From the NCBI GenBank assembly GCA_041288095.1, contig JBGGMJ010000075.1:1-52090 (forward strand): a stretch of 52,090 bases of DNA, given 5' to 3'. The DNA is from Myxococcota bacterium. Its GTDB lineage: Bacteria; Myxococcota; XYA12-FULL-58-9; JALHOP01. Positions 1 to 52,090 of this stretch are shown here, in pieces (positions within the stretch are counted from its first letter, which is position 1; every line of letters starts with the position of its first letter). A program made the position numbers and the translations under genes. Under the pieces are notes generated by a model. The model had not been told where the DNA came from and made no database searches. It saw only the letters and a list, made by a program, of their open reading frames with translations.

Positions 1-711
1 CAGCATTCGGAAAGAGAGTGGACCAAAGTGAAAGCGTCGACCTATCGTGACCACGTCGTCCTCTGTGGGGTTGGCCACCTCGGCTTCCGCGTCTTGCAGG
101 AGCTCGTCACCGGCGAGGTCTCGGTCGTCGCGATCGAGAAAAATCCCGACGCCCGTTTTCTCGGGCAGGCAAGGGTCATGGGGATCCCGGTGCTCGTGCG
201 CGACATGAAAGACGATGAAGCGCTCCGTGAAGCAGGTGTCGAGCACGCGCGAGCCATCGTCGTCGCGACCAACGACGACATGGCCAATCTCGAGGTCGTT
301 CTCGACGCGCGGCGCATGAATCCGCGCATCCGCATTCTCATGCGCCTGTTCGATCAGCAGATTGCCGCCAAGATCTCGCAGCCGTTGTCGGTCGATGTCG
401 CGTTCTCCGCGTCCGCTTTGGCGGCACCGATCGTCGCGGCGATGACGCTTGGAGCTCGCGTGCTCGCATCCTTCGCTGTCGCCGGCGTCCCGCACGTCAC
501 CGCCGAAGTGACGGCGGACGGGAAGCTCGGCGGACGCGGGCTCGCCGAGCTCGAACAACGTCACGGTGTCCGTGTGCTGGCGCGGGGACGTCCGGGAGAA
601 ATGCGTGACACGGCGGTCGCGGGAGCGGAGCCAGTCGTGGCGGGTGAAGTGCTCGTCGTTTACGGATCAGCGGCCCGCGTCGGTTCGATGGCGGGCGAAT
701 CCAGCGCTTGA
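1..711 (+). CDS. TrkA-family/RCK domain protein (potassium channel or uptake regulatory subunit), 5'-truncated by window edge
   Basis: Frame open from base 1 (QHSEREWTKV...). Rossmann HVVLCGVGHLG, ARAIVVATNDDMANL and LDARRMNP are TrkA_N hallmarks, followed by a TrkA_C-like tail. Confidence 0.85.
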   Translation, partial: QHSEREWTKVKASTYRDHVVLCGVGHLGFRVLQELVTGEVSVVAIEKNPDARFLGQARVMGIPVLVRDMKDDEALREAGVEHARAIVVATNDDMANLEVVLDARRMNPRIRILMRLFDQQIAAKISQPLSVDVAFSASALAAPIVAAMTLGARVLASFAVAGVPHVTAEVTADGKLGGRGLAELEQRHGVRVLARGRPGEMRDTAVAGAEPVVAGEVLVVYGSAARVGSMAGESSA

Positions 712-744
712 GCCAAGCCCGAACCCCGGTGGTATGCTCCTCGG

Positions 745-2664
745 GTGGCCTCACCTCGCGCGATTGGTTGGACGCTCGCGATAGCGATAAGCGCATTCGG
801 GGGAGCCGCCCGCGCCGCGACCATCTCCGGTCAGGTGCAAACGCCCGGCGGTACCGGGATTGGCAGCTCCGCTGTCTCCTTGTTCGCGCCGGGTCCGAAG
901 GGCTGGCAGCTGCAGACATTCCAAACCAGCGATGGTTCGGGCAACTACACCTTCAGCGGGCTGGCGGCGGGCTCGTATCGCATCTTCGCGGCGCCGCCGA
1001 GCGCGGCCTTCCGCGCCGCGGCCTGGTACGATGCTTTGGCTCCGAGCTCGAGCGGGCGACTCGCGGACCATGCCGACGACCTCGGTCTCGTCACCGCCGG
1101 TTCGACGTTAACGGGCATCAATCCCCTGTCGGCGCCGGCGGGAGGAGTTAGCGGACGGGTTCGCACTTCCGGTGGCACCACGTTGGCCGGTCACTTGGTG
1201 CGCGTGCAGGAACGTCAGAGCGGCTTCGATGCGCGCGATGTGGCGACGCAAGGAGGGGCATCGAGCGGGGTCTTCACGCACTCGGGCCTCCCAGCCGACT
1301 CGTATCTCTTCATCGTCTACGACCCGAACGCCACATACCAAACGCTGGTGTTCCCGGGCCCCTACACGATTACGGCGAACAGCAACCTCGCCCTGGGGGA
1401 CTTCGTCGCGCAGCCGCTCGCTCTCGATCCCAACGAGCCGAACAACAACGCGGGCGCGCCGACCTCGACCATCGACGCGAGTGGCCTTCACGACAGCCCA
1501 CCGACGCCCTTCGTCAGCACCAACGCCGCTATCGCGCCGCGGGGATCCGACGTCGATTGGTATTGCTTCGCGGTCGTCGCCGGCGACCATCTTCTTCTCC
1601 GCGCCATCGCCAGCGTGAGTCTACCAACCGGCACCGCCGAACATCCTTGGATCGATCCCTTGCTCCGCTTCTGGGTCGACGGAGGCACGGCATTGTCCGT
1701 TACAGCGGACGATGACGGCGCTTCGAAGCAGCCGCGGATCGAGGTTTGGATCGAACAAGACGGCGTCGGCTGCGCTACCGTGACCACCTACGGCGACGTG
1801 ACCTGGGTCGGCACGGGCCAGGGGAGTGCCGGCGCATATACGATGCGGATCGAACAGCTGAACCGCCGGCCGGTGATGAGTGACCTTGCGCCCCAAGAGG
1901 TCAACGAAGGTGAAGTCGCGGTCGTCCCCTTCTCGTACGCCGACCCGGACCTCGATGCTCTGAACTTCACCGCGGTGCTGACCGACGCGCTCGGAGCCGT
2001 GGTGCCGGACGGCGACTTGGACGTGGGGGTGACCGACGGCACGTTCACCTGGAACGTCTCCCAGATCGCCGCGGCGGCGAGCCCCTACACGCTCACGATC
2101 ACCGCGAGCGACGGCGTCTACGACGATGTCGCCGAAACGACCATCGATGTCGTCGCCGTGAATGTCGCTCCACCGGTCCCAGTGCTCCTCTCACCGATCG
2201 ATGGCGAAGAGGTGGTGACCGCCACCCCGACGCTGCTTATCTCCGCTTTGGCGGACGACGACGGAGAGGTCTACGACGTCGAGCTCGAGCTGCGTTACGG
2301 CTCCGCCGACGCGCCGCTAGCGCAGACGACGAGCGTCCCGAGCAGCGCGCCGACGTGGATTCCCGCCGCGCTGCCGGAGGACACGACCGTCTACTGGCGC
2401 GCCCGCGCGTACGACGGCGAAGCGCAAAGCCCATGGTCGGCGACGCACGTGTTCCTCGTCAACACGACGGTCGAGCCAAGCGCTCCCGACGCTCCCGACC
2501 CTGTCGATGAAGAGCCGGCCGCGCCACCCACGCCGCGCGACCAAGGCTGCAACGCGGCAGGGTCTGATGCCGTCGCGCTTCTGCTCGGCTACGCGATGCT
2601 ACGCGCGGCCCTAGTCCGCGAGCAGCACCGGCGTCGGCAGGCTCCGGTTGGCGGCGTCGCCTAG
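745..2664 (+). CDS. Secreted multi-domain surface protein (carboxypeptidase-regulatory-like/Cna-B repeats, PPC-like, Ig/cadherin-like, Fn3-like) with MYXO-CTERM-like tail
   Basis: Signal peptide ending ARA-A; ISGQV...SDGSGNYTFSGLAAGSYR; EPNN...DVDWY; YWRARAYDG; Pro-rich linker then GCNAAG, a hydrophobic helix and RRR. Confidence 0.7.
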   Translation: MASPRAIGWTLAIAISAFGGAARAATISGQVQTPGGTGIGSSAVSLFAPGPKGWQLQTFQTSDGSGNYTFSGLAAGSYRIFAAPPSAAFRAAAWYDALAPSSSGRLADHADDLGLVTAGSTLTGINPLSAPAGGVSGRVRTSGGTTLAGHLVRVQERQSGFDARDVATQGGASSGVFTHSGLPADSYLFIVYDPNATYQTLVFPGPYTITANSNLALGDFVAQPLALDPNEPNNNAGAPTSTIDASGLHDSPPTPFVSTNAAIAPRGSDVDWYCFAVVAGDHLLLRAIASVSLPTGTAEHPWIDPLLRFWVDGGTALSVTADDDGASKQPRIEVWIEQDGVGCATVTTYGDVTWVGTGQGSAGAYTMRIEQLNRRPVMSDLAPQEVNEGEVAVVPFSYADPDLDALNFTAVLTDALGAVVPDGDLDVGVTDGTFTWNVSQIAAAASPYTLTITASDGVYDDVAETTIDVVAVNVAPPVPVLLSPIDGEEVVTATPTLLISALADDDGEVYDVELELRYGSADAPLAQTTSVPSSAPTWIPAALPEDTTVYWRARAYDGEAQSPWSATHVFLVNTTVEPSAPDAPDPVDEEPAAPPTPRDQGCNAAGSDAVALLLGYAMLRAALVREQHRRRQAPVGGVA

Positions 2665-2823
2665 ACCGAGCTGACCATCCGTGTTGACCCGGAAGCCTAC
2701 GCGACGAGCACCCGACCATTTTCGCCAACACCCGCACCAACCCCGCCCGCCGCCGCCGGCTTGCGACGGCATCCTCTACTGGAGCTCGTCGGGTCTCCGC
2801 GGCGCCGGGCGCGCACCGCTGAT

Positions 2824-3237
2824 TCAGCTCGGCATGTTCTCGAACTGCGGGAGATCGAGCGGCTTCGCCCACGCGGCACGACGCTTGGTGAACATCTCGA
2901 GCTTCGGCACGAAGCCGGCAGGGTCGTTGACGGCGCCGAGGGTGACGAACACCGTTCCCGGAAAGCTCTCCAAGTTGTTGGTAAACACTCTGCAGCCGCA
3001 CTCCGGACAGAAGTTGCGAACGAGGCGCTTTCCGGACTGAGCAACATAGCCAAACCCTTCCGGCTTGCCGCTGGTCAGAGCGAAGTCCTTCTCCGGCACC
3101 CCGAAGAACGTGGCCGCTTCACCACCAGACGCCTTCTTGCAGTCCAAGCAATGACAGACCGCGATGAAGGTCGGGTCGGTATCGAACTCGAATTTGATCG
3201 CACCGCATGCGCACTGAGCCGTGTGTTTCTTTGCCAT
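2824..3237 (-). CDS. GFA (glutathione-dependent formaldehyde-activating/CENP-V) family Zn-binding protein
   Basis: CACG, CHCLDCKK and RNFCPECG motifs; start reassigned to MAKKH at 3237. Confidence 0.9.
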   Translation of the reverse strand: MAKKHTAQCACGAIKFEFDTDPTFIAVCHCLDCKKASGGEAATFFGVPEKDFALTSGKPEGFGYVAQSGKRLVRNFCPECGCRVFTNNLESFPGTVFVTLGAVNDPAGFVPKLEMFTKRRAAWAKPLDLPQFENMPS

Positions 3238-3339
3238 GTGTTGAGTCCCCAAGTGAGAAGCAGTGATTCCTTTCACGCCCGGCATCGCCCAAGTCCGATG
3301 TTCCAGTCCAGCGCCACCAAACTGGGCTAAGATCGCGGC

Positions 3340-4788
3340 GTGGCCTCCCAGGCGCGCGCAAGCTTCAAAGTCGGACCCTACCTCTGCCACACCCGGCTCG
3401 GCGTCGGCGGCATGGCGGAGGTGTGGCTCGCCTCGCGCCAAGGCCCCGCGAGCTTCGAGAAGCAGCTGGTGGTGAAGCAGCTGTTGCCGCATCTCGCGGC
3501 GGAGCGGGCCTTCTCCGAGATGTTCTTGAACGAGGCCAGGCTGGCGGCGCGGCTCAACCATCCGAACATCGCGCAGGTCTTCGACCTCGGCGAGGATCCG
3601 AGCGGCTACTTCATCGTCATGGAGTATGTCGACGGGCGCAGCGTCCGCGACGTCTTGCGTCGCATGCGCGACCTCGCGCGTCCGCTACCGCAGACAGTCG
3701 CGGCTTACATCGTTGGCCGCGCCTGCGCGGCGCTGCATCATGCCCACGAGCAGCGCGACGCCTCGGGGCAACTCATCGGACTCGTGCATCGCGATGTCAC
3801 GCCCGACAACATCATCGCGTCGTTCGGGGGCGAGGTGAAGGTCGTCGACTTCGGTATCGCCAAGGCGACGAGCATGGCGCCGTCGCACGGTACGCTCATC
3901 GGCAAGTGGCCGTACATGTCACCGGAGCAAGCGACCGGCGCGCCTATCGATCGGCGAGCCGACGTCTATTCGCTCGCCGTGGTCGCCTACGAGCTCCTCG
4001 CCGGCGAGCGGCCGTTCACCGCGAGCGACCCCGTGGCGCTGACGCATCAGATCACCAAGACAGATCCGCGGCCATTGAGTGAGCTCCGGCCCGACATCGA
4101 ACCGGCGCTCGCCGATGCCATTCACGCGGCGCTGCGCAAGGACCGAGACGAACGAACCGCGGACGCGCGCACCTTCGGCGCGGTCATGGATCACTTCGCG
4201 CGCGCCTCGCACGCGACCGCCGATAACCTAGCGGCGCTGCTCGCCGAGCTCTTCGACAGGACTCCCGCGCCGCGCCAAGAGGATGGGTCCATTACCGCGG
4301 ACACGAGCCCGTTGGGGATGGCCAAGCCACGGCGTCGTGCCATGACCTTGCTGGTGGCGGCTTGCGTCGTGGCACTCGCGATCACGGGGGGCGTCCTCTT
4401 GCGAAAACCGGCGCCCGCGCCGCCACCGGTAGCCGCCGAAGCGCAACCAGAGGCGGTGCCGACAGCTCTCGCGCGACCGCCATACGATGTCATCGTGAGC
4501 GAGCCGACGCTCGAGAAGAGCCGTCATGCGGTGAAAGGAAGAACCCCCCGGCCACGGACCGTCGCCGTCGACAAAGCGCCGGGCTCTATCAGCGTGCGCG
4601 TCCAACCCTGGGCCGACGTGCTACTCGACGGCAAAGCGGTCGGCACGACGCCGCTCCAGCCGATCAGCACCAGCGCCGGCCGCCACGAGCTGACGCTGGT
4701 GAACGCCAAGCTCAAACAGACCAAGGTCCTGCATGTGGACGTGCAGCCCGGCAAGACCGTCGCCGTCGAGGTCAATCTTCAGCGTTGA
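3340..4788 (+). CDS. Ser/Thr protein kinase with TM helix and C-terminal PEGA-like domain
   Basis: LGVGGMAEV, VVK, HRDVTPDN, DFG and YMSPEQ; TM LLVAACVVALAITGGVLL; PWADVLLDGKAVGTTP. Confidence 0.93.
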   Translation: MASQARASFKVGPYLCHTRLGVGGMAEVWLASRQGPASFEKQLVVKQLLPHLAAERAFSEMFLNEARLAARLNHPNIAQVFDLGEDPSGYFIVMEYVDGRSVRDVLRRMRDLARPLPQTVAAYIVGRACAALHHAHEQRDASGQLIGLVHRDVTPDNIIASFGGEVKVVDFGIAKATSMAPSHGTLIGKWPYMSPEQATGAPIDRRADVYSLAVVAYELLAGERPFTASDPVALTHQITKTDPRPLSELRPDIEPALADAIHAALRKDRDERTADARTFGAVMDHFARASHATADNLAALLAELFDRTPAPRQEDGSITADTSPLGMAKPRRRAMTLLVAACVVALAITGGVLLRKPAPAPPPVAAEAQPEAVPTALARPPYDVIVSEPTLEKSRHAVKGRTPRPRTVAVDKAPGSISVRVQPWADVLLDGKAVGTTPLQPISTSAGRHELTLVNAKLKQTKVLHVDVQPGKTVAVEVNLQR

Positions 4789-4823
4789 GCGACCGAGGCT
4801 CCGCGGCTAGGATCTCGACCAAC

Positions 4824-5468
4824 ATGACCGCGGCGTTCCTTCTCTGTTCCATGATCGCGGTCAACGGCGAGCTCGAGCGTGGGCACCGCGCCTTCGAGAA
4901 CCTCAAGTACGAGCAAGCTCTGGAGCACTTCACGCGCTCGCTCGCCGCCGCCGAGAACACGGCGGAGCGGGTCGACGCTTACGTCTACATCGGCATGAGC
5001 CGCTTCGAGCTCGGTGACGAGCCCGGGGCAAGGCAAGCGTTCCGCGAGGCCTTGGCTCTCGACCGCAAGGCGGCCTTGTCGCCGCTCGCGAGCCCGAAGA
5101 TTGAGTCCGCTTTCGCAGACGAGCGGGCGCGCCTGGTCGCGAACGATCCGCTACCGCCCACTGTAACGCCGGCGCCCCCCCCCGAACCGGTGCCGGTCAC
5201 GGCGACCGCGCCACCACCAGCGGTGGCCACGCGCTCGCACGTGCCGACCATCGTCGCCGCCGCCGCCGGGGTCGCGCTCATCACCGCCGGCATCCTTGTC
5301 GGTATCTCGGCGCGAAGAGCTCAAGACGATGCCGAGGCCGCGACCTTCGCGTCGGATGCCAAAGGCCTCGACGACAAGGCGCACTCGCGCGCTCGCACCG
5401 CGAACATCCTCTACGGCGCGGGCGGCGCCCTCGGCGCCTTCGCGCTCGTGTACGAAATCGCGTTCTAG
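4824..5468 (+). CDS. TPR-containing membrane protein
   Basis: TPR-like helices (AFENLKYEQALEHF, AYVYIGMSRFELGDEPGARQAFREALALD), Pro linker, two C-terminal hydrophobic segments; ATG at 4824. Confidence 0.75.
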   Translation: MTAAFLLCSMIAVNGELERGHRAFENLKYEQALEHFTRSLAAAENTAERVDAYVYIGMSRFELGDEPGARQAFREALALDRKAALSPLASPKIESAFADERARLVANDPLPPTVTPAPPPEPVPVTATAPPPAVATRSHVPTIVAAAAGVALITAGILVGISARRAQDDAEAATFASDAKGLDDKAHSRARTANILYGAGGALGAFALVYEIAF

Positions 5469-6769
5469 TCGGAGCCGAGGTCGTATTTGTTGATCAGGCG
5501 ATGCACGTGGGCGCGATGCAGGCCAGATTCGCGGGCCGCTCGCGCGATGTTGCCCTTGCAGCGCTGGAGCACGGCGCGGATGTAGTCACGCTCGAAGTGC
5601 GCAAGCAGCTTGTCCTTGGCGTCCTTGAAGGTCATCTCGTCGGCCCTGGCTGTTTCAGCGGACGGTAGCTGGGCATCACCGCCCAGGGTCAGAGCGCGCT
5701 CGATGACGTTGCGCAGCTCGCGGACGTTGCCTGGCCACGGATACTGAGTGAGCAGAGCTCGCGTCTCGGGCGCGAGGTCGCTCGCGGGCTTCCCCAGCGT
5801 CGCGAGGATCCGGTCGACCAGGAGAGGGATGTCCTGGACGCGATCGCGCAGCGGCGGCAAGGTGATCTGCACGACAGCCAGGCGATAGTAGAGATCCTTG
5901 CGGAAGGTACCAGCCGCTACAGCGGACTCGAGATCGCGGTGCGTCGCGGCGATGACGCGCGCGTCGAAGCGCCGCACCGAAGAAGACCCGACACGTTTTA
6001 CCTCGCCGGTCTCGATGGCCCGCAGCAAACGCGCTTGCACCTCGAGCGGCAGCTCGCCGACCTCGTCGAGAAATAGCGTGCCTCCATGCGCTGCCTCGAA
6101 GGCGCCGGCGCGGTCTCCGTGGGCGTCGGTGAACGCGCCTTTCACGTGACCGAAGAGCTCCGACTCGATGAGCGAGGGCGTAGCCGCGGCGAGATCGCAG
6201 ACCACAAAAGGCTGAGCTCGGCGTCCACTCGCGGCATGCAGGGCAGCGGCGCACACTTCCTTGCCGGTACCGGTCTCGCCGCGCACGAGAATGGTGCTGT
6301 CGGTCGGCGCCACGCGCTCCATGAGCGCGAACACTTGCCGCATGGGCAGACTCTCGCCGTAGAGCCCGCCGAAGTGCTCGGTTGTCGACACCGGCGATTC
6401 TAGCGTCGAGCTGTCGGCGGCGACCACTTTGAGATCGGTCTTGCCGATGCGCACGACGGTGCCGGCCCTGGCCTCGAGACGCTCGAAGCGGAGGCCGTCG
6501 TAGAACGATCCATTGGTGGAGCCCTGATCGATGAGCTCGATCTTGCCGTCGGCGAGCACACGCGCCAGGAGATGGACGCGCGAGACCGAGGTGTCGGCGA
6601 GGCATAGGTCGGTGCCGCTACTCTTGCCGATGCGGTAGGTGCCCTTCTCGAGCGCGAGCTCGCGGCGGTTGTCCGTTCCAGCGGATATGACCACGAGCTT
6701 GAGCGGCGCCGACGGCTGCTGGCGCTGGCGGAGCAAGTCGGTCGGCATTGTGGACGGTTCGTCGCTCAC
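5465..6769 (-). CDS. FHA-domain sigma54-dependent enhancer-binding protein (FHA-AAA+-Fis HTH)
   Basis: FHA (IGK...VSRVH...DQGSTNGS), Walker A GETGTGKE, GAFTDA, FLDEVGE, WPGNVRELRN, and C-terminal GNIARAARESG HTH. Confidence 0.93.
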   Translation of the reverse strand: MSDEPSTMPTDLLRQRQQPSAPLKLVVISAGTDNRRELALEKGTYRIGKSSGTDLCLADTSVSRVHLLARVLADGKIELIDQGSTNGSFYDGLRFERLEARAGTVVRIGKTDLKVVAADSSTLESPVSTTEHFGGLYGESLPMRQVFALMERVAPTDSTILVRGETGTGKEVCAAALHAASGRRAQPFVVCDLAAATPSLIESELFGHVKGAFTDAHGDRAGAFEAAHGGTLFLDEVGELPLEVQARLLRAIETGEVKRVGSSSVRRFDARVIAATHRDLESAVAAGTFRKDLYYRLAVVQITLPPLRDRVQDIPLLVDRILATLGKPASDLAPETRALLTQYPWPGNVRELRNVIERALTLGGDAQLPSAETARADEMTFKDAKDKLLAHFERDYIRAVLQRCKGNIARAARESGLHRAHVHRLINKYDLGSD

Positions 6770-7818
6770 GGCTGGTACGGCACGGGTGGCGCGAAGGTCT
6801 CGGCGCTGTCGTAGGCGAACGAGGCACGGGGCGCGATGACGCGTAGGTGCCGCAGGAGCTCGCCGTCGAGGCCACTCAAGTCCATGCCCGCGTACGGGTC
6901 GTTCGGCAGGTTGTGCGACGAACGGAAGAGCAAGGCCACACCGGAGCCACGATCGACGACGAAAGCTCCGAAGGTCTTCCAGGCCTCGGCGATGACACGC
7001 GCCTCCGCACCCAAGCGCGTCAGGTCGTAGGTTGGCTCGAGCTGCAACAGCGATCCGGCGGGCACACCGTCGGCGATGCTACCGCTAGCCGGATAGAGGG
7101 CCGGCGCCACCGCGGTCGTCGCCACGGCGCTCGGATCGATCTGAATGGCGAGCGCATGCGGGATATAGCCGGCACGAATCTCCTCGGGAAAGATCAGGCC
7201 GCCGAGGTAGCTCGCGCCCGATGCATACCCGGCGTTGACCGAAGTCGTCGCGTCCCACCATCCCGGCCCGTCGGCGCGGTACACGGCATAGCCGTACCCC
7301 GTCATCGAGGCCCCTGACCGCGCGGCACCGCCGATGTTCCAGACGCGATTGCGCGCGATGTCGACGATCACCAAGAGACCGCTCGGATCACCCGCGAGGA
7401 TGGCGTCGGCCGGCATCGGTACGTCGTCCATGCGCCAGCCGCCTGGGAGGCCACTGACGACGACGAGCTCCGCGTTCGCGTCCGCGTAGGCGACGATCGG
7501 CGTGTAGGCGTCGCGGTTGAGCTGGATGCCAGCGGTCGGCGGCTTCAGAGCGGCGATCTTGGCGACCATTGCGGCCGAGCCGGGAGCGAGCTCCGGCGCC
7601 GCGTCGATGGGTTTGTTCCAGGATGACTCTGGGCTCCACACCGTGGCGCTGGAGTCGTCTGGGTCGCGGCAATGACCACCGCGGCAAACCAAAGCATCGG
7701 GGCAGAGATGGCTCGGATCGCAGGCCTTGTCGGTGAAGGTGGTCTCCGGCACCGCGCAAGCAGCGATGATCGCGAAGGACAGGGCGAAGGCGCGGTGACC
7801 TGACAATGGGAGCGGCAT
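6766..7818 (-). CDS. Hypothetical lipoprotein with small Cys-rich N-terminal module
   Basis: Lipobox-like IIAAC; CDPSHLCPDALVCRGGHC; conserved-looking GLIFPEEI...IPHAL and FGAFVVD segments; start set at MPLPL. Confidence 0.6.
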   Translation of the reverse strand: MPLPLSGHRAFALSFAIIAACAVPETTFTDKACDPSHLCPDALVCRGGHCRDPDDSSATVWSPESSWNKPIDAAPELAPGSAAMVAKIAALKPPTAGIQLNRDAYTPIVAYADANAELVVVSGLPGGWRMDDVPMPADAILAGDPSGLLVIVDIARNRVWNIGGAARSGASMTGYGYAVYRADGPGWWDATTSVNAGYASGASYLGGLIFPEEIRAGYIPHALAIQIDPSAVATTAVAPALYPASGSIADGVPAGSLLQLEPTYDLTRLGAEARVIAEAWKTFGAFVVDRGSGVALLFRSSHNLPNDPYAGMDLSGLDGELLRHLRVIAPRASFAYDSAETFAPPVPYQP

Positions 7819-7862
7819 TTGTCCCGACCAGACTAGCACGGGTTCGCCGAGCCCTCCCGCGA

Positions 7863-9440
7863 TCAACTTTTTGGGGCGCTCCGCTTGCCACGCGCCGCAT
7901 CGGCGACACGCTGCAAACGTTCGTCGAGCGCCTTCTGCAGCTCCGGACGAAAGCGCGGATGGGCCACCGCGATGAGCGCGCGTGCCCGCTCGAGCGACGA
8001 TTTGCCCTCGAGCTTCGCGGTGCCGTGCTCGGTCACCACGTACTGGATGTCGTGCATCGATGTGGTGACGACGTCGTCGGTGCCGAGGTGCGGGACGATG
8101 GTCGAGATCACCTGCGACTCGCCGTCGGCGCCCTTGATGGTTCGCGTCGACGGCAGCGCGAGGATGGCCCGACCTCCGCGCGAATGCGACGCCCCGCGCA
8201 TGAAATCCACCTGACCACCGACGCCGCTGAACCAACCGCCGTTGATCATTTGCGCGTTGGCTTGCCCCGACAGATCGACACGCAGCGCCGTGTTGATCGC
8301 AACCAGCTTGTCGATCTTCCCGAGCGCCGAGGGGTCGTTGCATTCGTCGATCGGCAACGCCACGAGGCGTGAATTCCCGTCCATCCACGCCAGTAGATCG
8401 GCGGAGCCTATGGCGAAGCTGAACTCGATGTCGCCGTCGATGGCCCCGGCCTTGGCGAGCGACATGACACCCTCGGAGATCATCTCGGAATGGATGCGAA
8501 AGCCCTTGCGGCCGGCGTGGGCGAGTTGCATCGCCACGGCGTTGGGGACGCCGCCGATCCCGAATTGCAGCGTCGCGCCATCGGGCACGAGCTCGACGAT
8601 GTTGGCGGCGATAGCGGCCTCGGCTTCGGTCGCGGGTGCCGCCGGCACCGGCACCACCTTCGCCTCGGAACGTACGATGTAGTCGAGCTCACTCACGTGG
8701 ATGCGACAAGCTCCGCCGACACGCGGAACCCCGGGAGTCATCTCGGCGATCACCGTTTTGGCGGCCAGGATCGCCGCCGGCTCGAGAACCGCGCTGGTGC
8801 CGATGCTGACGTACCCATCGGCGTCGGGCGGGCTGACGCGGAGGATGACCGTGTCGATGGGCAGCACACCTCCGCGCACGAGCTCGGGCACGCGATGCAA
8901 GAAAGATGGGATGAACGAGCCGCGACCGGTGGCAATGGCGACGCGCGAGCTGTTGTCGACGAAGAACGCCTCGGGGACGATCTTGCCTTCACCCTCGTAG
9001 AGCTTCGGGTCGACGAAGACCACGGCGCCGAAGATCCTCACCGGCTTCGCGGCATCGAGCTGCCCCGGTGTGCGCGCGCGCGTCGAGAGCGCTTCGAGGA
9101 TTGTCGGCGCCGTCATGTGACCCACCGGCAGGAGCACGCGATCACCCGCCTTCACGAGCGCCGCCGCCTGCTCGGCGCTGATCGTCCGTTCGGCGAGCAC
9201 CACCTCGGCGCTCGGCAGGATCTGACTCCCAGCGACCTTGTCGATGTTTTGCCGCAGCCCAGCGATCATCCGCGGCTCGAGCAGGGTCCGGACATCGTCA
9301 CGCTGCCTCAAGTACGCGTCGAGCTCGGCGACACTGGTGAGCCCGTCAGGGTTGCCTGTAGCGTGGTCCGCCTGAGCGAGCAGGCGCCCGTCCAAGGTTT
9401 GGGCAGAGGCAACCTTCTTGATGGCAACGAGCTCGGTCAT
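7863..9440 (-). CDS. Acetyl-CoA hydrolase/4-hydroxybutyrate CoA-transferase family protein with ~80-aa N-terminal extension
   Basis: DGATLQFGIGGVP, HSEM (catalytic Glu), SGVGGQVDF and VVTEHG motifs; start MTELV. Confidence 0.88.
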   Translation of the reverse strand: MTELVAIKKVASAQTLDGRLLAQADHATGNPDGLTSVAELDAYLRQRDDVRTLLEPRMIAGLRQNIDKVAGSQILPSAEVVLAERTISAEQAAALVKAGDRVLLPVGHMTAPTILEALSTRARTPGQLDAAKPVRIFGAVVFVDPKLYEGEGKIVPEAFFVDNSSRVAIATGRGSFIPSFLHRVPELVRGGVLPIDTVILRVSPPDADGYVSIGTSAVLEPAAILAAKTVIAEMTPGVPRVGGACRIHVSELDYIVRSEAKVVPVPAAPATEAEAAIAANIVELVPDGATLQFGIGGVPNAVAMQLAHAGRKGFRIHSEMISEGVMSLAKAGAIDGDIEFSFAIGSADLLAWMDGNSRLVALPIDECNDPSALGKIDKLVAINTALRVDLSGQANAQMINGGWFSGVGGQVDFMRGASHSRGGRAILALPSTRTIKGADGESQVISTIVPHLGTDDVVTTSMHDIQYVVTEHGTAKLEGKSSLERARALIAVAHPRFRPELQKALDERLQRVADAARGKRSAPKS

Positions 9441-9464
9441 GGTGGAGTCCCTTCGTGAGGGTGC

Positions 9465-9491
9465 ATATCGACGCGGACGTGAAACGGTTGC
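9465..9491 (-). promoter_or_regulatory. Putative sigma28-like promoter GCAAC-N14-GTCGATAT
   Basis: Minus strand reads GCAAC cgtttcacgtccgc GTCGATAT, 24 nt upstream of the ATG at 9440; motif recurs upstream of other genes. Confidence 0.55.
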
Positions 9492-9526
9492 AGGACGCCG
9501 GGCCAAATGTCCCCGCATCTTCACCC

Positions 9527-10378
9527 GTGGGACGTCGCGGCACAGGGACGGTCGTTCTCACACTCGCCGCGCTGCTGGCGTTCGCCGCGAACTCCCTGCT
9601 GTGTCGCTGGGCGCTACGGTCGGGGGCGGTCATCGATCCCGCTTCCTTCACGGCGATACGCCTTGCTTCGGGCGCCCTCGTCCTGACGCTGATCGCCGGG
9701 AGCAAAGGCGAGATCGTCGTGCGTGCGGGCTCGTGGCGCTCGGCGGCAGCGTTGTTCGTGTACGCTATAGCGTTTTCATTCGCTTATGTGAGTCTCAATA
9801 CGGCAACCGGCGCGCTCATTCTCTTCGGGGCGGTACAGCTGACCATGTTCGGCGTCGGCTTGCGTTCCGGCGAGCGCGTCGGGCTTTGGCGGACCGCCGG
9901 CATCGCCTTGGCGGTTTCTGGCCTCGTCATTCTCCTGCTTCCCGACGCCACGATGCCCTCCCCTCTGGGTGCGGCACTGATGGCCAGCGCCGGCATTTCG
10001 TGGGGTGCCTACTCTTTACGCGGCCGCGGCGTCACCAATCCAACGACGGTGACCGCCGGCAATTTTCAGCGCGCGCTGCTGCCGGCACTCGTTACCTCCG
10101 CCATCTTCATGATGACGATGCGAGTCACGACACGCGGCGCGCTCCTCGCGGCGATCTCCGGCGCGGTGACCTCTGGCTTGGGCTACGTGGTTTGGTACCG
10201 AGCCCTCCGCGGCCACTCGGCGACGAGCGCGGCGGTCGTTCAGCTCGCCGTGCCGGTGCTCGCCGCAATCGCGGGCGCTCTCTTGCTGGGCGAGACGCTC
10301 ACTCTCCGCTTCATCGTCGCCGCCCTGCTGACACTAGGCGGAATCGCTATTGCCAGCGCGCGCCGTGATAAAGCGTGA
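9527..10378 (+). CDS. DMT/EamA family transporter
   Basis: AFAANSLLCRWAL, SFTAIRLASGA, GALILFGAVQ and LGYVVWY; about 10 TM helices; start uncertain (GTG 9527 or 9455). Confidence 0.88.
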   Translation: MGRRGTGTVVLTLAALLAFAANSLLCRWALRSGAVIDPASFTAIRLASGALVLTLIAGSKGEIVVRAGSWRSAAALFVYAIAFSFAYVSLNTATGALILFGAVQLTMFGVGLRSGERVGLWRTAGIALAVSGLVILLLPDATMPSPLGAALMASAGISWGAYSLRGRGVTNPTTVTAGNFQRALLPALVTSAIFMMTMRVTTRGALLAAISGAVTSGLGYVVWYRALRGHSATSAAVVQLAVPVLAAIAGALLLGETLTLRFIVAALLTLGGIAIASARRDKA

Positions 10379-11072
10379 CGCGTGTGTGGCGTGGCTCGGC
10401 GCTCCTCTCGTCGAGGCGACACCAAGCCAATTTCTCGACCGGCCCTTCGACGAAGTCCTGCGCGTGCCGCCAAAGAAGCGGACCACCGCCGCACTCGTTA
10501 CCCTCGGTACCGAAGTCGAGGACGTACTTGCATGGACCGCGGATGACGCGCTCCACCAACCGTCCAGGCGGGGCCCAGCTGATGAGCACGAGGTCCGGGC
10601 GATACTGCTGCACCGCGCGTTGCGCCGTGAGCCGCTGCACGTTGTTGCCGAGGGCGAGCCCACGCACGTCGTGGCCCGCATAGGTGCGTCGCTCACGTGT
10701 GGTCATGCGCGCGTTCGCCTTTTCCCACGAGCCATCGTCGGTGGCGATGATGCGCAGCCGTGGGCACTGCGCGGCGAGGCAGCGTGAGAGAAACCCATCG
10801 CCCGCGGCGACCTCGAGCACGGTGCGCACGCGCAAGCTGTCGATGTACTTGGCGAGCGCTCGAATCCACTCGCGCGTCGGCAAGAGATAGATGGGCGCGA
10901 TGCCGTTCATCTCGCAGACCCACCACACGTCGCCGCGAACACAAGCGTCGATCGCCCGCTTCAACCGCGCATTCCCCGGCAGCCGGCGATGACCGCGCGC
11001 ATCCCACAACACCTTCGCAAGGGCCGCCCGCGCGGCAGCGCGCCGCGCCGTGATTCGACCGTTCCGCAGCAT
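10347..11072 (-). CDS. Class I SAM-dependent methyltransferase-like protein
   Basis: VLEVAAGDGFLS motif I, IIATDD, and PDLVLISWAPP. Confidence 0.7.
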   Translation of the reverse strand: MLRNGRITARRAAARAALAKVLWDARGHRRLPGNARLKRAIDACVRGDVWWVCEMNGIAPIYLLPTREWIRALAKYIDSLRVRTVLEVAAGDGFLSRCLAAQCPRLRIIATDDGSWEKANARMTTRERRTYAGHDVRGLALGNNVQRLTAQRAVQQYRPDLVLISWAPPGRLVERVIRGPCKYVLDFGTEGNECGGGPLLWRHAQDFVEGPVEKLAWCRLDERSAEPRHTRVTLYHGARWQ

Positions 11073-11186
11073 TGGTCGGTGAGTCTACCGCGAAAGGCGC
11101 CGCGAGTCGTGGGTAGGGCGTTATCACTTGCACCCGTCTCTCGGGCTGCCGCATGACTCGTGCTCCCAACGACCAGGAGCAAGCGC

Positions 11187-11984
11187 ATGGACGCAATCGC
11201 CCAATTCAAAGACAATCAGAGACAAGCCTGGTCGACGTTCGCGCCGACCGAGATTTACACCTGCGCACCCGCGGCGCGTCTCGTTGCCTTCGCGCGCATC
11301 ACCTCGAGCCAGCGCGTTCTCGACGTCGGCTGCGGTACCGGTGTCGTCGCCCTCGCGGCGGCTCGCACCGGCGCGCGCATTACCGGTCTCGATCTCACCC
11401 CCGAGCTGATTGCCCACGCCAAGCAGAACGCCGCCATCGCTGGCGCGGAGGCGGAGTGGCTCGTCGGCGATGCCGAAGCGCTCCCCTTCGAGGACGGCAG
11501 CTTCGATGCGGTGGTCAGCCAATTCGGCCACATGTTCGCGCCGCGCCCGGATGTCGCGCTCAAGGAGATGCTCCGCGTGCTCAAGCCAGGCGGCACCATC
11601 GCCTTCGCGACATGGCCCCCGGATTTCTTCACGGGCCGGGTGTTCCAGCTAGTCGGCAAGTTCCTGCCGCCGTTGCCGCCTGGAGTTTCGCCGCCGGTGC
11701 AATGGGGCAACCCGGTCATCGTGCGCGAGCGCCTTGGCACCGCCGTGAAGGACGTCGTCTTCGACAGCGGCACCATGCGCGCGCCGTACCTGAGCCCGCA
11801 ACACGTTCGTGCCTTCATGGAACGCTCGGTTGGCCCAGTGATGAAGTTGACGCAGATGCTGCAGAGCGAGCCCGCGAAGCTCGCCGAGTTCCGCGCCGCG
11901 ATGGACGCGCTCTCGATGACCTACTTCGAGCCGACCGAGAATATCCTGCGTCAGGACTACCTGCTGACCCGCGCCATCAAGTGA
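11187..11984 (+). CDS. Class I SAM-dependent methyltransferase (UbiE-like, Methyltransf_11)
   Basis: VLDVGCGTG, GDAEALPFEDGSFDAV and RVLKPGG; AGGAG RBS before ATG 11187. Confidence 0.9.
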   Translation: MDAIAQFKDNQRQAWSTFAPTEIYTCAPAARLVAFARITSSQRVLDVGCGTGVVALAAARTGARITGLDLTPELIAHAKQNAAIAGAEAEWLVGDAEALPFEDGSFDAVVSQFGHMFAPRPDVALKEMLRVLKPGGTIAFATWPPDFFTGRVFQLVGKFLPPLPPGVSPPVQWGNPVIVRERLGTAVKDVVFDSGTMRAPYLSPQHVRAFMERSVGPVMKLTQMLQSEPAKLAEFRAAMDALSMTYFEPTENILRQDYLLTRAIK

Positions 11985-12014
11985 CTTGGGGCGCGGGCCT
12001 TCTCGATTGCGCGC

Positions 12015-12455
12015 TCACTTCGAATCGATGGTGACCGGCACCTTCATCTCATCGGCTAGTCCGAGGACGAGATCCCAGGCCTTGCGCATTTGATGGACAT
12101 TGCCGCGGTCGTGAAGGATGGCGACGCCTCCGTCGGTCTTCTTCACGTCGAGCCCCACCGGCTCCAAATTCTGCTTCAGGTACTGGTAGGTGTTTTCGAG
12201 GCGCTCGGGGGACGGAGGGACGGTGGTCAGGTGATAGACCGCTGGAGCGGGCAGGCCGAGGGGCTGCTGCAGCTCGGCGTAACGAACGCGCACCGCTTCG
12301 TCGGTGTAGTACGGGTTGCTGTGAACGGTGCCGAGCGCGATTTTCTCTTCGGGATCGAACTCGAGATCTCGGCCGGCGGCCGCGAGCGCGGCCTCGAACT
12401 TCTCGATAGTGATCATGCCGGTGAGGATGCTCCGGACTTCTTTAGCGGCGTGCAT
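12015..12455 (-). CDS. Hypothetical protein (orphan)
   Basis: 146-aa ORF with natural composition; GGAG RBS; shares 5' leader with the next gene. Confidence 0.65.
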   Translation of the reverse strand: MHAAKEVRSILTGMITIEKFEAALAAAGRDLEFDPEEKIALGTVHSNPYYTDEAVRVRYAELQQPLGLPAPAVYHLTTVPPSPERLENTYQYLKQNLEPVGLDVKKTDGGVAILHDRGNVHQMRKAWDLVLGLADEMKVPVTIDSK

Positions 12456-12500
12456 GGTGGTCTCCAGATGGTGGTGGGCCGCGCCTGACGCGACGTGACG

Positions 12501-12527
12501 GTTTCGCGCCGCGCGCTAGAACGTTGC
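12501..12527 (-). promoter_or_regulatory. Putative promoter GCAAC-N16-CGAAAC
   Basis: Same AAC-N16-CGA spacing as 9465-9491, upstream of the 12455 start. Confidence 0.4.
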
Positions 12528-12569
12528 GGATCAACCACACAGGGTGGAGTGCCAGAGCGGCACGAGGCG

Positions 12570-12878
12570 CTACTCGCGATAGGCGGCGCGGATCGCGGCA
12601 TGGATGCCGGCGAGCACGGGGGGGACCAAAGCACTGTTCATGCGGGCGAAATCGCCGATGGTGTAGACGTCATGGCGCGACAGAGCCACCGCGCGCTTGG
12701 GACCGACCTGCATGAGGCTCGTGACTCCCTCACGGGCCACATTGACCAGCGGGCGGACACCGTCGCGGATGCGGCGGGCGTTCTCGTTCATCAGCGCGGT
12801 GCGGATCGGCTGATCGAGGCACGAAGCGGTACGGATGGTCAGGGGGATATGGCCGACGGGGTGAAGTTTGGTGCTCAT
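12570..12878 (-). CDS. Small helix-hairpin-helix motif protein
   Basis: VTSLMQVGPKRAVALSRHDVYTIGDFA matches the HhH pattern (hxGhGPKRAxxL...hxThxDh); GGAG RBS before MSTKL. Confidence 0.6.
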   Translation of the reverse strand: MSTKLHPVGHIPLTIRTASCLDQPIRTALMNENARRIRDGVRPLVNVAREGVTSLMQVGPKRAVALSRHDVYTIGDFARMNSALVPPVLAGIHAAIRAAYRE

Positions 12879-12909
12879 GGTTGGTCTCCGGGATAGTGGT
12901 GGCGAGCCG

Positions 12910-12937
12910 TTATCGACACCGGTCACACGGAAGTTGC
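12910..12937 (-). promoter_or_regulatory. Putative sigma28-like promoter GCAAC-N15-GTCGATAA
   Basis: -10 box matches 7/8 of the sigma28 consensus GCCGATAA with canonical 15-nt spacing. Confidence 0.6.
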
Positions 12938-12987
12938 CGTCGTGTGATTCCGCTAGCGCTTCGCGCGCGGCAGGCGTATCGCGCGCC

Positions 12988-14160
12988 ATGCTCAACCCAT
13001 GTCGGATCCTAGCGGTCGCTTTGGCCCTCGTGAGCGTGTCGGCCAGCGCCTCGACTGGGTTTCACATCGCGCGCAAATCACCACGAGATGGCGCCCAGTA
13101 CGCCATCTCGACGGGCTGGTATTCGCCGGCACGCGCTGCCGTCGTGCTCAACCCACGCCATTTGCATCGCAACGGCGCCCTCGAGGCAGGCACGGCCAAC
13201 GCCATCGAATGGACCTCTCGTTATTGGAGTCTCGCCCAGACGATGTTCGGAGCGGGGTTTCCGATGAGCGGGGTCAACGAACGCGGCCTCATCATCCAAT
13301 CGACCGTGTTGCGCGATCGACCCTACCCGTCGGCGCCCGCGCGGGCGCGCGTGCTGCAGCGCTCGCAATGGTCGCAATATCACCTCGACACTTCGGAGTC
13401 GCTCGCCGAGGTCATCAGCAAATCCGTCACCGGAGAGCACCCGGTCATCCCGAGCGGCACCATCAACGCGCAGTTCCAAGTTTGCGATGCGAAAGACTGT
13501 GCCGTGATCGCGTACTACGACGACAAGGTCGTGGCGCACGGTTCCATGGGACGCATCGAGGTAGACCTCGTAAGCGGCGCGCAGAAGGTCGACAAAGCGA
13601 ACCGTTGGCCCTGGGCGACGATCAGCAACCACTCGCTCGACGACGCCATCGCCGCCGTGCAGCGCTGCAAGGCGACACCGTGCGCCGATCTCGACGACTC
13701 GCTCGCGCGCTTCGTACGCGTCACCAGCGCGGTGCGGAGCTACGGCTCGAAGCCGGTCGCGCAGACGCGATTGTTCGCGGACCTGGCAACGGTCGATCAA
13801 GGTTTTCCGAAGACGACATGGAACGAAGTCTATTCGGTAACACAGCGCGGTGACCGCGTTAGCGTACGGCTGTCGTTCAAGACACCAGGCGCGCCCATCG
13901 AAAACCTGCAATGGCTCGAGGTGAACGAGGCCGCCTTCGAGGTCGATTGTGGACAGCCGTTGCGCATGTGGTGGATCGATCTGGCGCGCGCCGGCGGCGA
14001 CCGAACGCGCGAGCACGTCGCGCACACCCGCGAGGCTCAGGAAACACTGGCGCTGCAGCACGCAAAGGAAAGCGGCGGTGTCTTCCCGCGCGCCATCTTG
14101 GAGCCGATGGTAACCGCTCCCGAAACCAAGACGGCCTGCAGAAGCCTGCCGGCCGACTGA
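12988..14160 (+). CDS. Secreted choloylglycine hydrolase/penicillin V acylase-like Ntn hydrolase (Cys->Ser variant)
   Basis: Signal peptide; WTSRYWS, FPMSGVNERGL, QWSQYHLD, ISN, SLARF and TTWNEVY match linear amide C-N hydrolases. Confidence 0.75.
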   Translation: MLNPCRILAVALALVSVSASASTGFHIARKSPRDGAQYAISTGWYSPARAAVVLNPRHLHRNGALEAGTANAIEWTSRYWSLAQTMFGAGFPMSGVNERGLIIQSTVLRDRPYPSAPARARVLQRSQWSQYHLDTSESLAEVISKSVTGEHPVIPSGTINAQFQVCDAKDCAVIAYYDDKVVAHGSMGRIEVDLVSGAQKVDKANRWPWATISNHSLDDAIAAVQRCKATPCADLDDSLARFVRVTSAVRSYGSKPVAQTRLFADLATVDQGFPKTTWNEVYSVTQRGDRVSVRLSFKTPGAPIENLQWLEVNEAAFEVDCGQPLRMWWIDLARAGGDRTREHVAHTREAQETLALQHAKESGGVFPRAILEPMVTAPETKTACRSLPAD

Positions 14161-14227
14161 GCGCGGAGCACGTTTGTCTTGACCCCATGCATGTGGCAAA
14201 CGTTGCCCTTCGCCAAGGGGGGCAACA

Positions 14228-14599
14228 ATGCGCTGGCTCGCGTGCGCTTTACTCGTTCTGATTTCTGCCTGCGGTGACTCCGAGTCCGACGAGCTCGGCG
14301 TGGGCGCTCAGTGCGCCGCGGACGATGAGTGCAACCACGATATCGAGCCACCTCTGCATTGTTTGAGTGGCTTCAAGGGCGGGTATTGCGGGTTGAGTGG
14401 CTGCACCGGCGATCTCGACTGTCCGGAGGACTCGATCTGCGTGCACCACACCGACGGAACGAACTACTGCTTCCGCGCCTGCGTCGACAAAGCAGAGTGC
14501 AACGCCAACCGCGATGCGGAGAACGAGTCGAACTGCTCCTCGAACATCGAGCGCGTCAGCGGTGGCAATATCAAGGCGTGCGTTCCGCCTTCCGGATGA
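14228..14599 (+). CDS. Cys-rich lipoprotein
   Basis: Lipobox LISAC; about 12 Cys in the mature part, including the GGYC motif typical of myxobacterial Cys-rich repeats. Confidence 0.75.
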   Translation: MRWLACALLVLISACGDSESDELGVGAQCAADDECNHDIEPPLHCLSGFKGGYCGLSGCTGDLDCPEDSICVHHTDGTNYCFRACVDKAECNANRDAENESNCSSNIERVSGGNIKACVPPSG

Positions 14600-14614
14600 G
14601 AGCAGCCCCGCCGC

Positions 14615-17053
14615 TCAGTCAGTCGGTTCGAAGACGCGGGTCCCAGCACCGCTAAAACGTACGCCGGTGACGCGTCCCTCCGTGACGTCGATGCCGGTGA
14701 TGGCGCTGTCTTGATCGGGCGCGAAGACACGCGTTCCGATATGTCGCGCAATGACGCGCGCGACGGACGGCGCGTTGCGCCCCTCTTCGCGGCCGGTCGA
14801 GCACGATGAGAGAACGACAGCCGCCTCGGGCGCGAGCGCCGGCCGGAGCCTCGCGAGGAGCTGTCCGTCCCCGACATCGATCGTATCGCGCTGGTCGCTA
14901 CCGCGGCCAAGCCTGATGGAATCGGGACTCCCGTGGCCGCCGATGACCAGGAGCGAGATGCGCCGCCCGCCGCTCATCTGACGAAGGGCGCGGTCCACCA
15001 GCTCCTCGTCGCGTCCGGCCTCGATGACTCGCACATCGTAGTACGCGAGCAGCGCGGGCTGGACGTCGGCGATGTCGTCGAAGACACGATTGTGGTCGGT
15101 GCTGGGAACCACGAAGACCGCGAGTGGTCGCTCGCGATTGCGGTGGTCGAGCATCGCCGCGAGAACGTCGGGATGGACGCGTGAGACGAACGACAACCCG
15201 GTTTGCCGGAGCATGTCGGACACTGCTTGGGGGAGCCTGCCCTCTCCAGCGAGCGTTCGCACCAGGAGGTTCACGTTGTGCGAGTCGAGGACCCCCGGCG
15301 GCAGTCCGACGAGCGACGCGGGCCGGACTTCAAGTGCTCGCAGCGTCCGCAGATGCTTGTCGCTCCAGCCCTTGTTGGCAAGGCTCGGGTACGCGACGCG
15401 CAACTCGATATCCGCGACGCTCGCGCCCTCGAGGCGGTCCGGCAACAGTCCCGCGCGCACGACGCGGAACACCACGCTCGGGTCCACGCCATCCAACGCC
15501 TCGACGCCGAGCGCTATCGCGTTGTCGCGCTCGCCGGCCGGCCCTGGCCAGGCACGCGCGGCATCGATCAAGCCGCGCGCGTGCTCGGCGTCCAAGGTAC
15601 CGGCGGTTGCGAGCGCGGTGAGCGCCGATGCTCCGACCGCTATAGCGTCACGATAGGCCGCGTTGGCCGAAGGATCATTCGCGATGGTTGCGAACGCCTC
15701 GACCAACTCCGGCACCAGGTCGCTCTTGGCGAGGCGCGCGGCATCGGCGAGCTGCATGGCCGAGATGCCGGCCGGCTTCCATCGGCGCGCATCGGGGTGC
15801 GCGAAAAAGCGCGGGGGGATACCCGCCACGACGATGTCGTCCGCCGAATAGCGCGACAGGCGCGCCAACGCGGCCTCGTGTCGCGACAAGCCCAGCGACT
15901 CGTAGGACGCGAGGTGTCCGGTGCCGACGCGTTGAAGCTCCTCGGCGCCACCCTCGGTCACGAGCAACCGGGCCACGGCATTGGCACTCAGAGCGCCCCG
16001 ATGGCGCGTGATATGCTTCGCGAGCACCTCGGGTGTGACGCCCGCAGCGACCAGCGCCGCCGCCGTCGCCCGATCCGCCCCGAGCCGCGCCAGCCGGTCG
16101 ATACGATCCATGAGGCTGGCGACGCGGGCGCGATGGGCAAACGCGCGGACGATGGCATCCGTCGCGCGTTCTTCAGTCGGAATTCCAGCGAGACGGAGAA
16201 CCTCGTTGGTTGGCATCGAGCCGAAGGTTCGAGCGAAACGGGTCACGAACGCGGGCGCGACACCGGCCTTCAGCGCCGCCGCCGCGTCGCGCGACACCTC
16301 GAGGTTCGCGTGCTCGTCGGGGGTGAATCCCGCGAGGTAAGCGCGAATCGTCGCTACCGGCACGCGCGCTTCGAGAAGGGGGAGGTAGCGCGCGTGCACG
16401 AGACCCGCGGCGTGATACTCGCGGATCTGGCTCGTGCGCACCTCGGCGCCGCCCAGTCGTTGCACGGTCGCATCGTCGATCCCCAAGCTCGCGAGCCATT
16501 CGCGCACGTCGCGTTGATCACGCGCCTCGCCGGGGATGACTTGTCGCGGCAGGGTCGCGGCGAAGGAACCACGACGAAAGTCACGCACCGCGTCGCGGGT
16601 CTGGAGAGCCAGCGCCAGTTGGTAACCTTGGAGCTCGTTGGTCCGCAAAACGCGCGTGATGGCATCTTCGACCTGCAGGGCAACGGCCAAAGCGCGTGCG
16701 TGGTCGTAGCTCTCGGCTGCACGGCCCAAGGCAGCGACCTCCTCGGGACGGCCGCTAGCCTCGAGGGCCACAGCGAGCGCGGCGGCGCTTGGGCTGCGGA
16801 TGATGCGCTCTGCCCAGGCCGGCGCGGCGCGCGGCGTGGACAAGGCGTCGACGGTGCGTCTTGGCTCGGCCAGCTGCGCGTAGCGTGGGCCGGGGCCACG
16901 CAACACGTCGATATTTCGGCGGCCTTGCGTCAGGGCATCAGCATCGAAGACGGTTCCAACAGCGATCGGCAACGCTTCTTCGCCGCTGTCGCTCGCTGTC
17001 ATCTCGGCCTGCGTCGACGTGCGCGCGAGCCCCTCTATCGCCAGTGGAACCAT
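14615..17053 (-). CDS. Large Ala-rich helical protein with C-terminal caspase-like (clan CD/DUF4347-like) His-Cys dyad domain
   Basis: C-terminal LLVIGGHGSPDSIRLG...VVLSSCSTG; start uncertain (ATG 17053 or a later Met). Confidence 0.6.
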   Translation of the reverse strand: MVPLAIEGLARTSTQAEMTASDSGEEALPIAVGTVFDADALTQGRRNIDVLRGPGPRYAQLAEPRRTVDALSTPRAAPAWAERIIRSPSAAALAVALEASGRPEEVAALGRAAESYDHARALAVALQVEDAITRVLRTNELQGYQLALALQTRDAVRDFRRGSFAATLPRQVIPGEARDQRDVREWLASLGIDDATVQRLGGAEVRTSQIREYHAAGLVHARYLPLLEARVPVATIRAYLAGFTPDEHANLEVSRDAAAALKAGVAPAFVTRFARTFGSMPTNEVLRLAGIPTEERATDAIVRAFAHRARVASLMDRIDRLARLGADRATAAALVAAGVTPEVLAKHITRHRGALSANAVARLLVTEGGAEELQRVGTGHLASYESLGLSRHEAALARLSRYSADDIVVAGIPPRFFAHPDARRWKPAGISAMQLADAARLAKSDLVPELVEAFATIANDPSANAAYRDAIAVGASALTALATAGTLDAEHARGLIDAARAWPGPAGERDNAIALGVEALDGVDPSVVFRVVRAGLLPDRLEGASVADIELRVAYPSLANKGWSDKHLRTLRALEVRPASLVGLPPGVLDSHNVNLLVRTLAGEGRLPQAVSDMLRQTGLSFVSRVHPDVLAAMLDHRNRERPLAVFVVPSTDHNRVFDDIADVQPALLAYYDVRVIEAGRDEELVDRALRQMSGGRRISLLVIGGHGSPDSIRLGRGSDQRDTIDVGDGQLLARLRPALAPEAAVVLSSCSTGREEGRNAPSVARVIARHIGTRVFAPDQDSAITGIDVTEGRVTGVRFSGAGTRVFEPTD

Positions 17054-17064
17054 TGAGTCCGCCA

Positions 17065-17091
17065 ATATCGGCGGGCTCGGCTCTAAGGTGT
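17065..17091 (-). promoter_or_regulatory. Putative sigma28-like promoter ACACC-N14-GCCGATAT
   Basis: -10 GCCGATAT (7/8 of consensus) directly upstream of the 17053 gene. Confidence 0.5.
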
Positions 17092-18012
17092 GCCACTGTG
17101 GCACCCCTCGGGACGAATCGTGAGCGCCAGCACGCAGAGCGCCACGCCGAGCTGATTCGCGAGGCCATGGGTCGTGGTCATCAGGGCCAATGACATCGGC
17201 GTGGGGACCGTGAGCTCGGCGAGTCCATACGCGGCGGCGAGCAACATGCCGCTGGCGAGCACTGTGGCCGACGACGCGAACAGCCATCGCGCGGCCCGTT
17301 CCGCCGACGCGCGAGCCGCGACGACGCAAAGGCCGGCCAATGCGACGACGCACAGAACCATCGCGATGACTCCGCAGAATTTCAGCAAAGGCAGCGCCAA
17401 GAGGTTGCCAGCGGCGATGAGCGCGATTGCCACGGCCGCGCTCGGACTCACGCAGGCGACGACGAGACGGAGGGCGCGCGAGGTCGCGCTGAGCTTGCGT
17501 CCCACCCCCGCGACCAGGATCTGCAGCGCGAAGCCACTGAAGTGAAAGTGCAGCGCCGCCAGGAGTACCGTCGTCTCCGAGAGATGACGCGGTGCCGCTC
17601 CCAAGCGCGACAGGAGCAGCCAGACTGCGCCGATGACCAAAAAGACGTGTCCCGCGATCACGGTTGCCGTCCCGCGGTCACGGTGAGCGAGCGTTCTACG
17701 CACCCCACGTCCCGCAAGAGCTACCGCCAAGATCAACCACGGCATGGCGAAGACGGCGGCTCCCATGCCCCGCGGAACCAAGAACGAAACCACGACAAGC
17801 GCCCCCGCCCCGGCGAGCGCTCGCCGAGCAAGCGCGCTGAAGCGCTCGCATCGCCCACCAAGAAGCGTGTCGGCGAGTTGCACGAGCGGGGGCGCCAGCA
17901 CGAGCGGCATGAAGAGGAATCCGTGCTCGAGGGAACCGAAGGATGGCCGGTGTTCGGCGGGAAGAAACGGCGCCACGAGCCACAGGAGCAAACCGAGCAC
18001 GGACTGTCGCAT
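17083..18012 (-). CDS. YndJ-like membrane protein
   Basis: Multi-TM; VLLAALHFHFSGF and MTTTHGLAN motifs. Confidence 0.75.
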   Translation of the reverse strand: MRQSVLGLLLWLVAPFLPAEHRPSFGSLEHGFLFMPLVLAPPLVQLADTLLGGRCERFSALARRALAGAGALVVVSFLVPRGMGAAVFAMPWLILAVALAGRGVRRTLAHRDRGTATVIAGHVFLVIGAVWLLLSRLGAAPRHLSETTVLLAALHFHFSGFALQILVAGVGRKLSATSRALRLVVACVSPSAAVAIALIAAGNLLALPLLKFCGVIAMVLCVVALAGLCVVAARASAERAARWLFASSATVLASGMLLAAAYGLAELTVPTPMSLALMTTTHGLANQLGVALCVLALTIRPEGCHSGTP

Positions 18013-18070
18013 CGCCTCGAAACTAAGACGCGGCGCGGGCGCGCAGAAGATCTAGCGAAGTCATCGCGGG

Positions 18071-18086
18071 TATACAAAAATGCATA
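18071..18086. promoter_or_regulatory. Possible LysR-type operator (imperfect palindrome TATACAAAAATGCATA)
   Basis: AT-rich dyad between the divergent YndJ-like and LysR genes. Confidence 0.4.
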
Positions 18087-19015
18087 GCGTGCCGAGACAC
18101 CAAGCCAAATTGAAGCGCGAGTCGCTGCCCCGTGCCTTGTCGAGCTGGGATGACGTGCGCCTTTTCTTGGCGGTGCACCGTGCCGGCAGCTTCTCCGCCG
18201 CGGCCGGTTCGTTGGGTGTGACCCAACCCACCTGCGGCCGACGGGTCGACGCGCTCGAGCGCTCGCTTGGTTTTCGACTCTTCGACCGTACGCCTACGGG
18301 TCTGACCATCACCGTCGAGGGGGCTGCGCTCCTCGAGGCTGCGTCGGCGATGGAATACTCGGCGGACATGCTGGCGCTGCAGGCCGCGACGCGGAATCGC
18401 ACTGTCGATGGCATCGTTCGTATCGGCACCAACGAGCTGTTCGCGACGACGTTCCTGATCGGCGCGCTCGGCCAAGTTCGCGCCAAGTACCCAGGCATTC
18501 GCGTCGAGCTGGCGCTCGCGAACGAAGATGCCGACCTCCTCAAGCGCGAAGTCGATCTCGCGATTCGCTTTCGCCCCGAGGGGATGCGTCCGACGCCGGA
18601 GGCACTCGTGGCGCGCAAACTGGGCGACGAGCCCTTTTTCCTCTACGGCGCATCGAGCTATTTGCAGCGGCGCGCCGCCCCGGCGAATCCGAACGACCTC
18701 GCTGGGCATGACACCATTGCGTGTACGGTGCGGCACCCGGCGGCTGAATGGTGCGCCAAAGCGTACCGCGGATCCAACGTCGTGCTTTCCACCGCCAGCA
18801 TGCAGGTCGTAGCCGCGGCCATCGCGGAAGGCTTGGGCATCGGAGCACTGCCGGGACGCGCGAGCCGCTCGTTCCCGTTACTGCGCCCGCTGTCGCCGGT
18901 CCTCGCTCGGGGTACCGGCTGGCTCGTCGTGCACCCAGACTTGCGGCGCGTGCTGCGCATTCGCGTTGTCGCGGACGAGGTCGTCAGGCTGTTCCGGGCG
19001 GCCTCTGCCGGCTAA
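18080..19015 (+). CDS. LysR family transcriptional regulator
   Basis: WDDVRLFLAVHRAGSFSAAAGSLGVTQPT HTH; LFDRTPTG; REVDLAIR. Confidence 0.93.
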   Translation: MHSVPRHQAKLKRESLPRALSSWDDVRLFLAVHRAGSFSAAAGSLGVTQPTCGRRVDALERSLGFRLFDRTPTGLTITVEGAALLEAASAMEYSADMLALQAATRNRTVDGIVRIGTNELFATTFLIGALGQVRAKYPGIRVELALANEDADLLKREVDLAIRFRPEGMRPTPEALVARKLGDEPFFLYGASSYLQRRAAPANPNDLAGHDTIACTVRHPAAEWCAKAYRGSNVVLSTASMQVVAAAIAEGLGIGALPGRASRSFPLLRPLSPVLARGTGWLVVHPDLRRVLRIRVVADEVVRLFRAASAG

Positions 19016-19055
19016 GCGCGGGCGGCGCACCATCGATGCGACGCCCGCGCACCTA

Positions 19056-19874
19056 CTAGCGGTTCGAGCCGGCGTTGGCGCGCATCCCCAACGGTGTCGG
19101 CCCGTCGAGCGGCGTATGCCCCTCGAGACGTCGCCAGGCGTGTGCCGGTCGCGTCACGTCGACGCCGACCAGCATCTCGCCGACGCGTGACGACGCACCA
19201 TCGTAGAAACCCGCATCGACCTCGGTCACGGCCGCGGGATTCTTGAAGGTGCCGAAGATCATGTCCCAGATGGGCAAATCCGAATAGTTCACCTGCTGCA
19301 CCTGGCGCGCGTGATGCAGTACGTGACTCTCGGGGCGTTGGACGATGAAGCCAAGCCAGTGCGGTGTCTTGATGTTGGCGTGCTGGAACGCCGAGTTGAA
19401 CGACAGGAACAGCGAGGCGACGATGGCCGCTTCGACGGACAGCCCGAGCAAGGGAAAGAACACTAGGCTCGCCCACGTCGTGAACAACGCCGCGTCGAGT
19501 GGGTGCAGATAATAAGCGCCCCAGACGTCGATCGATTCGGCGCTGTGGTGCAGCTGATGGCTCGCCCGCCACAGCCAATCCCAGCGGTGCGCCGCCCGGT
19601 GGTAGGCGTAGTGCACGAGCTCGTAGAGCAAGACGCCAACCACGGCGCCACCGATGGTCCCGAGGCGTGAGCCGTCGAGGAGGCGCACGTCGCGGAGCAG
19701 CGAGCCCCAGCCCAAGGTCACCGCGACAGAGACGACGAACGCCAGGAGCGAGACCGCCGTCGCTCGAACCCGCCACCAACGGGGTCGGTAGTAGCGGCGC
19801 GCCTGCATGACCAGGTCGAGCCCAACAAAGGGGATGAGAAGCCACAACGCCGCGTAGTCGATGAGCCAGTCCAT
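19056..19874 (-). CDS. Sterol desaturase/fatty acid hydroxylase family protein
   Basis: His boxes YHRAAH, HQLHH, FQHAN and HVLHH; GGAG RBS before MDWLI. Confidence 0.9.
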   Translation of the reverse strand: MDWLIDYAALWLLIPFVGLDLVMQARRYYRPRWWRVRATAVSLLAFVVSVAVTLGWGSLLRDVRLLDGSRLGTIGGAVVGVLLYELVHYAYHRAAHRWDWLWRASHQLHHSAESIDVWGAYYLHPLDAALFTTWASLVFFPLLGLSVEAAIVASLFLSFNSAFQHANIKTPHWLGFIVQRPESHVLHHARQVQQVNYSDLPIWDMIFGTFKNPAAVTEVDAGFYDGASSRVGEMLVGVDVTRPAHAWRRLEGHTPLDGPTPLGMRANAGSNR

Positions 19875-19895
19875 TGATAACGCTCCATAGTTAGC

Positions 19896-19919
19896 TACAT
19901 ACCAACTAGTTGGTATGTA
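19896..19919. promoter_or_regulatory. TetR operator 1: perfect 24-bp palindrome TACATACCAACTAGTTGGTATGTA
   Basis: Exact inverted repeat between the divergent desaturase and TetR genes. Confidence 0.8.
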
Positions 19920-19972
19920 ATACTGTGAGTAAAATTGGGCGTCAAGCGAGATCTTGCGCATCGAATGAAAAA

Positions 19973-19992
19973 CATACTAACTAGTCGGTATG
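19973..19992. promoter_or_regulatory. TetR operator 2: CATACTAACTAGTCGGTATG overlapping the TetR start codon
   Basis: 18/20 identical to the core of operator 1. Confidence 0.75.
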
Positions 19993-20613
19993 GTTCGAGA
20001 TCCAGTGGGCACCCGCGAGCGCATCTTGGAAGCCGCCTCAGAAATGGTGGTGCGCAGAGGGTTCGCGGGGATGTCGATCGACGCGTTGGTGGCGCAGGCC
20101 GGTGTGACGAAGGGCGCCTTCTTCCATCACTTCAAGGGCAAGGACGCATTGGCGCGCGCCATCATAGAGCACCACGCGGCCCAGGATTACGTGATCATGG
20201 CCGACCTCGTCAGCCGCTCGGAGAAGATGTCGCGCGACCCGCGCCAGCAGATCCTCATCATCATGGGCCTGCTCGCCGAAGCGTTCGACGCACCGAAAGA
20301 CTATCCCGGCTGTCTCTTCGCTTCGACGGCGTTCGAGAGCGGTGTCTTCGACCCGGCGCTCGTCGAGCTAGCAGGGTCGGTGCTGCTCGCCTGGCGCGAC
20401 CTCTTTCTGAAGAAGCTTCGCGAAGCAGACGCGCAAGCGCCGTTCCCGGCGGATCTCTCCTTGGACACTATCGCGGACATGCCGATGGTCATCTTCGAGG
20501 GCGCGTTCATCATGGCGCGCACCACTCAGCGCTTGCACATCATCGCCGCGCAGATGCGAACCCTGGCGAGGCTCTTCGAGGTGCTCTTCATGCAACCTCA
20601 AGCCGACAAATAG
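19990..20613 (+). CDS. TetR/AcrR family transcriptional regulator
   Basis: TRERILEAA...GFAGMSIDALVAQAGVTKGAFFHHFKGKD; GCLF motif. Confidence 0.93.
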   Translation: MVRDPVGTRERILEAASEMVVRRGFAGMSIDALVAQAGVTKGAFFHHFKGKDALARAIIEHHAAQDYVIMADLVSRSEKMSRDPRQQILIIMGLLAEAFDAPKDYPGCLFASTAFESGVFDPALVELAGSVLLAWRDLFLKKLREADAQAPFPADLSLDTIADMPMVIFEGAFIMARTTQRLHIIAAQMRTLARLFEVLFMQPQADK

Positions 20614-20633
20614 GCCGCTCGGCGCGCCCACCC

Positions 20634-21296
20634 CTATCGCGGGTCCACGGCGAAGACATCGCAATGGCGCACACCCTCGCCGTCGATCTCCGGGCTCTCC
20701 GGCAGAACATATCGCGCCCGCCGCGTGCGCCCCTCTTTGGGCGAAAAGTATCGCCCAGGGTCGCCAACCAGCACGAGCACGCCACGGTCCGCCAGCGAGC
20801 CGAACCATCGGGTGCAACGTTGGGCTAGCTCGCGATCGAAGAAGACATCGCCGACGAGCACGACATCGATATCCTCGCAAGGGTCGTCGACGACGTCGCC
20901 CACCACGAGATCGATAGCAACGTCGTTCAGCGCCGCGTTGAGTCTGGCGGCTTCGATCGCGACCGCATCGATATCCGTGGCTCGAGCGCTCGACGCCCCC
21001 ACCTTCATGGCCGCGATAGCGACAAGGCCGGAACCAGCGGCGAAGTCGAGCACGCGCTTGCCCGTGACCAGCTGAGGATTGTCCAGCACGTAGCGCGCGA
21101 CGCTCTGCCCGCCGGCCCAAGCGAACGCCCAGTACGGTGACGCCAAGCCCTCCCGCTCGAGGTGAGCATCGGTGGCCCGCCATAGCGGCGTCTCCTCGGT
21201 CACGAGGTGCAGACGTAGCTCGGGGATGAAGGGGAGGACAGCGGGTACCGTATTGCGCCGGACGAGCTCGCGCATTTTTTCGGGGTCGAGCTTCAT
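20634..21296 (-). CDS. Protein lysine methyltransferase-like (PrmA/Methyltransf_16 family)
   Basis: PYWAFAWAGG, VLDFAAGSG, GDVFF and GDPGR. Confidence 0.85.
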   Translation of the reverse strand: MKLDPEKMRELVRRNTVPAVLPFIPELRLHLVTEETPLWRATDAHLEREGLASPYWAFAWAGGQSVARYVLDNPQLVTGKRVLDFAAGSGLVAIAAMKVGASSARATDIDAVAIEAARLNAALNDVAIDLVVGDVVDDPCEDIDVVLVGDVFFDRELAQRCTRWFGSLADRGVLVLVGDPGRYFSPKEGRTRRARYVLPESPEIDGEGVRHCDVFAVDPR

Positions 21297-21403
21297 GAAA
21301 ACGCCCTGTCTTAGGGATGCCGGACAACTAACCCGAGCCCTGCCCGCGAGACCAGCGGCGGCGCCCGGAATAGCAGAGGTGCCGCGACTGTTCGCTTCAG
21401 CGC

Positions 21404-22087
21404 ATGACCGTCCTCGTGCCCTTGCTCTTCGTCGTGGCGCCGGAGCCCTCGATCGTGAACGGCATCGCGCTGCAGCGATTGAACGACGATGTTCTCGTCG
21501 AAGCGCCCCTGAGGCCCGAGGACTCCCTGGCGGTGACGAGAGACGTCGAGGCGGCCTATGCACGATTGCACGACGCTTTCGGCGCTGACCCAACGTTTCG
21601 CGCGACGGTGTTCGTCTGCCGGTCCGCGCGGTGCAAAATTGCCTTTGGCGCGGATCCGCGAGCAGCGCATGCCGCCGACCTGGGGTTTGCCGCCGTGACC
21701 TTCGCTGGGCCGACTCCGGATCGCGCGGTCGTCGTGACTGGACCGAATGCATCGACCGCCGGCGTACTCGCGCACGAGCTGGTCCATGCGCGCATGAAGT
21801 CTTGGGCCCCATACGACGCTTCGCCGACCTGGCTCAACGAGGGGCTCGCGACCGCCATCGCGGACGAGCCGAAGTGCGCTCGGTTCGGTCCTTCTTCGGA
21901 GCTCGACGTTACGGCGCTAGTCACCAAAGCCGACTGGCAGGCGTTCCTCGAGGCCACCGGTGATACGCTGCGCACCTATTGTCAGGCGCGCTACGCAACC
22001 GAGGCGTGGTCCGCCTTCGCCGGCATGCGAGAGCTCGGAGCAAAGGCGCGGCGAGCCGTTTCAGCCGCTCGACCGGGCCGAAGATGA
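21404..22087 (+). CDS. Gluzincin-type (peptidase MA-like) Zn metallopeptidase domain protein
   Basis: LAHELVH plus downstream PTWLNEGLA. Confidence 0.75.
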   Translation: MTVLVPLLFVVAPEPSIVNGIALQRLNDDVLVEAPLRPEDSLAVTRDVEAAYARLHDAFGADPTFRATVFVCRSARCKIAFGADPRAAHAADLGFAAVTFAGPTPDRAVVVTGPNASTAGVLAHELVHARMKSWAPYDASPTWLNEGLATAIADEPKCARFGPSSELDVTALVTKADWQAFLEATGDTLRTYCQARYATEAWSAFAGMRELGAKARRAVSAARPGRR

Positions 22088-22115
22088 TGCTCGGGGCGCC
22101 TGCGTGTAACGCGAG

Positions 22116-22484
22116 CTACGACCCGATGTCGGCGCGGTCGGGGCTCACGGTGACGCGAACCGTGCGAACATCGATGTCGATGTCAGCGTCACGAAAGCGC
22201 ATCGACCAGCTCGATGACACGTTGGCCGATCCGAAGATCAAGAACGCGTTCGACGTGCCGCGGAAGACGCGTCTATCGCGCGATTTGGTCTTGAGTTGCC
22301 GGACCAGCTCGCGACGGAATTCGGCTACGTCGTCTTTCGCGGTCTTGCCGCGAAACTTCGCCATGACGCCGTCGGCGGGACTGTGCACTTGCAACGTCTG
22401 CAAGGAATCGACTGCATCGTAAAGCAGCGCATCCCAAAGGGTCGCTGGAACCTCGGCTCCACTCTCAGAATCTGCTGCACGCAT
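22116..22484 (-). CDS. Hypothetical protein
   Basis: 122-aa ORF with strong GAGGAG RBS. Confidence 0.5.
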   Translation of the reverse strand: MRAADSESGAEVPATLWDALLYDAVDSLQTLQVHSPADGVMAKFRGKTAKDDVAEFRRELVRQLKTKSRDRRVFRGTSNAFLIFGSANVSSSWSMRFRDADIDIDVRTVRVTVSPDRADIGS

Positions 22485-22864
22485 TGTTCACTCCTCGCCG
22501 GACGTTTCCGACGCGTCGGGCGTCATACGCCGTCAAAATGGACCGCCCGCCCCTCACGCGTTACGCCGGCCCACACGCCAGCACTCGAAAAAACGCCTAC
22601 GGGGGAATCTGCGAGGAGACACGAACAGAAGCTCGGATCGACCACCGGACTAAGCCCAGAGACCGCGCATCATAGTCCCCGCGCACGAAACTAGCAAGGG
22701 CTATCGCGCGTTTGACGCGCGCAACCGCTCCCCTCGTCCGCCAACGCGGACGAAGTCGTCATTGGGGGTCGCCAATGCCTGGGACACGAACGTGAGTGCC
22801 GTTTTAGCGGATTTGACGGATCTCGCTCCCGCGTCGCTCGCGGTGTGGTGACACCGAGTCGGTG

Positions 22865-24397
22865 CTACGAGCTGACGACCGGCTTCCACCTTGGGAGGTC
22901 GAGCTCCTCGAGCGCCTCTGCGAAAGCGGCCGCGCTCTCCGGACGAGCTTCGGGATCTTTGGCGAGGCACGCGAGCAGCAGCGCCTCGAGGCCGGGGTGA
23001 ATTGGCGTGCCCAGGCGCTGCGACGGCGGAGTCACGGGGCTGTGCAAGTGGTGACCGCAAATCTCGACGACGGTGTCGCCATCGAAAACCGTGTTCCCGG
23101 TCAGCATGAAGTAACCGACCGCTCCGAGCGCATAGAGATCCGACACCGCGCTCGTCTGATTGGCTTTGATCACTTCCGGCGCGAGGTACATGGGCGTTCC
23201 GACGATGGCCCCGACCGTGGTCAGCTCGGGGCTGGAACCACCCTCGAGCTCGCGGACCAGTCCGAAGTCCAGGACGGTCGCCACGTCCGACGCGCCGCCG
23301 CGCTCTCCGAGCATGATGTTCGCGGGCTTGATGTCGCGATGGATGAGGCCACGCGCATGGGCTTCCGCGAGAGCGCCGGCGACCATGCGCAGGATGTGCG
23401 CGACACGCGCTTCGGGTTGGGCGCCCTGCGTCTCGACGATGTGCTGGAGAGTGGCACCGCCGAGGAGCTCCATGGCGTAGTAGAAAACGCCGTCCGGCGT
23501 ACGTCCGTAATCGTAGATGGTGATGGTGTTCGGGTGCGTGAGCTGCGCCGTGAGCTGCACCTCGCGCTCGAAGCGCTTGAGTGCCTCAGGCTTCACCCGG
23601 TCGTCTTGCAGGAGCTTCACCGCCGTGGGCCGCCGCAACATCGCGTGACTCGCGTGGTAAACGACGCCCATCCCGCCTTCACCAATTTTTTCCCCGAGTG
23701 TGTACTGACCGAGCTTGCGCGCTTTGGCGATTTCGCGCCGCAAGCCGTGAATGACCGAAGACAGGACCGCGCAAACGCAAACGGCGAGCGCCCATAGCGA
23801 GCCGGTCGAAATGAGGAGCTCGGCGTCCGCCCGCTCGCGAGCCTCCGCCCACCATGGAAGCCGCGCCGCAAAAGTCGCGAGCATTGCGATACCGAGCGCG
23901 ACGCCGAGGACCATCGTGCGCACCGGGCGACTTGGCACCAGCGCCGAACGCACCGCGTAGGTAATGCTCGAGGCGAACACCAAGATCACCCCAAAATAAG
24001 AATAAACGAACATGACCGCTTTCGCGGACGCCTCGCCGTCCGCGGCCAGTTGTTCGACGTTGAGGTCGGCGAGCACCCGCGCCATCGTCGAGGCCATGGC
24101 GACGTGGGTGATGAGCGCGGCACCTTCCACGGCCCGGCAGAACCGCACGCTGCGAGGTCTCCGACAAGAGGCCCAGAGCGCGATGGGCGGAAGCACGGAC
24201 GCGGCGTGTACGAGGAAGCCCGGGCCCAGAAGCTCGGCGGGCCTGCCCAACACCAGTGTGGTGAAGGTGTGGATGGACACTCCGAGGCCGACGACCGCGA
24301 GCCACACCTGGGCAAAGCGATGGAGACGGCCGGTGAGGTCTTCGTCCGAGCTCGCGGAGGAATCAGTCACGCGGGAGACACTAGCGTCTTCCGTCAC
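22865..24397 (-). CDS. Ser/Thr protein kinase with N-terminal multi-TM sensor region
   Basis: About 6 TM helices, then IGEGGMGVVY, AVK, HRDIKPAN, DFG and GTPMYLAPE. Confidence 0.93.
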   Translation of the reverse strand: MTEDASVSRVTDSSASSDEDLTGRLHRFAQVWLAVVGLGVSIHTFTTLVLGRPAELLGPGFLVHAASVLPPIALWASCRRPRSVRFCRAVEGAALITHVAMASTMARVLADLNVEQLAADGEASAKAVMFVYSYFGVILVFASSITYAVRSALVPSRPVRTMVLGVALGIAMLATFAARLPWWAEARERADAELLISTGSLWALAVCVCAVLSSVIHGLRREIAKARKLGQYTLGEKIGEGGMGVVYHASHAMLRRPTAVKLLQDDRVKPEALKRFEREVQLTAQLTHPNTITIYDYGRTPDGVFYYAMELLGGATLQHIVETQGAQPEARVAHILRMVAGALAEAHARGLIHRDIKPANIMLGERGGASDVATVLDFGLVRELEGGSSPELTTVGAIVGTPMYLAPEVIKANQTSAVSDLYALGAVGYFMLTGNTVFDGDTVVEICGHHLHSPVTPPSQRLGTPIHPGLEALLLACLAKDPEARPESAAAFAEALEELDLPRWKPVVSS

Positions 24398-24427
24398 CCT
24401 CTACCAATCCGCTAACGTCACCAGGCT

Positions 24428-25711
24428 TTGTGGACTCTTGCGCCCGGCCTCGTCGCCTCGACCCAAAAGGGCTGGGGTGAGCTCCGCTCCCTCGCGACCG
24501 GTGAGCGCTGGGATCTGCGCCCCGAAGACTTGGCGATCGTGCGTGCGCTCGCCGCCGGCATCCCCGAGGCGAGCCAGGTCGAGCACCGCGAGCTGGCTGC
24601 CGCGACGAAGCGGGGTTGGGCCGTCCAAACATCGAGCACCAGCGACGAGCACGTTCGCCGCCGCCTCGAAGGACTCGAGCGTCACTTCGCCTGGTGTCGC
24701 ACCGCGTTGACGCCAAGGGCGCACGAGGCCGTGCTCGCTGGTCATGCGGCTCGGCGGCACACGCATCGCGGCTTCGCCCAGTATTCGGCATTGCCCGAGA
24801 CCATCGCGCGCCGCGCGGCGTTGTTGGGACCAGAGCCCAAGCGCGTGCTCGTGCTCGGCGACGACGACCTCTTGAGCATCGGCCTGGTCGCGCTCGGCCA
24901 CCGTGTCACCGTGCTCGAGCTCGACAACGCTATCGTGGACTTCATTCGCCGCGGAGCTCCAGTGGGCGCGGCGCTCGAGGTCACGCCGCACGACCTTCGC
25001 GAGCCGCTGCCGGCCGAGCTCGTTGGGGCCTTCGACGCGTTCTTCGCCGATCCTGTCAGCGGACCAGGCGCATTGCGGCTCTTTCTCGCGCGCGGCGTGG
25101 CGGCGCTGAAGCCCGATGGCCAAGGCTTCGTCTGCGTCACGGAAGCAAGCTCTTCGATATTCGCGACGCTGACACGTGAGCTCGTGTTGGACCTGCGCGA
25201 GCAGTACACCGACTTCAACCACTACTACGCTCCAGACTATAGCCTCGCCTTTCACACCAGCGATCTCGTCGTCGTGCGCCCGCGACCCGACACCGCGCCG
25301 CGGCCCCGGCCGGACGAGCCCTACCTGCCGCGCGGCCTCACCGTCGAAGATCACTTCTTGAGCACGCCGACGTCGCGCTACGCCTTCAAAAACATCAACC
25401 CCGAAACCTCCCAGATCATCCACCTCGACACGATGATCCGTGTGCTCGAGCGGACGGGCCGGCTGAAGGTGGTCGAGCGCAGCTATTTCGAGGACGGCGG
25501 TGTGCGCTCGTATCTCATGCACACCCAGCAAGGTGGCGCGGTGTTGGTGCGACTCGTGCCCGACGAAAAAGTCGGTGAGCTCTTCGTAACGCCGGCTGAC
25601 GCCGCGCTCGAGGATGCGCTCCTCGTCGTGCTGGCCGGCGTCATCGGCGTCGAAGGCACCGTCGTCGAGAAGCGACGCTTGCGTGGCGCGAACATCTACA
25701 CCGTGGTCTGA
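24428..25711 (+). CDS. BpsA-like (branched-chain polyamine synthase/DUF43) protein fused to a degenerate AdoMetDC-like domain
   Basis: VLVLGDDDLLSI, HDLREPLP, FDAFFADP and LFLARG are BpsA family features; the C-terminal ~110 aa follow the SpeH/SpeD layout. Confidence 0.7.
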   Translation: MWTLAPGLVASTQKGWGELRSLATGERWDLRPEDLAIVRALAAGIPEASQVEHRELAAATKRGWAVQTSSTSDEHVRRRLEGLERHFAWCRTALTPRAHEAVLAGHAARRHTHRGFAQYSALPETIARRAALLGPEPKRVLVLGDDDLLSIGLVALGHRVTVLELDNAIVDFIRRGAPVGAALEVTPHDLREPLPAELVGAFDAFFADPVSGPGALRLFLARGVAALKPDGQGFVCVTEASSSIFATLTRELVLDLREQYTDFNHYYAPDYSLAFHTSDLVVVRPRPDTAPRPRPDEPYLPRGLTVEDHFLSTPTSRYAFKNINPETSQIIHLDTMIRVLERTGRLKVVERSYFEDGGVRSYLMHTQQGGAVLVRLVPDEKVGELFVTPADAALEDALLVVLAGVIGVEGTVVEKRRLRGANIYTVV

Positions 25712-26673
25712 CCACGCCCGCGCCGGCCCCGCGTCAAAGCATACGATCGCGCCGCCACCGACGCGTAGAATTGTGCCGCCGTCGCCGTGTAGTGGGATCG
25801 CCTCGGCGTCGTGTCCGTCGTCCAGGACGTCACTTTTTCCGCGCCGAAGATATTCGCCATGTTCTCGAAGTCCTCGCGCACGTTCACGAGCATGCGGGTC
25901 GCGCCACGGCGGAACGATAGGTCCGCGATCGTGGCAAGGAGCTCCGCCCAGGTGCGCAGCGGCAGGGCGCCGTCCTCGAGCACCATGTCGATCTCGCGCA
26001 CCGTGTCGCCATCGTAGTTTCTCGGGTGCTCGATGACGACGCCGACCGCGGCACCGCCACGTCGCACCGTGTAGACGTTCCTCGGCGAGTGCGCGTGATA
26101 CCGCGGATCGTCCGGCATGAACGTGGCGACGAGCTCGTCGACGGTGGGACCGCGCGCATAGCCGAGCGCTTGATGGTTCTGCGGCACCTCGAGCAGCGCG
26201 GCGATGCGCGCGAATTCGCTATAACGCGCCGTACCGAAGCTGGTACCGGCTCCCAGACGGACTGTGCGCGGCCATGGCTCCGCCGCGGCGGACGGCAGCG
26301 AAGGGTCGTCGAGCACGACCGTCAGCACACCGTTCGCAAGCGAGATCGGACGCGCACCGTAGCGAGCCCACACCGCCTCGCGCCGAGGATCGATGGGCAG
26401 CGCCACGCGCCAACGCAGCTGCCGCGCACCCGTCGCGAACAAGTGGGCGCAAAAGCGGCGCGACGAGGACAACCACCGGCTGACCGGCGCGACGATCCAC
26501 ACGTCGCGCACCCAGTCGTCAGCGAGCGCTAGCCCGCGATGAAAACAGACGGCTTCGCCATCGGTGCACATCGCGAGATCCGGGAGCGACCACGCGAAAC
26601 CTGGGAGCAGAGTGGGATCCTGGCGGAGCTGCGCGATGATCGCCGCAGCGTCCGCCTGGGATGCCGGCCTCAC
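25696..26673 (-). CDS. Putative tandem GNAT-fold (RimJ/SpeG-like) protein
   Basis: MRPASQADAAAI first strand; second unit VYTVRRGGAAVGVV...REIDMVL...SFRRGATRMLVNV; GTGA overlap with the upstream gene. Confidence 0.5.
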   Translation of the reverse strand: MRPASQADAAAIIAQLRQDPTLLPGFAWSLPDLAMCTDGEAVCFHRGLALADDWVRDVWIVAPVSRWLSSSRRFCAHLFATGARQLRWRVALPIDPRREAVWARYGARPISLANGVLTVVLDDPSLPSAAAEPWPRTVRLGAGTSFGTARYSEFARIAALLEVPQNHQALGYARGPTVDELVATFMPDDPRYHAHSPRNVYTVRRGGAAVGVVIEHPRNYDGDTVREIDMVLEDGALPLRTWAELLATIADLSFRRGATRMLVNVREDFENMANIFGAEKVTSWTTDTTPRRSHYTATAAQFYASVAARSYALTRGRRGRGQTTV

Positions 26674-27806
26674 GTATTCGCGCCGTTGCCTTGCTGATTG
26701 TTCGCGCCGCCGTTGCCCTGGCCGTTCTGACCATTCTGGCCGTTCACCGGCGCGGCGCCGTCTTGGACCTGGTCGGGGTTGAAGAGCGCGGCCATGGCAT
26801 TCGCCTGCTCGACCATGGCGATGATCGCCTCGGTGACCAGGTCTTGATTGCCCTGACCCTGCTGATTGCCGCCGGCCTGAGCCTGTTGAATCTGCTGTTG
26901 CAGATCTTCGATGAGGCCCTTGGTGTTGTTGATCTGCGCATCGAGCTGCGCGCGCTCGGTGTTTCTGCGGGCGACGTCGTCGGCCACCGCCGCCGTGTTG
27001 TTCGGCTGCGAGCCACCGTCGTCCTTCTTGCCACCGTCCGATTGCGCCGGCGGTTGCACCGCCTGCTGCTGCTCGGCCGCACCCAGCTTGTTGCGGTCTT
27101 CCGTCAGCCTGTCGAGACGGGCCTGCGCCGCTTGCAGCGCCGCGGTCAGACGCTTCATCGCGTCGTCGCGCTCGGTCTCGTCGCTCTTCATCATGATGCG
27201 CGCGAGCATGTAGGCGAGATCGGCGGTGTCGGTCTTACGCAAGCCGGCGGCTTGCATGAACCTGTTCATCGCGCCGCCGAGTGCCTTGTTCGCCGCAGCG
27301 CTCTTGCCGCCGGTGGCCACGACCGCGTTTGCCGCCTCGACGACTTCGCCCCAGCTCGCCGGGTTCTTGTTGACGGCTTGCTCGACGCGCACCAAACCTT
27401 CGGCGGTCGGATGGAAGTTGGCGACCTTGAGCGCCTCGATGAGGCTCGGGTTCTCGTCGATGTCGCGCTGGTAGTCTTCACGCGTGCGACCGAACGCAGC
27501 TTCGTTAACCAGCCGCTGCTCGTTCTGGGTAGGACCTTCACGCAACCGGACAGGAGCCGCGCCATTGGCGGCGCCGGCCGGAGCATTGGGGTCTCGCGGC
27601 GCCTGCGCGGCATTGGGGTCTCGGACTCCACGTGCGGCGTTGGGGTCACGAAGTCCCACCGCGGCGTTGGGGTCACGGACGTTCGCAGTACGAAGGCCCC
27701 CCGCAGCGTTTGCTTCGTTAGTCGCCCTGAGCCCTCGATTGGCTAGGTCGACGATGAACTGCGGTGGTCGGGTTGTCTGGATTCCAATGCGGTTGTTCTC
27801 AGCCAT
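26670..27806 (-). CDS. Q/N/G/A-rich coiled-coil protein with RDPNA repeats (harpin/translocator-like composition)
   Basis: No Cys, no signal peptide, heptad-like segments; GGAGG RBS. Confidence 0.7.
   Translation of the reverse strand: MAENNRIGIQTTRPPQFIVDLANRGLRATNEANAAGGLRTANVRDPNAAVGLRDPNAARGVRDPNAAQAPRDPNAPAGAANGAAPVRLREGPTQNEQRLVNEAAFGRTREDYQRDIDENPSLIEALKVANFHPTAEGLVRVEQAVNKNPASWGEVVEAANAVVATGGKSAAANKALGGAMNRFMQAAGLRKTDTADLAYMLARIMMKSDETERDDAMKRLTAALQAAQARLDRLTEDRNKLGAAEQQQAVQPPAQSDGGKKDDGGSQPNNTAAVADDVARRNTERAQLDAQINNTKGLIEDLQQQIQQAQAGGNQQGQGNQDLVTEAIIAMVEQANAMAALFNPDQVQDGAAPVNGQNGQNGQGNGGANNQQGNGANT
27583..27680 (-). repeat. Four 27-bp intragenic tandem repeats encoding RDPNA-containing 9-aa units
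   Basis: gc(a/g)ttggggtc(t/a)cg recurs at 27583, 27610, 27637 and 27664. Confidence 0.9.
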
Positions 27807-27911
27807 GCGGCGCCTCCAGCTGTCGGGCTATGAGCACATACACTGGTCGGTTAGTTTGGGGCCATGTTAGGTCAGACCAAACACAATGTGGGTGTGCGCA
27901 CTACAGTTGCC

Positions 27912-28574
27912 ATGACTCGCTTCCGACTCCTCAAACCCCTCGCCGTGCTGCCGGCCGCGGCGGTGTTCGCCTGGATCGTGGGCGTCATCCCGGCGGGCGG
28001 CACGCCGCCTCCCGCGCCGGTAACGCAGACAGCGATCGCGGCGATCGATGCGTGGGAAGTGCCGAGCGCCAACCACGGCGATCCCGACACCACGATGGCG
28101 GCCTGGACCGAGCTACCCAAGCGCGTGGCCCCTATGTCCAAGGCGGACTACCAGCGTGACCTCGAGAATCGCACGACCATGCCAGCGACCAAATCGGGTA
28201 TCGCCTTCGTCCCGAGCTCGTACGAGGACCACGTCGAGGCGACCGCCAGAAAGAACAGGCTGCGCTTCACGCGCCTCTGGTACTCCAGGACGCTAGACGC
28301 ACAGGTGCCCCCCGCCCTCCTCTCCTTTATGTCCGCTCCAGCGGTCGCCTGCGCCGAGCACACGTGGGCCTTCGCGCGCGAATACAGCGTGACCTTCGAG
28401 CTGTCTCCGAAGGGCACGGCCACGAACGTCGCCAGCGACGGACCGCCCGCGTTGGCCGAGTGCTTCACGAAGCGGCTCGCGGAGTGGAAGTTGCCCAACA
28501 ACCGGAAGAGCAAACAACAAGCAGGCGCCACCACCGGCAAGATCGTCCTTTCGTTCGTCGCCGTGAAGGTCTGA
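27912..28574 (+). CDS. Exported hypothetical protein with possible TonB-C/AgmX-like C-terminal domain
   Basis: N-terminal hydrophobic segment; VTFELSPKGTATNV...LAECFTKRLAEWKLP pattern. Confidence 0.5.
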   Translation: MTRFRLLKPLAVLPAAAVFAWIVGVIPAGGTPPPAPVTQTAIAAIDAWEVPSANHGDPDTTMAAWTELPKRVAPMSKADYQRDLENRTTMPATKSGIAFVPSSYEDHVEATARKNRLRFTRLWYSRTLDAQVPPALLSFMSAPAVACAEHTWAFAREYSVTFELSPKGTATNVASDGPPALAECFTKRLAEWKLPNNRKSKQQAGATTGKIVLSFVAVKV

Positions 28575-28579
28575 TCGGC

Positions 28580-29413
28580 GTGGATCTCGGCGGCGTTACG
28601 CTGCGACTCACCGAGGCGTTGGGCCTCGAGGGTCAGTGGTGGTTCGCGTTCATCCAGAGCTTCGTCGTCTTGGCGCTGTTCGCTGTTGCGTACATGCCCA
28701 TCGAGCGTATGTGGAGCATGCGCGCGCAAGGCATCATGCGACCGCGCTGGGCCACCGACCTCGCCTTCTTTTTCGGCCAGTACTGGGTCTTCGCCTTCGT
28801 CGCCGCGTACGTGCTGGCGCGTGCACGTGCCCTCATCGGGGTCACGAGCCCCGAATGGTTCGCGCGATGTCCGCTCGCCGTGCAGGTCGTGCTGGTCATC
28901 GCTCTCGGCGACCTCTGCGCGTATTGGGCGCACCGCGCCCAGCATCGCTTCGATCTGCTGTGGCGCTTTCACGCCGTGCACCACACCTCCGAGCACCTCG
29001 ATTGGCTCGCCGCGCATCGGGAGCACCCTCTCGACGGCATCTACACGCAGCTCGCCGTGAACCTGCCGGCCATGCTCCTGGGCTTCGGTATGGGCCCGAT
29101 CTTCTGGCTCGTCACCTTTCGCGGCATGTGGTCGATCTTGATCCACAGCAACACGCGCCTACCGCTCGGGCCGCTCAAACACCTACTCGGCGGACCGGAG
29201 CTGCATCACTGGCATCACGCCAAGGATCGCGACGCGCCGAACTACGGCAATCTCGCGCCGTGGACGGACCTCGTCTTCGGCACGCACGCCTGCCCTCCCG
29301 AGCCGCCGGGCGAGCTGGGCATCGATCAGCCGGCGGCCACCAGTTACTTGGGCTTGCTGCTCTGGCCCTTCAACCGCACCAGGCGGCCTTTCCGCTTCAC
29401 GATGTTCTTGTAG
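28580..29413 (+). CDS. Sterol desaturase/fatty acid hydroxylase family protein
   Basis: WAHRAQH, FHAVHH, IHSN, HHWHH and NYG; GTG start at 28580. Confidence 0.88.
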   Translation: MDLGGVTLRLTEALGLEGQWWFAFIQSFVVLALFAVAYMPIERMWSMRAQGIMRPRWATDLAFFFGQYWVFAFVAAYVLARARALIGVTSPEWFARCPLAVQVVLVIALGDLCAYWAHRAQHRFDLLWRFHAVHHTSEHLDWLAAHREHPLDGIYTQLAVNLPAMLLGFGMGPIFWLVTFRGMWSILIHSNTRLPLGPLKHLLGGPELHHWHHAKDRDAPNYGNLAPWTDLVFGTHACPPEPPGELGIDQPAATSYLGLLLWPFNRTRRPFRFTMFL

Positions 29414-29760
29414 TCCCACTGGATGGCTTTCGACTTCTCGAGCCAGCGGCGCAGCGCCTTTGCATCGATCTCGCCGACGCTCGTGTAACGCGCCTCGGCT
29501 GCTTTGAAGCTGCCTTCGGGATGCAGGCCGGGCTCTTCGAAAGACTGTCCGCTCCAGAAGAGCAGGCGGACACAACCCTTCAGTTTGCTATAGCCGACAA
29601 TGGGGTTGCCATCGAGGAACCACACCGGATGGCGATGCCAGATCTTGCTCTCGGCTTTCCTTAGACCGGCGTCGATCGCGCGCGCGAGCTCGTGGCAGAG
29701 CGCGCGGTCCGCCTCGGTTTGGGCGTCGTTGTACGCGACGATGTCCTCGTGAATGGCCAT
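29344..29760 (-). CDS. DUF1801 (YdhG-like) protein
   Basis: ESKIWHRHPVWFLDGNPIVGY...LLFWSGQSF...WDYKNIVKRKG. Confidence 0.85.
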   Translation of the reverse strand: MAIHEDIVAYNDAQTEADRALCHELARAIDAGLRKAESKIWHRHPVWFLDGNPIVGYSKLKGCVRLLFWSGQSFEEPGLHPEGSFKAAEARYTSVGEIDAKALRRWLEKSKAIQWDYKNIVKRKGRLVRLKGQSSKPK

Positions 29761-29822
29761 CGCGTTCACCCATCGCGCGAAGCCCCGAGCCGGCGCAAGC
29801 GCTCCATGATAAAGTCGACACC

Positions 29823-30905
<1,083 letters not shown>

Positions 30906-30916
30906 GATGACCGGTC

Positions 30917-32707
30917 ATGCCCTTCAGCGACGACGCGTTCTTTTCGCGCCGGGCGTTTCTTCAAGCCTCGGCCACGGCTGTTCTATCCGCTAAAGCAGTC
31001 ATGCACCCGAGAGTGGCGCTCGCCGAGCCAGCGGGGGCCGCCAAGGGCACGGCGTCGGCGGCGCGTTACATCACGGCACGGCTCGCCCAGCACGGTGCGG
31101 ACATTCTCTTCGGCGTTCCCGGAGCGACATGCGACCCACTCTTCGCGGCCGCGGCGAGCACGAGCGGCGTATCGGTCGTCGTCGCCAGCAGTGACCTCGA
31201 AGCGGGATATGCGGCCGACGGTTTCGCGCGCATGCGAGGGCTTGGCGCCGTCTCCGTCACCTACGGTGTCGGCACGATGAGTCTCATCGGCGTCATCGCC
31301 GGCGCCTACGCCGAGCGCAGCCCGATCGTCGTCGTGAACGGCGGTCCCACGAAGCTCGATCTCAAGCTGCAACGCGAGCACCAAACGCTGTTCTCCCACT
31401 CGACGGGCAAGGAGCACTCCGACCTGACGATGTTCCGCGAGGTGACGGCGTACGCCGAGCGCGCCGAGTCCAAGGAGGACGTAGCGCGTGTCGTCGACGA
31501 GGCAATCGCCACGGCGCTCCGCGAGCGCCGTCCGGTCTACATCGAGATCCCCAAGGATGTCTGGGACGCTCCAGTCGGCGCCCCCGGAGCTACGCTGCGT
31601 GCCGCTCCACCGAGCTCCGGGCGCGAAGCGGCGCTGGCGGCGCGTATCCTCGAGCGGCTCGGCAACGCCAAACGCCCTCTCTTGCTCCTCGGCATCGAGC
31701 TGCAACGCTACGGCCTCGCCGAACAGGCCGCCGCCCTCGTGCGCAAGCTCGGCATTCCGTACGCCACGACCATGCTCGCCAAGGCCGTCATCCCCGAGAC
31801 CACCACCGGCTTCGCCGGCGTGTACATCGGCGCCAACTCCGTTCCAGCGGTCAGAGAGCTGGTCGACCAATCCGACACCATCCTCGCCTTGGGCTGTGTC
31901 TTCGGTCGCCAGTACCGCGAGCTCGTCACCAAGTCGGCCAAATCCCTGGTGTCCGCGGGGGGTGGCAAGGTCCGCTCGGGTAGCGAGTCGACACCCGCGG
32001 CGCTGGGAGCGTTGGTCGACGCGGCGCTCGCACAAACGTACGTAGCGCGCGCCGAGCACGCGACGCGCAACACGCTCTCCGGGAGAGACTTCGCGGCGCG
32101 ACGCAAGTCAGTGCCCAAGCGCACCGAGTCCTCCGGGCTCTCATACGACGCGGTGCTCGGCACCATCAGCGACTACCTCGACGACGCCTTCGCGGTCCTC
32201 ACCGACACCAGCCTCTCGATGTACCCGGCGGCCGACTTGAACATCGCCGCCAAGGGGGCCTTCGTATGCAATAGCGTATGGCAGGCGATCGGCTTTTCGG
32301 TCGGCGCCGCCGTCGGCGTTGCCCTGGCGAGCGGCAAGCGGCCGCTGGTGATCTGCGGCGACGGCGGCTTCCAGATGACCGCGCAAGCGTTGTCGACGAT
32401 GGCGCGAGCCGGCTTGAAGAGCATCGTCGTCGTGCTCGACAACGGGATCTACGGCATCGAGCAGTTCTTGCTCGAGCCGCGGTTCTTCGCCGGCGGCCCG
32501 AGCCACCTGCCGTACGTGGGTTTGAATCGCTGGAGCTATCCGGACCTCGCGCGCGCCCTCGGCTTCAAACAGGCGGAGACCATCACGAGCATCGCCGAGC
32601 TGAAGCGAGGGCTCGACAACGCTCGCGGCGCGAGCGGCCCCGTGCTGCTGAGCGTCGCGGTACCGCCACGCGACCTACCGGCGCAGCTCGTCAAGGAGCC
32701 GGCCTGA
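30917..32707 (+). CDS. Tat-signal ThDP-dependent enzyme of the 2-oxoacid decarboxylase (PDC/IPDC) family
   Basis: SRRAFLQ...ALA signal; FGVPG, AGYAADGFAR, RPVYIEIP and the GDGGFQM...DN ThDP motif. Confidence 0.85.
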   Translation: MPFSDDAFFSRRAFLQASATAVLSAKAVMHPRVALAEPAGAAKGTASAARYITARLAQHGADILFGVPGATCDPLFAAAASTSGVSVVVASSDLEAGYAADGFARMRGLGAVSVTYGVGTMSLIGVIAGAYAERSPIVVVNGGPTKLDLKLQREHQTLFSHSTGKEHSDLTMFREVTAYAERAESKEDVARVVDEAIATALRERRPVYIEIPKDVWDAPVGAPGATLRAAPPSSGREAALAARILERLGNAKRPLLLLGIELQRYGLAEQAAALVRKLGIPYATTMLAKAVIPETTTGFAGVYIGANSVPAVRELVDQSDTILALGCVFGRQYRELVTKSAKSLVSAGGGKVRSGSESTPAALGALVDAALAQTYVARAEHATRNTLSGRDFAARRKSVPKRTESSGLSYDAVLGTISDYLDDAFAVLTDTSLSMYPAADLNIAAKGAFVCNSVWQAIGFSVGAAVGVALASGKRPLVICGDGGFQMTAQALSTMARAGLKSIVVVLDNGIYGIEQFLLEPRFFAGGPSHLPYVGLNRWSYPDLARALGFKQAETITSIAELKRGLDNARGASGPVLLSVAVPPRDLPAQLVKEPA

Positions 32708-33918
32708 TGTCGCTGACACGACGCGACCTCCTCGTGGGTGCGTCCGTCATCGCGGGCGCGTCCATGTGGCCGGCGGCCGCCCGGGCCAAAGCCTTGCGCG
32801 ACGGAGAGCTTCTACCGGACCCGGACTTCTCGCAGCTGCGCGACAAGGATCCATATCTCATCGGTGTTCGCCCATACCGTCCTGGCGGAGTGCGGCTCGA
32901 AGTCGTACCCGAGCCGCTCGGTGGCAAGCGCATCATCCACAACTACGGACATGGTGGCGCGGGCATCACACTCTCGTGGGGCTGCGCATCCGTCGCCACG
33001 GATTTGATGCAGGGCTTGCTCGCCACGAGCACGACGCCGCCGAGCGTTGCCGTGCTGGGCACCGGTATCATCGGCCTCACCACCGCGACCGAGCTGCGGC
33101 GCCGCTGGCCGCGAATGCCGATCACCGTCTACGCCAAGAGCCTCGACCTCACGACGACGGTATCGTGGGTCGCGGGTGGCCAGTTCGAGCCGTCGGGCAT
33201 GCATCGCCTCTACACCACTCCCGAAGCCAAGAATGTTTTGGCGGACTACATGCGCCGCTCGCGGGATCGCATCGTCGAGCTGCAGAATTCGGGTAACCGC
33301 CAGGCGTTTGGCGTCGCGGTGCGCAAGAACTACACGCTCGACCGCCAAGTCCCCGCGCTCGACGTCGTGACGCCGCGTGACGTCGTCGGTGCGCCGGTGC
33401 GCGGCAGTCTCCCCTTCAAGAACCTCAACGCGCCGGGCCGTGAGTATCAGACATGGCTCATGACTCCCGCGATTCTGATGCCGAAGCTGGTCACGGACCT
33501 GCAATCCGCGGGAGTGCGCTTCGAGGCACGAACCTTCGAGTCAGCGGCCGATGTCGCGCAGCTCCCGGCCACCGTCGTGGTCAATTGCACGGGCTACGGG
33601 GCAAAGCAGCTCTTCGGCGACAAGTCGCTCATCGCGCAGCGCGGGCACAACGTCGTTCTCAAGAAGACCGACGAGCGGCAACACTATTTTTTCAGCGGTG
33701 GCTGCGCCAACTGGGTGATCGCCTATGCGTTCTGTCGGCAAGACGACATCGTCATCGGTGGCACCATTCAGAAAGATCTCGAGTCGCCGGCGCACACCTC
33801 CGCGGACGAGGCGATCTTCGCGCGCTTGCTGGCGAACGGCCGCGAGCTCTTCGCCGGAAACACCAAAGCGTGCGTCGCGCCGACGGGCGAGGCCGACTCT
33901 TCAGCCCCAGCCCGCTAG
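32707..33918 (+). CDS. Tat-signal, circularly permuted D-amino-acid oxidase family flavoprotein
   Basis: TRRDLL signal; GVRPYR and HNYGHGGAGITLSWG precede the Rossmann GTGIIG; VVNCTGYGA; TGATG overlap with the upstream gene. Confidence 0.85.
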   Translation: MSLTRRDLLVGASVIAGASMWPAAARAKALRDGELLPDPDFSQLRDKDPYLIGVRPYRPGGVRLEVVPEPLGGKRIIHNYGHGGAGITLSWGCASVATDLMQGLLATSTTPPSVAVLGTGIIGLTTATELRRRWPRMPITVYAKSLDLTTTVSWVAGGQFEPSGMHRLYTTPEAKNVLADYMRRSRDRIVELQNSGNRQAFGVAVRKNYTLDRQVPALDVVTPRDVVGAPVRGSLPFKNLNAPGREYQTWLMTPAILMPKLVTDLQSAGVRFEARTFESAADVAQLPATVVVNCTGYGAKQLFGDKSLIAQRGHNVVLKKTDERQHYFFSGGCANWVIAYAFCRQDDIVIGGTIQKDLESPAHTSADEAIFARLLANGRELFAGNTKACVAPTGEADSSAPAR

Positions 33919-33937
33919 GTGCTAGCGTCCGGCGGCC

Positions 33938-35026
33938 ATGCAAACCCCCTGGGCCATCGACGCCGACATCACGAAGGCGGAAACGTTGCCCGGGCAGGCC
34001 TACACCGATCCGCGCATCTTCGAGCAGTCACGCGAGAAGGTCTTCGCGGCGAGTTGGCAGCTGCTTTCGGATCTCGGTCGAGTAGGCGCTCCCGGTGCCG
34101 TCTGTCCGACCCGCTTCATCGACGGCTGGATCGAGGAGCCGTTGCTGTTCACGCGCGACCTCGAGGGTGGGCTGCACTGCGTCTCGAATGTGTGCACCCA
34201 TCGCGGCAATCTGGTGTGCGAGCAGGAAGGCGTCGAGCGCGCGCTCAAGTGCCGCTATCACGGACGACGCTTCCGCCATGACGGGGGTTTCGTGTCGATG
34301 CCCGAGTTCGAAGGCGTCCAAGCGTTTCCGTCCCGCAAAGACGATCTCCCCAGGGTCGCGTTCGGGGAGTGGAAAAACCTGCTCTTTGCGTCGCTCGCTC
34401 CAGCGCAGCCCTTCGCGGAGCTCATCGCGTTCCTGCAAGCGCGCGTCGGCTGGCTGCCCCTCGAGAACGCCAAGCTCGATCGCGCCCGCAGCCGCTCCTA
34501 TGACATCGCGGCGAACTGGGCGCTCTACTGCGACAACTATCTCGAAGGCTTTCACATCCCCTACGTGCATGCCGGCCTGAACCGCGTCATCGACTACGGT
34601 GACTACCGCACCGAGCTGTTCGACGGCGGCACGTTGCAAATCGGCACCGCGAAGAAGGCCGAGCACGCCTTCACCCTGCCCCGCTCGTCACCCGATCACG
34701 GTGAGCTCGTCGCCGCCTACTACTTCTGGCTGTTCCCCAACACGATGCTGAACTTCTACCCATGGGGCCTATCGGTGAACCGGGTGAAGCCGCGCGCCGT
34801 CGACCGCACCACGGTCGAGTACCTGACGTACGTATGGGACGCGACGCGGCTCGACCAAGGCGCCGGCAGTGGGCTCGACCAGGTGGAGAAGGAGGATCAA
34901 GAAGTCGTCGTCAGCGTCCAGCACGGAGTGCGATCACGACTCTATGATCGCGGACGCTACTCGCCGACGCGCGAGACCGGTCTGCACCATTTCCACCGCA
35001 TGCTGACGCAGTCTCTGAACGCTTGA
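33938..35026 (+). CDS. Rieske non-heme iron oxygenase alpha subunit (choline monooxygenase-like)
   Basis: CTH...CRYH Rieske ligands; NYLEGFHIPYVH and ED mononuclear Fe site. Confidence 0.88.
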   Translation: MQTPWAIDADITKAETLPGQAYTDPRIFEQSREKVFAASWQLLSDLGRVGAPGAVCPTRFIDGWIEEPLLFTRDLEGGLHCVSNVCTHRGNLVCEQEGVERALKCRYHGRRFRHDGGFVSMPEFEGVQAFPSRKDDLPRVAFGEWKNLLFASLAPAQPFAELIAFLQARVGWLPLENAKLDRARSRSYDIAANWALYCDNYLEGFHIPYVHAGLNRVIDYGDYRTELFDGGTLQIGTAKKAEHAFTLPRSSPDHGELVAAYYFWLFPNTMLNFYPWGLSVNRVKPRAVDRTTVEYLTYVWDATRLDQGAGSGLDQVEKEDQEVVVSVQHGVRSRLYDRGRYSPTRETGLHHFHRMLTQSLNA

Positions 35027-36339
35027 GCGGACCGACACCTCACCTCGCGCGGCGCCTGAGCCTCTGGGACGGCGTCATGCTCACGGTCGGCGCCATCGTC
35101 GGCACCGGCATCTTCATGACGCCGAGCGAGATGGCGAGAACCCTGCCCCACGCGGGCCTGCTGGTGCTGATTTGGCTGCTCGCCGGCACCGTCATCGTCG
35201 CGGGCGCGGCGAGCTACGCCGAGCTGGGCACGCTCTTTCCCCGGGCCGGTGGTGTCTATCATTTTCTCCACGAAGCGTATGGCCCCTTCTACGGCTTCCT
35301 CTACGGCTGGACGTGTTTCCTCATCATCATGTCGGGGGGTATCGCGGCGATCGCCACCGGCTTCGGTCACTACTTCGTCAGCTTCGTGCCCCTGCCGGGC
35401 GGCGCTCAAACGGCGGCCGTGCTCGCAATCGTCCTGCTCACCGCGGTCAACACGCTCGGCGTACGCGAGGGCGCTTGGGTCCAGAACGGGCTGACCGTCA
35501 TCAAGGTCGTGTCGCTCGCCGGCTTCATCGTGCTGGGTTGGATGACACCGTCGGCGGCAGCACCCGCCTGGGCGGACGCCGTCCCGACACCGGGGCTCGC
35601 GAGCGCCGTCGGTGTCGCGATGATCGCCGCCCTTTGGGCCTACGATGGCTGGTACGCCATGACGTTTTCGGCCGGCGAGCTCAAGGACCCGGCACGCAGC
35701 CTGCCGCGCGGAATGGTCGGCGGCGTTGCCGCGACAGTCGCCATCTACGCCGCCGCCATGGCGGTGTACGCGCGAGTGTTGCCTATCGACGTCATCGCCG
35801 CGGCTCCGCGCCTCGCCGAAACCGCGGCCACGGCGATGCTCGGTGAGGGCGCGGGCCGGCTCATGTCGGCCGCTATCGCGGTCTCGGCGTTCGGCTGCCT
35901 CTCGGCGACGATCTTCTACAGCTCACGCGTCTATGCACCGATGGCGCAAGCTGGTGTCTTTTTTCGCGCGCTGGCCGTCATCCATCCGCGATACCGCACA
36001 CCCGTTCGCAGCCTTTGGGCACAGAGCACATGGGCGTGTGTCCTCGTGTTGTCGGGCTCGTACGCGCGGCTCTACACGTATGTCACCTTCGCTTCCGTGG
36101 CCTTCCACGTCGCGACCGGCGCGGCGGTCCTCGTCTTGCGCAGGAAGCTGCCGGACGCGCCACGGCCATACCGGGTCTGGGGCTACCCGATCATTCCGGC
36201 GCTGTTCATCGCGGCCATGATGGCGCTCGTCATCAATACGCTCATAGAGAGCCCACGCGAGTCTCTCATCGGAGTCGCGTTGGTCCTCCTCGGCGCGCCG
36301 ACCTATTTCTATTGGCGCCGCACCAAGGCCGCGGCATAA
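35023..36339 (+). CDS. APC family amino acid permease
   Basis: IVGTGIF, YAELG, ALWAYDGW and RPYRVWGYP; about 12 TM. Confidence 0.92.
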   Translation: MSGPTPHLARRLSLWDGVMLTVGAIVGTGIFMTPSEMARTLPHAGLLVLIWLLAGTVIVAGAASYAELGTLFPRAGGVYHFLHEAYGPFYGFLYGWTCFLIIMSGGIAAIATGFGHYFVSFVPLPGGAQTAAVLAIVLLTAVNTLGVREGAWVQNGLTVIKVVSLAGFIVLGWMTPSAAAPAWADAVPTPGLASAVGVAMIAALWAYDGWYAMTFSAGELKDPARSLPRGMVGGVAATVAIYAAAMAVYARVLPIDVIAAAPRLAETAATAMLGEGAGRLMSAAIAVSAFGCLSATIFYSSRVYAPMAQAGVFFRALAVIHPRYRTPVRSLWAQSTWACVLVLSGSYARLYTYVTFASVAFHVATGAAVLVLRRKLPDAPRPYRVWGYPIIPALFIAAMMALVINTLIESPRESLIGVALVLLGAPTYFYWRRTKAAA

Positions 36340-36345
36340 GCGCGC

Positions 36346-36780
36346 ATGCTCTCGGTCGAAATCTTTCGCTACCCGCTGCTGGTCACCATCGCCTACGCGG
36401 TGCTTTACTATCTGACGACGGTCAACGTCGCGCTGGTGAAGGGGAAGCTCTTCCGGGAGTACCAGGCCAAGGGCGAGAAGTTCGACCGCTATCGCACGCC
36501 GGACGCACGGATGCTCGCGGCCGACCGCATCCAGCTCAACATGCTCGAGCAGATGCCGGTCTTTCTGGTGCTGTTCTGGCTCACGGCCGTGTTCGCGAGC
36601 CCACTGCGCGCGGCCGGCTACGGCGCCGCCTACCTCGCCTCGCGCATCGTCTATCCCTTGATGATGGGCACCCAGCTCGGGCGCAACATCCCGAAACGCA
36701 TCCTCTTCGCCACCGTGACCGGCTACCTGGTCATCGCGGCGTTCGTGATCGAGCTCGCTTTGGTCACGCTCTTGCGCTGA
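36346..36780 (+). CDS. MAPEG family membrane protein
   Basis: DRIQLNMLEQMPVF and YLASRIVY; 4 TM. Confidence 0.85.
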   Translation: MLSVEIFRYPLLVTIAYAVLYYLTTVNVALVKGKLFREYQAKGEKFDRYRTPDARMLAADRIQLNMLEQMPVFLVLFWLTAVFASPLRAAGYGAAYLASRIVYPLMMGTQLGRNIPKRILFATVTGYLVIAAFVIELALVTLLR

Positions 36781-36781
36781 C

Positions 36782-38878
36782 TCAGTCGACCACGAGCTCG
36801 AAAACGAGCTGATAGAGGCCATCCGCGATCTCGGAGTAGGTCGTCGTCTCGAGCGTCTGGCTGTCGATGATGCCGTCGTTGTCGGTGTCGGCGCGACTCA
36901 GTCGCGTGAGTTGGTTGCCGAACGCGTCGTAGGTCCGGTCGCTGGTTCTGCGAGAATCGACTGTGCCATCGCCGCCGTCGTCGTCCTCGACGACCTCGGA
37001 GAGTAGATTGAGCTGCTCGTCGTGGACCCGCGTCGTCGTGCTGATGAAGTCCGGCGCGTCGTCGGCGTCGTTGTCGATCGTGAGTGTCTGATTCAACGGA
37101 CGCCCGTCATCGAGGTAGGACCTGGTCTCGGCCGATCGGTAGTCGATCGTACCGTCGGCATCGCTGTCCTCTTCGTAAACGTGGCCGAGCGAGTTGCCGT
37201 TGGCGTCGTAGGTGAAGTTGGTATGCGCCAGCGCGATGACGGCGTCACCGCTCCGCACCTCGGTGGCCTGCATGAGCACGTGCCCCGCTTCGTCCAGGGC
37301 ATAGGTGACGGTCTCGCGCGAGTTGACGACCCCGTCAGCGTTGCTGTCGGTCTCGGTCACGGCTTGCGTGAGAAATCCGCCGGCGTTCCACGTGCGCGAA
37401 TCGGTGACGATACTGTTCGTGACCCCGTCGCCGTTGATGTCGGTCTCGATCCGGCTGGTGACCCGGCGGCCAGCCAAGTCATACGTGCTCGTCTCGGAAC
37501 GACGGCTCTCGACGGACCCGTTCCCTCCGTCGTCGTTCTCCTGGAGCGTGGTCAGCAAGTTGCCCGCGGTGTCGTACGTGTAGGTGAACGACTGCTTGAG
37601 CCCGATGATGCCGTTCGTGGTGTCCTGCACGATGAGGCTGCTGGCGTAACCATCGCTATCGAAGACATAGGTGTACGACTCGACGCGCTCGAACACGCCG
37701 TCCTGGGCCCCGTCCCTCCGGTACTCGGCGCTGATAACCCTGCCGCGAGCGTCGTATGTGGTGGTGTCGTCGCGATCGACGAGGCCGTTTGCGTCGACAT
37801 CGCTGCGAACGCGGATGACGCGGCCGAGCTCGTCGACCGTCAGCGTGCTCGTCACATCCGCCGCGCCGTCGTTCCCGTAATCGGCGGCGTACGTCGCGGC
37901 CACGTGCGCGGGCACGCTGAGGCCCAGCGTCGCGTAGAGGTGAGGCAAGACAGCGGCGACATCGATGTTGCGGTCGATGCCGGGATGCGCCGCGGCGAAA
38001 CGCTGAAACGACCCGAAGGCGAACGCGCCAAAGCCCTCGTCGAAGGCGAAAGGCACGCCGGCGAGGGTCGCACCCCAGCTCGTCACGTCGATACCGTTCG
38101 CGGGGTCGCGGTCGGCGTCGAGCGCTTGCAGGAAGAGCGCAACGTTCGCGGCACGATCGAAATCGGTGACGACGTCATCGCGCAAGAGCTCGCGGAGCTC
38201 GGCCGCGTCGGTCGGCGGCGCGATGCCGAAGAGGTCGAAGGGAGAGATGCGGTCTTTGCCCGCGAGGGTGCCGAGGACGACACCGCCGACGGTGAAAGTC
38301 ACGGTCTCGCCACCGGCGTACTCGAACTCGCCCTTGGCGTTGGTGAGGCCCTGTCGGGTGAGCGTCTGGTAATGCAGACCGATGACCGGACCGTCGACGA
38401 ACACGCCGGTGCGCACGTCGTCGGTACACGCGAAAGGGTTGAGGCACATGACCGCTAAAGCGGCCGCGAGACTGCTCCGAGCTCGCTTCGCGACGATCAT
38501 GCCGGCCACCAGCGCAACGATGAACACCAACGTCGCCGGCGCCAGAGCGGCGATGCTCACGAACGCGGGTCCGGGACAATAGCCAGAGAGCCCCCAACCG
38601 ACGCCGAAAATGGCGGCGCCCGAAAGCAAGCGCGGGTCGAGCTTCGCGGCTGGGGTCGGCTCGAACGCATCCGCGAGCAGTGGTGCTCCGCGGCGGCGGA
38701 TGAAGAACGCGCTCGCCGCATAGGTGCCTACCGCGCCGGCCATGACGAACGCCAAGCTCGGGTCCCAGGCGCCAGCGATGTCGAGGAAGCCGACGACCTT
38801 CGAGGGCCAGGTCATCCCCGAGAGGCATAGGCCGGCGCCAAAGAGGAGACCAGCCAGCAACGCGGTGAGGACCTTCAC
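36782..38878 (-). CDS. YeeE/YedE-type (DUF6691-like) membrane domain read in frame into an adhesin-like DxDxDG/YD-repeat lipoprotein domain
   Basis: GTG 38878; GLLFGAGL...FLDIAGAWDPSL...GYCPGP; no stop before FAC-TDD...GVFVDGPVIGLHYQT and about 10 TYD-xxG / DxDxDG repeats; possible internal ATG at 38500. Confidence 0.7.
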   Translation of the reverse strand: MKVLTALLAGLLFGAGLCLSGMTWPSKVVGFLDIAGAWDPSLAFVMAGAVGTYAASAFFIRRRGAPLLADAFEPTPAAKLDPRLLSGAAIFGVGWGLSGYCPGPAFVSIAALAPATLVFIVALVAGMIVAKRARSSLAAALAVMCLNPFACTDDVRTGVFVDGPVIGLHYQTLTRQGLTNAKGEFEYAGGETVTFTVGGVVLGTLAGKDRISPFDLFGIAPPTDAAELRELLRDDVVTDFDRAANVALFLQALDADRDPANGIDVTSWGATLAGVPFAFDEGFGAFAFGSFQRFAAAHPGIDRNIDVAAVLPHLYATLGLSVPAHVAATYAADYGNDGAADVTSTLTVDELGRVIRVRSDVDANGLVDRDDTTTYDARGRVISAEYRRDGAQDGVFERVESYTYVFDSDGYASSLIVQDTTNGIIGLKQSFTYTYDTAGNLLTTLQENDDGGNGSVESRRSETSTYDLAGRRVTSRIETDINGDGVTNSIVTDSRTWNAGGFLTQAVTETDSNADGVVNSRETVTYALDEAGHVLMQATEVRSGDAVIALAHTNFTYDANGNSLGHVYEEDSDADGTIDYRSAETRSYLDDGRPLNQTLTIDNDADDAPDFISTTTRVHDEQLNLLSEVVEDDDGGDGTVDSRRTSDRTYDAFGNQLTRLSRADTDNDGIIDSQTLETTTYSEIADGLYQLVFELVVD

Positions 38879-39297
38879 GGCGTCACCAGCAGCACGTGGC
38901 GCACGATGAACACGGTCATGCCCGCGGTGAGCATGAACACCAGCGTCGCGGCGATGGAGCGCGGCGAGCCCCGGCCGATGCCACAGACACCGTGTCCGCT
39001 CGTACAACCATTGCCCATGCGTGTACCGAAGCCGACCAAGAACCCCGCGCCGATGATCGTCGGCCATCGGGTCATGATGCCCGGGCCAATGGCGCCGGAC
39101 GCGAGCACGCTGAACATCGCGCCCGCGGCCACGAGCCCGATCACGAACGCGAGGTCGATGGCACGCGTGTCGCGGCGCCCATCGACGAGGCGCCCGACAA
39201 TGCCGCTGATCCCCGCGACACGGCCGTGCACCAGGAGCAGCAAGGCCGCCGCCAACCCGATGACGACGCCGCCGATCAGTGGCGCGATGACGCTCAC
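38875..39297 (-). CDS. YeeE/YedE family sulfur-compound transporter subunit
   Basis: GRVAGISG and GFGTRMGNGCTSGHGVCG. Confidence 0.92.
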   Translation of the reverse strand: MSVIAPLIGGVVIGLAAALLLLVHGRVAGISGIVGRLVDGRRDTRAIDLAFVIGLVAAGAMFSVLASGAIGPGIMTRWPTIIGAGFLVGFGTRMGNGCTSGHGVCGIGRGSPRSIAATLVFMLTAGMTVFIVRHVLLVTP

Positions 39298-39569
39298 AGG
39301 CGTCCGCCGAAGCGGATAGAGGCGCGCGCCTTTGCCTTCGCCGCCTCGGCCTCGCGATTCTTCGGCGGGGCGTTCGTCTTCAGCGAATCCACGAGGTTGC
39401 GGGCAATCTTGGTGACCTCGGCGACCGCCTCGTTGAACACGTCTTCGTTGCCCTTGGACGGCGCGGTGAAGCCCGACAGCTTGCGGACGAACTGCAACGA
39501 AGCAGCGCGGACCTCATCGTCGGTGGCCGGCGGGTCGAAGTTGAAGAGGATCTTGATGCTGCGACACAT
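39294..39569 (-). CDS. DUF2277 family protein
   Basis: MCRSIKILFNFDPPATDDEVRAASLQFVRKLSG. Confidence 0.88.
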   Translation of the reverse strand: MCRSIKILFNFDPPATDDEVRAASLQFVRKLSGFTAPSKGNEDVFNEAVAEVTKIARNLVDSLKTNAPPKNREAEAAKAKARASIRFGGRL

Positions 39570-39665
39570 GGCTGCCTCGTGACACGGGGTTGGGGCGCTA
39601 TGCCACAATGGGGTCACACCCACACGGTGCAACCGCGCGAAATCCCGTGAAGCCGATCTGCGACC

Positions 39666-39683
39666 ACGTGCACCGTTTTTGCA
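39666..39683 (+). promoter_or_regulatory. Shared sigma54-like motif ACGTGCACCGTTTTTGCA
   Basis: 15/18 identical to 41328-41345; 35 nt before the ATG at 39719. Confidence 0.5.
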
Positions 39684-39718
39684 AGACCTGGAAGCCAGTG
39701 CACCGCGCAGGAGGCCTC

Positions 39719-40198
39719 ATGGAGAGCATCTTCGAAGCGACCGCTGACCGCCGCACCCGTGACCGCAGACGCCGCGCCTTCTCGTGGGGTTCCTTCTACG
39801 CGGGCGTCGGCGTCGCCTTAGGCGTGATGCTGATGGCCTACAAACTGGTGCCCCAGGGCGGACTCGCGGGCCTCGAGCGCGAGAAGGCCCTGCCCGCCAT
39901 CGCGGTCCAACGCGCCGACATGGGGTCGGACGGGGCGGACGACGACATTGCCAACACGGCCTTCGTGTCTCGCTCTTCCAATGGCCGCATGACGCCGACG
40001 CAGCTGGCCCGGCTCATCGAGAGTGGCGCGTCCAACGAGAACGAAAGCGCCGCGCTGCGGCGGCTGCGCCTGCGCGGCAATGCTCCGATGAACGGCTTCG
40101 ACCGCGATAACGCCGTGGCCGCCTTCGTCGATCGCACCGGCAGCAGCCGCGAAGAGGCGCAGGGGGTCGTCGACGGGTGGATTAGCCGGGGTCGCTAA
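39719..40198 (+). CDS. Single-TM hypothetical protein, partial relative of the 41372 membrane protein family
   Basis: GGAGG RBS; DRRTRDRRR, FSWGSFYAG plus TM; DRTGSSREEAQGVVDGW. Confidence 0.6.
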   Translation: MESIFEATADRRTRDRRRRAFSWGSFYAGVGVALGVMLMAYKLVPQGGLAGLEREKALPAIAVQRADMGSDGADDDIANTAFVSRSSNGRMTPTQLARLIESGASNENESAALRRLRLRGNAPMNGFDRDNAVAAFVDRTGSSREEAQGVVDGWISRGR

Positions 40199-40229
40199 GC
40201 GTTGACGACCGCGGGCGCGGCCTGGCTAT

Positions 40230-41270
40230 GTGTCGGCCGCTGTGACCCGCTTTCCTTTCACCCCGGCGACGTTGCTCGCGCCCATGGAAGGCGTGAGCCA
40301 CCCGCTCTTCCGCGCCTCGATGGCCTCGCGCGGCGGCCTCGGCGTCGTCTGCACCGAGTTCGTGCGTATCTCGCGAGCGCCGATCGGCCCATCACAGGTG
40401 CGGGCTCACGTCGTAAAGACCGGTGACGTTCCGCTGCTGGTCCAGCTCATGGGCAACGAAGCCGACGACATGGCTGACGCGGCGCGAGTGCTCGCTGAAG
40501 CGGGTGCCGACGTCGTCGACGTCAACATGGGCTGCCCGACGAAGCGCGCGAGCAACAACGGCGTGGGCGCGGCCATGCTCAAGGATCCGGCGCTGGTGTC
40601 ACGCGTCGTCTCGGCGATCCGCGCCGTCGTGCCCGGCCTGGTGTCGGTGAAGATGCGCGCCGGCTTCGACGACGCCGACCACGTGCTCACCCTGGCGCGC
40701 GCCATCGAGGACGCTGGAGCGGACTTCCTCACCGTTCACCCTCGCTTGCGGCGCGACCAATACAGCGGCGTCGCTGACTGGCGCGTCATCGCCCGCCTCA
40801 AGGAAGCCCTGCGTATCCCGGTCATCGGCAACGGCGACTGCTGGTATGCCGCCGACGCTCTGCGCATGCGCGCCGAGACTGGCTGCGACGGTGTGATGAT
40901 CGGCAGGCCGGCGATCCGCAACCCGTGGATCTTCACCCAGATCGCCGACCTCGAAGCGGGGCGCGAGGCATTCCGCCCGAGCGGCGAGGACCTCGTCGCC
41001 TTTCTCGACCGAACCGCGAGCGAATATCTTCCGACCTTCGGTCATCGCACGCTCGGCATGATGAAGGAGATGGTCCGCTACTGCGCACGTGCCATCGCCG
41101 ACGACAACGCCACCGTGCGCGAGCTCCTGCGCTGCCCGACTCTCGAAGCTCTGCTCGCCCTGGCCCGCCAGCGCCTGGGCGACGTTCCAGCGGACGCGCT
41201 CGACCTCGGGCCCAGCGGCACCCGTGAGAGCTCGGGGTACGCGAAGAGCCAAACCGCCGCAGCGGCCTGA
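40230..41270 (+). CDS. tRNA-dihydrouridine synthase family protein
   Basis: LAPMEG, VQLMG, DVNMGCP, VKMRAG, TVHPR, IGNGD and GVMIGR. Confidence 0.92.
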   Translation: MSAAVTRFPFTPATLLAPMEGVSHPLFRASMASRGGLGVVCTEFVRISRAPIGPSQVRAHVVKTGDVPLLVQLMGNEADDMADAARVLAEAGADVVDVNMGCPTKRASNNGVGAAMLKDPALVSRVVSAIRAVVPGLVSVKMRAGFDDADHVLTLARAIEDAGADFLTVHPRLRRDQYSGVADWRVIARLKEALRIPVIGNGDCWYAADALRMRAETGCDGVMIGRPAIRNPWIFTQIADLEAGREAFRPSGEDLVAFLDRTASEYLPTFGHRTLGMMKEMVRYCARAIADDNATVRELLRCPTLEALLALARQRLGDVPADALDLGPSGTRESSGYAKSQTAAAA

Positions 41271-41327
41271 TGCATGGGGCGTCACGCCCCAGGTGCGGCG
41301 CTCGAAACGGCTGCGTGAGCCCTCTGG

Positions 41328-41345
41328 ACGTGCATCATTCTTGCA
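41328..41345 (+). promoter_or_regulatory. Shared sigma54-like motif ACGTGCATCATTCTTGCA
   Basis: Copy of 39666-39683; 26 nt before the ATG at 41372. Confidence 0.5.
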
Positions 41346-41371
41346 CTAATTCGCCCTCTTGGAGGGCCACC

Positions 41372-42103
41372 ATGACTTCGATCGACCAACCGAGCTCGGA
41401 GCGACGTACTGGCGCCGAGCGCCGGCGCAACACCGCTGTAGCGGTCAACCCGATGATGTTCGCCTCACCTCCGGTCGTGGCTGCTCCACGACGCATCTCG
41501 TGGGGCGCAATCGCCGGCGGGGTCGTGCTCGCGCTCGTCACCCAGCTGACGTTGAGCTTGCTCGGTCTAGCCACTGGTCTGACCACCGCCTACGGACGTC
41601 CTGGGATCGTGACCGCGATCTGGATGGTCGCGTCGGCCGTCATCGCGCTGTTCATCGGCGGCGCCGCGGCCAGCCGCCTCGCGGGGGTCGAGCGTCGCGA
41701 CGGCGTCGTGCACGGCCTGCTCACCTGGGGGCTCATGGCGTTGGTCGCCTTCTTCCTCATGACCACGGCGGTCGGACGTATCGTCAGCTTCAGCACCAGT
41801 GATTTGACGCGGGGCTTGTCGCGCATCGGTAGCGGCGTCGCAACCAACGTCGATCCGATCACGGAGCGCATGAAAGACGTCACCGCGCTCAACGACGCGA
41901 CCGGTGGAGTCAGCGACACCGCGCCTCGACCCGAGCCGGTGAACCCGGACGAGCCGACGAGCGGCGGCATGGCCCGCATTCCCGCCGGCATGGCGGCGTT
42001 CTGGGCGTTCGTGGCTCTCTGTGTCGGCGCGTTCGCGGCCGCTCTCGGTGGCTACGTTGGCGCGCCGCTTTGGCGGACGCGGCGTCGAGTCCTGGTTGCC
42101 TGA
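41372..42103 (+). CDS. Integral membrane protein (RISWGAI-type family)
   Basis: RRISWGAIAGGVVLAL, GVVHGLLTWG and C-terminal AAALGG; GGAGG RBS. Confidence 0.75.
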   Translation: MTSIDQPSSERRTGAERRRNTAVAVNPMMFASPPVVAAPRRISWGAIAGGVVLALVTQLTLSLLGLATGLTTAYGRPGIVTAIWMVASAVIALFIGGAAASRLAGVERRDGVVHGLLTWGLMALVAFFLMTTAVGRIVSFSTSDLTRGLSRIGSGVATNVDPITERMKDVTALNDATGGVSDTAPRPEPVNPDEPTSGGMARIPAGMAAFWAFVALCVGAFAAALGGYVGAPLWRTRRRVLVA

Positions 42104-43519
42104 CTACTCGGCGCCTTCCGCGGTGGTTGGCGCCGGGCCCAGGTCGATGAGGCCGCGCAGCTTGTTGTAGCCGTTCAGCGCGGCGACTTTGTAGCACTCG
42201 GCGAGCGTCGGGTAGTTGAAGACGTTCGACAAGAAGTAGTCGAGCGTGCCGTTGTGCGCCATGACGGCCTGGCCGACGTGCACGACCTCGGTGGCCTGCG
42301 TGCCCATCGCCCAAACGGCAAGCAGCTTACGCGTGTGCAGCTCGAAGACGATCTTCAACAGGCCGTCGTCGTCACCGAGGATCTGTCCGCGCGCGATTTC
42401 GCGATAGCGGGCGCGGCCGGTCTCGTAACCGATGCCCCGCCGCGTAAGATCCTCTTCGGTGGGACCGACCCACGCGATCTCCGGAATCGAGTAGATGCCG
42501 TAAGGGAAGAGGTCGGGCACCGAGTGTGCCTCGATGCCGAAAGCGTGACAGGCCGCGATACGGCCCTGCTCGGCGCTGGTGGAAGCGAGCTGCGGCGCGC
42601 CGATGACGTCACCGACCGCGTAAATGTTCGAGACCGAGGTGCGATAGTTGCCGTCGACGGTGATCTTGCCGCGCGCGTCGGCCGAGAGCCCCGCCTTCTC
42701 GAGCTGCAAGCCGTCGACCGCGCCCTGGCGGCCCGAGGACACCAGGAGCATGTCGCCCGCGATGCGCTTCCCGCTCTTCACGTGGACGATGACGCGCTCG
42801 GGACCGATCTTCTCCACGCGCGTGACCTCCTCGTTCATCCGGAAGGTGACGTTGCGCTCACGCAAGTGCGCCTGAAAGGCGTCGCGAACCTCGTCGTCGA
42901 TCATGTCGAGATAGACGCTGCGCTTGTCGACGAGGGTGATCTCGCAGCCCAGCTCCATGAACATGGTCGCGTACTCGGTGCCGATGACTCCCGCGCCCGC
43001 GACGATGAGGTTCTTGGGAATGCGCTTGAGCTGCAGGATGTCGTCGCTCGTGAGCACGGTCTCGTGATCGATGGTGATGCCGGGCGTCACCGCCGGATAC
43101 GTGCCAACCGCGATGACGATGTAGTCGGCCTCATAGGTTTCGCTGCCGACGCCGATCTTGGTCGGCGACTCGAAGCGAGCCAGACCATGCACGAGCTTGA
43201 CTCTATTGCGGTGGAGCTGGGCGCGGATGACGTCGCGTTCGGCCGCCATGACGCGGCGGGTGCGTGACAGCAGCGAGTCGGGAGTGACCGTGTTGTCGCG
43301 ATACATCATGCCGTAGAGCTGGCGCTCGCGCGCGCCCGAGAGATCGACGACGGCCTCACGCAGAGTCTTCGAGGGTAAGGTGCCGGTGTTGATGGAGACA
43401 CCACCAACCTCTTTTGCCTTCTCGACGAGCACGACGCTCTTGCCGATCTTGGCTGCCTGCACCGCGGCGCGCTGACCACCAGGGCCGCTGCCGATCACGA
43501 TCATGTCGACTTTCGTCAT
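42104..43519 (-). CDS. sthA: Soluble (Si-specific) NAD(P)+ transhydrogenase
   Basis: VIGSGPGG, GTLPSKTLRE (no redox Cys pair), GIYSIPEI and FNYPTLAECYKVAA. Confidence 0.93.
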   Translation of the reverse strand: MTKVDMIVIGSGPGGQRAAVQAAKIGKSVVLVEKAKEVGGVSINTGTLPSKTLREAVVDLSGARERQLYGMMYRDNTVTPDSLLSRTRRVMAAERDVIRAQLHRNRVKLVHGLARFESPTKIGVGSETYEADYIVIAVGTYPAVTPGITIDHETVLTSDDILQLKRIPKNLIVAGAGVIGTEYATMFMELGCEITLVDKRSVYLDMIDDEVRDAFQAHLRERNVTFRMNEEVTRVEKIGPERVIVHVKSGKRIAGDMLLVSSGRQGAVDGLQLEKAGLSADARGKITVDGNYRTSVSNIYAVGDVIGAPQLASTSAEQGRIAACHAFGIEAHSVPDLFPYGIYSIPEIAWVGPTEEDLTRRGIGYETGRARYREIARGQILGDDDGLLKIVFELHTRKLLAVWAMGTQATEVVHVGQAVMAHNGTLDYFLSNVFNYPTLAECYKVAALNGYNKLRGLIDLGPAPTTAEGAE

Positions 43520-43535
43520 CCGGGATACGCACTCC

Positions 43536-44801
43536 TCACTTCATGCGCTCGTGCTTGAAGCGCTTCGCACCACTCGAGTAGTCGCTCACGATGTGTCCGC
43601 CGCCGCGAAGCAGCCACCTCGTCGTCAGCAGGCCTTCGACGCCCACGGGGCCACGGGCATGGATGCGTGAGGTGCTGACGCCGACTTCGGCGCCGAGGCC
43701 GTAGCGGAAGCCGTCGGCGAAGCGGGTGCTGGCGTTGTGCAGGACGGAGGCGCTGTCGACCTCGCGCATGAAGCGCTCGGCGGCGCCCGGGTCTTGCGTG
43801 CAAATGGCGTCGGTGTGCGCGCTGCCATAGCGGGCAATGTGCGCGATGGCTTCACCGATGTCCGCGACCACCTGCATGTTGACGATCAAGGCCCCGTATT
43901 CGGTGTGGAAGTCATCGTCGCTGGCAGCCTTCGCACGCGGCAGGACCGACTGCAAACGCTCACCGACGCGCAGCTCGACACCGCGCTCGCCGAGCGCGTC
44001 AGCGACACGGCCGATGTGCGGCAAGAAGGCCTCGTGCACCAGGATGGTCTCGGTGGCGTTGCAGGCCGAGGGATAGTCGCACTTGCCGTCGACGGCGAGC
44101 TGAACCGCCATCGCAGGGTCGGCCTTGGCGTCGATGTAGAGGTGGCAGATGCCTTCGGCGTGGCCGAGGACGGGGATGCGCGTGCCCTCTTGGATCGAGC
44201 GCACCAGCTGCCCCGAACCGCGGGGGATGACCAGGTCGATGACGTCACCGCGCGAAAGTAGCTCCTGCACGGCGGCGCGCCCCTCGACCAACATCACGGC
44301 GTCGGCATCGAGGCCGGCCCGCTCGAGACTCTTGCGCACACAGTCGACGAGGATGCGGTTGCTGTGCGTCGCTTCGCTGCCACCCTTCAAGACCACGGCA
44401 TTGCCGGAGCGCACCGCGAGGCTCGCGATCTGGATGACGGCGTCGGGGCGACTCTCGAAAATCACAAGGACGACGCCGATGGGGCTCCGCACCTTGGTGA
44501 GCATCAGGCCGTCGTCGAGCTTGGTGCGGCTCACTTCGACGTCGATCGGGTCGGGGCTCGCGACGAGCTGCTTCAAGCCCTCGATGAGCCCGGCGCGCTT
44601 CTTGGCGTCGAGCGCGAGACGGCTTTTGAGCTGCGGCTCGAGGTCCGCCGCGGCCGCGAGGTCTCGCTGATTCGCTGCGTCGATCGCCGCGTCTTGTTCG
44701 CGCATGATGTCCGCTAAAAACGCCAGTGCCTCCGTGCGTGACTCCGCCTTGGCGGTAGCGAGCTTGCGTTGCGCCGCGCGGACGCGAGCGAGATCAATCA
44801 T
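43536..44801 (-). CDS. proA: Glutamate-5-semialdehyde dehydrogenase
   Basis: IFESRP, LKGGSEA, IPRG, CNATET, NASTRFADG and HARGPVG. Confidence 0.96.
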   Translation of the reverse strand: MIDLARVRAAQRKLATAKAESRTEALAFLADIMREQDAAIDAANQRDLAAAADLEPQLKSRLALDAKKRAGLIEGLKQLVASPDPIDVEVSRTKLDDGLMLTKVRSPIGVVLVIFESRPDAVIQIASLAVRSGNAVVLKGGSEATHSNRILVDCVRKSLERAGLDADAVMLVEGRAAVQELLSRGDVIDLVIPRGSGQLVRSIQEGTRIPVLGHAEGICHLYIDAKADPAMAVQLAVDGKCDYPSACNATETILVHEAFLPHIGRVADALGERGVELRVGERLQSVLPRAKAASDDDFHTEYGALIVNMQVVADIGEAIAHIARYGSAHTDAICTQDPGAAERFMREVDSASVLHNASTRFADGFRYGLGAEVGVSTSRIHARGPVGVEGLLTTRWLLRGGGHIVSDYSSGAKRFKHERMK

Positions 44802-45931
44802 GGCTCGACCACCATGTCGTTGCGGTGCACGACGAGATGCTTGCGATCGGCACCGCGCTCGCCGCCGAGCCACCGGCCAATCCATTCGGAGTCGACTTCG
44901 GAAACGCCGCGGCCGACCAAGGCCTTATCGGGTCCGCGCAGCTCGACCACCGCGCCCGCCTCGAACGCGCCATCGACGCCCGTGATGCCGGCCGCGAGCA
45001 GCGACGCTCCACGCTCGGTCAGGGCCTTCACGGCGCCGGCGTCGAGATGCAGCGCGCCACTCGAGCGCGTCGCGAACGCGATCCAGCGGTGCCGCGCGGA
45101 GAGTGCCTGACTGCGAGGGAACCAGGTGCCTTCGTCTTCGCCAGCGAGGACACGAGCCAACGCGCCGGGGGTGAGGCCGCTCGCGATCACCGCGTGGCAG
45201 CCGGAGCGCGCCGCGACGACAGCGGCATCGACCTTGGTGCGCATGCCGCCGCGTCCCACACCCGACACGCTGCCGCCGATGCTGGCCGCCACGCTGTCGA
45301 GATCGTCGACACGCGAGATGCGTTTTGCCGAGGGGTCGTTTCGCGGGTCGCGATCGAACAGGCCGGCGACGTCCGTGAGGATGACCAGCAGGTCGCAGCC
45401 GATCTCACTCGCGACCAGCGCCGACAAGCGGTCGTTGTCGCCGAAGACCGGCTTGCCGTGGCTCTCGTGCACCGCGAGCTCTTGAACCGAGACCACGTCG
45501 TTTTCGTTGATGACAGGAACGACGCCATGCTCGAGGAGCGTTGCCAGGGTGCGGCGGAGATTGAGGTAGCGGGTGCGCTCGTGGAAGTCCTCCTCGGTCA
45601 GGAGGACCTGAGCGCAGATGACGCTGCTCACGGCGAAGGCGTCTTGGTAGAGGCTCATGAGGCGGCTTTGCCCCACGGCGGCAAAGGCCTGCCGCAGGCC
45701 CAAGGCGTTGGGGGTAGTCGTGTAGCCGAGCTGGCGACGCCCGAGCCCGACAGCCCCCGAGGAAACCAGGATCACCTCGGCGCCCGCCGTCTTCAGGCGA
45801 ACGATCTCTTCGACAATCCCGGCTAGCCGAGAGAGCGAAATGCCGCCCTCGGGATGGGTCAAAACCCGCGTTCCTACTTTGACGACGACCCGCCGAGCCC
45901 CCTTGAGCCCCTGACGCTCGTTTTCACTCAT
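44798..45931 (-). CDS. proB: Glutamate 5-kinase with PUA domain
   Basis: VVKVGT, VSSGAV, NENDVV, FGDNDRLSA and GGMRTKV. Confidence 0.96.
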   Translation of the reverse strand: MSENERQGLKGARRVVVKVGTRVLTHPEGGISLSRLAGIVEEIVRLKTAGAEVILVSSGAVGLGRRQLGYTTTPNALGLRQAFAAVGQSRLMSLYQDAFAVSSVICAQVLLTEEDFHERTRYLNLRRTLATLLEHGVVPVINENDVVSVQELAVHESHGKPVFGDNDRLSALVASEIGCDLLVILTDVAGLFDRDPRNDPSAKRISRVDDLDSVAASIGGSVSGVGRGGMRTKVDAAVVAARSGCHAVIASGLTPGALARVLAGEDEGTWFPRSQALSARHRWIAFATRSSGALHLDAGAVKALTERGASLLAAGITGVDGAFEAGAVVELRGPDKALVGRGVSEVDSEWIGRWLGGERGADRKHLVVHRNDMVVEP

Positions 45932-45971
45932 GCTGTCGGGATGATCGCCGCGTGGGGTGCCGCTGTGTCAA

Positions 45972-45999
45972 GCACCGCCTGAAGACGACCGACCGATAT
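45972..45999 (+). promoter_or_regulatory. Putative sigma28-like promoter GCACC-N15-ACCGATAT
   Basis: Upstream of orphan 46035; same spacing as 12910-12937. Confidence 0.4.
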
Positions 46000-46034
46000 T
46001 CGGGGGACTCGGTAGACGATACTAGGAGAAATTC

Positions 46035-46370
46035 ATGACGAATCTTCACATCCATGGACCCGCGGCAACGGCGCTAGCGGACCAAGGCAAGGTCGCGCCC
46101 GGCAGCGCCGCGCCCGCGCCAGGCACACCCCAGATGCAGGCCCCACGCCGGTACATCGTGAAGGTTGACGACAGCGAAAAGGACGGCCCGAACGTCTACT
46201 ATGTCGCCATCACCAACCCGCGCCCCGGCGAAGAGATCTTCCACGGCGAGTTCGCGCCGTATGTGGCCGAGACCGGCGACGGCAAACACACGTCGGGCTT
46301 CGAGACGCGCTATCGTCCGCTCGGCCCCATCACGTCGGAACCCTTCAAGGGAAACGTGGAGACGTTCTAG
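46035..46370 (+). CDS. Hypothetical protein (orphan) with disordered A/P-rich N-terminus
   Basis: AGGAG RBS; 111 aa. Confidence 0.7.
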   Translation: MTNLHIHGPAATALADQGKVAPGSAAPAPGTPQMQAPRRYIVKVDDSEKDGPNVYYVAITNPRPGEEIFHGEFAPYVAETGDGKHTSGFETRYRPLGPITSEPFKGNVETF

Positions 46371-46440
46371 GTCGGGGGACCATCGCCGTCCTGACGCCAT
46401 GACGCAGCCGGTTTGAGGCCGGGCCAGCAATCCGCTTCGG

Positions 46441-47610
46441 GTGGGGCAACGTAACCCTCTCGTGGTGAAGAACGACGAGCTCGGGGCTACGGCCCCGGAC
46501 AACTTCGTATGGCTGCAAGAGCCGTCGGCGGCGCCCCGGAGCGGCGAGAAATACGTCGTCCAGACCGAGGTCGGTCGCGGCGCCATGGGCCGCGTGCTAG
46601 CTGTCCGCGATCGCGATCTGAATCGCGACGTCGCCATGAAGGTGATGTTGCCACGCGAATCCTCGCCGCATCTGGTCGAGCGCTTCGTCGACGAGGCGCA
46701 GATCACCGGCCAGCTCGAGCATCCGAACGTCTTGCCCGTGCATGACTTCGGCGCGAACGCCGAGGGCGAGCTCTACTTCACGATGAAATACGTGAAGGAG
46801 CACGAGAACCTCGCGAACGTCATCGAGATGCTCCGCAAAGGCGACGCCGGCTACCACGAGCGCTATTCGTTCGAACGGCGCGTGCAGATCATCCAGGACG
46901 TTTGTCACGCCCTGAGCTACGCGCACGCACGCGGCGTCGTGCATCGTGATGTGAAGCCCGCGAACATCATCATCGGCACCACTGGCGAGGTTTTTTTAGC
47001 GGACTGGGGTGTCGCCAAGGTGAAGACGGCGGATGACGCCTCGAAGACCGTCGTGACGCGACCCGTGATGACGACACGCGACGAAAGCTCGACCGTCGCG
47101 GGCGCCATCATCGGCTCGCTCGGCTACATGTCGCCGGAGCAGCTCGAGAGCCGCCACGACGAGGTGGACGCGCGCGCTGACGTCTATGGGCTCTGCGCCG
47201 TGCTCTACGAGCTATTGTCACTGCACCACTATCTCGATCCCATCGAGGAGAAGACGCCGGCGGCGGTGCTCGAGCGCGTGCGCGCCGGCAAGGTCAGACC
47301 CGCCTCTGGGTATTGGAGCCGGCGCAATGGACGCGTGCCGCGCATGCTCGCGAAGATCTGCGAGCACGGCCTAACGTTCGACCGCGCGCGGCGCATCCCC
47401 GACACGCGCTCCTTGGAGCACGAGCTGCAACGTTGGCTCGAGGGCCGCGGGGTCATCGTCTGTCCCGGCACCGCCATTCAGCGGGTTTTGTGCGGCGTCA
47501 TTCGCATCATCGATGCGCATCCGTTTCTCGCGCCCACCATCGCCATCGGCGGCTCGCTCGCGGTCGCGGGGCTGGCGATTCTCGGGCTCGTCCGGCTCTT
47601 CGGTTCGTGA
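46441..47610 (+). CDS. Ser/Thr protein kinase with C-terminal membrane anchor
   Basis: VGRGAMG, AMK, HRDVKPAN, DWG and YMSPEQ; C-terminal TM; start uncertain. Confidence 0.9.
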   Translation: MGQRNPLVVKNDELGATAPDNFVWLQEPSAAPRSGEKYVVQTEVGRGAMGRVLAVRDRDLNRDVAMKVMLPRESSPHLVERFVDEAQITGQLEHPNVLPVHDFGANAEGELYFTMKYVKEHENLANVIEMLRKGDAGYHERYSFERRVQIIQDVCHALSYAHARGVVHRDVKPANIIIGTTGEVFLADWGVAKVKTADDASKTVVTRPVMTTRDESSTVAGAIIGSLGYMSPEQLESRHDEVDARADVYGLCAVLYELLSLHHYLDPIEEKTPAAVLERVRAGKVRPASGYWSRRNGRVPRMLAKICEHGLTFDRARRIPDTRSLEHELQRWLEGRGVIVCPGTAIQRVLCGVIRIIDAHPFLAPTIAIGGSLAVAGLAILGLVRLFGS

Positions 47611-47617
47611 GCGTGTC

Positions 47618-50600
47618 CTAGAGGTTGCGCCGGTACTCGCCGCCGACAGCGTAGAGCGCATTGGTGATCTGACCCAGGCTGCAATGCTCGGTGGCGTCGA
47701 TGAGCGCTTCGAAGAGATTGCCATCTTTTCTGGCCACCTCCTTGAGCTTCTCGAGGGCTTTCGGCGCCGCGTCCTTGTGCTCGCCCTGGAAGGCTTCGAG
47801 ACGACCGATGGCGGCCTTCTTCTCCTCGGCCGAAGCGCGCGAGAGCTGAACGTCCCGCGGGATGGCGGCGGCGTTTTGATTCCTCGGTAAGAACGTGTTG
47901 ACACCGATGATCGGCAGCTCTCCCGAGTGCTTGAGCATCTCGTACTTCATCGAATCGTCTTGGATCTGGCCGCGCTGATATTGACGCTCCATGGCGCCGA
48001 GGACGCCACCGCGCTCGGTGAGTCTGTCGAACTCCGCTAAAACGGCCTCTTCGACGAGGTCCGTGAGCTCTTCGACGATGAACGAGCCTTGGCTCGCGTT
48101 CTCGCAGTTCACCAGGCCGAACTCTTTGTTGATGATGAGCTGAATCGCCATGGCGCGGCGCACGCTCTGCTCGGTAGGCGTCGTAATCGCCTCGTCGTAG
48201 GCGTTGGTGTGCAGCGACTGCGCGTTGTCGAAGGTCGCGAGCAGCGCCTGCAGCGTGGTGCGCACGTCGTTGAACTCGATCTCCATGGCGTGCAACGACC
48301 GGCCGCTCGTCTGGATGTGATACTTCAACATCTGCGAGCGCGCGTCGGCGCCATAGAGGCGCTTCATCGCCACCGCCCAGATGCGCCGAGCGACGCGGCC
48401 GATGACCGTGTACTCGGGGTCCATGCCGTTCGAGAAGAAGAACGACAGATTGGGCGCGAAAGCGGACACGTCCATGCCGCGCGAGCGGTAATACTCTACG
48501 TAGGTGAAACCGTTGGCCAGCGTATAAGCGAGCTGGTGGATCGGGTTCGCCCCTGCTTCGGCGATGTGGTAGCCGCTGATCGAGACCGAGTAGAAGTTCC
48601 GCACTTGCTGGTCGATGAAGTACTGCTGGACGTCGCCCATCGCCTTGAGCGCGAACTCGGTCGAGAAGATGCAGGTGTTCTGGCCCTGGTCTTCCTTCAG
48701 AATGTCCGCTTGAACGGTGCCGCGGACTTGGCGGAGCGTCTGCGCCTTGAGCCGCGCGAATTCGTCGTCCGCGAGCAGCTTGCGGACCTCCGGCCATGAC
48801 GATCCGCGAAGGCGATCGTGTTGGAGGTCTTGCTCGGGCGTGATCTTCAGGCGGCCTTGCGTGCGCAACCAACGGCGGCACTGCTGGCGGATCGCCGTGT
48901 TGATGAAGAAGGCGAGCACCGTAGGCGCCGGACCGTTGATGGTCATCGAGACGCTGGTGGTGGGATCGCAGAGATCGAAGCCGGCGTAGAGTTGCTCGGC
49001 CTCCTCGGCGGTCGATACGGAGACGCCGCTCTCGCCAATCTTGCCGTAGATGTCGGCGCGCTCGCCGGGATCCTCGCCATAGAGGGTGATCGAGTCGAAC
49101 GCGGTGGAGAGGCGCTTCGCCGGCTGACCGTCGGCGAGGTAATGGAAACGCTTGTTGGTGCGATCGGCGCCGCCCTCGCCCGCGAACATGCGCGTGGGAT
49201 CCTCGGCCGTCCGCTTGAACGGAAACGTGCCCGACGTGTACGGGAACTCGCCGGGGACATTCTCGAGGAGCCGCCAATAAAGCCGGTCGCCGGCGCCGCG
49301 ATAGCGCGCGCGCGCGACCTTGCGCACCTTCAGGCCCGATAGCGACTCGCGATAGTTTTCGACCTCGACGGTCTTGCCGCGCACATCGTAGGAGAATTTC
49401 TCACCGTCGTAGCGCGCCGCCCACTGCGGCCACTCGTCGAGGATGGCCTTGGCCTCGGGGGCGAGACGCCCTTGCAACAGATCACGCTCGCGGATGAGAT
49501 CCAGGGAGGAGGGCTCACCGACGATGGCGGCGGCGCGGTTGATGGCGTAGACGTCGTCGGCCAGGTCGGCCTGATCGCGCGCCCATTGGCGATAGTCGCG
49601 GCAGGTGTCCGAGATCTCGGACAGGTAGCGCTCCCGACCCGCGGGGACGACGTGCGATTTGGGCGAGCTCTGGCGGGTAGCGCCGGCTTCGTAGCTCGAC
49701 ACGAGTGACGCGTCGTACTTGGCGTTCACCGCCTGCACGAGGTGCGCGTAGAGCGCGTTGACGCCGTCGTCGTTGAAGTGGGCGGCGCTGGTGCCGAAGA
49801 CCGGGAGCTTCTCGAGATCGATGCCGGGCTTGCCACGCGAGCGCGCGACCTGACGCCGGACGTCGCGCAGCGCATCGGCCGAGCCGCGCCGCGTGAACTT
49901 GTTGATGACCACGAAGTCGGCTTGGTCGAGCATATCGATCTTCTCGAGCTGCGACTGGGCTCCATATTCGGCGGTCATGACGTACATCGAGAGATCGGCG
50001 AGATCCGTTACAGCGGAGTCACCCTGGCCGATGCCGGCGGTCTCGACGAAGATGACGTCGAAGCTGCCTTCGCGCGCCATGAGCTGCAGCACCGCATGAG
50101 CGTGGGCGCTGATCTCGCTCCCCGAGCCACGGGTCGCCATCGAGCGCATGAAGACGCGCGGTGACTTCAGGGAGTTCATGCGGATGCGGTCCCCGAGCAG
50201 AGCGCCGCCGGTCTTTTTCTTGGTGGGATCGATACACAATACGCCGACGCGGGTCTTCGGACCGTCGGCGATGAACCGGCGCACCAGCTCGTCGGTAAGC
50301 GAGCTCTTGCCCGCGCCGCCGGTGCCGGTGAGGCCAATGATGGGAACGCGCTTTGCCGGCTCTTTGCTCTTGTTGGGATCGAGCTGACCCGCTTCGACCA
50401 TCGAGATGCGACGCGCGAGCGGCATCCAGCCTTGGCCTTCGAGCGCCTTGTCGGCGGCGAAGTCGCAGCCCTTGATGACCTCGTCGATCATCCCCTGCAG
50501 ACCCATGTTGCGGCCGTCTTCGGGCGAGAAGACGCGATCGATGCCGCGCTTGTGCAGCTCCTCGATTTCGCTCGCCACGATGACGCCGCCACCACCGCCG

Positions 50601-50893
50601 TAGATGCGGGTGTGCTTGGCGCCCAGGGCATCCAGGCGCTCGCGGAGGTACGTGAAGTACTCCATGTGGCCGCCCTGGTAGCTGGTGAGGGCAATACCCT
50701 GCGCATCCTCTTGGACGGCGGCGTTCGCGACTTCTTCCACGGCGCGGTTGTGGCCCAGGTGGATGACCTCGGCGCCGGAGGCCTGCATGATTCGCCGCAT
50801 GACGTTGATGGCGGCGTCGTGACCGTCGAAGAGAGCGGCGGCGCTGACGATCCGCACGGCGTGTTTGGGGCGATAGTGTTGCGGCTCTGTCAT
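47618..50893 (-). CDS. icmF: Fused isobutyryl-CoA mutase/GTPase IcmF
   Basis: B12-binding FDGHD domain, GTGGAGKSS G-protein domain, and mutase RMFAGEG...RLSTAFD...GTVQADILKE. Confidence 0.95.
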   Translation of the reverse strand: MTEPQHYRPKHAVRIVSAAALFDGHDAAINVMRRIMQASGAEVIHLGHNRAVEEVANAAVQEDAQGIALTSYQGGHMEYFTYLRERLDALGAKHTRIYGGGGGVIVASEIEELHKRGIDRVFSPEDGRNMGLQGMIDEVIKGCDFAADKALEGQGWMPLARRISMVEAGQLDPNKSKEPAKRVPIIGLTGTGGAGKSSLTDELVRRFIADGPKTRVGVLCIDPTKKKTGGALLGDRIRMNSLKSPRVFMRSMATRGSGSEISAHAHAVLQLMAREGSFDVIFVETAGIGQGDSAVTDLADLSMYVMTAEYGAQSQLEKIDMLDQADFVVINKFTRRGSADALRDVRRQVARSRGKPGIDLEKLPVFGTSAAHFNDDGVNALYAHLVQAVNAKYDASLVSSYEAGATRQSSPKSHVVPAGRERYLSEISDTCRDYRQWARDQADLADDVYAINRAAAIVGEPSSLDLIRERDLLQGRLAPEAKAILDEWPQWAARYDGEKFSYDVRGKTVEVENYRESLSGLKVRKVARARYRGAGDRLYWRLLENVPGEFPYTSGTFPFKRTAEDPTRMFAGEGGADRTNKRFHYLADGQPAKRLSTAFDSITLYGEDPGERADIYGKIGESGVSVSTAEEAEQLYAGFDLCDPTTSVSMTINGPAPTVLAFFINTAIRQQCRRWLRTQGRLKITPEQDLQHDRLRGSSWPEVRKLLADDEFARLKAQTLRQVRGTVQADILKEDQGQNTCIFSTEFALKAMGDVQQYFIDQQVRNFYSVSISGYHIAEAGANPIHQLAYTLANGFTYVEYYRSRGMDVSAFAPNLSFFFSNGMDPEYTVIGRVARRIWAVAMKRLYGADARSQMLKYHIQTSGRSLHAMEIEFNDVRTTLQALLATFDNAQSLHTNAYDEAITTPTEQSVRRAMAIQLIINKEFGLVNCENASQGSFIVEELTDLVEEAVLAEFDRLTERGGVLGAMERQYQRGQIQDDSMKYEMLKHSGELPIIGVNTFLPRNQNAAAIPRDVQLSRASAEEKKAAIGRLEAFQGEHKDAAPKALEKLKEVARKDGNLFEALIDATEHCSLGQITNALYAVGGEYRRNL

Positions 50894-50985
50894 CGTGCCG
50901 TAACGTCTAGCAGCAACAACGCGGGCTTGACGAGACCGCCGCGATCCCATTGCGGTCCGCGAAAACCATGGTTAAAACACTGCCT

Positions 50986-51357
50986 ATGCCGCGTCACATC
51001 ATTGCTTCCGCTGTGTTCGCCGTCGCGTCGCTGACCGCTTGCGCAACCCCGAGCGCCAACCGTCACTTCGACAACAGCGCCTTCGTCCGCCCGCACGCCG
51101 ACGCCGGCCTCAGTCACGAAGAACAAGAGTGGCTCGCCCTCGGCCGACCCGAGGACCAGTTGAACGTCGACCACCTCGGCCTCGGCGAGCCGACCGCCGC
51201 CGCCATCATCCAAGACGACCTCGACTTCGGACCGCGCGCCCCGGGCATCAACGACCACGCGACCAACATGAGCCAGCAGACGATCGGTAACTGCGCTCGC
51301 CAGGGGTTCGATTGCACGGTAGCCGACGACGACTTGTTGGATTGGTTCACCAACTAG
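50986..51357 (+). CDS. Hypothetical lipoprotein
   Basis: Lipobox LTAC; motif GLSHEEQEWLALGRPED. Confidence 0.65.
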   Translation: MPRHIIASAVFAVASLTACATPSANRHFDNSAFVRPHADAGLSHEEQEWLALGRPEDQLNVDHLGLGEPTAAAIIQDDLDFGPRAPGINDHATNMSQQTIGNCARQGFDCTVADDDLLDWFTN

Positions 51358-51390
51358 CACGCGGGCCAAACTGACCGGATTTCCGGGATC

Positions 51391-51416
51391 TAGGCAGTGT
51401 AAACCACACCTGCCTA
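51391..51416. other. Intergenic inverted repeat TAGGCAG-TGT...ACA-C-CTGCCTA (possible terminator or binding site)
   Basis: 7-bp perfect arms extended by 3 bp after a bulge; no clear U-tract. Confidence 0.35.
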
Positions 51417-51472
51417 CATGACACTACGTTTTAGCCTTTACAACGCAGTGCGACAGGCGTACCCGCGCCCCA

Positions 51473-51730
51473 ATGAAAGCGTTGAGTGTAGTGTTTGCAT
51501 TGGGCTGCCTCGTCACCGCGTCATGTGCCTCGACGTCTCCGGCCATGACTGCAGCCCCGTCCCCCAATGGCCTTGCTGCTGAAGAGCGCGAATGGCTCCA
51601 TCTTGCTCACCCAAGTGATGCAAGCGGGACCCGTTCTCAGCGTCGTGAAGTGACCCGCGAGCAGCGTAGGAACACTGGTATCAATTTGACCGGCCCCGGT
51701 GGGGCCAGTCTCGTAACCAAGGGTAAGTAA
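51473..51730 (+). CDS. Small hypothetical lipoprotein, paralog of 50986-51357
   Basis: Signal plus TASC; motif GLAAEEREWLHLAHPSD. Confidence 0.6.
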   Translation: MKALSVVFALGCLVTASCASTSPAMTAAPSPNGLAAEEREWLHLAHPSDASGTRSQRREVTREQRRNTGINLTGPGGASLVTKGK

Positions 51731-51839
51731 CCCACCCTGACGTAGCGTGGCGAGCGGTGACCGCGTCTCCTCGTGAGCGCCCAACACAACCGCTCGACCA
51801 CGCTAGACGTCGATCCCGCCTTTCACGTAGCGTTGCGTC

Positions 51840-52090
51840 ATGCAGCGCGTGCGCCAGCTCATCCGCGACGTCCCGAATTTTCCCGAGCCGGGCATCATGT
51901 TCCGCGACATCACGCCCGTCCTCGAAGACGGACAAGCGTTCGCGCAGGTCATCGATACCTTGGCGCAGCGTTACGTCGGCCAGCACCTCACCAAGATCGT
52001 CGGCATCGAGAGCCGAGGCTTCATCTTCGCGGCCGCTTTAGCGTACAGGCTCGGGTGCGGGCTCGTCATCGTGCGCAAGCCGGGGAAGCT
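51840..52090 (+). CDS. apt: Adenine phosphoribosyltransferase, 3'-truncated by window edge
   Basis: Own translation (absent from the ORF track): MQRVRQLIRDVPNFPEPGIMFRDITP...GIESRGFIF...VRKPGK. Confidence 0.95.
   Translation, partial: MQRVRQLIRDVPNFPEPGIMFRDITPVLEDGQAFAQVIDTLAQRYVGQHLTKIVGIESRGFIFAAALAYRLGCGLVIVRKPGK

Follow-up and report, generated by a model that had tools for sequence, protein, structure and literature searches.

A conserved gene pair in Myxococcota encoding a ThDP-dependent enzyme and a circularly permuted D-amino-acid-oxidase-like flavoprotein, both with predicted Tat leaders

The stretch of Myxococcota DNA analysed here (the window; 52,090 nucleotides, contig JBGGMJ010000075.1 of assembly GCA_041288095.1) carries two overlapping genes on the forward strand. 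The first (30917..32707, +) encodes a ThDP-dependent enzyme of 596 aa with its leader, assigned to the PDC/IPDC/PPDC fold from its Pfam domains, PDB sequence matches and an AF2 model. The second (32707..33918, +) encodes a circularly permuted D-amino-acid-oxidase-like flavoprotein (pDAO) of 403 aa with its leader, recognised from Pfam DAO, from swapped matches to DASPO and DAAO, and from an AF2 model. The ThDP-gene stop codon (TGA, 32705-32707) and the pDAO start codon (ATG, 32707-32709) share one base in the sequence TGATG, and a Shine-Dalgarno-like AAGGAG, read from the sequence, lies within the 3′ end of the ThDP gene (32693..32698, +), 8 nt 5′ of the pDAO ATG; together, the overlap and this motif suggest translational coupling of the two genes. 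A preliminary description of this DNA had placed both genes at these positions, with twin-arginine leaders, AxA ends and the TGATG overlap, and all of these were confirmed in the sequence. The upstream starts that it assumed, rather than downstream ones, also held up: same-genus genomes match from residue 1 at 82-83% identity, and the upstream start is therefore the one used. In a sequencing-run search, DNA matches for the stretch came from soil and cave metagenome DNA runs only, and from no RNA run.

The ThDP enzyme contains the Pfam domains TPP_enzyme_N (residues 48-152), M (242-331) and C (441-580). In the PDB it is closest in sequence to PDC, IPDC and PPDC (E 1e-54 to 1e-48), profile comparisons with PDC-type structures gave E-values of 1e-89 to 1e-71, and its AF2 model (pLDDT 88.4) superposes on PDC, IPDC and PPDC structures with target-normalised TM-scores of 0.82-0.89. 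Nevertheless, it falls short of the NCBIfam equivalog cut-offs for TIGR03394 (IPDC/PPDC; 246.9 vs 554.5) and TIGR03393 (225.5 vs 946), and the AruI model scores 165.7 bits against a cut-off of 500. The GDG...DN motif for cofactor and Mg binding is retained, with G481, D482 and G484 invariant and G483, D508, N509 and G510 at least 90% conserved in a family alignment (A2). The position of the cofactor-activating Glu, which we take to be Glu50 of Z. mobilis PDC, is occupied by an Asp (Asp93) in most rows of A2 and by Glu in P0228 and P0231, an acidic residue being kept. The catalytic Asp, His-His and Glu positions of PDC, presumably Asp27, His113, His114 and Glu473 in the Z. mobilis numbering, correspond by profile alignment to Ala70, Ser160, His161 (invariant) and Asp430 (invariant); PDB titles name Glu473 for the Z. 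mobilis enzyme and D28/E477 for that of yeast. A first pairwise alignment had put the His-His pair on His155/Gln156, an assignment that the profile alignment and family conservation moved to Ser160/His161. Like PDC, IPDC, PPDC and the branched-chain 2-oxo acid decarboxylases KdcA/KivD, the ThDP enzyme has a three-domain fold and retains the GDG...N motif together with one catalytic His; it differs from them in its predicted Tat leader, in the Asp at the cofactor-activating Glu position, in the Ala, Ser and Asp that replace the catalytic Asp, first His and second Glu, and in having an oxidase as obligate genomic partner. All told, four of the catalytic and cofactor positions checked appear to differ from PDC and one histidine is kept. 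This predicted alteration of the paired enzyme is a new observation; given the altered residues and the score of 246.9 bits relative to the 554.5-bit IPDC/PPDC cut-off, simple decarboxylation is not assured.

The partner oxidase matches Pfam DAO (PF01266) at 92.6 bits (cut-off 27.9) in two stretches, with residues 114-384 spanning profile positions 2-299. Aligned to the DASPO chain, its parts come in swapped order: residues 52-110 correspond to DASPO 284-343, and residues 112-357 to DASPO 13-249. Likewise, residues 51-103 match positions 352-401 of the 429 in the DadA profile. On the DASPO and DadA alignments the relocated segment comprises residues 50-106 (32854..33024, +) and corresponds to what is C-terminal in canonical DAAO (G-x-R-P-x-R ... 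HNYGHGG-x-G with the helix after it). The DASPO and Pfam DAO alignments place the Rossmann start (VAVLGTGIIGL) and the remainder of the fold in residues 112-403 (33040..33915, +). The C-terminal DAAO motif thus precedes the Rossmann start, departing from the canonical linear order. With a 137-aa pDAO fragment spanning the junction as query, 722 cluster representatives (50% identity) matched at E<=1e-10; of the best 150, 144 ran through the junction without a break. As judged from these alignments pDAO is a circularly permuted DAAO-like flavoprotein, a finding that is new and absent from the preliminary description.

For the AF2 model of pDAO (pLDDT 85.3), the closest folds are human and pig DAAO and DASPO (PDB 2du8, 1kif, 6rkf), at identities of about 20-22%, and these are also its best sequence matches. 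Its GxGxxG flavin site (VLGTGIIGL) lies at residue 114 rather than at the N-terminus, with G118, G120 and G123 invariant in a 25-row alignment (A1), in which G53, R55, P56, R58 and H78-G84 are also invariant or nearly so. Moreover, R55, H78-G84 and Y340, all invariant or nearly so, align with the carboxylate Arg, the HNYGHGG loop and the active-site Tyr of DAAO and DASPO, features that we take to be represented by Arg283, Gly313 and Tyr228 of the human enzyme. The flavin site of DAAO and DASPO and these aligned residues are thus conserved in pDAO. Unlike these enzymes, it places first what are the last ~55 residues of DAAO, has a predicted Tat leader followed by a family-specific segment (L-R-x-G-E-x-L-P-x-P-x-F), and has the active-site lid loop replaced by a family-specific FFSGGC-x-N. 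DAAO itself is peroxisomal or cytoplasmic.

Both proteins start with Tat-type features, namely an S/T-R-R-x-x-L motif, an uncharged stretch and an AxA site. With cleavage sites placed by eye, the N-terminus of the ThDP enzyme reads ..FSRRAFLQASATAVLSAKAVMHPRVALA before EP and that of pDAO reads MSLTRRDLLVGASVIAGASMWPAAARA before KA. The predicted signal peptides would occupy residues 1-36 of the ThDP enzyme (30917..31024, +; SRRAFLQ, 13 uncharged residues, ALA before E) and residues 1-27 of pDAO (32707..32787, +; TRRDLL, 18 uncharged residues, ARA before K). In the AlphaFold model of the ThDP enzyme, pLDDT is below 50 at residues 1-13 and 15-42, the leader being modelled as unstructured, and the confident fold begins at about residue 45. 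Among the 120 homologues listed for each protein, a regular expression found the RR motif in 103 N-terminal extensions of the ThDP enzyme, with four more recognised by reading, and in 103 of pDAO, with four more recognised by eye (~107/120 in each case); the listed homologues without it were mostly N-terminally truncated gene calls. When the rule was tightened so that 12 or more uncharged residues had to come after RR, 101/120 ThDP homologues still passed (internal control stretches, 0/120), as did 88/120 pDAO homologues (internal control stretches, 16/120). Additionally, R5 and R6 of pDAO each reach 90% conservation or more in A1, and the genome encodes TatC (220 bits). The Tat-type leaders of the preliminary description are therefore borne out by this conservation and by the presence of TatC, and the sequences support reading both as conserved Tat-type signals.

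Whether the two genes belong together was addressed by their distribution. In 401 sampled genomes of the phylum, pDAO occurs in 18 and the ThDP enzyme in the same 18; in every carrier the two genes are neighbours with the ThDP gene first, and the ThDP enzyme was found without pDAO in 0 cases. The ThDP and pDAO genes are thus a real, conserved module, strictly co-occurring in this sample. Across phyla the association is looser: the ThDP gene adjoins pDAO at 17 of 31 full-length pDAO loci, while pDAO stands alone at the other 14; in four of five genomes of the latter kind there is no match at E<=1e-30. These solitary oxidases are what could be said for an incidental adjacency of enzymes with unrelated roles. 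That reading is already close to refuted and we give it very little credence, since the 18 carriers keep the genes side by side in one order, the ThDP and pDAO trees are congruent, each with the same three groups, and the genes share a one-base overlap and a Shine-Dalgarno sequence. As far as sequence comparison reaches, the two enzymes are shown to have co-evolved as a pair. Complex prediction for the mature proteins scored 0.00, below the mark, a result that is not informative on binding either way.

The module appears to be limited to these two genes, and no further conserved neighbour was found beside pDAO at the 31 full-length loci. In the window, a lipoprotein-like gene (29823..30905, +; VVAGC lipobox by eye) lies 11 bp 5′ of the ThDP gene. 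It has no Pfam or NCBIfam family, occurs in the same-genus genome G030, and is absent from G066 and the other related loci; we regard it as accessory. Downstream of pDAO are genes for a Rieske oxygenase alpha subunit without a leader (33938..35026, +; Pfam Rieske and Ring_hydroxyl_A) and an APC amino-acid permease (35023..36339, +; Pfam AA_permease_2), neither of them core. This cassette (33938..36339) is present in G066, missing from the same-genus G030 and beside no other related pDAO locus; by its distribution it is a variable two-gene accessory cassette, which the preliminary description did not include. The Rieske oxygenase, the permease, the lipoprotein and an OlsE-like hydroxylase were therefore rejected as pathway members, because they are not conserved beside pDAO at related loci and vary within the genus. 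Alpha/beta-hydrolase or peptidase-like neighbours (L001, L004, L006, L013) were too diverse for any of them to be taken as a conserved third member. Two apparent fusions were also set aside: P0214, an 863-aa ThDP-DAO protein, has out-of-frame-looking stretches between and after its domains and is best read as a frameshifted metagenome gene call, and P0311 (1042 aa), which carries its pDAO domain after about 700 residues without a Pfam family, is not a ThDP fusion. At one of the 17 paired loci, L011, a 4-oxalocrotonate-tautomerase gene without a leader lies 3′ of the ThDP gene, which is at most a weak hint of arylpyruvate intermediates.

The leaders follow the pairing. Leaders are present on both proteins in ten pairs, counting that of the window, and on neither in four intact pairs (L019, L020, L022, L031), of which L022 and L031 come from Nonomuraea or Actinomadura; among pairs with both N-termini readable, none is mixed. 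The leaderless pairs form a sister clade that retains both genes, and the pDAO tree shows a single change between leader and no leader, so that the agreement between partners represents one evolutionary event and not repeated independent ones. The chemistry can evidently work in the cytoplasm, given that the sister-clade pair is leaderless, and this speaks for a reading in which the RR leaders are uncleaved membrane anchors, or are unused and the route is cytoplasmic like that of D-arginine dehydrogenase and 2-ketoarginine decarboxylase. The same reading, and with it the case against a periplasmic location, gains from the leaderless Rieske oxygenase and amino-acid permease in the same gene string here, and from the short h-region of the ThDP leader, whose 13 uncharged residues are broken by Lys, His and Arg. 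Against it, the leader pattern, AxA site included, is conserved across proteins whose mature parts are only 48-60% identical, every intact pair of the Tat clade has leaders on both partners, and one genome of the same genus lacks both the Rieske and the permease gene; we consider this alternative improbable. Instead, we infer that the ThDP enzyme and pDAO would be exported and their leaders cleaved. Active sites of ThDP enzymes form across a dimer, and export would therefore need a holo-dimer of about 120 kDa to move; to our knowledge there is no printed precedent for Tat export of such a ThDP holo-dimer.

With respect to chemistry, pDAO would act on an amino acid at its alpha-amino group, oxidising it to the imino or 2-oxo acid. 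By the fold and the conserved substrate-binding residues, the substrate would most likely be a D-amino acid whose side chain carries no charge, and the electrons would pass to O2, giving H2O2, or to another acceptor. The ThDP enzyme would then take the 2-oxo acid to an aldehyde by decarboxylation or to an acyloin by coupling, the latter option arising from its altered acid/base residues. The occurrence of pDAO without the ThDP gene at 14/31 loci, and never the reverse in the phylum sample, fits an order in which the oxidase acts first and the ThDP enzyme uses its product. It counts against such a route that the related loci have no conserved neighbour for handling peroxide, no cytochrome and no aldehyde dehydrogenase. 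The same sequence of reactions, in which a flavoenzyme converts an amino acid into a 2-oxo acid and a ThDP enzyme decarboxylates this to an aldehyde, is known from DauA (D-arginine dehydrogenase) and AruI (2-ketoarginine decarboxylase) of Pseudomonas aeruginosa and from the Ehrlich pathway. Unlike the proposed exported pair, these routes run in the cytoplasm, and DauA is unpermuted.

Both enzymes could also be exported and cooperate in other chemistry, with pDAO a dehydrogenase acting on another amine (e.g., an opine, N-alkyl amino acid or aminophosphonate) through a periplasmic acceptor other than O2, and the ThDP enzyme a carboligase or lyase. The replacement of three of the four PDC acid/base residues, the Asp at the cofactor-activating position and the exchange of the DAAO lid loop for FFSGGC-x-N all lean in this direction. 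There is a parallel in NicA2, a Tat-exported flavin amine oxidase homologue whose acceptor is cytochrome c and not O2. Furthermore, a Glu473Asp variant of the Z. mobilis enzyme was solved with a 2-lactyl-ThDP intermediate, according to its PDB title (3oe1), and the same Glu position is Asp in the paired ThDP family. Conversely, pDAO invariably has the carboxylate-binding Arg, the Tyr and the HNYGHGG loop that characterise alpha-amino-acid oxidases, its best folds are DAAO and DASPO and not opine or sarcosine oxidases, and no acceptor or cytochrome gene is conserved beside the pair. We regard this other chemistry as unlikely. A conversion of D-amino acid to 2-oxo acid to aldehyde is the chemistry that we would predict from sequence and fold, with the exact substrate, electron acceptor and product of the pair being putative in the same way.

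Taken together, we think it probable, though by a long way not certain, that the window encodes a translationally coupled module whose two products would be exported by Tat to the periplasm, folded and with their cofactors, where they would convert an amino acid by way of a 2-oxo acid to an aldehyde or acyloin. The physiological role would be D-amino-acid scavenging or detoxification, or the release of aldehyde and peroxide. An earlier suggestion that the substrates come from prey peptidoglycan found no support; pairs with Tat leaders are likewise present in Alphaproteobacteria that are not predators, such as Chelatococcus, Bosea and Hyphomicrobium. A bolder version, to which we give less than even credence, is that the first extracytoplasmic PDC-type ThDP enzyme and a new branch of permuted DAAOs form a periplasmic module that would irreversibly turn environmental or cell-wall D-amino acids into aldehydes or acyloins, ammonia and peroxide, either shielding the cell wall against foreign D-amino acids or releasing reactive products.

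Literature searches, judged by their listings, found neither a Tat-exported ThDP enzyme nor a permuted DAAO in print, in keeping with the preliminary statement that no characterised example was known. A passage in one preprint (bioRxiv 10.64898/2026.08.28.747804) deals with another oxidase gene, from M. xanthus. The permuted oxidases are a large family (722 cluster representatives at 50% identity) for which no description was found in print, and they amount to a natural experiment on how flavoenzymes can be arranged topologically, as well as providing a new scaffold for DAAO-type biocatalysts. The two sister clades, in which either both proteins or neither have leaders, make a clean system for following what changes when a two-enzyme pathway switches compartment, and cultured carriers such as Chelatococcus reniformis and Bosea vestrisii make the idea directly testable. 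If export is real, thiamine diphosphate would join the cofactors carried by Tat, and many soil bacteria would carry out ThDP-dependent carbon-carbon chemistry beyond the cytoplasm.

Gene A (30917-32707, + strand) encodes a ThDP enzyme of 596 aa with three Pfam ThDP-enzyme domains starting at residue 48, and gene B (32707-33918, + strand) encodes an oxidase of 403 aa assigned to Pfam DAO. Gene A ends in a TGA that shares its last base with the opening ATG of gene B (TGATG), and AAGGAG lies 8 nt 5′ of this ATG. The predicted leader of gene A consists of FSRRAFLQ, 13 uncharged residues and a site ending VALA/EP, while that of gene B consists of LTRRDLL, 18 uncharged residues and AARA/KA. Rereading of coordinates, domains and leader sequences showed the preliminary description of the pair, its leaders and the TGATG overlap to be correct in every detail. 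The host genome, a metagenome-assembled genome of 5.85 Mb that is ~90% complete, encodes TatC.

The leaders were assessed by their conservation among the best 120 homologues of each protein. For each protein, 103/120 homologues matched a regular expression for RR plus hydrophobic residues within the N-terminal extension, and reading by eye added four RR leaders per family; the leader-negative remainder were mostly N-truncated gene calls in both families, with the mature domain as a direct start in five ThDP homologues. With the rule tightened, so that an uncharged run of ≥12 residues had to follow RR within the first 60 residues, 101/120 ThDP and 88/120 oxidase homologues passed, vs 0/120 and 16/120 internal control stretches, respectively. 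R5 and R6 of the oxidase were at least 90% conserved in an alignment of 25 of the 120 homologues, and the ThDP leader RR was seen by eye in 25 of the 28 homologues (from the 120) aligned for that family, the exceptions being the leaderless P0228, P0231 and P0238. The AlphaFold model of gene A (mean pLDDT 88.4) is confident from residue 45, with pLDDT <50 at residues 1-13 and 15-42. The alternative that the true starts lie downstream, raised in the preliminary description, is argued against because the gene A alignment with the two same-genus genomes begins at residue 1 (82-83% identity).

The order of its aligned segments identifies gene B as a DAAO with a circular permutation. Its residues 52-110 match residues 284-343 of human D-aspartate oxidase (the segment from G-x-R-P-x-R to HNYGHGG), and residues 112-357 match residues 13-249. 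NCBIfam gives the same swap: in its DadA model, 429 positions long, oxidase residues 51-103 fall on positions 352-401. For the AlphaFold model (pLDDT 85.3, pTM 0.84), the best fold matches are human and pig DAAO and DASPO (E ~1e-13, ~285 sequentially alignable columns). The flavin GxGxxG, the Arg aligned with the substrate-carboxylate Arg, HNYGHGG and the Tyr aligned with the active-site Tyr are all invariant or nearly so. Phe329 aligns with the Arg that binds the side-chain carboxylate in DASPO (Arg216), a weak hint that substrates may be uncharged. The permuted family is large: among 1.84 billion searched, 722 cluster representatives matched a 137-aa junction probe (oxidase residues 30-166) at E≤1e-10; one unbroken stretch crossed the junction in 144 of the best 150 matches. 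No description of this family was found in the literature searched. In P0311, a protein of 1042 aa from the junction-probe search, the permuted oxidase domain is C-terminal and follows ~700 residues without a Pfam family.

The best sequence and structure matches of gene A are pyruvate, indolepyruvate, phenylpyruvate and branched-chain 2-oxo acid decarboxylases (TM-score 0.82-0.89), and it scores far under both NCBIfam IPDC cut-offs. Active-site residues were located by profile alignment to PDC structures, with the catalytic positions in Z. mobilis numbering, and conservation was taken from the 28-row alignment; PDB titles name Glu473 and yeast D28/E477. In the gene A family, the cofactor-activating Glu of PDC is Asp93 (Glu in two leaderless relatives), the catalytic Asp is Ala70, the His-His pair is Ser160 and His161 (invariant), and the second catalytic Glu is an invariant Asp430. 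The GDG...DN cofactor motif is intact. Gene A is very probably a working ThDP enzyme acting on a 2-oxo acid, and its reaction may be decarboxylation only or may include ligation.

The two genes are, by their genomic distribution, a module. A genome survey found the pair to be conserved: in an even sample of 401 Myxococcota genomes, oxidase (E≤1e-40) and ThDP enzyme (E≤1e-80) were each present in 18, the identical 18, and in 18/18 carriers the genes were neighbours on one strand, with ThDP before oxidase. The oxidase alignment retrieved 80 loci, of which 31 (L001-L031) hold full-length permuted oxidases, and a ThDP gene adjoins the oxidase in 17/31; all-against-all clustering of open reading frames revealed no further conserved neighbour at these 31 loci. 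Within the genus, the pair persists both in a genome without the Rieske and permease genes and in another without the lipoprotein-like gene; these neighbours are accessories.

The Rieske oxygenase alpha subunit, whose resemblance to GbcA is weak (62.6 bits vs a cut-off of 670), and the APC/L-type amino-acid permease (33938-36339, 4-base overlap) behave as a two-gene cassette, present in the window and the same-genus genome G066 and missing from G030, the other same-genus genome; no reductase gene adjoins the cassette in the window. The lipoprotein-like gene (29823-30905; VVAGC by eye, Gly/Asn-rich repeats, a beta-helix look) has no Pfam or NCBIfam family; G030 has a copy (89% identity) and G066 has none. 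Genes for an OlsE-like ornithine-lipid hydroxylase (28364-29413; 114.7 bits vs a cut-off of 475) and a membrane protein of the MAPEG family (36346-36780) flank the operon, and in G030 the MAPEG gene is directly 3′ of the oxidase. Further out, a 378-aa low-complexity protein (26670-27806, - strand), in which RDPNAA-like units recur and the tail is rich in Gln, Asn and Gly, belongs to no Pfam family and is kept in both same-genus genomes. A protein of 761 aa carrying DUF6691 and an RHS repeat (36782-39067, - strand) has three consecutive tblastn matches in G030, suggesting that polymorphic RHS-type proteins form a tandem family. A B12-binding domain, a MeaB-type GTPase and a methylmalonyl-CoA mutase are joined in a 1110-aa protein (47618-50950, - strand) that resembles fused mutases of the IcmF type.

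RR leaders occur on both partners in ten pairs (the window, L001-L004, L006, L010, L011, L013 and L014) and on neither in four intact pairs from Alphaproteobacteria and Actinomycetota (L019, L020, L022 and L031); no pair with a leader on one partner only was seen among the pairs read. L005, read at the ThDP N-terminus, has a leader there, the ThDP gene of L007 is cut by a contig end, and L021 and L029 have fragmented gene calls with no visible leader. In the oxidase tree (26 rows; L005, L010, L012, L015, L029 and L030 excluded because their frames were open, unanchored or fragmented) the leaderless forms all lie on one side of one branch, and the ThDP tree (17 rows, L021 and L029 excluded) has the same three groups. 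Because the oxidase tree needs one label change, the agreement between partners represents one event, not many. The distribution of predicted leaders still shows that the two proteins would share a compartment in both clades, and that they have been inherited as a unit. Transfer between phyla is suggested by the Xanthobacteraceae oxidases L008 and L009, whose branches fall within the Myxococcota group (the enclosing set has SH-aLRT 95). Neither locus L008 (a 4.2-kb contig) nor L009 has a ThDP gene, and the L009 genome, G401, has no ThDP-enzyme match at E≤1e-30. In Chelatococcus reniformis (L011:9208-9522, - strand), a leaderless 4-oxalocrotonate-tautomerase-family gene beginning MPHVIV is directly 3′ of the Tat-bearing ThDP gene; found in 1/17 paired loci only, it may hint at enolisable arylpyruvate intermediates.

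The oxidase stands without an adjoining ThDP gene in 14/31 loci (8 with a leader, 6 without), two of which, L008 and L024, are on contigs <5 kb. Whole-genome searches of five solo-oxidase genomes found no ThDP enzyme at E≤1e-30 in four, two of them ~3-Mb assemblies of unstated completeness, and a 32%-identical gene ~18 kb away in the fifth. Conversely, the ThDP enzyme never occurred without the oxidase in the 401-genome Myxococcota sample. This asymmetry fits an oxidase acting first and a ThDP enzyme as optional consumer of its product. The oxidase would convert an amino acid, probably the D-isomer, to an imino or 2-oxo acid, and the ThDP enzyme would convert this to an aldehyde or acyloin. 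Such a two-step route in the periplasm is the most likely reading, its acceptor (O2 or other), substrate and role being putative. The earlier interpretation is supported in part, by a conserved pair with conserved leaders; its link to prey peptidoglycan gains no support from the distribution, since non-predatory Alphaproteobacteria also carry the Tat-bearing pair. It is from the periplasmic side that free D-amino acids affect the cell wall, and their scavenging or detoxification is an equally good guess.

The chemistry proposed for the pair resembles the DauA/AruI route, which is cytoplasmic, and the Ehrlich pathway. The novelty of the pair, which merits bench work, lies in its predicted location, a permuted oxidase, an altered ThDP active site and the strictness of the pairing.
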